The notes: generated by a model from the sequence alone, not told the origin. Counted from the stretch's first letter, positions 1-29,259 are shown. The stretch: 29,259 nucleotides of DNA from a virus (IMGVR_UViG_3300048557_000187:1-29259), one strand, 5' to 3'. Translations and numbers: made by a program.

Positions 1-40
1 CTTTAACAATGACTTTATCATAAAATCAAAAATTAATAAA

Positions 41-358
41 ATGAACTGGAAAATTAACACACTAGAATACACTAACGACTCTGACAAAGGGGTAGTAACG
101 GCACATTGGGATTGCACCCATCACGAAACAGTAGGGGAAGGAGCAGACGCTTTGTCATATCAAGGCAGACGGTACGGTTCTTGCTCTTTTACCCCTGACC
201 CATCATCTGAAGATTACATCGCTTTTGATGACTTAACTGAAGAAATCGTTCTAGGTTGGGTAAAAGCTGAAGTAGGCGAAGAAGATGTTGAATCAAGTAT
301 AACGGCACAAATCGAAGCAAAAAAGAATCCTGCGACTTTGAAAGGATTGGCTTGGTAG
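41..358 (+). CDS. Small acidic tail/fibre-associated protein (DUF7936-like)
   Basis: 'WKINTLE...VVTAHW...YIAFDDLTEEIVLGWV...W' pattern typical of proteins found after phage fibre genes (recognised from memory). Confidence 0.6.
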   Translation: MNWKINTLEYTNDSDKGVVTAHWDCTHHETVGEGADALSYQGRRYGSCSFTPDPSSEDYIAFDDLTEEIVLGWVKAEVGEEDVESSITAQIEAKKNPATLKGLAW

Positions 359-367
359 TTATATTTG
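337..367 (+). promoter_or_regulatory. Bacteroidota-type promoter
   Basis: TTTG (337-340), 19-nt spacer, TATATTTG (360-367), upstream of the ORF at 394. Confidence 0.6.
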
Positions 368-393
368 GGCAACCTTAAACATAATTATACAAG

Positions 394-537
394 ATGACAT
401 TAGAAGAAAGAATCGAAGAACTGAAAGCTCAGGAATCAATAACACAGATGCAACTTGATGAAATCAGATATGTTAAGCAAGGGTATGAAAATACCTTAAA
501 GGCTCAAGCCGAAGAAGCCGAAAAGACTGAAGAATAA
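394..537 (+). CDS. 47-aa coiled-coil hypothetical protein (MTLEERIEELKAQESITQMQLDEIRYVKQGYENTLKAQAEEAEKTEE)
   Basis: Read manually, ATG to TAA. Fills the gap, has heptad pattern and an upstream promoter. Confidence 0.7.
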   Translation: MTLEERIEELKAQESITQMQLDEIRYVKQGYENTLKAQAEEAEKTEE

Positions 538-566
538 TTCTAGTGTGTAGGTAACTTGTTGGTAAT

Positions 567-597
567 TTTGCTTTTCAGTTTAAATTCAATAATTTTG
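567..597 (+). promoter_or_regulatory. Bacteroidota-type promoter
   Basis: TTTG (567-570), 19-nt spacer, TAATTTTG (590-597), 24 nt before the ATG at 622. Confidence 0.65.
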
Positions 598-621
598 GTA
601 AACCTTTACTAACCAAATTAT

Positions 622-1509
622 ATGAAAAAGCACGTTGAAGCGTTGTCCGAAAATGTGCATTTATTTGAATTTGATGGATGCCGTTCTACTGACGTAGTGC
701 CTACACTTTTTTGTTCTGATATACACTTAGATTCTATTGGGTGTAAAAGGGACATACTTAAAAGACACTTTGACGAAGTAAAAGAAGCCGATGGGCTTAT
801 CTTTATTTTTGGCGATTTACTTGATGTCATGGGGTCGTATGGGGATAGACGTTTACAACGTGAAGATATAGACCCACAATTCATTCAGCACGGGCGTACC
901 TACCTTGATTTGGTAGCTGAATACACTATTGAGTTTTTAAAGCCTTACGCAAAGAATATAGCCCTTATATCGTATGGTAATCACGAAAAGACCATAAACA
1001 AATTTCACAACCACGATATACTTCGCTCAATCGTATGGACATTAAACTTAGAGCATGGTGTTAATATCCAGTTGGGTGCATATTCTGGTTGGGTGTTTTT
1101 GCGATTAAGGAACAAGCGTTCCAGTCAGATTTGTAAGATACACTACCATCATGGCTTTGGTGGAAGTGCCAAACGTTCTAAGGGTATGCTAGATGTACAA
1201 ATCGAAGCGATGAAATACCCAGATGCTAATATTTTGGTCCGTGGTCATACGCATCAAAAGTGGTACGACCCATCGACTGCTAGAATGCGAGTTTCACCAA
1301 ATGGCAGAATCTACAAAGACAAAATAAAATACATTCAGTCTGGTAGTTATGTAGATGGCATTGGCGCAGGTAAGTCGGGGTGGGCAGTTGAAAAGAATTT
1401 TAACCCTACCGATATTGGTGGTTGGTTTGTCGATTTCAAGCTTAAGAAATCAAACTCAGACCAACACATTATTAGCCAAGTAATAGAAACACCAGTAGAA
1501 AGTTTCTAA
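622..1509 (+). CDS. Calcineurin-like metallophosphoesterase
   Basis: All five motifs present: SDIH, GDLLD, GNHE, HHG, GHTH. Confidence 0.9.
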   Translation: MKKHVEALSENVHLFEFDGCRSTDVVPTLFCSDIHLDSIGCKRDILKRHFDEVKEADGLIFIFGDLLDVMGSYGDRRLQREDIDPQFIQHGRTYLDLVAEYTIEFLKPYAKNIALISYGNHEKTINKFHNHDILRSIVWTLNLEHGVNIQLGAYSGWVFLRLRNKRSSQICKIHYHHGFGGSAKRSKGMLDVQIEAMKYPDANILVRGHTHQKWYDPSTARMRVSPNGRIYKDKIKYIQSGSYVDGIGAGKSGWAVEKNFNPTDIGGWFVDFKLKKSNSDQHIISQVIETPVESF

Positions 1510-1589
1510 TTTTTTTTCTTTGTTTAAAGGTATCTAAGGGCATATTTTACCCACTATTTAACTTTTATTTAAAATAAATTAAAAAAAAA

Positions 1590-1653
1590 CTTGACAAGTA
1601 TTATTTATTACTTGTATATTTCTTTCAACAAACGATAACAAACCTACAGAACA
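1590..1653 (+). promoter_or_regulatory. Promoter with internal inverted repeat and conserved leader (copy 1)
   Basis: CTTG/TTGACA ... TATATTTC. ACAAGTA-N8-TACTTGT at 1594-1615. Leader AAACGATAACAAACCTACAGAA at 1630-1651. Confidence 0.65.
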
Positions 1654-1947
1654 ATGAAAATTACAAAAGACACCTTCAAACAACTTTCAACACTTAAAAA
1701 GTACAATGTTGAATTTCAGTCTACACCATACAATTACAAAGAACGTGTGTGCATATCAACTAACGGTACTGGATATGCTGATGTTTTCTACTATTTTGAG
1801 GTTTCAAACTATGGAACCGGTAAAGAATATGTGAGTTTCATAAAAAGATATTCAATGAATACTGGCAAAGGTAGTAGAAGCTTTACTGCTGGATATAACT
1901 TCGAAAAAAGAATCGTAAGAGATTTACAAAAAGCAAACTTAATTTAA
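1654..1947 (+). CDS. Hypothetical protein (island 1)
   Basis: 97-aa ORF directly behind the conserved leader. Confidence 0.75.
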   Translation: MKITKDTFKQLSTLKKYNVEFQSTPYNYKERVCISTNGTGYADVFYYFEVSNYGTGKEYVSFIKRYSMNTGKGSRSFTAGYNFEKRIVRDLQKANLI

Positions 1948-1959
1948 CAACCAACAACA

Positions 1960-1986
1960 GAAGGGAAGGCACAAAGCCTTCCTTTC
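1960..1986 (+). other. Stem-loop without U-tract
   Basis: GAAGGGAAGGC-ACAAA-GCCTTCCTTTC, 11 bp with one G-U pair, intergenic. Confidence 0.7.
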
Positions 1987-2041
1987 ATAACAACAAAACA
2001 ACAAATATGTTGTCATATATAACAACAAAACAAACAAAATA

Positions 2042-2221
2042 ATGAAAGAACATCAAATACATATAATCAAAGAATACGTTTCAACTGCTTTAATTAGCGA
2101 TGACCCAGAAAAATATCTAATAAACAGTATTACTAAGCTTATAGAAGCTTATGAAGATGACAAAGACGAAGCTATGGAATACCTATTCGAAGCCGAAAAA
2201 CAAATACCTATAAGACAATGA
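2042..2221 (+). CDS. 59-aa acidic hypothetical protein (MKEHQIHIIKEYVSTALISDDPEKY...)
   Basis: Read manually. A-rich leader, ATGA overlap with the next ORF. Confidence 0.7.
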   Translation: MKEHQIHIIKEYVSTALISDDPEKYLINSITKLIEAYEDDKDEAMEYLFEAEKQIPIRQ

Positions 2222-2367
2222 AAATACTTGCATATATATGCGGTCTAATATTCGCTTTCTTCCTTATTGTGGAAGGCGAAACTTTAAAGCACATACTTAT
2301 ACAACTTGTAATGATAACAACAACTGGAACATACTTAGTACATTATGCCAATAGAAGAACCGTATAA
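2218..2367 (+). CDS. 49-aa small membrane protein (MKILAYICGLIFAFFLIVEG...)
   Basis: Read manually. Hydrophobic, translationally coupled by ATGA. Confidence 0.6.
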   Translation: MKILAYICGLIFAFFLIVEGETLKHILIQLVMITTTGTYLVHYANRRTV

Positions 2368-2767
2368 CTTAATCAAGAAGGTAGAAGAAGGTAACCTTAA
2401 GGCAAGTAATGCCTATGTAACACTTCGTGCGTTAAAAAGCGAAATTGAATACGCTATAAAGCAAATAGAAAGTCAAATCATTGACGAACTGACTTACTTA
2501 GATAAGAAAGAAGCCCTAGTTGTAAATGGGTACAAAATTACCCATGTTGCAGGAAGAACTTCTTACGACTATAAAGAAAGTTCAATGTGGAAAGAAGCAG
2601 ACACAGAAAAGAAGCGAATCGAAAGATTAATAAAGGTAGCAACCAAAGACGGTGTGTCAATAGTGGACCAACATACGGGCGAAGTAATCGAACCCGTACA
2701 AATCAAACAAGGTAACGGATATATAAAAATGGAACAATCAAATGAAGATTTACAAAAAATTATTTAA
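2345..2767 (+). CDS. Hypothetical protein, recombination-module partner of ERF
   Basis: 140-aa helical ORF with 'D..TGEVI' tail, directly upstream of ERF. Confidence 0.7.
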   Translation: MPIEEPYNLIKKVEEGNLKASNAYVTLRALKSEIEYAIKQIESQIIDELTYLDKKEALVVNGYKITHVAGRTSYDYKESSMWKEADTEKKRIERLIKVATKDGVSIVDQHTGEVIEPVQIKQGNGYIKMEQSNEDLQKII

Positions 2768-3278
2768 GGTAACAAGCACAATGGATAAGATGAAGAAGGA
2801 TTCAACGAACCCTTTCTTCAAGTCAAAGTATTTTGATATTAACCAACTGATAGAGGCAGTACGACCTGCACTTATTGCAGAAGATTTACTACTACTTCAG
2901 CCCATAGAAAATGGTGCAGTTGGTACACGAATCATAGACATAGAAACTGGTGATTCAGTAGAAGCATTTATTTCTTTGCCAGATATACAAGACCCACAAA
3001 AGCTTGGTGCTTGTGTAACGTATTATCGAAGGTTTACACTAGGTAGTTTACTAGGCATAGAAGCAGAAGATGATGACGGGAATCTTGCCGCAGGCAATAA
3101 GCCAAAAGTATCTAAAGCCTTCAAGAAAGAAGAAAAAAAACCTTGGCTTAATGAAGGTATGCCCGAATGGGATAAGGCAGAAGAGTTTGTAAAGGGTGGT
3201 GGTAGTCCTAGCCTTTTACGGCAGAAGTACGCAGTATCTAAACCCAACATGGATTATTTTTACTCAATAGCTAAATAA
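2742..3278 (+). CDS. erf: ERF-family single-strand annealing protein
   Basis: 'NPFFKSKY' and 'DPQKLGACVTYYRRFTL...EDDDGN' ERF motifs. Confidence 0.9.
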   Translation: MKIYKKLFKVTSTMDKMKKDSTNPFFKSKYFDINQLIEAVRPALIAEDLLLLQPIENGAVGTRIIDIETGDSVEAFISLPDIQDPQKLGACVTYYRRFTLGSLLGIEAEDDDGNLAAGNKPKVSKAFKKEEKKPWLNEGMPEWDKAEEFVKGGGSPSLLRQKYAVSKPNMDYFYSIAK

Positions 3279-3285
3279 TATAATT

Positions 3286-3480
3286 ATGACACCAGAAAAA
3301 GAACTAGAAGAAATTCGTAAATGGCTTTCTTCACAAGACCTAAACGATTTAAGCTTTGCTATACAAATACCCGTGCCAAGACTTAGGGCATTTAGAAACA
3401 TGGACACAATCGACCCTGCTTACACGACAATCAGAAAACTACAAAACTATAAAAATGGAACTGTTAAACTTAATGCTTGA
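3286..3480 (+). CDS. Small Cro/XRE-like helix-turn-helix protein
   Basis: 'DLSFAIQIPVPRLRAFRN...P.YTTIRKL' HTH spacing. Paralogue of 10406..10594. Confidence 0.6.
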   Translation: MTPEKELEEIRKWLSSQDLNDLSFAIQIPVPRLRAFRNMDTIDPAYTTIRKLQNYKNGTVKLNA

Positions 3481-3604
3481 TGGTATTGGGTTGCTAGCTA
3501 AGGTACTTGGTTTTATTGCGTTGTATTCAATAGCTATTGCCCTTACTGATTGGCGTAAAACAGAAAGATACAAACGGTCATTTAATAAGGTAAAAGATGA
3601 GTAA
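3455..3604 (+). CDS. 49-aa single-pass membrane protein
   Basis: Start refined to ATG 3455. Hydrophobic segment followed by a basic tail. Confidence 0.6.
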   Translation: MELLNLMLDGIGLLAKVLGFIALYSIAIALTDWRKTERYKRSFNKVKDE

Positions 3605-4070
3605 GGCACAATTTTTAGATGACCTAGAAGAAGGCAAGTATGGTGAATATCTGTTTCAAAGATATTTACAACTGAAAGGGTTAAATGTGCAACCTGCACC
3701 AGAATCTGAATTTCCCTTCTACGATATAGCAAGTATTCTTTACGGTAAAAAACATACTTACGAAGTAAAGACAGACAGATTAATACATAAGACTGGTAAC
3801 TTTTATATAGAGTTTCTAAACATCAATCGTATGGCTTTGTCTGGTATTTTTACAAGTACGGCTGACTTCTATGTTTATATTGATAGAGATAGCCTAAAAG
3901 CGTACATTTTTAATCGTGGCTACTTACTTAGATTTATATTTGAAGGCAAGTATAAAACCCTTAAATCAAAAGTAGATAATGAAAACGCATTGGGTTGGAT
4001 AGTGCCAACAATAGACGTTGTAAATAAAGAACCACATCTTAAAACAATAGATTTAAATGGGATTGAATAG
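3597..4070 (+). CDS. PD-(D/E)XK nuclease-fold phage protein
   Basis: 'GKYGE...YD...EVKTD...TGNFYIEF...SGI..STAD' pattern. Confidence 0.7.
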   Translation: MSKAQFLDDLEEGKYGEYLFQRYLQLKGLNVQPAPESEFPFYDIASILYGKKHTYEVKTDRLIHKTGNFYIEFLNINRMALSGIFTSTADFYVYIDRDSLKAYIFNRGYLLRFIFEGKYKTLKSKVDNENALGWIVPTIDVVNKEPHLKTIDLNGIE

Positions 4071-4479
4071 AAGCAAAAATTTAAGTAGTGCCAAAGCTAC
4101 TTGCGATGCTTGGTTTTCAAAGTATGTACGGCTACGTGATGCCAACCATAATGAGTTGTGCAAATGTATTACGTGCAACACTATCAAGCATTGGAAAGAA
4201 ATGGATTGTGGTCATTTTCAAAGCCGTAGATTTTCGGCAACAAGATACCACGAGCAGAACGCACACGCACAATGTCAATCCTGCAACAAATACAACGCAG
4301 GTGAACAGTACCGACACGGCATCGAAATAGATTTACTATACGGTGAAGGAACGGCAGATTATTTAGAACAACTGTCTAGGAGCATGATAAAACTTAATAA
4401 GGTTGAAGTTATGGAACTAGCACAGTATTATAAACAAGAAGCAGAAAAAATAGCAAAAGAAAAGGTAATACAATTATGA
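4057..4479 (+). CDS. ninG: NinG/Rap-family recombination endonuclease
   Basis: 'YVRLRD', CITC, 'DCGHF.SR', 'N.HAQCQSCN'. Confidence 0.9.
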   Translation: MGLNRSKNLSSAKATCDAWFSKYVRLRDANHNELCKCITCNTIKHWKEMDCGHFQSRRFSATRYHEQNAHAQCQSCNKYNAGEQYRHGIEIDLLYGEGTADYLEQLSRSMIKLNKVEVMELAQYYKQEAEKIAKEKVIQL

Positions 4480-4844
4480 ACAAAGTAATATTAATAGGCA
4501 GACTGGGTGCAAATCCAGAAACCAGATTCACACAAACAAACACACCCGTATGCAACTGGTCTTTAGCGACTAGCAAAAAAGTAAAGGGTGAAGATAAAAC
4601 AGAATGGCACAACATAGTGGCATTTAGCAAAACGGCTGAAATAGCCCAACAATATTTAACCAAGGGTTCTTTGGTTGGTATAGAAGGCTCTCTTCAAACT
4701 ACAAGCTATGAAAAAGATGGGATTACTAAATACAGTACGCAAATCATTTGTGATAGACTTGAAATGCTAGGGGGAAAAGCAGAACAGAAAGAAGAGTCTG
4801 TTAAAGTAGACATGAACAACATAGATGATGACCTACCATTCTAG
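4476..4844 (+). CDS. ssb: Single-stranded DNA-binding protein
   Basis: 'MNKVILIGRLG..PE', 'TEWH' and the C-terminal DDDLPF. Confidence 0.97.
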   Translation: MNKVILIGRLGANPETRFTQTNTPVCNWSLATSKKVKGEDKTEWHNIVAFSKTAEIAQQYLTKGSLVGIEGSLQTTSYEKDGITKYSTQIICDRLEMLGGKAEQKEESVKVDMNNIDDDLPF

Positions 4845-4846
4845 CT

Positions 4847-5506
4847 ATGGGCAAAGGATGGATAAAACTGCATAGACAGTTTTTAGAATGGGAATGGTAC
4901 GATGAACCGAACTGTACAAGGGTATTCCTACATTGCTTACTAAAGGCTAATCATAAAGATAAGCGTTATAGGGGTGATGTCATTAAAAGGGGTACTTTTG
5001 TTACAAGTTTGGAAATTCTCTCACATGAATTAAGTATTACTACCCAACAATTAAGAACTGTTTTTAAGAAGCTAGAAAGTACTGGCGAAATCAACAGACA
5101 AAGCAACAGACGTGGCACTGTTGTAAATGTATGCAACTACGATACTTACCAAGACGTAGATTCCGATAGCAACACACGGAGCAACAAACAACTAACAAAC
5201 AAGCAACAGACAAGCAACAAACAAGTAACAACTACTAAGAATGATAAGAATGAAAAGAATGTAAAGAATGAAAAGAATATAATACCCACACTATCGGAAG
5301 TAGAAGAATATTTTACTGAAACTGATAAGATTGGTAGCACCCATATAACACTAGAAGCTGAAAACTTTATCAACCATTACGAATCATTAGATTGGAAAAA
5401 GAACGGTAGAAAAATTAAAAGATGGAAACTTCAAGCTAGCACATGGGCAAACAATTACGTAAAATTCAGCAAACAAAAAGATAACAAATTTGAAAACCCA
5501 TTCTAA
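4847..5506 (+). CDS. Phage replication initiator (lambda O/replisome-organiser-like)
   Basis: 'GWIKLHR' N-terminus, winged-HTH region, iteron-encoded N/K/Q linker, C-terminal 'F..HY...W...W' domain. Confidence 0.85.
   Translation: MGKGWIKLHRQFLEWEWYDEPNCTRVFLHCLLKANHKDKRYRGDVIKRGTFVTSLEILSHELSITTQQLRTVFKKLESTGEINRQSNRRGTVVNVCNYDTYQDVDSDSNTRSNKQLTNKQQTSNKQVTTTKNDKNEKNVKNEKNIIPTLSEVEEYFTETDKIGSTHITLEAENFINHYESLDWKKNGRKIKRWKLQASTWANNYVKFSKQKDNKFENPF
5181..5280 (+). repeat. Iteron-like tandem repeats, probable replication origin
   Basis: Five 11-mers (GCAACAAACAA consensus, 5181-5235) followed by five 9-mers (WAAGAATGA consensus, 5236-5280). Confidence 0.8.
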
Positions 5507-6054
5507 TGGAAACACGAATAGCCAATACGAAGTATGAAGTAAACAATTATCGCTCGTTACAGATGAAATTTGAGTACGATAAGAACATTTTAAACACTCT
5601 TTACCAGTTCCATATTGATATAGGTGCTACAAAGGAACTACCAACTGACAAGAAAGCATTAAAGGATTATCTAATTAGACTACATGAAACAATCACAGTA
5701 AACAACCCAATATTACCAGACCATGTTAGATTTGATTCAGTCTACGGGGTGTGGATGATGGCAGTTGTTTATGAAGTAGCTAAAAGGCATGGTAATAATA
5801 TATCAGCCCTAGCTAGATGTTTTAACGACTGGTTTAAATTAAATGCTGATGAATTTATTCCTAAGAATGAACTACCCTACAATCAAAGTAAATCTAGGAC
5901 CATAAAAGAGTTCACAAACGTAGAAATATCAAGGCTTTACGATATAGTAGAAATGCTTAATTATGGTGATTTAATAGGTGGGTTATTTAGTACTGGTGGT
6001 GCAAATTCGTTCTTTAAGCGTTTGAAGTCTGAATATGAATTAAGGGGATTATAA
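5506..6054 (+). CDS. Hypothetical protein (helicase-loader position)
   Basis: 182-aa ORF coupled by TAATG to the initiator. No motif recognised. Confidence 0.7.
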   Translation: METRIANTKYEVNNYRSLQMKFEYDKNILNTLYQFHIDIGATKELPTDKKALKDYLIRLHETITVNNPILPDHVRFDSVYGVWMMAVVYEVAKRHGNNISALARCFNDWFKLNADEFIPKNELPYNQSKSRTIKEFTNVEISRLYDIVEMLNYGDLIGGLFSTGGANSFFKRLKSEYELRGL

Positions 6055-6074
6055 AATTTTTGTATATTTAAATT

Positions 6075-7190
6075 ATGAAAGTAATAGAACGCAAAATAAA
6101 TGAACTTATTCCTGCTGAATACAATCCTAGGCAGTTGAGTAAAGAACAAGCAGAACAACTTAAGGCAAGCTTGCAAAGATTTGGAGCAGTTGACCCTGCT
6201 ATTGTAAACATACACCCTGAACGTAAAAATATTATAGTGGGTGGACATCAAAGGTTAAAGACTGCGCAAAGTATAGGGTGGGAAACATTCCCGTGCGTAG
6301 AAGTAGAACTAGATAGGGATAAAGAACGTGAACTTAACATTCGGCTAAATAAAAACACGGGTGCTTGGGATTACGATGCCCTAGCTAATTACTTCGAAGT
6401 AGAGGAACTTACCGATTGGGGATTCAGCGATGAGGAACTATTTGGGAATATAGAGGCAGAGGAAGTCGAGGCAGAGGAGGATAACTACGAAGAACCCGAA
6501 GATATAAAAGTCGATGTAGTGTTGGGCGATTTAATCGAGATAGGCGAACATCGTTTGCTTTGTGGGGATAGTACAGATTCCGACCAAGTGGCGAAGCTGA
6601 TGAATGGGGAGAAGGTTGATATGGTATTTACCGACCCACCTTATGGGATGAATGCAGTATCAAAAAGTGGTGTTTTATCAAAAAATTATAAAACAGATAT
6701 ATTAGGCGATGATAACACAGATTGTGCTAAAGATTCTTTTAATCTGATACATTCATTATATCCTGATGCGATACATATATGGTGGGGTGCTAATTATTAT
6801 TCATCTTGCTTACCCGATTCTGAATGTTGGATTGTATGGGATAAAAACAATGGTGGAAGCGACCAGACTGATTGTGAATTAGCTTGGTGTAATGCAAGAA
6901 GCGTTGTAAGACAATTTACAAAGGCCTCTGAAAAAACTAATCGTGTTCATCCAACTCAAAAACCAGTTGATTTAATTGATTGGTCAATAAAAAAATTTTG
7001 TAACAATGCTCAACTAATATGTGATTATTTTTTGGGAAGTGGTGCAACAATAGTAGCTTCACACCAACTTAAACGCAAATGCTACGGAATGGAGTTAGAC
7101 CCTAAATACTGCCAAGTCATTATTGACCGAATGAAAAAGCTAGATGATACGTTGGAGATAAAAATAAACGGTGAACCCTATGGCGTATAA
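6075..7190 (+). CDS. ParB-like N-terminal domain fused to an N6A/N4C DNA methyltransferase
   Basis: 'YNPR...GGHQRL' ParB-like region. DPPY, HPTQKP and D.FLGSG motifs in beta-class order. Confidence 0.92.
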
Positions 7191-7542
7191 GACTGAAGAT
7201 TTATATAAAGATGCCCTTGGTGTAATTAAAGAATACAACCTTTTTTTTGTGGCTGATGTTCTTGCTTATTTAGGTATTAGTAAAGATACTTTTTATAGGC
7301 ATTTTCCTTTGGAATCAGACGAATCAAACGCTATAAAAGAAGAATTAGATAAAAATAAAGCACGTACTAAAATAAGCATACGTTCTAAATTACATAAAAG
7401 TACATCACCAACTGGGTTACTAGCTTTATACAAGCTTATATGTACCGATGATGAGAGAAAATCCCTTAGTATGCAACACCATGACCATACAACCGATGGT
7501 GATAAAATAAATGAAGTAACGGTTAGAATCGTTGAAACATAG
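7180..7542 (+). CDS. terS: Terminase small subunit (putative)
   Basis: HTH '[12 protein letters not shown]' and '[10 protein letters not shown]' tail. Directly upstream of terL. ATG 7180 preferred to GTG 7171. Confidence 0.75.
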
Positions 7543-8719
7543 TTTTGATGCAAATAAACTTTATCCACTAACGTATAACAGTACTAAACCCTACATAGTA
7601 CATCAAGGTGGTACATCTTCTGGTAAGACTTACGCCATTCTTCAGGTGTTAATAATGAAGGCGGCAACAGAAAATGATTTAGTCATTACTGTTGTTGGTC
7701 AAGACATACCGAATTTAAGGGTAGGTGCGTATCGGGATGCACAAACAATTATCTTTAACGACCCATTCTTTACCCAAGAACTCAAGGACCACAATAAAAG
7801 CAATAGGGTGTTTACTTTTGTCAACGGCTCTAAGATTGAATTTAATTCATACAATGACGAAATAGATGCAAGAAGTGGTAAAAGAACACATTCATTTTTC
7901 AACGAAGCAAACGGCATAGACTATGGTATTTTCGAACAGATTAGTATGCGTACTACTTACCAGACCATCATTGACTTTAATCCTTCGGCAAGCTTCTGGG
8001 CGCACGAAAAACTTTATGGTCGTGATGACGTGGATTGGTTTGTTTCTACTTACCGTGATAATGCGTTCATACAATCTAGTATTAAGAAGAAAATAGAAAG
8101 CTACGAACCTACTACAGAAAACATAAAGGCAGGTACGGCTAACCAATACAGATGGCAAGTCTATGGACTGGGTGAAGTAGGTAGGCTAGAAGGCTTGGTG
8201 TTTCCTAACTTTGAAACTACAAACGACTTTCCAGATAATTTTAAGTGGCGATGCTTCGGGCTTGACTGGGGTTACACAAACGACCCAACTGCCCTTGTCG
8301 AAATACGCTATGCAGGTGGTGCTTTATACTGGAAGCAACACATTTACCGAAGGCAACTTACCAACCAACATATTAGCCGTTTAATCAAAGAGCTGGGCAT
8401 AACAGATGAAATAGTAGCAGATAGTGCTGAACCTAAAAGCATTGCTGAATTAAGAAACCATGGTGTATGGGTCAAGCCCGCTAAGAAGGGTAAAGATTCT
8501 GTCATGTTTGGAATCCAGTTGCTACAAGACTACCCGATTAAAATACACGCACAAAGCAAAGACCTAATAGAAGAATTTAGTAGCTACACTTGGGCAAAAG
8601 ATAGAAGTGGCTCACCTACCAACAAACCCATAGATGATTTTAACCACGGCATAGATGCAGGTAGATACACAATCATGGACCGAATGAAGAAAAAGACCCT
8701 AGATATTTCTTTGATTTAA
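7532..8719 (+). CDS. terL: Terminase large subunit (PBSX/SPP1-like)
   Basis: Walker A GGTSSGKT, Walker B FFNEA, DFNP, nuclease motifs DWGY, DSAEP, NHGIDA. TTG start. Confidence 0.95.
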   Translation: MKHSFDANKLYPLTYNSTKPYIVHQGGTSSGKTYAILQVLIMKAATENDLVITVVGQDIPNLRVGAYRDAQTIIFNDPFFTQELKDHNKSNRVFTFVNGSKIEFNSYNDEIDARSGKRTHSFFNEANGIDYGIFEQISMRTTYQTIIDFNPSASFWAHEKLYGRDDVDWFVSTYRDNAFIQSSIKKKIESYEPTTENIKAGTANQYRWQVYGLGEVGRLEGLVFPNFETTNDFPDNFKWRCFGLDWGYTNDPTALVEIRYAGGALYWKQHIYRRQLTNQHISRLIKELGITDEIVADSAEPKSIAELRNHGVWVKPAKKGKDSVMFGIQLLQDYPIKIHAQSKDLIEEFSSYTWAKDRSGSPTNKPIDDFNHGIDAGRYTIMDRMKKKTLDISLI

Positions 8720-8802
8720 AACAAGGAACACCCGTTCCTAAAAAAAATTTTACTGTAAAAACACGCTCTACATACCCATAAAGGGCTATTCCTAACCTTA
8801 TT

Positions 8803-8880
8803 AAAAAATAATTTAAAAATTTATTTGTACGGTATTGTCAAGATGTTTATATTTGAAAAAACGATAACAAAACTACAGAA
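8803..8880 (+). promoter_or_regulatory. Promoter plus conserved leader (copy 2)
   Basis: AAAAAATAATTTAAAAATTTATTTG..GGTATTGT; TTTG-N20-TATATTTG (8824-8855); AAACGATAACAAAACTACAGAA. Confidence 0.8.
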
Positions 8881-9371
8881 TGATGGAAAATTTAAATATA
8901 GCAAACACAGAAAACAGTTACGGTGATTGGAGTAAATTACATGATGCAGAACGTACATTGGAAGAACATTATGTGAATATGGGTGTGCGTTTAGCCTTTA
9001 CCGAAGATGGCTACCAAATACCATTACACGAAAGTGGATGGCGTTGCAGTGAGTTTTATAGAAGGGCAGAATGGTGGGGTTGTACAAAAAAACGAACTGC
9101 AAACCAACGCTCAGAAAATATTTTAGCAATAAGAGTTGTGCGTAAAAGCGAAAGTGGCAAAACACTATATGTGCAGTTTAAGTACAATCATCATTACGAA
9201 AAAGATAATTGGAGCGAAAATGAATTTGTAACTGACATGGAAGCATTACGGCTACACATTTGGCGATGCGAAACCCGTAAGCTAGAAGAATATGCCAAGA
9301 TAAAAGTTAGAAAAAAATTAACAGATAGCAGAACTGATGCAATAAAGTGGGACAATACATACTATATGTAA
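8880..9371 (+). CDS. Hypothetical protein (island 2)
   Basis: 163-aa Trp-rich ORF behind the conserved leader. Confidence 0.75.
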   Translation: MMENLNIANTENSYGDWSKLHDAERTLEEHYVNMGVRLAFTEDGYQIPLHESGWRCSEFYRRAEWWGCTKKRTANQRSENILAIRVVRKSESGKTLYVQFKYNHHYEKDNWSENEFVTDMEALRLHIWRCETRKLEEYAKIKVRKKLTDSRTDAIKWDNTYYM

Positions 9372-9458
9372 AAAATAATTTAAAAATTTATTTGGATGGT
9401 ATTGTAGAAACCCTTATCATTCTTATGAATTAAAAAACGATAACAAAACTACAGAAAA
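9370..9458 (+). promoter_or_regulatory. Promoter plus conserved leader (copy 3)
   Basis: Near-identical to 8803-8880 at both ends. TTTG-N20-TATCATTC. Confidence 0.75.
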
Positions 9459-9713
9459 ATGAAAACTATTTATAAAATCGAATATTTAAACACAGAAGAT
9501 AATACTAGAGCCTACGACGAATATTTCTCTTCGTTAAAAAAAGCTAAAGACAGTTTAGAATTTTTTGCCTCGGCAAGAGGTATAGATGTTTCCTTCAACA
9601 ATATAAGCAAGTCTATTATTCGCGTAGCAGACGAAAAAGGTGAAAGTTTAAACACTTATTATAAAGACATCGTTGCTTACCCTGGATGGATACAAAGACT
9701 TGAGTTAAACTAA
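9459..9713 (+). CDS. Hypothetical protein (island 2)
   Basis: 84-aa ORF behind the conserved leader. Confidence 0.75.
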   Translation: MKTIYKIEYLNTEDNTRAYDEYFSSLKKAKDSLEFFASARGIDVSFNNISKSIIRVADEKGESLNTYYKDIVAYPGWIQRLELN

Positions 9714-9723
9714 ACAATAACAA

Positions 9724-9741
9724 GGGCTACTTCGGTAGCCC
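9724..9741 (+). other. cUUCGg tetraloop hairpin within leader copy 4
   Basis: GGGCTAC-TTCG-GTAGCCC, no U-tract. Confidence 0.8.
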
Positions 9742-9758
9742 ACTAAAACTACAGAACA

Positions 9759-10001
9759 ATGACAAAGCAAGAATTAATTAACGGACAAGAATTCGAATTT
9801 GATAACGAATCATTTTGTGAAAGACATCAAGTAGATGATGTTCATGCAGGTTGGATTATGTTTCAACCAAGAACCCAACATTTTTTAATTTGGTTTAATG
9901 GCACAATAATCTTTTCTTCTAAATCGCTTTCGGTTACAAAGAAAAGACTTGACAAGCTTTTTACTAAATGGAGCTTGGAATTTATCGAATCAGAAATATA
10001 A
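9759..10001 (+). CDS. Hypothetical protein (island 2)
   Basis: 80-aa ORF after AAAACTACAGAACA. Confidence 0.75.
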   Translation: MTKQELINGQEFEFDNESFCERHQVDDVHAGWIMFQPRTQHFLIWFNGTIIFSSKSLSVTKKRLDKLFTKWSLEFIESEI

Positions 10002-10021
10002 ATAACAAAACACAGATAACA

Positions 10022-10228
10022 ATGACTGGAAAACTTAGAACTATAGAATGCAAAGACTGGAAAGATGAAACCATTACTTACTATGAAATGGATTTAAAAT
10101 TCCAACACGCCTACCATAACTTTACCTACTTCAGTTTAGAAGGGGAAAGCATGATTGGATTCACGGACCGTATTAGATACGAAGTACGTAAGATGTATGG
10201 TTCAGAACTCACATGGGTAGAAGAATGA
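10022..10228 (+). CDS. Hypothetical protein (island 2)
   Basis: Start refined to ATG 10022, after a degenerate leader ATAACAAAACACAGATAACA. Confidence 0.7.
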   Translation: MTGKLRTIECKDWKDETITYYEMDLKFQHAYHNFTYFSLEGESMIGFTDRIRYEVRKMYGSELTWVEE

Positions 10229-10404
10229 AATGCGAATGTTCAGACGAAGAACTAGAGATACAAGATTTAGAAATCGAAGATAATAGCTTTAGCCATGCCT
10301 TCGGTACTGAATACGACTATGAAGTCGTTTGCCCTAACTGTCAAGCGCCTATGGGCGAATTTGCAAGCCCAGAACAAGTAATAGAAGCTAAACAAGGATA
10401 TTAA
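10225..10404 (+). CDS. Small acidic zinc-ribbon-like protein
   Basis: CEC...CPNC, very acidic. ATGA overlap with the previous gene. Confidence 0.7.
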   Translation: MKCECSDEELEIQDLEIEDNSFSHAFGTEYDYEVVCPNCQAPMGEFASPEQVIEAKQGY

Positions 10405-10405
10405 T

Positions 10406-10594
10406 ATGAAAGCACAAAAAGAAGAACAAGAAATATGGGAATGGCTACAAAATAAGCACGTTCCAGACTTAGCAAGAAAAACTGGACTAGGCACAACGCC
10501 CATTTATTATTTTAAAAATGGTAAGGCTAAAAATGCTAGCTTCCAGTTAATACGTTCACTTCAACTAATAAAGGAAAAAGAATGTACACCTTAG
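10406..10594 (+). CDS. Small Cro/XRE-like helix-turn-helix protein
   Basis: 'DLARKTGLGTTPIYYFKNG' HTH signature. Confidence 0.75.
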   Translation: MKAQKEEQEIWEWLQNKHVPDLARKTGLGTTPIYYFKNGKAKNASFQLIRSLQLIKEKECTP

Positions 10595-10902
10595 CACTAG
10601 ATGCCTTTAAACGATTTGAACAATGCGTTACTGGTGAACTAGAAGATAACCACTTAGGACTGATTGCAGAATTTTGTGATAAGATGAACATAGGCTATGA
10701 TACTTTGTTTATGAAAAGTAGAAAGCCTAAGTTTGTTAATTATCGTTCACTATTTTTTAACTGGGTAAACTTAAGTCATATAGAGCTTGCACGGTTGTTT
10801 AATATGCACCATAGCAGTATTATGCACTTAAGGCAAGACCATGCTAACAGATTGAAGTACGATAATCAGTATAAAGATTTACACAAAAGATTGACGATTT
10901 AG
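10582..10902 (+). CDS. DnaA domain IV-like (TrpR-like HTH) DNA-binding protein
   Basis: 'KSRK..FV..R...LS..ELARLFNMHHSSIMH' resembles DnaA 'SR...R...IG..F.RDHTTV.H'. Confidence 0.7.
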   Translation: MYTLALDAFKRFEQCVTGELEDNHLGLIAEFCDKMNIGYDTLFMKSRKPKFVNYRSLFFNWVNLSHIELARLFNMHHSSIMHLRQDHANRLKYDNQYKDLHKRLTI

Positions 10903-10926
10903 TAGAATCATACATTCTGTAGATAT

Positions 10927-10959
10927 GCCACTTGGTGTGAAAGTCAAGTGGTTTTTTTT
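10927..10959 (+). terminator. Rho-independent terminator closing island 2
   Basis: GCCACTTGG...TCAAGTGGT stem followed by a T-run. Confidence 0.8.
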
Positions 10960-11016
10960 GGTTATTTCAATAGTTGTAAATATTTGTTAATTTAACTGCA
11001 ACTTAAAAAGTAAATT

Positions 11017-12411
11017 ATGGCTCTATCTGACCTTCTACCTTTTGCTAGGACAAAAGCACCCAACACCAACTTGGTGAATGAATTAAACAGACAGTTATTT
11101 AGATTTCATAGGGGTATGCCCATTAGTTTGGATGATACCCAAAACGCCTATGTAGAAGATGGGTATGAACTAAATCCCGATGTCTATAGCGTTGTTAATG
11201 GAATCACGAAAGCGGCATCAGCCGTGCCACCCGTAGTTCAAATTGTAAAGAACGAAGCAAAAGCACTTAAGTATAAAAAGCTTGCTTCTACAAATCGTGA
11301 TAAGGCAAAGCAATCAACGATTGACAACCTTCTTGAACTTAAGAACGAAGCATTTGATGAAGTGAATGATGAAAAAGACCCACTTTATAAGTTAATGACT
11401 CGACCAAATCCATTACAAGGTTATCCCGAATGGTATGAAAACATGAAGGGCTTTCAGCTTATAACGGGCAACGCATATACACATTATGTGCAGTTAGGTG
11501 ATGGTACAGTTGGTGAGATGTGGGTAATGCCTTCACAGTTTACAAAGATAGTAGCAGACCCTACTTATGAAAGTCTTATTAAAGGGTACATCATTGATAT
11601 GTACGGGCAAGACGGGCATCAGCTACCTGCTGAAACTGTTGTACATTGGAAGTACTGGAATCCTGACTATGATTCAGTTGGTTCACATCTTTATGGCATG
11701 AGTCCACTAAAGGCGGCAAGGCGTTCTATACGATTGGGTAACGATGGTGATATGGCTTTAAGTAAAGCCTTAAAAAATGGTGGTGCTAGTGGGGTGGTTT
11801 ATCCTACCGACCCAGACTTAGAGCAGTTGACACCAATGCAACGTAGTCAGCTAGAAAACTACTTACGTGATATGCAAGGACCAAGTAATTATAAATCTTG
11901 GCTAGTGTCTAGTGTTAAATTAGGCTTTGAAAAGTTTGGCATACCACCAGTTGATTTAGAAATCATTGAAGCAGGTAAGATGACCCAAAGGGATATATGT
12001 AATGTTTTTAATTTCCCTAGTGAATTATTGAATGACCCAGACAACAAGACTAACGCAAACAAAGAGCAATCACGAAAGCAGTTGTACATGGATAATGTAA
12101 TCCCAGAACTTACACGGGATTATTCAGAATTGAATCGTTCTTTAGTTCCGTTATTTAATGAAGCAACTGGTAAGAAATACCATTTAGATTTTGATGTACA
12201 AGCTATTGATGCGTTGAATAAAGACAATAGCGAAAAGGTTGACTGGCTAAGTAAAGCTTGGTGGCTAACTGCCGATGAAAAGCGTATCGAAATGGGCTAT
12301 CAACCAGTTGGGGATAATAACAGATACATACCAATGAATCTTATACCCGATGCGACTACTGAACTAACCGATGATGATATTAAAATGTTAAAGAATGAAT
12401 ACGGGTCTTAA
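11017..12411 (+). CDS. Portal protein (HK97 family)
   Basis: 'L..PNP', 'GNAY', 'GMSPL.AA', 'IC.VF.FP', 'T.DE.R'. Confidence 0.95.
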   Translation: MALSDLLPFARTKAPNTNLVNELNRQLFRFHRGMPISLDDTQNAYVEDGYELNPDVYSVVNGITKAASAVPPVVQIVKNEAKALKYKKLASTNRDKAKQSTIDNLLELKNEAFDEVNDEKDPLYKLMTRPNPLQGYPEWYENMKGFQLITGNAYTHYVQLGDGTVGEMWVMPSQFTKIVADPTYESLIKGYIIDMYGQDGHQLPAETVVHWKYWNPDYDSVGSHLYGMSPLKAARRSIRLGNDGDMALSKALKNGGASGVVYPTDPDLEQLTPMQRSQLENYLRDMQGPSNYKSWLVSSVKLGFEKFGIPPVDLEIIEAGKMTQRDICNVFNFPSELLNDPDNKTNANKEQSRKQLYMDNVIPELTRDYSELNRSLVPLFNEATGKKYHLDFDVQAIDALNKDNSEKVDWLSKAWWLTADEKRIEMGYQPVGDNNRYIPMNLIPDATTELTDDDIKMLKNEYGS

Positions 12412-12766
12412 ATATTTTTCACAATCAGATTTTGATAAATGCAATCCACCTTGCAAGCTAGAAGAAATGGATGAAAAATTCATGAAGAAGCTAGATATTG
12501 CAAGGCAGATAGCTAAGATACCATTTATACCGACATCGGGCTTTAGAAGGGAAATTTGGGAGCAAGAGCAAGGCAGGGATGGAACAAGTAGCCACACAAA
12601 AGGCTTGGCAATAGATTTAAAGGCTCAAGATAGTCTTACTAGATATAAAATAATAAATTCCTTACTTTCTGTTGGTTTGAACCGTATCGGTATTGGTAAG
12701 AATTTTATTCATGTTGATATGGATAAAGATAAAGCATCAAACGTAATTTGGCACTATTATGACTGA
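12395..12766 (+). CDS. Endolysin, peptidase M15A family
   Basis: 'SGFR', 'SSH..GLAID', 'FIHVD' zinc-peptidase motifs. Confidence 0.9.
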   Translation: MNTGLKYFSQSDFDKCNPPCKLEEMDEKFMKKLDIARQIAKIPFIPTSGFRREIWEQEQGRDGTSSHTKGLAIDLKAQDSLTRYKIINSLLSVGLNRIGIGKNFIHVDMDKDKASNVIWHYYD

Positions 12767-13025
12767 CCAAGAATTTAAAGATTTAAAATTTAAAGTAAAT
12801 AACCTAGAGGCTATGATTGAGTTACTTGCTAAAGATATTCAAGATATTAAAGAAGCCTTATTGGGTAACGAGTTCGGTCAGGAAGGGCTTGTAAAAAAAG
12901 TAACAAATAACGAAAAGCAAATAGCTGAACTGGTTAAGTTCAAACAAAAGATTATTGCTTGGGCAACGGGTGCAGGCTTGGGGTCAAGTGCTTTATTCAA
13001 TGCTATATCGGAGATGATGAAATGA
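12759..13025 (+). CDS. Coiled-coil protein with C-terminal hydrophobic segment (holin-like)
   Basis: Follows the endolysin. Coiled coil plus a hydrophobic end. Confidence 0.55.
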   Translation: MTDQEFKDLKFKVNNLEAMIELLAKDIQDIKEALLGNEFGQEGLVKKVTNNEKQIAELVKFKQKIIAWATGAGLGSSALFNAISEMMK

Positions 13026-13330
13026 AAAAACTAAAAGACAGAAAAATTGTACGTATCATATCAGAAATTGCCGAAGGAAAAAACAAAGCCGGACAAGTGT
13101 TGCACGGCGCACTCGACATCTTGCCATTGCCAAACCAATTCATCGGCAAAGCACTTAAGGCAATCGTTGCAGGAGAGTGGAATCAAACTAAAAGCGAACT
13201 TCTTGAAGCGTTTACGCTCCGTAATATTGTAGCTATAGGTCTTACAACTGCACTTATTATGGGTTGGCTTAGTGCTGATGATGTAGAAAAATTCAGCCAA
13301 GTATTACAAGAACTTCTTAATGGATTATGA
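13022..13330 (+). CDS. Membrane-associated protein (holin-like)
   Basis: Start refined to ATG 13022 (ATGA overlap). Hydrophobic 'IVAIGLTTALIMGWL'. Confidence 0.55.
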   Translation: MKKLKDRKIVRIISEIAEGKNKAGQVLHGALDILPLPNQFIGKALKAIVAGEWNQTKSELLEAFTLRNIVAIGLTTALIMGWLSADDVEKFSQVLQELLNGL

Positions 13331-13349
13331 CCTTTATTTTGTTATCTAT

Positions 13350-13381
13350 ACCCTAGGCTCTGAAAAGGTCTAGGGTTTTTT
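13350..13381 (+). terminator. Rho-independent terminator after the lysis cassette
   Basis: ACCCTAGG...TCTAGGGT stem followed by a T-run. Confidence 0.75.
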
Positions 13382-13385
13382 ATTT

Positions 13386-14201
13386 ATGCCAATACCTAAA
13401 ACAAATATCGAAGCCCATAAAAAGTACATGACATGGAAGGCTTACGATAACAAGATAAAATCTTTTGAAAAATACGCAGAAAGAATTTTTTATCGGGCGC
13501 TTCGTAACCAGTTGAAACAATATTTAGATGAAGTAAAAAAACGTGATAAGATAGATATTGATTTAGAAGGCATTATTACCGTAGAACCTATGCTTGATGC
13601 TTACAAAAAAGTATATACACGGGTGATGAAAGTGTTTGGTCAAGAAACGCTTGCTAATCTAAAGGAATCAATGAAGAAAGAAGTAAGTGTTGATTGGGAT
13701 GTTTTAATCGCACAATGGCTTGCAGGGAATGAAGTTTTAAACCCTTCAGATACTACCAGTAAGATTGTAATGGTAACAGAATCAACTAAAAGGGGTGTGC
13801 GTAAAGCAGTTGAAGTAGCATTAAAAGAAGGAACAAGCGTACAAAGATTTGCAAAGGAATTAAGCTATATGCCAGACTTCAGCTATAGAAGGGGGGTATT
13901 GATAGCACGTACAGAATTAGTGTCAGCTTCAAACGCAGGTTCTGTTTTAGGCGCACAAGCTTCAGGTGTTCCCACAAGAAAGGTATGGTTATCAACTCAA
14001 GATGATAGGGTACGTGATACGCATTTAGCAGTTGATGGTCAAACGGTTGTAAACTTAGAATCAACTTTTGAAGTACCTAATATTGAAGGGTTTACAGATA
14101 AAATGCAATATCCTGGCGATTCTTCACTAGGTGCTTTACCAAGTAATACAATCAACTGCCGTTGTACTGTTATCTACGAACCCTATGACGATAATATTTA
14201 G
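13386..14201 (+). CDS. Head morphogenesis protein (Mu gpF / SPP1 gp7-like)
   Basis: 'IARTE', 'W....D.RVR.TH', 'YPGD', 'INCRC'. Confidence 0.92.
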   Translation: MPIPKTNIEAHKKYMTWKAYDNKIKSFEKYAERIFYRALRNQLKQYLDEVKKRDKIDIDLEGIITVEPMLDAYKKVYTRVMKVFGQETLANLKESMKKEVSVDWDVLIAQWLAGNEVLNPSDTTSKIVMVTESTKRGVRKAVEVALKEGTSVQRFAKELSYMPDFSYRRGVLIARTELVSASNAGSVLGAQASGVPTRKVWLSTQDDRVRDTHLAVDGQTVVNLESTFEVPNIEGFTDKMQYPGDSSLGALPSNTINCRCTVIYEPYDDNI

Positions 14202-14829
14202 CTACAATAGACCAGAATTACTTAATAAAGTAATAGGGCAATGCCCAGAAAAGCCTATAGTTATAGACGATGGTAGTGATTTTGACCCTATGCCCTTCGT
14301 GGGTACGTGCGAGTTTCACAGACTAGAACACAAAGGCAAAGAACAATACTTTCTTAACTGGCAATATGCTTTTGAAATATGCAAGCAGTCTGATGATGAT
14401 TTTTTTTTATTCTTGCCAGATGACTTTTTACAAATAGACTTTGACACGATTCATAAATTGCATTCACAAATTAAAGGCAAATACGCTTATAATCTTTTGA
14501 ATGATGGCAGACCTAAAATCTGGACCTATATAGAACACAAAGAAGTGAACGTAAAAGGTGTTGATTCTATTCAAGTTAGTTATTGTGATGGTGGTTATTT
14601 TACAAATAGACAAACACTAGAAGCAATAAATTTTGAACAAGATTTTATTACATCAAGTAGATTTGGTAGGTCAAAGATTTCATCGGGTGTTGGTGAAAGT
14701 CAAAGCCGTAAATTTTGGAAGCTTGGCATTCCTATGTACATACCTAAAAAATCATTATGTTATCACGGGGAACATGAAAGCATGATGCACCCAGAACTAA
14801 GAAAAGAACAACCACTTATAAGCCAATGA
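14185..14829 (+). CDS. GT-A fold (GT2-like) glycosyltransferase
   Basis: 'IIFSYNRP..L', 'IVIDDGS', 'FLFLPDD', late 'H.G'. Start refined to ATG 14185. Confidence 0.82.
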   Translation: MTIIFSYNRPELLNKVIGQCPEKPIVIDDGSDFDPMPFVGTCEFHRLEHKGKEQYFLNWQYAFEICKQSDDDFFLFLPDDFLQIDFDTIHKLHSQIKGKYAYNLLNDGRPKIWTYIEHKEVNVKGVDSIQVSYCDGGYFTNRQTLEAINFEQDFITSSRFGRSKISSGVGESQSRKFWKLGIPMYIPKKSLCYHGEHESMMHPELRKEQPLISQ

Positions 14830-14999
14830 ACAAACTAGGAATAGTAGCAGGTCTTTTGTGTTTTATCTATGCCTTCATCTATGATTACCATATAGGTATT
14901 ATATTATTACTTTATTTTGTAGCTAGTAAAACTGATGTGGTCATATTGATAGATAAAAAAATAGAACTATTAGTCAGTACAATTAGCAAAAAGTTATAA
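14826..14999 (+). CDS. 57-aa membrane protein (MNKLGIVAGLLCFIYAFIYDYHIGIILLLYFVAS...)
   Basis: Read manually. ATGA overlap with the first GT, ends 3 nt before the second GT, two hydrophobic stretches. Confidence 0.7.
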   Translation: MNKLGIVAGLLCFIYAFIYDYHIGIILLLYFVASKTDVVILIDKKIELLVSTISKKL

Positions 15000-15002
15000 C
15001 CA

Positions 15003-15674
15003 TTGGTCATTACAGCCAACTTAGCAACGATAGAAGCCCGTAAAGACAGCTTACAAGAAGTAGTTGATTCGTTACGATTTCAAGTTGATAAGGTTCGTGT
15101 TTATGGTAACGATTACCAACCAGAACTAGAAGGCGATAATGTAGAAGTCTATACTGGTCCAGATTACACAGATAATGCTAAGTTTTTTTGGCTACCCATA
15201 AGTAAGGGTATCTATCTTTCTTGCGATGACGATATTATCTACCCACCAGACTACGTAGAAACGATTGTCAAGGGCTTAAAGAAGTACCCTAATACTTGGG
15301 TAACATTTCATGGTAGAAGGCTTAAGGGTTTAAATTTACCCTACTATAGTGGGCATGACAGTTACCCTTGCTTGCGTACAGTTCCTTATGATTATGAAAT
15401 CCATGTAGCAGGTACGGGTGTTAGTGCTTTCCATACTGATACAATAAAGTTTGACCCACTTACATGGAATGAATACAAGATGGCTGATATAATGGCTAGC
15501 TTAGAATTAGCGAAAAAGGGGGTAAGGGTTATTTGTTTAGCACATAAGATATTCTGGCTTAAAATAACCGAATCTTCAAAGAATCAATCTATTTTTATAA
15601 GTGAGCGAAGAAATTCAAAAAGACAAGATGAACTAGCTAATGTGATTTATGAACTTGTTTCCAGAAACAAATAG
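15003..15674 (+). CDS. GT-A fold glycosyltransferase
   Basis: 'AT...R..SL..VV.SL..QVD', 'CDDDIIYPPDYV' DxD motif, 'GTG', 'AD'. TTG start. Confidence 0.82.
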   Translation: MVITANLATIEARKDSLQEVVDSLRFQVDKVRVYGNDYQPELEGDNVEVYTGPDYTDNAKFFWLPISKGIYLSCDDDIIYPPDYVETIVKGLKKYPNTWVTFHGRRLKGLNLPYYSGHDSYPCLRTVPYDYEIHVAGTGVSAFHTDTIKFDPLTWNEYKMADIMASLELAKKGVRVICLAHKIFWLKITESSKNQSIFISERRNSKRQDELANVIYELVSRNK

Positions 15675-15762
15675 CAAACATTAGCAAAGCTTGAATATCA
15701 GCTTTATCTACTGCCCAATTATTATCTAATTGTTCTTGCACTCTATCTATTAGTTTTTGCAT
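15637..15762 (-). CDS. 41-aa antisense hypothetical protein (MQKLIDRVQEQLDNNWAVDKADIQALLMFAICFWKQVHKSH)
   Basis: Fills the gap after the second GT. A/T skew is locally inverted and the leader is A/T-rich. Confidence 0.45.
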   Translation of the reverse strand: MQKLIDRVQEQLDNNWAVDKADIQALLMFAICFWKQVHKSH

Positions 15763-15802
15763 TACTTTAAAAATTAAAGGTTTACACAATGTAAGATACG
15801 GA

Positions 15803-15835
15803 ATTGTTAAATGGTGTAAAAAATTTGTATTTTTG
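15803..15835 (+). promoter_or_regulatory. Bacteroidota-type promoter for protease/capsid
   Basis: ATTG-N21-TATTTTTG, 17 nt before ATG 15853. Confidence 0.55.
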
Positions 15836-15852
15836 TACCAAACCATTTTTGT

Positions 15853-17391
15853 ATGACTTACAACGATTATCCCAAAGCCGCAACTAACAACGCCAAACGT
15901 GCTTTAAAGTACCGTGAAGAATCTGGCAACCCTAAAGGATGTGGCACACCAGTTGGGTGGGCTAGGGCTAATCAGTTAGCAAAGGGTGAAGCGTTGAGCG
16001 AAGATACTGTTAAGCGTATGGCTTCTTTTAATAGGCACAGACAACACAAAGATGTTCCTTATGAAGATGGATGTGGTGGTTTAATGTGGGATGCTTGGGG
16101 TGGCACAGAAGGCGTAGATTGGGCAATAAGAAAATCAAAACAAATTGATGAAGAAAAGAAGCGTATAGAAATGGAATACGTGGAAAAAGGCTTGATGGAC
16201 ACTTTACGTGATAAAGCCAAAGAACATAATGATGAAGTAGGTGATGTTGATTCTAAAAGAACAACTGCTTCAACGTTAAAAAAAGTTTATGACCGTGGCA
16301 TTGGTGCTTATCGTACTAATCCACAATCTGTACGACCATCTGTATCAACTGCACAACAATGGGCTATGGCAAGAGTAAATTCTTTTCTATATGCCTTAAG
16401 AAACGGAAGATATAGAAGTGGCAAACATGACACAGACTTATTACCAGAATCACACCCCATGAGTTCAAAATCACATCACGAAGAAATGGAAACAAAAGAA
16501 CCACAAGTGTCTTACTTGAGAACAGAAGAAGAAGCTGAAGAATATGCTGAATTTTTAGGATGTCGTGGAACGCATACACATACAATGGATGGTGAAACAT
16601 TTTACATGGCTTGTAGTAGTCATGAAACAAACTTACAACTAGAAGAACAACGACAAGGTAAAAATATGAACTTACCATGGATTACTAAAGACACTAATGC
16701 TACGATTAAAGGCGTAGATGTAGAAAAAAGAATAGTCGAAGGATATTATTCTGTCTTTGACTTTAAAGATTCTGATGGGGATGTAATTCTTAAGGGTGCA
16801 TACGAAAAGACCCTGCAAGAAAATGGTCCTAATGGTAAGAACAGAATCATGCACCTTTATCAGCATGACCCATTACAAGTACTAGGCAAGCCTATGACCT
16901 TGATAGAAGATTCTAAGGGTCTTTATTTCCGTACTATGATTTCTGATACAGAATTAGGAACGGATGTCCTTAAACTTTACCGTGATGGAATACTTAAAGA
17001 GCATTCAGTTGGTATAAACTTTATCCAACGTGATTATAGCCAAGAAGATGATGCTTACATCGTTAAGGAATGTAAGATGTGGGAAGGCTCTACAGTAACA
17101 TGGGGAGCAAATGAAATGGCTATAGGTGGCATGGCTAAAGGGTCTATTAAGGACCAAGTAGAAAAATACAAAGAACTTTCTAAAGCCTTCTATTCTGGTG
17201 ATTATACTGATGAAACATTCAGACTAATAGAAGCACAACTTAAACACATAGAACAATCGTTTAAAGATTCACTTCAAACCAAGAAGCCGGTTCAAGCCAC
17301 TTTAAAGAATGAAGCCGAACTGATTGAAAATGTATTTAAACAATTCAACAATCAACTAAAAATCGAAAAGGAGTTCAAACAATGGACTTAG
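15853..17391 (+). CDS. HK97-family prohead protease with a ~270-aa multi-domain N-terminal extension
   Basis: C-terminal half has 'EGY.SVF...DSDGDVI.KGA', 'HLYQHD', 'EDSKGL', 'HSVG', 'EGS.VTWGAN'. Confidence 0.92.
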   Translation: MTYNDYPKAATNNAKRALKYREESGNPKGCGTPVGWARANQLAKGEALSEDTVKRMASFNRHRQHKDVPYEDGCGGLMWDAWGGTEGVDWAIRKSKQIDEEKKRIEMEYVEKGLMDTLRDKAKEHNDEVGDVDSKRTTASTLKKVYDRGIGAYRTNPQSVRPSVSTAQQWAMARVNSFLYALRNGRYRSGKHDTDLLPESHPMSSKSHHEEMETKEPQVSYLRTEEEAEEYAEFLGCRGTHTHTMDGETFYMACSSHETNLQLEEQRQGKNMNLPWITKDTNATIKGVDVEKRIVEGYYSVFDFKDSDGDVILKGAYEKTLQENGPNGKNRIMHLYQHDPLQVLGKPMTLIEDSKGLYFRTMISDTELGTDVLKLYRDGILKEHSVGINFIQRDYSQEDDAYIVKECKMWEGSTVTWGANEMAIGGMAKGSIKDQVEKYKELSKAFYSGDYTDETFRLIEAQLKHIEQSFKDSLQTKKPVQATLKNEAELIENVFKQFNNQLKIEKEFKQWT

Positions 17392-18611
17392 AAAAAACCT
17401 TATCAGAAGGGCTTGAATCGGTAAAAGGACACATGGATGTTCTTAAAAGCGATTTAGAAACCCGTTATGACAAACTTCAAGAGCAAGTAAGCCTTGCAGG
17501 CGAAGCTGATTCAGCTACCAAGTCTGAAATCAAAAACATCGAAGAATTAATTTCTAGCCAAAAAGATAGATTAGAAGCTATCGAAAAGTCTGCTAACAGA
17601 TTAGGTTCTGGTAGCAAGCCTTCTAGTGTTAAAAACATTCTTCAAGAATCACTAGAAAGCAAAAGTGTTCAAGAGCAAATGAATGCCTTCAAAGCAGGCA
17701 ACATTTCTGGCTTTACTATGGACACTAAAGCAGTTATAACTGAAGCTGATGCTTATACTGGTGATGTAGTTCCTGCTGACTATGTTGCAGGTATGAAGTA
17801 CGATGCTGAGCGTAAAACTCACGTGCGACAGTTCTTACCAAATGGCACAACTAATAGCGACAAAATCCGTTACATCAAAGAAAGCAACTTCACAGACAAC
17901 ACTGCTATTGTTGCTGAAGGTAATGCTTCTGGACAAAATGATTTTGACCTAACTGCAACTGATGCCGTTGTTGAAAAAATTGCGGCACACTTCCGTGTTT
18001 CTAAAGAAGCATTGAATGATACTGCTGGACTAGCTAGCCACATTTCACTACGTGGAATGGAAAAGTACATGAAAGAAGAAGATTCTTACTTGCTATATGA
18101 TTCAACTTATGGCTTGACAGTAACTTCTACTGACTATACTTTAGACCAATATACTGGCGATGCTGATGCAACCGAGCATGATGTAATACTTGAAGCACTA
18201 AGACAAGTTGAAAACCGTAACTTCACACCATCTGCAATCATGATGTCCATAGGTCGATTCTATGACATGATTCGTAGAAAGGATGCTAACGGTAACTATG
18301 TATTCCCTAATGATGTTGTTTATGGAACTCGTGTACCAGTTGTACGTGGTGTTCCTATTATTGCTACCAATGCAATTAATGCAACTGATGGAAATGCTAA
18401 TGACTTCCTAGTAGCTGACTTTGCTCAACTATGTACTTTATTTGACCGTGAGTCTATGCAAGTTCGTTTCTACGAGCAAGACCAAGACAACGTGGTTAAA
18501 GATTTAGTAACTGTACAAATTAGTGGTCGTTTAGCACTACCAACTTACTTGCCTAATGCAGGCGCGTTTGGTAACTTCACTACTGCAATCACTAACGCAG
18601 GTAATTCTTAA
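17382..18611 (+). CDS. Major capsid protein (HK97 fold, with coiled-coil delta domain)
   Basis: N-terminal coiled coil, 'VAEG', 'KIA....VSKEAL.D', 'KDANGNY', 'ADF'. Confidence 0.95.
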   Translation: MDLEKTLSEGLESVKGHMDVLKSDLETRYDKLQEQVSLAGEADSATKSEIKNIEELISSQKDRLEAIEKSANRLGSGSKPSSVKNILQESLESKSVQEQMNAFKAGNISGFTMDTKAVITEADAYTGDVVPADYVAGMKYDAERKTHVRQFLPNGTTNSDKIRYIKESNFTDNTAIVAEGNASGQNDFDLTATDAVVEKIAAHFRVSKEALNDTAGLASHISLRGMEKYMKEEDSYLLYDSTYGLTVTSTDYTLDQYTGDADATEHDVILEALRQVENRNFTPSAIMMSIGRFYDMIRRKDANGNYVFPNDVVYGTRVPVVRGVPIIATNAINATDGNANDFLVADFAQLCTLFDRESMQVRFYEQDQDNVVKDLVTVQISGRLALPTYLPNAGAFGNFTTAITNAGNS

Positions 18612-18617
18612 TATTAC

Positions 18618-18664
18618 CCCAAGGATGTTTGGAACTTGGGCAGGTTCGATTCCTGCCCATCCTT
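18618..18664 (+). ncRNA. tRNA-like minihelix (acceptor-like stem plus T-arm)
   Basis: AAGGATG/CATCCTT stem; GGCAGG-TTCGATT-CCTGCC T-arm. No anticodon arm and no CCA. Confidence 0.5.
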
Positions 18665-18683
18665 CTTAATTAATTTTATTGTT

Positions 18684-18965
18684 ATGTATAGATGTAGAAA
18701 AAACTTTAGGTATGGTAAACAACCGTACAAAATAGACCAACCTTTCAAGGCAGATAATGCTACAATGGCTGATATGCTTAAACGTGGTTTATTGTATGAA
18801 ACTAAAGAAGATAAAAAAGCATATAATGCAACTGACAAAGTACACATAGAAAAAGACAACAATACCAAGACCATGTACTATGTCAAGAAAGGCAACCAAA
18901 TAATAGATAGAATTCCAGAACCTAAAGCTATTAAACTAAGGGATGAATTAAATGCTAAGAAGTAG
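18684..18965 (+). CDS. Hypothetical head-associated protein
   Basis: Start refined to ATG 18684. Lies between capsid and connector. Confidence 0.7.
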   Translation: MYRCRKNFRYGKQPYKIDQPFKADNATMADMLKRGLLYETKEDKKAYNATDKVHIEKDNNTKTMYYVKKGNQIIDRIPEPKAIKLRDELNAKK

Positions 18966-19551
18966 TATCGTTTCACCAGATTACGGGCAAAATGGCGTTG
19001 TAACAGTTTCAACAGTAGCAACTGGCACAAATGCTTCAACCGATGTACTTAGCACGGCAGATGCGAAATCTTGGATGAAAGTAGAATCAAGTGTTGAAGA
19101 TAGTTTGATAGCAAGCTTAGTAGCTGAAGTTATAGATATAGTTGAAGAATCGTATTCTTTTCAGCTTATTGAAAAAACTGTAACTGCTGAATGGGAAAGC
19201 TATGGTAAAAGAGTTGATTTGCCTTTATTCCCTGCTCAGTCGGTGAGTTCTGTCAAAACCATAAATCACGAAGGCACTGAAACTACATTGACGGCAGGGG
19301 ATGATTTTTACTTACAAGGTGATACCCTTGTTTTTAATAGCCTATACGCTTACGAAAATCCTTTTGAGAGAATGCGATTAAAAGTAGTATATGTAGCAGG
19401 CTATACTTCTATACCTAATGGCATTACACTTGGTATAAAAAAAGCAGTTCTATCTAGCTACGAAGATAGACAAGATTTAGTAGAAGGTGGTGTAAGTGAA
19501 CTACCTAATGGTTCTAAATCACATTTCAAAAAGTACGCTAAACTAATCTGA
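18952..19551 (+). CDS. Head-tail connector (gp6/phiE125 gp8-like)
   Basis: 'AK.WMKV....EDSLI..L', 'LP..P..SV.SV', 'Y.AGY', 'YE.R'. Confidence 0.88.
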   Translation: MLRSSIVSPDYGQNGVVTVSTVATGTNASTDVLSTADAKSWMKVESSVEDSLIASLVAEVIDIVEESYSFQLIEKTVTAEWESYGKRVDLPLFPAQSVSSVKTINHEGTETTLTAGDDFYLQGDTLVFNSLYAYENPFERMRLKVVYVAGYTSIPNGITLGIKKAVLSSYEDRQDLVEGGVSELPNGSKSHFKKYAKLI

Positions 19552-19554
19552 TGA

Positions 19555-19926
19555 ATGAAAACAAAAAACAGACAAGCGAATGTAGGTTTAATGAAGCAAA
19601 GGCTGACAATCCAGTATTACAGTCTTACTTCGGATGGAATGGGTGGTAACACCCAAACATGGAACACGCTTGCTACTGTTTGGGGTAATGTAAATGCTTT
19701 TTCTGGTAGTGAATCTTATGAAGTAGGTGGGCTAAAAGGTAAAGTAAAATATAAGATTGTTACAAGATACCGTGATGATTTTGTAAGCCTTGGCTACAGT
19801 AAAGCTACCTATGACTATCTGTTAAGGGTTCAATACGATGGGCGTACATTTAACGTTGAATATGCTCAAGATAAAGGCGAAGAACATTCTTTCACAGAAC
19901 TAATAGCCGTAGAAGATGTCGATTGA
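19555..19926 (+). CDS. Head-closure/adaptor protein (SPP1 gp16-like)
   Basis: 'RLTIQ....DGMGG....W...ATVW', 'RYR', 'RV.Y.GR.FNV'. Confidence 0.88.
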   Translation: MKTKNRQANVGLMKQRLTIQYYSLTSDGMGGNTQTWNTLATVWGNVNAFSGSESYEVGGLKGKVKYKIVTRYRDDFVSLGYSKATYDYLLRVQYDGRTFNVEYAQDKGEEHSFTELIAVEDVD

Positions 19927-20383
19927 TACTAGAGTAAATAGAACAGAACTACAAGGTGTACTTAATAAGCTTACATTGTTAAGTAAAACTATGACTAAGG
20001 ATGTTGAACGAGTTATTAATCGTAATGCCTTAAAAATAGAAAGTAACGCCAAAAAAAATCTAAGTTCTATATATCCAATAATTAATAGGGATAGGGTAGA
20101 TACTGGTGTTTTAAGAAGTTCTATTAAAACAATAAAAACACATCAACTAGGTAGGGAAGTTGGCACTAATTTAGAATATGCACCTTATGTAGAATTTGGA
20201 ACTAAATCTAGGGTAGAAACTGAAATAGAAGGAGTTGATTATTCAGCCTATGCTATACAGTTTAAAAAATCTAGTGGTGGTTCTGGTGGTATGTATGCAA
20301 CACCATATTTATTTCCTGCGTATGAAAAACAAAGAAAAGTAATTTTTAAAGAACTTAAAAGGGTAGTCGATGGCAAAAGATAG
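19916..20383 (+). CDS. HK97 gp10-like tail completion protein
   Basis: 'VDTG.LRSSI', 'YAPYVEFGT', 'PYLFPA'. Confidence 0.88.
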   Translation: MSIDTRVNRTELQGVLNKLTLLSKTMTKDVERVINRNALKIESNAKKNLSSIYPIINRDRVDTGVLRSSIKTIKTHQLGREVGTNLEYAPYVEFGTKSRVETEIEGVDYSAYAIQFKKSSGGSGGMYATPYLFPAYEKQRKVIFKELKRVVDGKR

Positions 20384-20798
20384 TACAACAGAACTACAAG
20401 TAGCATATTATACGCTATTAAATACCAATGTAACTTTATCTGGTAATCCAGTTGCCGTATATGATGAAGTTCCTGCTAATGGTACATACCCACATATACA
20501 GTTTAACGACACTACATTAAGTGATAACTCTACTAAGACAACTTTTATGGATGACGTTACTTTTTCCTTAAGTGTAGTGGATAGGTTTAGTTTAGACAAT
20601 GGTAGTCGTGCGAATCTTAATAACGTAGTTAATCAAGTAAAACAAATCATTAGAGCAAGACCAGTACCATTCAGTCTTACTAATTTCAATGTAATAAATT
20701 CAGTAGTTGAAACGGACTTATCCAGAAAAGAAAAGACTAGCACATACACTTATTTCATACGTGAATTAAGATTTAGGCACATCATAGAAGAAAAATAA
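20370..20798 (+). CDS. Tail terminator (DUF3168/gp17-like)
   Basis: 'LQ.A.Y..L', 'VYD.VP....YP.I', position before the tail tube gene. Confidence 0.82.
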   Translation: MAKDSTTELQVAYYTLLNTNVTLSGNPVAVYDEVPANGTYPHIQFNDTTLSDNSTKTTFMDDVTFSLSVVDRFSLDNGSRANLNNVVNQVKQIIRARPVPFSLTNFNVINSVVETDLSRKEKTSTYTYFIRELRFRHIIEEK

Positions 20799-20869
20799 GT
20801 GCTATATCAATATTGCTACAAATTTTTTATCTTTTACAAAGTTTAACTTAAATCAAACATAATAAAACT

Positions 20870-21316
20870 ATGGCGGCAATAAACGGAACACTAATTTTAT
20901 TTAACGTTGATGTTGATGGTGGAACACCTGCGACTTTAGGTGCTACTACTTCTGCAACTTTAAATATAGAAATGGATTTACCAGATGCTTCATCCAAAGA
21001 TTCTTCAGGATGGGCTGACCATATACAAGGGCAAAAATCTTGGTCTATTGATGTAGATGGGATTGCAAACTTTGTATCTTCAACTGGTAACGTAGAAGAA
21101 TTAGGTAATTATATACTTAACAGAAATACTGTTGATGTTGAGTTTGTACCAAATGATTCAGCAGGCGATTTACCTTCTGGTACTTATGTAAAATATACTG
21201 GCGAAGCTTCTTGTGCTTCTGTAAGTTTTGTAGCAGGTAATGAAGATACTGCAACTTTATCTGGTTCTTTTACTGGCAAAGGTGCTTTAACTGCATCAAC
21301 TGTTACTAAGGCTTAA
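20870..21316 (+). CDS. Major tail tube protein (TP901-1-like)
   Basis: 'NGT', 'SSKDS.GW...I.G.KSWSI..DG', 'F.G.GAL'. Confidence 0.9.
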   Translation: MAAINGTLILFNVDVDGGTPATLGATTSATLNIEMDLPDASSKDSSGWADHIQGQKSWSIDVDGIANFVSSTGNVEELGNYILNRNTVDVEFVPNDSAGDLPSGTYVKYTGEASCASVSFVAGNEDTATLSGSFTGKGALTASTVTKA

Positions 21317-21597
21317 TGAAGGGTTCTAAAAAAGTAACCATAGATGGTATAAGTTATTCGTTTAGGTTTGACCTTAACGCATTAGAGCGTTTTACCGAAG
21401 AAGCAGGGGTAGGACTAAATGGTTTAGATGAAGCACTAGATAAAGTGCCTAACATCAAGCTATTTATCCAAGCCCTATCTGCTTCGGGTGGTAAGGAAGT
21501 GCCTAGCGAATCTATCGGAACTATGGACTTTGCTCAATTATCACAAGTGTTTGACTTAGTTAAAGAATCGGTGGGAAACCTAAAAGCCCAGAAGTAA
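21316..21597 (+). CDS. Tail assembly chaperone (gpG-like)
   Basis: Lies between tail tube and tape measure. Ends just after a slippery site. Confidence 0.82.
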   Translation: MKGSKKVTIDGISYSFRFDLNALERFTEEAGVGLNGLDEALDKVPNIKLFIQALSASGGKEVPSESIGTMDFAQLSQVFDLVKESVGNLKAQK

Positions 21598-21603
21598 CTG
21601 GGC
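21573..21603 (+). promoter_or_regulatory. Programmed -1 frameshift signal
   Basis: G GGA AAC (21573-21579), 6-nt spacer, GCCCAG-AAGTAA-CTGGGC hairpin. The -1 frame is open into 21648..21920. Confidence 0.88.
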
Positions 21604-21920
21604 AACCGATTGAAAGTTTACAAGAACTTTTAGTACTAGGTTATCAGATGGGGTTAAAGCCTGACGAGTTAAGAAGTACAACTATGTATGACTTCAACTT
21701 AATGGCAAGAGCATTTACAGAAAACAGAAAGCATGATTTTAATGTCATGCGAATAAACGCCTTCTTAATTTCTGCGTATTCGGGATTAGAAGGAAAGGCA
21801 AGAAAAAAATTAACACCAGAAAAAATGTTTCCCTTAAAATCAAATAGCGAACCAACCAAGATAGATAGAAAGAAGCTTTTTGATGTAATAGAAATGGTCG
21901 AAAAAAGTAGGGGGAAATAA
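21573..21920 (+). CDS. gpT-like frameshift extension of the tail chaperone
   Basis: -1 frame reads GKPKSPEVTGQPIESLQELLVLGYQMGLKPDE..., continuous with the listed ORF 21648..21920. Confidence 0.8.
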   Translation, partial: GKPKSPEVTGQPIESLQELLVLGYQMGLKPDELRSTTMYDFNLMARAFTENRKHDFNVMRINAFLISAYSGLEGKARKKLTPEKMFPLKSNSEPTKIDRKKLFDVIEMVEKSRGK

Positions 21921-24016
21921 TGCTAGGTAAGTTGAATGTACAAATTGGTGCTAATATTACTGGGCTTACTGGTGGCATCAATAAAGCAAGGTATCAACTA
22001 AAGAGTTTTAGCCAAGATTTAAATGGCTTAGGTAGAAAACTAAGTGTTAGTGTAACTGCACCACTAACATTACTTGGTGGCAGGGCTATAAAGACTGCCG
22101 CAGAATTTGAAGATTTACGAACATCCTTTGAAGTGCTTACTGGGTCAGCCGAAGAAGGTGCAAAAGTATTTGAACGCCTTAGAGCATTTGCGGCAAGCAC
22201 ACCCTTTGAAACTGCACAACTAGCAAAGGCTACCAAGACCATGCTATCATTTGGTTTTACAACTGATGATAGTGCTGACACATTACGTATGCTTGGTGAT
22301 GTTGCTATGGGCAATGGTCAGAAGTTAGATACGCTAACGTTAGCCTTTTCTAGGATAGTATCTAATGGTAAGGCTATGGGTCAGGAAATCAATATGATGA
22401 TTGACCAAGGTTTTAATCCATTACAAATCATATCTGAAAAAACTGGCAAAAGTATGTCAGTATTAAAAGATGAAATGGCTAAGGGCGCTATTTCTGCCGA
22501 CATGATAAGGGATGCTTTTAAAACTGCTACAAGCGAAGGTGGTCAGTTTTTTGGTGGAATGGAAAAAGGTAGTCAAACATTATCTGGAGTTTTTTCTACT
22601 TTCCGTGATAATGTTACTGGTGCTTTAGCCGTAATGGGTGAAGAGTTGGTAAAAACTTTTGACTTAAAAAATCTTGTAAAAGATGCCACTATAAAAATAC
22701 AAGCACTTACTACGGCATTTTCTAATATGTCCGATGAAGTAAAAAAGAAAATATTAGTAATAGCGGCAGTAATAGGCGCAGGTGGTCCACTACTTATAGC
22801 GTTAAATGTATTGACAAGAGCTATGTCATTAATAAATTTAAAGATTTTATTAGTGGTAGCAGTCCTAAGCTTAGTGGGTATAACTGCACAAAGCATAGCA
22901 GATAACTTTTTAGCATTACGGGATAGAGCAGATTTTGCTTTTAATGGCATGAAGTTCATGGTTACTGACTTCTTGCTTTCATTCCTTAATATGGAACATT
23001 TAATGCGAATTGCAGGTAGCACGCTTGGTAATGTGTTTATGACCACTATGGGTGGTGTTGCAGTTGGCTTGGCAGGTGCTAGGAATGAATTAGAAAGAAT
23101 GCGAAGCGAAGCATTAGCGGCAGGCATGGACATTGAAAATAGGGGAATGCAGGGCTTTGTAAGCTTCGGTGATTCTGTCAATAATCTTAAGACCAATATG
23201 CAGTCCTTAGTTAAGGATGGGCTTAATGCCTTAATGCAACCTATATTTGATTTAATAGATGGTGCAGAACAAACTACTGAATCAGTAGATGAAACTGCTG
23301 AAAGCATGGATAATGCCGTTGAAAGTAGTAATAGGTTTGGGGATGTTTTAGAAGGTCTTAAGATGAAGCTAGGTAGTTTATCTGCTACGATAATAGAATC
23401 ATCTTTAGATGCTTTTACCCAAAGCTTATTTAATGCAGGAAAATATAACACCCAAGAACTTGAACTAAGAAAAATAAATCTGCAAAAACAAAAAGATGCA
23501 CTAAATCAATCTTTAGCAGAACAAGAAATAAGTCAAAAAGAATATGGTTTAAGAATAGCATTATTAAATCAAGAACTTCTTGATACTGAAACACAGATTA
23601 ATGAAGCAAGAAAAAATAGCTTTCAAAAGTCTTTAGACCTAATGCTAAGTGCGGCAAAGCAAGCAGTGAAAGAAATACTTGCACAATTTGCAAAGTTATT
23701 AATTATAAAAGGTTTGTTATCAATATTAGGTGCGCCTACGGGTCAATTCGGTAAGGGTCTTGTAGAAGGCTTAAAAGGCATGATGAAAGCACGGGGTGGT
23801 CCAGTATTTAGTAATCAACCTTACATAGTTGGTGAACGTGGTCCAGAATTATTTATGCCTAACATATCTGGTTCTATTGTGCCTAACAATCAGTTGATGG
23901 GTACGGGTGTACAAACGGCAGGAACTAGCAACATTAACTTAGGTGGCGAATTTAGAATCAAAGGAACTGACTTAGTACTTACACTAGAAGAAGCGAACTA
24001 TAAATTAGGTAGATAA
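21920..24016 (+). CDS. Tape measure protein
   Basis: 'FA..TPF', 'LGDVA', helical Ala/Gly-rich sequence, 'GGPV...YIVGERGPELF.P'. Confidence 0.95.
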   Translation: MLGKLNVQIGANITGLTGGINKARYQLKSFSQDLNGLGRKLSVSVTAPLTLLGGRAIKTAAEFEDLRTSFEVLTGSAEEGAKVFERLRAFAASTPFETAQLAKATKTMLSFGFTTDDSADTLRMLGDVAMGNGQKLDTLTLAFSRIVSNGKAMGQEINMMIDQGFNPLQIISEKTGKSMSVLKDEMAKGAISADMIRDAFKTATSEGGQFFGGMEKGSQTLSGVFSTFRDNVTGALAVMGEELVKTFDLKNLVKDATIKIQALTTAFSNMSDEVKKKILVIAAVIGAGGPLLIALNVLTRAMSLINLKILLVVAVLSLVGITAQSIADNFLALRDRADFAFNGMKFMVTDFLLSFLNMEHLMRIAGSTLGNVFMTTMGGVAVGLAGARNELERMRSEALAAGMDIENRGMQGFVSFGDSVNNLKTNMQSLVKDGLNALMQPIFDLIDGAEQTTESVDETAESMDNAVESSNRFGDVLEGLKMKLGSLSATIIESSLDAFTQSLFNAGKYNTQELELRKINLQKQKDALNQSLAEQEISQKEYGLRIALLNQELLDTETQINEARKNSFQKSLDLMLSAAKQAVKEILAQFAKLLIIKGLLSILGAPTGQFGKGLVEGLKGMMKARGGPVFSNQPYIVGERGPELFMPNISGSIVPNNQLMGTGVQTAGTSNINLGGEFRIKGTDLVLTLEEANYKLGR

Positions 24017-27000
24017 ATGGCATACGGACTGAAATACTATTTCGTTGACAAGAAAATAGTAGGCAGTACCGAAACTACCTACCGTTTTGAAATTTTAGAA
24101 GATGGTTATTCTGGTAGTAGTACTGAATGGACTGGTGTATCAATACAACGCCAATACGAAGAACTTTCCTTTCGACAGATAAACAACATTCAGAAGTCTA
24201 GTTGTAGTGGTCAAATACGAGTTGAAGATTCTGCACAACGAACTATTTTAGAAAGTATTGCTAGTTCTGAATTAGGCGATTACCAAATTAAGCTTAAAAA
24301 AGATGGTTCAGTTGTTTGGACTGGTTTATTAGTTCCAGACTTAACTACTATAACTGAAGAAAACTATGGCAATCAGTCGGCTAATCTACAAGCCAAAGAT
24401 ATATTCTTTAGTGGTGATTACACTTTAGCAACTGGTGCAGAAAAAGCTATAGTAATCATAGCTGACTTGCTAGATACATTAAGCTATGGTTTAAATATCA
24501 AGACTTATACTACTTGGACTGAAAGCGAAATAAGTGCAAGTGATGACGTTCTTAATCAAGTTTACCACGAAAAAGAAAGACTAAGAACATACGCTAAAAC
24601 ATCTGGCGAAGTAGATAGACCTATTTCAAACGAGCAGGCACTTATCTATATGCTTAAGACGTATGGTCTTATTCTTAGGCAAGCAAACAATGAATGGCAA
24701 CTTATCCAGTTGTCTGCCTTAGATGATACTTCAAGTGTTCCTACCACTACATATAATTCTAGTGGTGTACAACAAGGTTCACCATTAACAAATGTAAATT
24801 TAAGGGAATCAATAGATAGTGATGACCTTTTCTTATTAGGCAGTTCTACCAATAACTATTTCGCAGGAATTAAAAGAAACAAGGCTAAGTTTGACCATCA
24901 AAGCGTTGTTCAAGGTATAAAGATACCAAGGGAACTTTGGCTAACCACAACTAACGAAAGCTATTCACAATTCTGGCAAGGTGATGGTACTGGTAATATA
25001 AGCCTAGAATTTAATTTATGGGTAGCTGATACTGGTAGCCTTGCAGGCACTTATCCTTCTGCACAGATTAGAATACAATCGGGTTCTTATTATTGGAATG
25101 GCACGGCATGGGGAACAAATTCAACTGAAATAACAATTGAAGTTAGTGGACCAACTACCACAGATTCAGATGGCAACCATGTATATAAAAGTGGCTTAGT
25201 AAGCATAGTTACTGACCCAATACCCGATGCCGCAGATGGAACGCTTACGATTACTTTTATCCCATCGCTGACTATAGTTACAAGTGTTGTATATAGTTAT
25301 TTTAGGGATATTATTTTTAATCTTAGTTTCCAAGATGACATAGAAAATAGTTTAAGTATTGATTTCGAACTAGAACAAACTGGTACGTTCAATGCAGAAT
25401 ATGATTATGGGTCATTCTATTTTGGTGATGGTCCTGCAACTGCTTCTTTATCTGCACTTAAAGATTCTAATAATGATTTAACAGATGCTTGGAAACAGAT
25501 AGGCGAAGCTACAAGTGTTAGCCATCAAGAAATCCTTCTACGTGAAATACTAGACTTTCAACGTGGACAACGAAGAAACATACGGGCTACTTTATATGGG
25601 GAGTTTGAACCAGATAAAGTTGTACAATATGACAGTAAAAGTTTCTTTTTTCTAGGTGGTTCTTGGGATTCTAAAAGCTACCAATGGACTTCTAACTTAA
25701 TAGAAGCAGACCCTACAACTGGAACTGATACACTTACAACGTATTACAATACAACTGGTGAAGGTGTAACGACTTCTGCTAGTACGGGTTCTACTGGTGG
25801 TGGTAGTGGTTCTTCTAGTCTATATTTAGAAAAAGTCAACAATTTATCTGACCTACAAAGCGTATCAACGGCTAGGGATAATCTAGGGCTAGGCACGGGT
25901 GATGATGTAGTTTTTAACACAGTAACGGCTGACTTTATAGGTGATTTAACTGGTGCTATTCACGTACAAGGAAAGAATGACACGGGTGGCACACTAACAA
26001 AAGGAACACCAGTATATATATCGGGACAAGTTGCCGAAGGTCAGCAGTTCACAATAGGGGTAGCTGATTCAGATGGTAGTGGAACAATGCCTTCTATTGG
26101 AGTTCTTTCTGCTGATGTGAACAATAATGCTATGGGTGATATTGTTACGCACGGTAAGTTGATAGGAATAGATACAAGTTCTTTTACTGTAGGCGATGAA
26201 TTGTTTATTGGTTCTAGTGGTACGCTTGTAAACACGCCACCAACTGGTGAAAGTAATCTACTTCAGAAGATTGCCAAGGTCATACGAGTTAATGCAACTG
26301 ATGGGCAAATCTATATCATGGGTGCAGGTCGTACTAATGCCGTACCTAACCTAGATGAAGGAAAGATATTTGCAGGTGATGCTAATAACCAAGCAGTAAC
26401 AACTGATGTTATAGATGTTAATATTGCTAGTAATTTAGTAACCATAAATGATGATTTAACTGTAACGGGCGTTGTTAGAACTAATGAACTAGATGCACAA
26501 GCTGATTTAGTATGGAATACTGCCGAAGAAGTTTGGAATACAAGCGACTATTACTTTACTGGTGCAATCAATCTAGCAGGTAGCTTATACATAACCGATG
26601 AATTGGATGTAGCTGAATCTGTTTCAGTTGGTACTACTTTAGATGTGTCGGGTAATACTACCATATTAGGAACACTAGATGCTCCTACCTTGAATACTGG
26701 TCAAGGCGATAATGAGTTGTATGCTATGAACCAAGATGTTCAAACTACGGATGGTGTAATATTTGATACGTTATCTGTTACCAATAGTGCAACCGTAGGT
26801 GGCTCTTTAACCTTGACTGGTTCGGCAGACTTTAATAGTACGATGAACCTACAAGGTAATCTTACAACGCAAGCTAACCTACAAGATGATGGCTACGCAA
26901 CGGGATGGTCGGGAACTAATTGGCAGATACAAGCAGATGGTTCGGCAGAACTGCAAGAATTAAGGGTACGTGGAGCGTTACGAGTCTTTGAGTTTATAGC

Positions 27001-28654
27001 GAAGCAGATTAGCACGATAGGCGGCTCGGAAATCCTTAGTATTGCACAAGGTAGAGTAGTAAGCGTTGATTCAGATAATGACACTATCACGGTTGAAAAC
27101 GTAACGGGTACGGCAGGTAATTCATTCAAGGTAAATGACTTGTTTATCTGTCAGGTAACCGATATAAATAACGACTTAGAAAGTGGTGGAACTGGTTCTA
27201 TTGTAAAGTCGGTTCGTGGTGGTGTTATTGGTGTAGTAGGTAATGATATAGAAGTTTCTATCACTTCGGGGAATCTAACCGATTTAGTTACGGGTGATTT
27301 GATTGTTGCTTATGGTAATACTACCGATGCGGATAGGCAGGCTATAATGTATCGTAACGTAGATAGGTCAGAAGATAGCTTAATAATGAGAATGCAGACA
27401 GATATAAATGCGTTTTCTGATTTACAAAACGAAGCAAATACTAGAGTAGCTTTTGGAGATTTAGGACCAAGACCAAGTAATTCTACTGGTTATTCGGGTT
27501 TAACTTCTGAAACATTTGGATTCTTTGCAGGCGATAATTCAGCCGAACACATTCTAGTTACTGATGGTGGATTATTCCTAAAGGATGGAACTAGCACGCT
27601 TGCGCAATTAACGAGCAACACATTCAAAGTAGGTGATAGTACAAACTTCCTATCGTTTAACGGTACTACGTTTGACATACAGACCGATACATTTAACTTA
27701 GATACTACAAACCTAGACATAAGTAGTGCCAATGAGAATATAGTCATAGGTACTGGTTCGGCATTGATGACTGTCGGTAAGTTAAGTAGTGCAGAGCAAG
27801 GTATAAAAATAGATTCTAATGGAATAACTAATCAGAACTATTGGAAGCTAGGTCAGGGTACTGTACAGTTTAAGGTGGGCGATGGTACTAACTTCTTATC
27901 ATTTAACGAGAATGCAGGCACATTTGAAATAGAAACTGAACAGTTTACTTTAGACACAACTGATTCAGGTGCGGAAAGTGGTATAAAAATAGATTCTTCT
28001 AGTCAAGAAATAGAGTTATACGATGCCAATAAAGTTCGAACTGTAATAGATATAAATAGTGGTGGTTATACTTTAACAGAAACAACGCATCACAATGCAG
28101 GTTTAAATACAATAATAACACAAACAACAACGCCTTACGAAACTAGCGTATTTGCAATAGACGAAGGCGATTCATTGTATGTAGATGTTGAAGCAAAGCT
28201 ATCTTTTACTGGTTCGGGAACACCTGACCCTAGCCCAAGTTTCTATATTGAAGGTCAAATATATGGTGGTACTCTTGGAACTGCTACAAATCTAGTCGCA
28301 AACTTTCTAGGAACTGATTGCGTATCAATAAATGATTTATCTAGGGTTACTTTTAGTGCATTTAATTATTCTTATACGCATTATAAAGTAAAAATTGTTG
28401 TAAATGGAAATAACACGGGCAACGATGCTAGATTTACACTTACGTCAAATTTATTATTTAGAAGTGCAGACAGTAGAAGCCGATTTGGACTAGATGGGTT
28501 ATATATAGATTCAAGTAACGAGCAGTATGCAAGGCTAACAAGGGAAGAAAATAAATTAGCAGGTATTACGAAGCTAGTTAATATACCAAGCACTAAGCCA
28601 ATAGAACCTAATGTGGTATATAAAGACAGTAACGGATTCCTAAAGATTTCATAA
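24017..28654 (+). CDS. Large mosaic tail tip/fibre protein (1545 aa)
   Basis: Follows the tape measure. 'NNLSDL....ARDNLGL' fibre motif, Thr/Gly/Ser-rich beta repeats, 'LRVRG.L.VFE...Q....GG'. Confidence 0.85.
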   Translation: MAYGLKYYFVDKKIVGSTETTYRFEILEDGYSGSSTEWTGVSIQRQYEELSFRQINNIQKSSCSGQIRVEDSAQRTILESIASSELGDYQIKLKKDGSVVWTGLLVPDLTTITEENYGNQSANLQAKDIFFSGDYTLATGAEKAIVIIADLLDTLSYGLNIKTYTTWTESEISASDDVLNQVYHEKERLRTYAKTSGEVDRPISNEQALIYMLKTYGLILRQANNEWQLIQLSALDDTSSVPTTTYNSSGVQQGSPLTNVNLRESIDSDDLFLLGSSTNNYFAGIKRNKAKFDHQSVVQGIKIPRELWLTTTNESYSQFWQGDGTGNISLEFNLWVADTGSLAGTYPSAQIRIQSGSYYWNGTAWGTNSTEITIEVSGPTTTDSDGNHVYKSGLVSIVTDPIPDAADGTLTITFIPSLTIVTSVVYSYFRDIIFNLSFQDDIENSLSIDFELEQTGTFNAEYDYGSFYFGDGPATASLSALKDSNNDLTDAWKQIGEATSVSHQEILLREILDFQRGQRRNIRATLYGEFEPDKVVQYDSKSFFFLGGSWDSKSYQWTSNLIEADPTTGTDTLTTYYNTTGEGVTTSASTGSTGGGSGSSSLYLEKVNNLSDLQSVSTARDNLGLGTGDDVVFNTVTADFIGDLTGAIHVQGKNDTGGTLTKGTPVYISGQVAEGQQFTIGVADSDGSGTMPSIGVLSADVNNNAMGDIVTHGKLIGIDTSSFTVGDELFIGSSGTLVNTPPTGESNLLQKIAKVIRVNATDGQIYIMGAGRTNAVPNLDEGKIFAGDANNQAVTTDVIDVNIASNLVTINDDLTVTGVVRTNELDAQADLVWNTAEEVWNTSDYYFTGAINLAGSLYITDELDVAESVSVGTTLDVSGNTTILGTLDAPTLNTGQGDNELYAMNQDVQTTDGVIFDTLSVTNSATVGGSLTLTGSADFNSTMNLQGNLTTQANLQDDGYATGWSGTNWQIQADGSAELQELRVRGALRVFEFIAKQISTIGGSEILSIAQGRVVSVDSDNDTITVENVTGTAGNSFKVNDLFICQVTDINNDLESGGTGSIVKSVRGGVIGVVGNDIEVSITSGNLTDLVTGDLIVAYGNTTDADRQAIMYRNVDRSEDSLIMRMQTDINAFSDLQNEANTRVAFGDLGPRPSNSTGYSGLTSETFGFFAGDNSAEHILVTDGGLFLKDGTSTLAQLTSNTFKVGDSTNFLSFNGTTFDIQTDTFNLDTTNLDISSANENIVIGTGSALMTVGKLSSAEQGIKIDSNGITNQNYWKLGQGTVQFKVGDGTNFLSFNENAGTFEIETEQFTLDTTDSGAESGIKIDSSSQEIELYDANKVRTVIDINSGGYTLTETTHHNAGLNTIITQTTTPYETSVFAIDEGDSLYVDVEAKLSFTGSGTPDPSPSFYIEGQIYGGTLGTATNLVANFLGTDCVSINDLSRVTFSAFNYSYTHYKVKIVVNGNNTGNDARFTLTSNLLFRSADSRSRFGLDGLYIDSSNEQYARLTREENKLAGITKLVNIPSTKPIEPNVVYKDSNGFLKIS

Positions 28655-28707
28655 GGGTAATTTCAAAAGACAGAGAAAATTCGTAATTTGTAAACAAATG
28701 TAAAACT

Positions 28708-29040
28708 ATGGCACAAATCAGAACGGCAACAATCGCAAGCGGAGCAAGTGTTTCATCGGCAGTAGAAATACAAGGCAGAAACATAGACTATGAAATGGGT
28801 TCTTTAATCCTAGAAGGCACGTACACCAACTCATCTTTCGACATACAAGCGGAAGTGGATGGAACGTGGTTTGATATATACGATACGTTTGGCAATAAGT
28901 ATGCGGTATCGGTAGCAACGGGAAAACATTCACTTCCTGCGGATGTATTCAAAGACGTGAACAAAGTAAGACTCAAAGGCGCTTCAAATGAAGGCGCAGA
29001 ACGAACGGCTAAATTTTTACTAATCGATATACTAGATTGA
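28708..29040 (+). CDS. Small beta-rich virion-associated protein
   Basis: 110-aa ORF in the tail region. Confidence 0.7.
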   Translation: MAQIRTATIASGASVSSAVEIQGRNIDYEMGSLILEGTYTNSSFDIQAEVDGTWFDIYDTFGNKYAVSVATGKHSLPADVFKDVNKVRLKGASNEGAERTAKFLLIDILD

Positions 29041-29135
29041 AATTATTAACCTATATATCGCATATCAGATGGGGTGTACTTTCACGCTCCAATCAAGTTT
29101 GGAATCAATCAACAATGTATTTTGACAAGCACTAA
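29037..29135 (+). CDS. 32-aa hypothetical peptide (MKLLTYISHIRWGVLSRSNQVWNQSTMYFDKH)
   Basis: TTGA overlap with the previous stop. Ends 3 nt before the next ATG. Confidence 0.4.
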   Translation: MKLLTYISHIRWGVLSRSNQVWNQSTMYFDKH

Positions 29136-29138
29136 ATT

Positions 29139-29259
29139 ATGGCAACACTTACGGGAAAACAGTTAAAAGATTCATATCAAGGTTTACTAACCATTAAGAC
29201 GGCAGACGATGCTAACCCGTTAAGTGGTAGGCTAGAAAATGGATTGGGTAATGCTATTA
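29139..29259 (+). CDS. Tail fibre protein, N-terminal fragment (truncated by the window edge)
   Basis: MATLTGKQLKDSYQGLL...ENGLGN, open to the end. Resembles fibre N-termini (from memory). Confidence 0.6.
   Translation, partial: MATLTGKQLKDSYQGLLTIKTADDANPLSGRLENGLGNAI

Follow-up and report, generated by a model that had tools for sequence, protein, structure and literature searches.

In the window, by which we mean the entire stretch of 29,259 nucleotides of viral DNA analyzed here, the terminase gene terL and the portal gene are 2,297 nt apart and the interval between them carries seven ORFs, all on the plus strand (Table 1). The original prediction, which had described these normally adjacent genes as split by about 2.3 kb with seven small ORFs, was borne out in this respect. 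The repeat it had noticed in front of the first genes is also real: the 22-nt leader AAACGATAACAAAACTACAGAA occurs three times in the window (0.00 expected), as does a second repeat element, AAAACTACAGAA (0.02 expected). The description of the repeats as near-identical copies of about 80 nt holds for a 37-nt block (8802-8838 and 9369-9405, 95% identity) and a 22-nt block (8859-8880 and 9435-9456, 100% identity), but the middles of 20 and 29 nt, which contain the promoter spacer and the -10 box, are unrelated. Shorter versions had been claimed in front of the genes at 9759 and 10022. A short leader is indeed found at both places, but the spacer preceding 9759 is of a different type, in which a GC hairpin is combined with the short leader. 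The third leader copy (1630-1651) lies outside the interval and heads the recombination/replication operon. The terminator proposed for the array was located by a scan as a hairpin (10927-10952) with a T run.

Table 1. Features of the terL-portal interval and related elements of the window (P, promoter; H, hairpin; L, leader alone)
Feature	Position	Strand	Remarks
Third promoter/leader copy with F32-family cassette	1560..1947	+	Heads the recombination/replication operon
Erf single-strand annealing recombinase	2742..3278	+	Pfam ERF, E 9.6e-19; putative role in shuffling
terL, left boundary	7532..8719	+	Pfam Terminase_3/3C, PHROG terminase
Hairpin downstream of terL	8724..8739	-	Terminator-like on the minus strand only
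P-type spacer 1 (P1)	8802..8879	+	A/T tract, -35-like TTGTAC (8825-8830), 17 nt, -10-like TATATT (8848-8853), A-rich leader (8859-8879); putative promoter
Slot 1 cassette	8880..9371	+	163 aa; only 3 homologues found (99%, 71%, 71%); other genes here in relatives
P-type spacer 2 (P2)	9369..9458	+	A/T tract, TTGGAT (9392-9397), 17 nt, TATCAT (9415-9420), leader (9435-9458)
Slot 2 cassette, family F20	9459..9713	+	84 aa; swapped from start to stop in L094
H-type spacer	9711..9758	+	Stop codon, GC hairpin with UUCG loop (9724-9741, z -5.3), short leader
Slot 3 cassette, family F10	9759..10001	+	80 aa; median dN/dS 0.24 (3 pairs); skipped in one seawater contig
L-type spacer	9999..10021	+	Short A-rich leader; most frequent start point of homology to relatives
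F3	10022..10228	+	68 aa; present in 22/32 arrays
F4	10225..10404	+	59 aa, acidic (pI 4.05), CxC...CxxC; present in 20/32 arrays
F2	10406..10594	+	62 aa, Cro/434-like HTH (weak match); present in 26/32 arrays
F1	10582..10902	+	106 aa, stand-alone DnaA domain IV-like; 32/32 arrays, final gene in each
Intrinsic terminator closing the array	10927..10960	+	Hairpin and T run
Conserved motif of TTGTTAA(T/A)TT type	10975..10995	+	Upstream of portal; candidate late promoter
Portal, right boundary	11017..12411	+	Pfam/PHROG annotation

When the corresponding arrays of related viruses were included, three recurrent spacer types could be distinguished. In P-type spacers, an A/T tract is followed by two hexamers, one led by TTG and the next of the form TAT..T, which stand 17 nt apart, and then by the leader. 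With a strict pattern, 40 such sites were counted in 24 of the 28 arrays having a 5' end (consensus TTG(C/A)(A/C)(T/A)-17-TAT(A/C)(T/A)T), and the remaining four arrays carry looser versions when inspected by eye. Scanning the region for generic sigma-70 promoters gave 13 matches vs 10.0 expected, which is not above chance, and the assignment of these elements as putative promoters is based on conservation over 24 distinct copies. H-type spacers involve a stop codon, a GC hairpin, which often has a UUCG loop and whose stems vary yet remain paired, and then the leader; we counted 36 of them in 27 of 35 arrays, separate from the P-type spacers. Since the internal H hairpins mostly lack a U run on the sense strand, they may stabilize or process transcripts or stop antisense reading. 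The A-rich leader was unstructured in the fold test and the fold of P2 is weak (z -2.05). Visual inspection of 30 spacers between F1 and portal showed a hairpin with a T run downstream of F1 in every one of them. Upstream of F2, a 21-22 nt unit around AATCTGCAC is present in one to three copies in L003, L008, L013, L024, L039, L041 and L071; this unit is common to both clades described below and is absent from the window. A shared AAAA..TTG(T/C)..A.TT motif, a candidate late promoter, precedes window positions 6075, 11017, 15853 and 28708 and is also found before the portal and holin genes of the sister clade.

The virus record is estimated to be 86% complete and has no end repeats; related contigs reach 32-35 kb. 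The window carries genes for recombination, replication, a methyltransferase, terS-terL, portal, lysis, head and a siphovirus-type tail, among which tube, tape measure and HK97-type head genes were identified with Pfam and PHROGs. Erf, NinG and SSB are all encoded, and the corresponding recombination operon is inverted in whole or in part, relative to the window, in L018-L020, L023-L028, L068, L070 and L071. This operon also contains a paralogue of F2 (3286-3480, 25% identity). Short tandem repeats (5180-5277, families D3 and D4) are located inside a DnaD-like gene and would match the expectation for a replication origin within an initiator gene. Two conserved genes between a Mu F-like gene and the protease (14131-14829 and 15003-15674) gave no library match, and by eye we take them to resemble glycosyltransferases. 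The prohead protease itself (15853-17391, 512 aa) has the extra N-terminal domains DUF5824 and DUF3721. The sequencing runs that contain the window are seawater or marine samples. The closest cultured portals are about 27% identical and belong to Flavobacterium and Cellulophaga phages; a 52% identical portal is present inside one Marinimicrobia bin, an entry which may be a co-binned virus. An SD-like 4-mer was found upstream of only 3 of the 33 window genes, and A-rich starts without an SD are the general rule there. Such SD scarcity fits a Bacteroidota-like translation system (PMC6847099).

Searches with TerL and portal retrieved 87 loci. In all 31 distinct contigs with a TerL identity of at least 70% and both flanks, the terL-portal gap measured 1,367-2,857 nt, whereas it was 91-123 nt in all 17 contigs with TerL identities of at most 66%. 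The 275 ORFs of the complete and partial intervals clustered into 60 groups, of which 54 remained after one non-array locus had been dropped, and nine near-duplicate arrays were removed before statistics. Among the 32 complete arrays we observed 23 gene orders, built from about 54 small-protein families, and the expectation that relatives carry different ORFs in the slots between conserved leaders was thus confirmed. Even in the six nearest lineages (TerL 91-98%) the 5' genes differ from those of the window and from one another. The 3' tail (F3, F4, F2 and F1) is steadier, and in each array F1 is the last gene longer than 130 nt. Fast turnover is thus limited to the 5' slots, next to a semi-conserved 3' tail with an invariant last gene. 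For the five of the seven window ORFs that could be tested, median dN/dS values were 0.14-0.24.

A close relative, L094, matches the window over 7667-9465 with 97.2% identity, then carries another gene in slot 2 and resumes at 95.4% identity from the stop codon at 9711. The replacement is exact from start codon to stop codon. The incoming gene belongs to the family heading the replication operon of the window and is 50% identical to 1654-1947. Over 35 arrays, 188 of 289 alignment ends were intergenic or no more than 9 nt from a gene end (76.6 expected) and 123 of 289 fell between -30 and +8 of an ATG (37.4 expected), but these ends are non-independent, since one junction is counted in several loci, and the computed P values are therefore overstated. 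These branch points recur in contigs from separate seawater studies, which depart from or join the window at 8873, 9371, 9713, 9754>10018 and 9763 in one set and at 8885, 9465, 9711 and 9746 in another. The joint 9754>10018 skips slot 3, with 9 bases shared at the joint. Another joint (8801>9369, run X12), considered as a deletion between P1 and P2, was left uncounted because the repeats may have produced it as an artefact of alignment. Contigs from RNA libraries of related strains span 10442-11126 and carry no information on strand or timing. Some exchanges fall within genes: in family F8, a chimera was made inside the gene and L003:11213-11437 and L032:11357-11587 share only their last 25 residues or so. 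Similarity of the leaders may partly reflect selection for translation. Taken together, the slot swaps and the breakpoints in the spacers support the recombination-shuffled array of the original prediction.

The TerL tree has 41 rows and was rooted at the midpoint; one outgroup row in it is short and has a long branch. All 23 lineages with the island fall into a single clade of this tree (support 99/97), the sister of which is an island-less contig. Four loci of the sister clade could be mapped fully (L063, L068, L070, L071). Here, the array follows a DnaD-like gene and its neighbor and precedes the lysis and terminase genes, and three shorter contigs of this clade show the end of the array. 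In the clade of the window the order is replication, terS-terL, array, portal and lysis. The same cassette families and spacer types occur in both clades. From these gene orders, the single island clade and the shared cassettes it follows that one rearrangement carried the terminase block across the array. The array is therefore not newly inserted, as the original prediction had put it, but is an accessory cluster of the lineage, which the sister clade has kept between its replication and its lysis/packaging genes. Exchange with the old array position has continued after the move: cassettes compared across the clades have nucleotide identities of 85-97%, whereas the terL genes are 58-64% identical, and an F32 cassette is 96.7% identical over 275 nt between L070 of the sister clade and L026 of the island clade, the TerL proteins of which share 59% identity. 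The 146-aa gene that follows the sister array in L063 (6583-7023) looks by eye like an M15 endolysin, and its sequence is unrelated to window 12395-12766.

From these data we consider it likely that the terL-portal interval is the lineage's cluster of small accessory genes, which are likely to be expressed early and are exchanged as whole genes at promoter, hairpin and leader repeats, probably by means of the virus' own Erf-type recombinase. Early expression is judged from promoter form and position, which make it likely. Host RNA polymerase would fire the strong -35/-10 promoters of the P-type spacers at infection, and the A-rich leaders would act as SD-less translation starts, doubling as homologies of 15-60 nt. 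Crossovers at these homologies during co-infection would yield genes that are ready to be expressed. Rad52-like proteins, Erf among them, recombine homologies that are short and diverged (PMC3945230), and the phage Erf is therefore the candidate enzyme that would carry out the crossovers at the spacers. The closing terminator would shield the portal operon from early transcripts, the cargo would act on the host by takeover or counter-defense, and F2 and F1 would be DNA-binding regulators.

What the cargo does may be read in a narrower sense, namely as a dedicated anti-defense island, in which most cassettes inhibit restriction, CRISPR, CBASS or abortive infection and in which turnover tracks host defense. 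The cargo families are small (median 81 aa), they turn over fast, are under purifying selection and stand behind strong putative promoters. Moreover, one cargo gene encodes an MT-A70 methyltransferase, which was observed between F2 and F1 in one lineage (L049:8963-9529; also L050 and L080). Phage accessory regions hold counter-defense genes according to bioRxiv 2023.04.06.535777, and an anti-defense share thus stays plausible. However, anti-defense families were matched by none of 71 proteins in Pfam or PHROGs and by none of 46 in NCBIfam, and the cargo has no acidic bias (pI below 5.5 in 23 of 54 families, above 8 in 22 of 54). As a description of most of the cassettes we find this reading possible but doubtful; it is compatible with the accessory-cluster explanation, which covers the shuffling.

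Database searches were not very informative for the cargo. Above the Pfam cut-off, the 71 scanned proteins yielded only the MT-A70 methyltransferase and DUF7258, and in PHROGs two entries of unknown function were matched, so that PHROGs and NCBIfam added no function. None of the ORFs matched virion proteins in Pfam or PHROGs. The ESM Atlas gave no usable match for slot 1 or slot 3, and Rfam gave no match. Structure prediction combined with fold searches, which the original prediction had proposed for each ORF, led to DnaA in the case of F1 but to nothing above background for F3. The F3 model (pLDDT 89.5) has a fold of three strands, a helix and a strand, for which viral structures gave no match at E ≤0.001; among solved chains the best Z was 6.4, and AcrIF5 (Z 4.3, rank 18) was within background.

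For F1, the profile search reached E 1.7e-4 to DnaA structures, and the ten top Foldseek rows obtained with its model (pLDDT 84.9) were all DnaA (best E 2e-3). Superposition on DnaA domain IV (PDB 1j1v, 3pvp, 2hcb) gave a TM of 0.61 and rmsd values of 2.3-2.4 A over 83-85 columns, and the domain IV motifs R...R and DHTTV align in F1 as KSRK...R and MHHSS. The best Pfam score was just under the cut-off (31.0 vs 31.5 bits). Unlike DnaA, F1 has neither an AAA+ nor any other domain. Profile and fold thus support the DnaA-IV-like last gene of the original prediction, and F1 is by these predictions a stand-alone DnaA domain IV. It has 21 homologues, with one weak match in a cultured phage (Pelagibacter phage HTVC100P, E 3e-3), and no F1 match was found outside the array in these loci, the sister-clade stretches included. 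Canonical DnaA boxes were unclustered in ten phage loci (1-4 per 17-29 kb). The idea that F1 is the positional equivalent of the last gene of the sister clade, taken as a Q-like late activator, was rejected, since the 146-aa gene of the sister clade is unrelated to F1. Possible roles of F1 are control of the neighboring candidate late promoter and competition with host DnaA. Among the papers covered, which came mostly from outside the subscription literature, we found none on a stand-alone DnaA domain IV of phages or on a terL-portal cassette array. We regard as improbable a live plug-in library of more than 50 host-takeover and anti-defense genes that crosses clades and is capped by a captured stand-alone DnaA domain IV blocking initiation on the host chromosome. 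In this reading the genome would be packaged by the headful mechanism, and the move to just behind terS-terL would place the array at the end that is terminally redundant and injected first.

Turnover might also result from deletion out of a larger ancestral array together with ordinary recombination at gene boundaries, the repeats being convergent expression signals. Within the island clade, just 21 of 952 cassette pairs exceed the identity of TerL by 10 points, so that much of the within-clade sharing could be inheritance plus differential loss, and the general occurrence of SD-less A-rich starts in the window (SD-like sequences before 3 of 33 genes) agrees with this proposal. However, about 54 families exceed the capacity of arrays of at most 2.9 kb, the swap in L094 is gene for gene, and the cassette identities between the clades lie far above those of terL. 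For these reasons we consider deletion unlikely as the source of the turnover.

The original prediction had also drawn an analogy to acr-aca operons, in which the HTH gene F2 would repress the repeated promoters. The array of small genes does lie among structural genes and does have a small HTH gene close to its end. The assignment of F2 as an HTH protein is weak (E 0.046 to Pfam HTH_26; E 0.011 to the 434 repressor in a profile search). The promoters of acr-aca operons carry a conserved inverted-repeat operator, whereas perfect inverted repeats were found in 6 of 24 distinct array promoters (9.0 expected) and none of them was shared between promoters. No Acr or Aca family was matched (0 of 71 proteins in Pfam/PHROGs, 0 of 46 in NCBIfam), although novel Acrs would also escape such searches. 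In addition, F2 is absent from 6 of 32 arrays and occupies the second or third position in those of L022, L026 and L027, and its paralogue lies in the recombination operon (3286-3480). With no Acr or Aca match, no shared operator palindrome and an HTH gene in only 26 of 32 arrays, the analogy found no support and we consider an acr-aca operon very improbable. A foreign element inserted in the packaging module (a satellite, a moron or a leading region with single-stranded promoters) is the least probable reading and already largely refuted. In its favor, the array separates terL from portal, which lie side by side in 17 relatives, and it possesses promoters and a terminator of its own. However, the array is not foreign DNA, given that the sister clade carries the same cassette pool. 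The same families and spacers also recur at window 1560-1947, no integrase is present among the window ORFs, and the fold of the P1 region (8720-8882) as single-strand DNA is nothing special (z -0.89).

If the accessory-cluster explanation is compared with known systems, promoter-early stem-loops (PeSLs) come closest. In PMC2839356 and PMC4122927, these are described from T4-type phages (RB49/phi1, PST/T4, nt-1/KVP40) as repeated intergenic units of an AT-rich tract, sigma-70-like -35/-10 boxes and a stem-loop with G/C runs, which flank small unknown genes in variable regions and to which gene gain, loss and replacement map. The array shares with them repeated sigma-70-like promoters with an upstream AT-rich tract, and its gene gain, loss and replacement likewise map to the repeats. 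In contrast to the PeSLs of these accounts, its promoters and hairpins mostly occupy separate spacers and form no composite unit, its 3' element is an unstructured SD-less A-rich leader instead of a Shine-Dalgarno sequence, and most of its internal hairpins have no U run on the sense strand. Rather than a T4-like myovirus, the virus is a phage with tail genes of the siphovirus type and a genome of about 32-35 kb, and one compact array has been moved between two genome positions with an Erf recombinase on board. By analogy, the array appears to work like PeSL shuffling, but it falls outside the PeSLs in composite structure, SD and virus type.

Other systems are more distant. The array resembles acr-aca operons in its small genes and its HTH gene among structural genes, but this HTH gene is neither universal nor terminal and F1 closes the array. 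Unlike the single-strand promoters Frpo/ssi, P1, which was the one spacer folded as DNA, forms no long stable single-strand hairpin (8720-8882, z -0.89). In position, the sister-clade site between the replication genes and the late operon is comparable to the nin region of lambdoid phages. Like the phage accessory regions outlined in bioRxiv 2023.04.06.535777, the array keeps a changing set of small non-core genes at one fixed location; unlike accessory regions and nin, it gave no cargo homologous to a described counter-defense gene, and it has moved past terS-terL to their other side. The invariant stand-alone DnaA domain IV is a specific candidate that may regulate the phage or inhibit replication of the host. 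The roughly 54 small families, whose slot boundaries are known and of which nearly all lack annotation, form a bounded set for screening and come from a likely under-studied host group. Repeat-guided gene shuffling, which has been described for large T4-type phages, is extended here to a small marine lineage with a different spacer grammar, in which the exchange is visible at base resolution in living populations.
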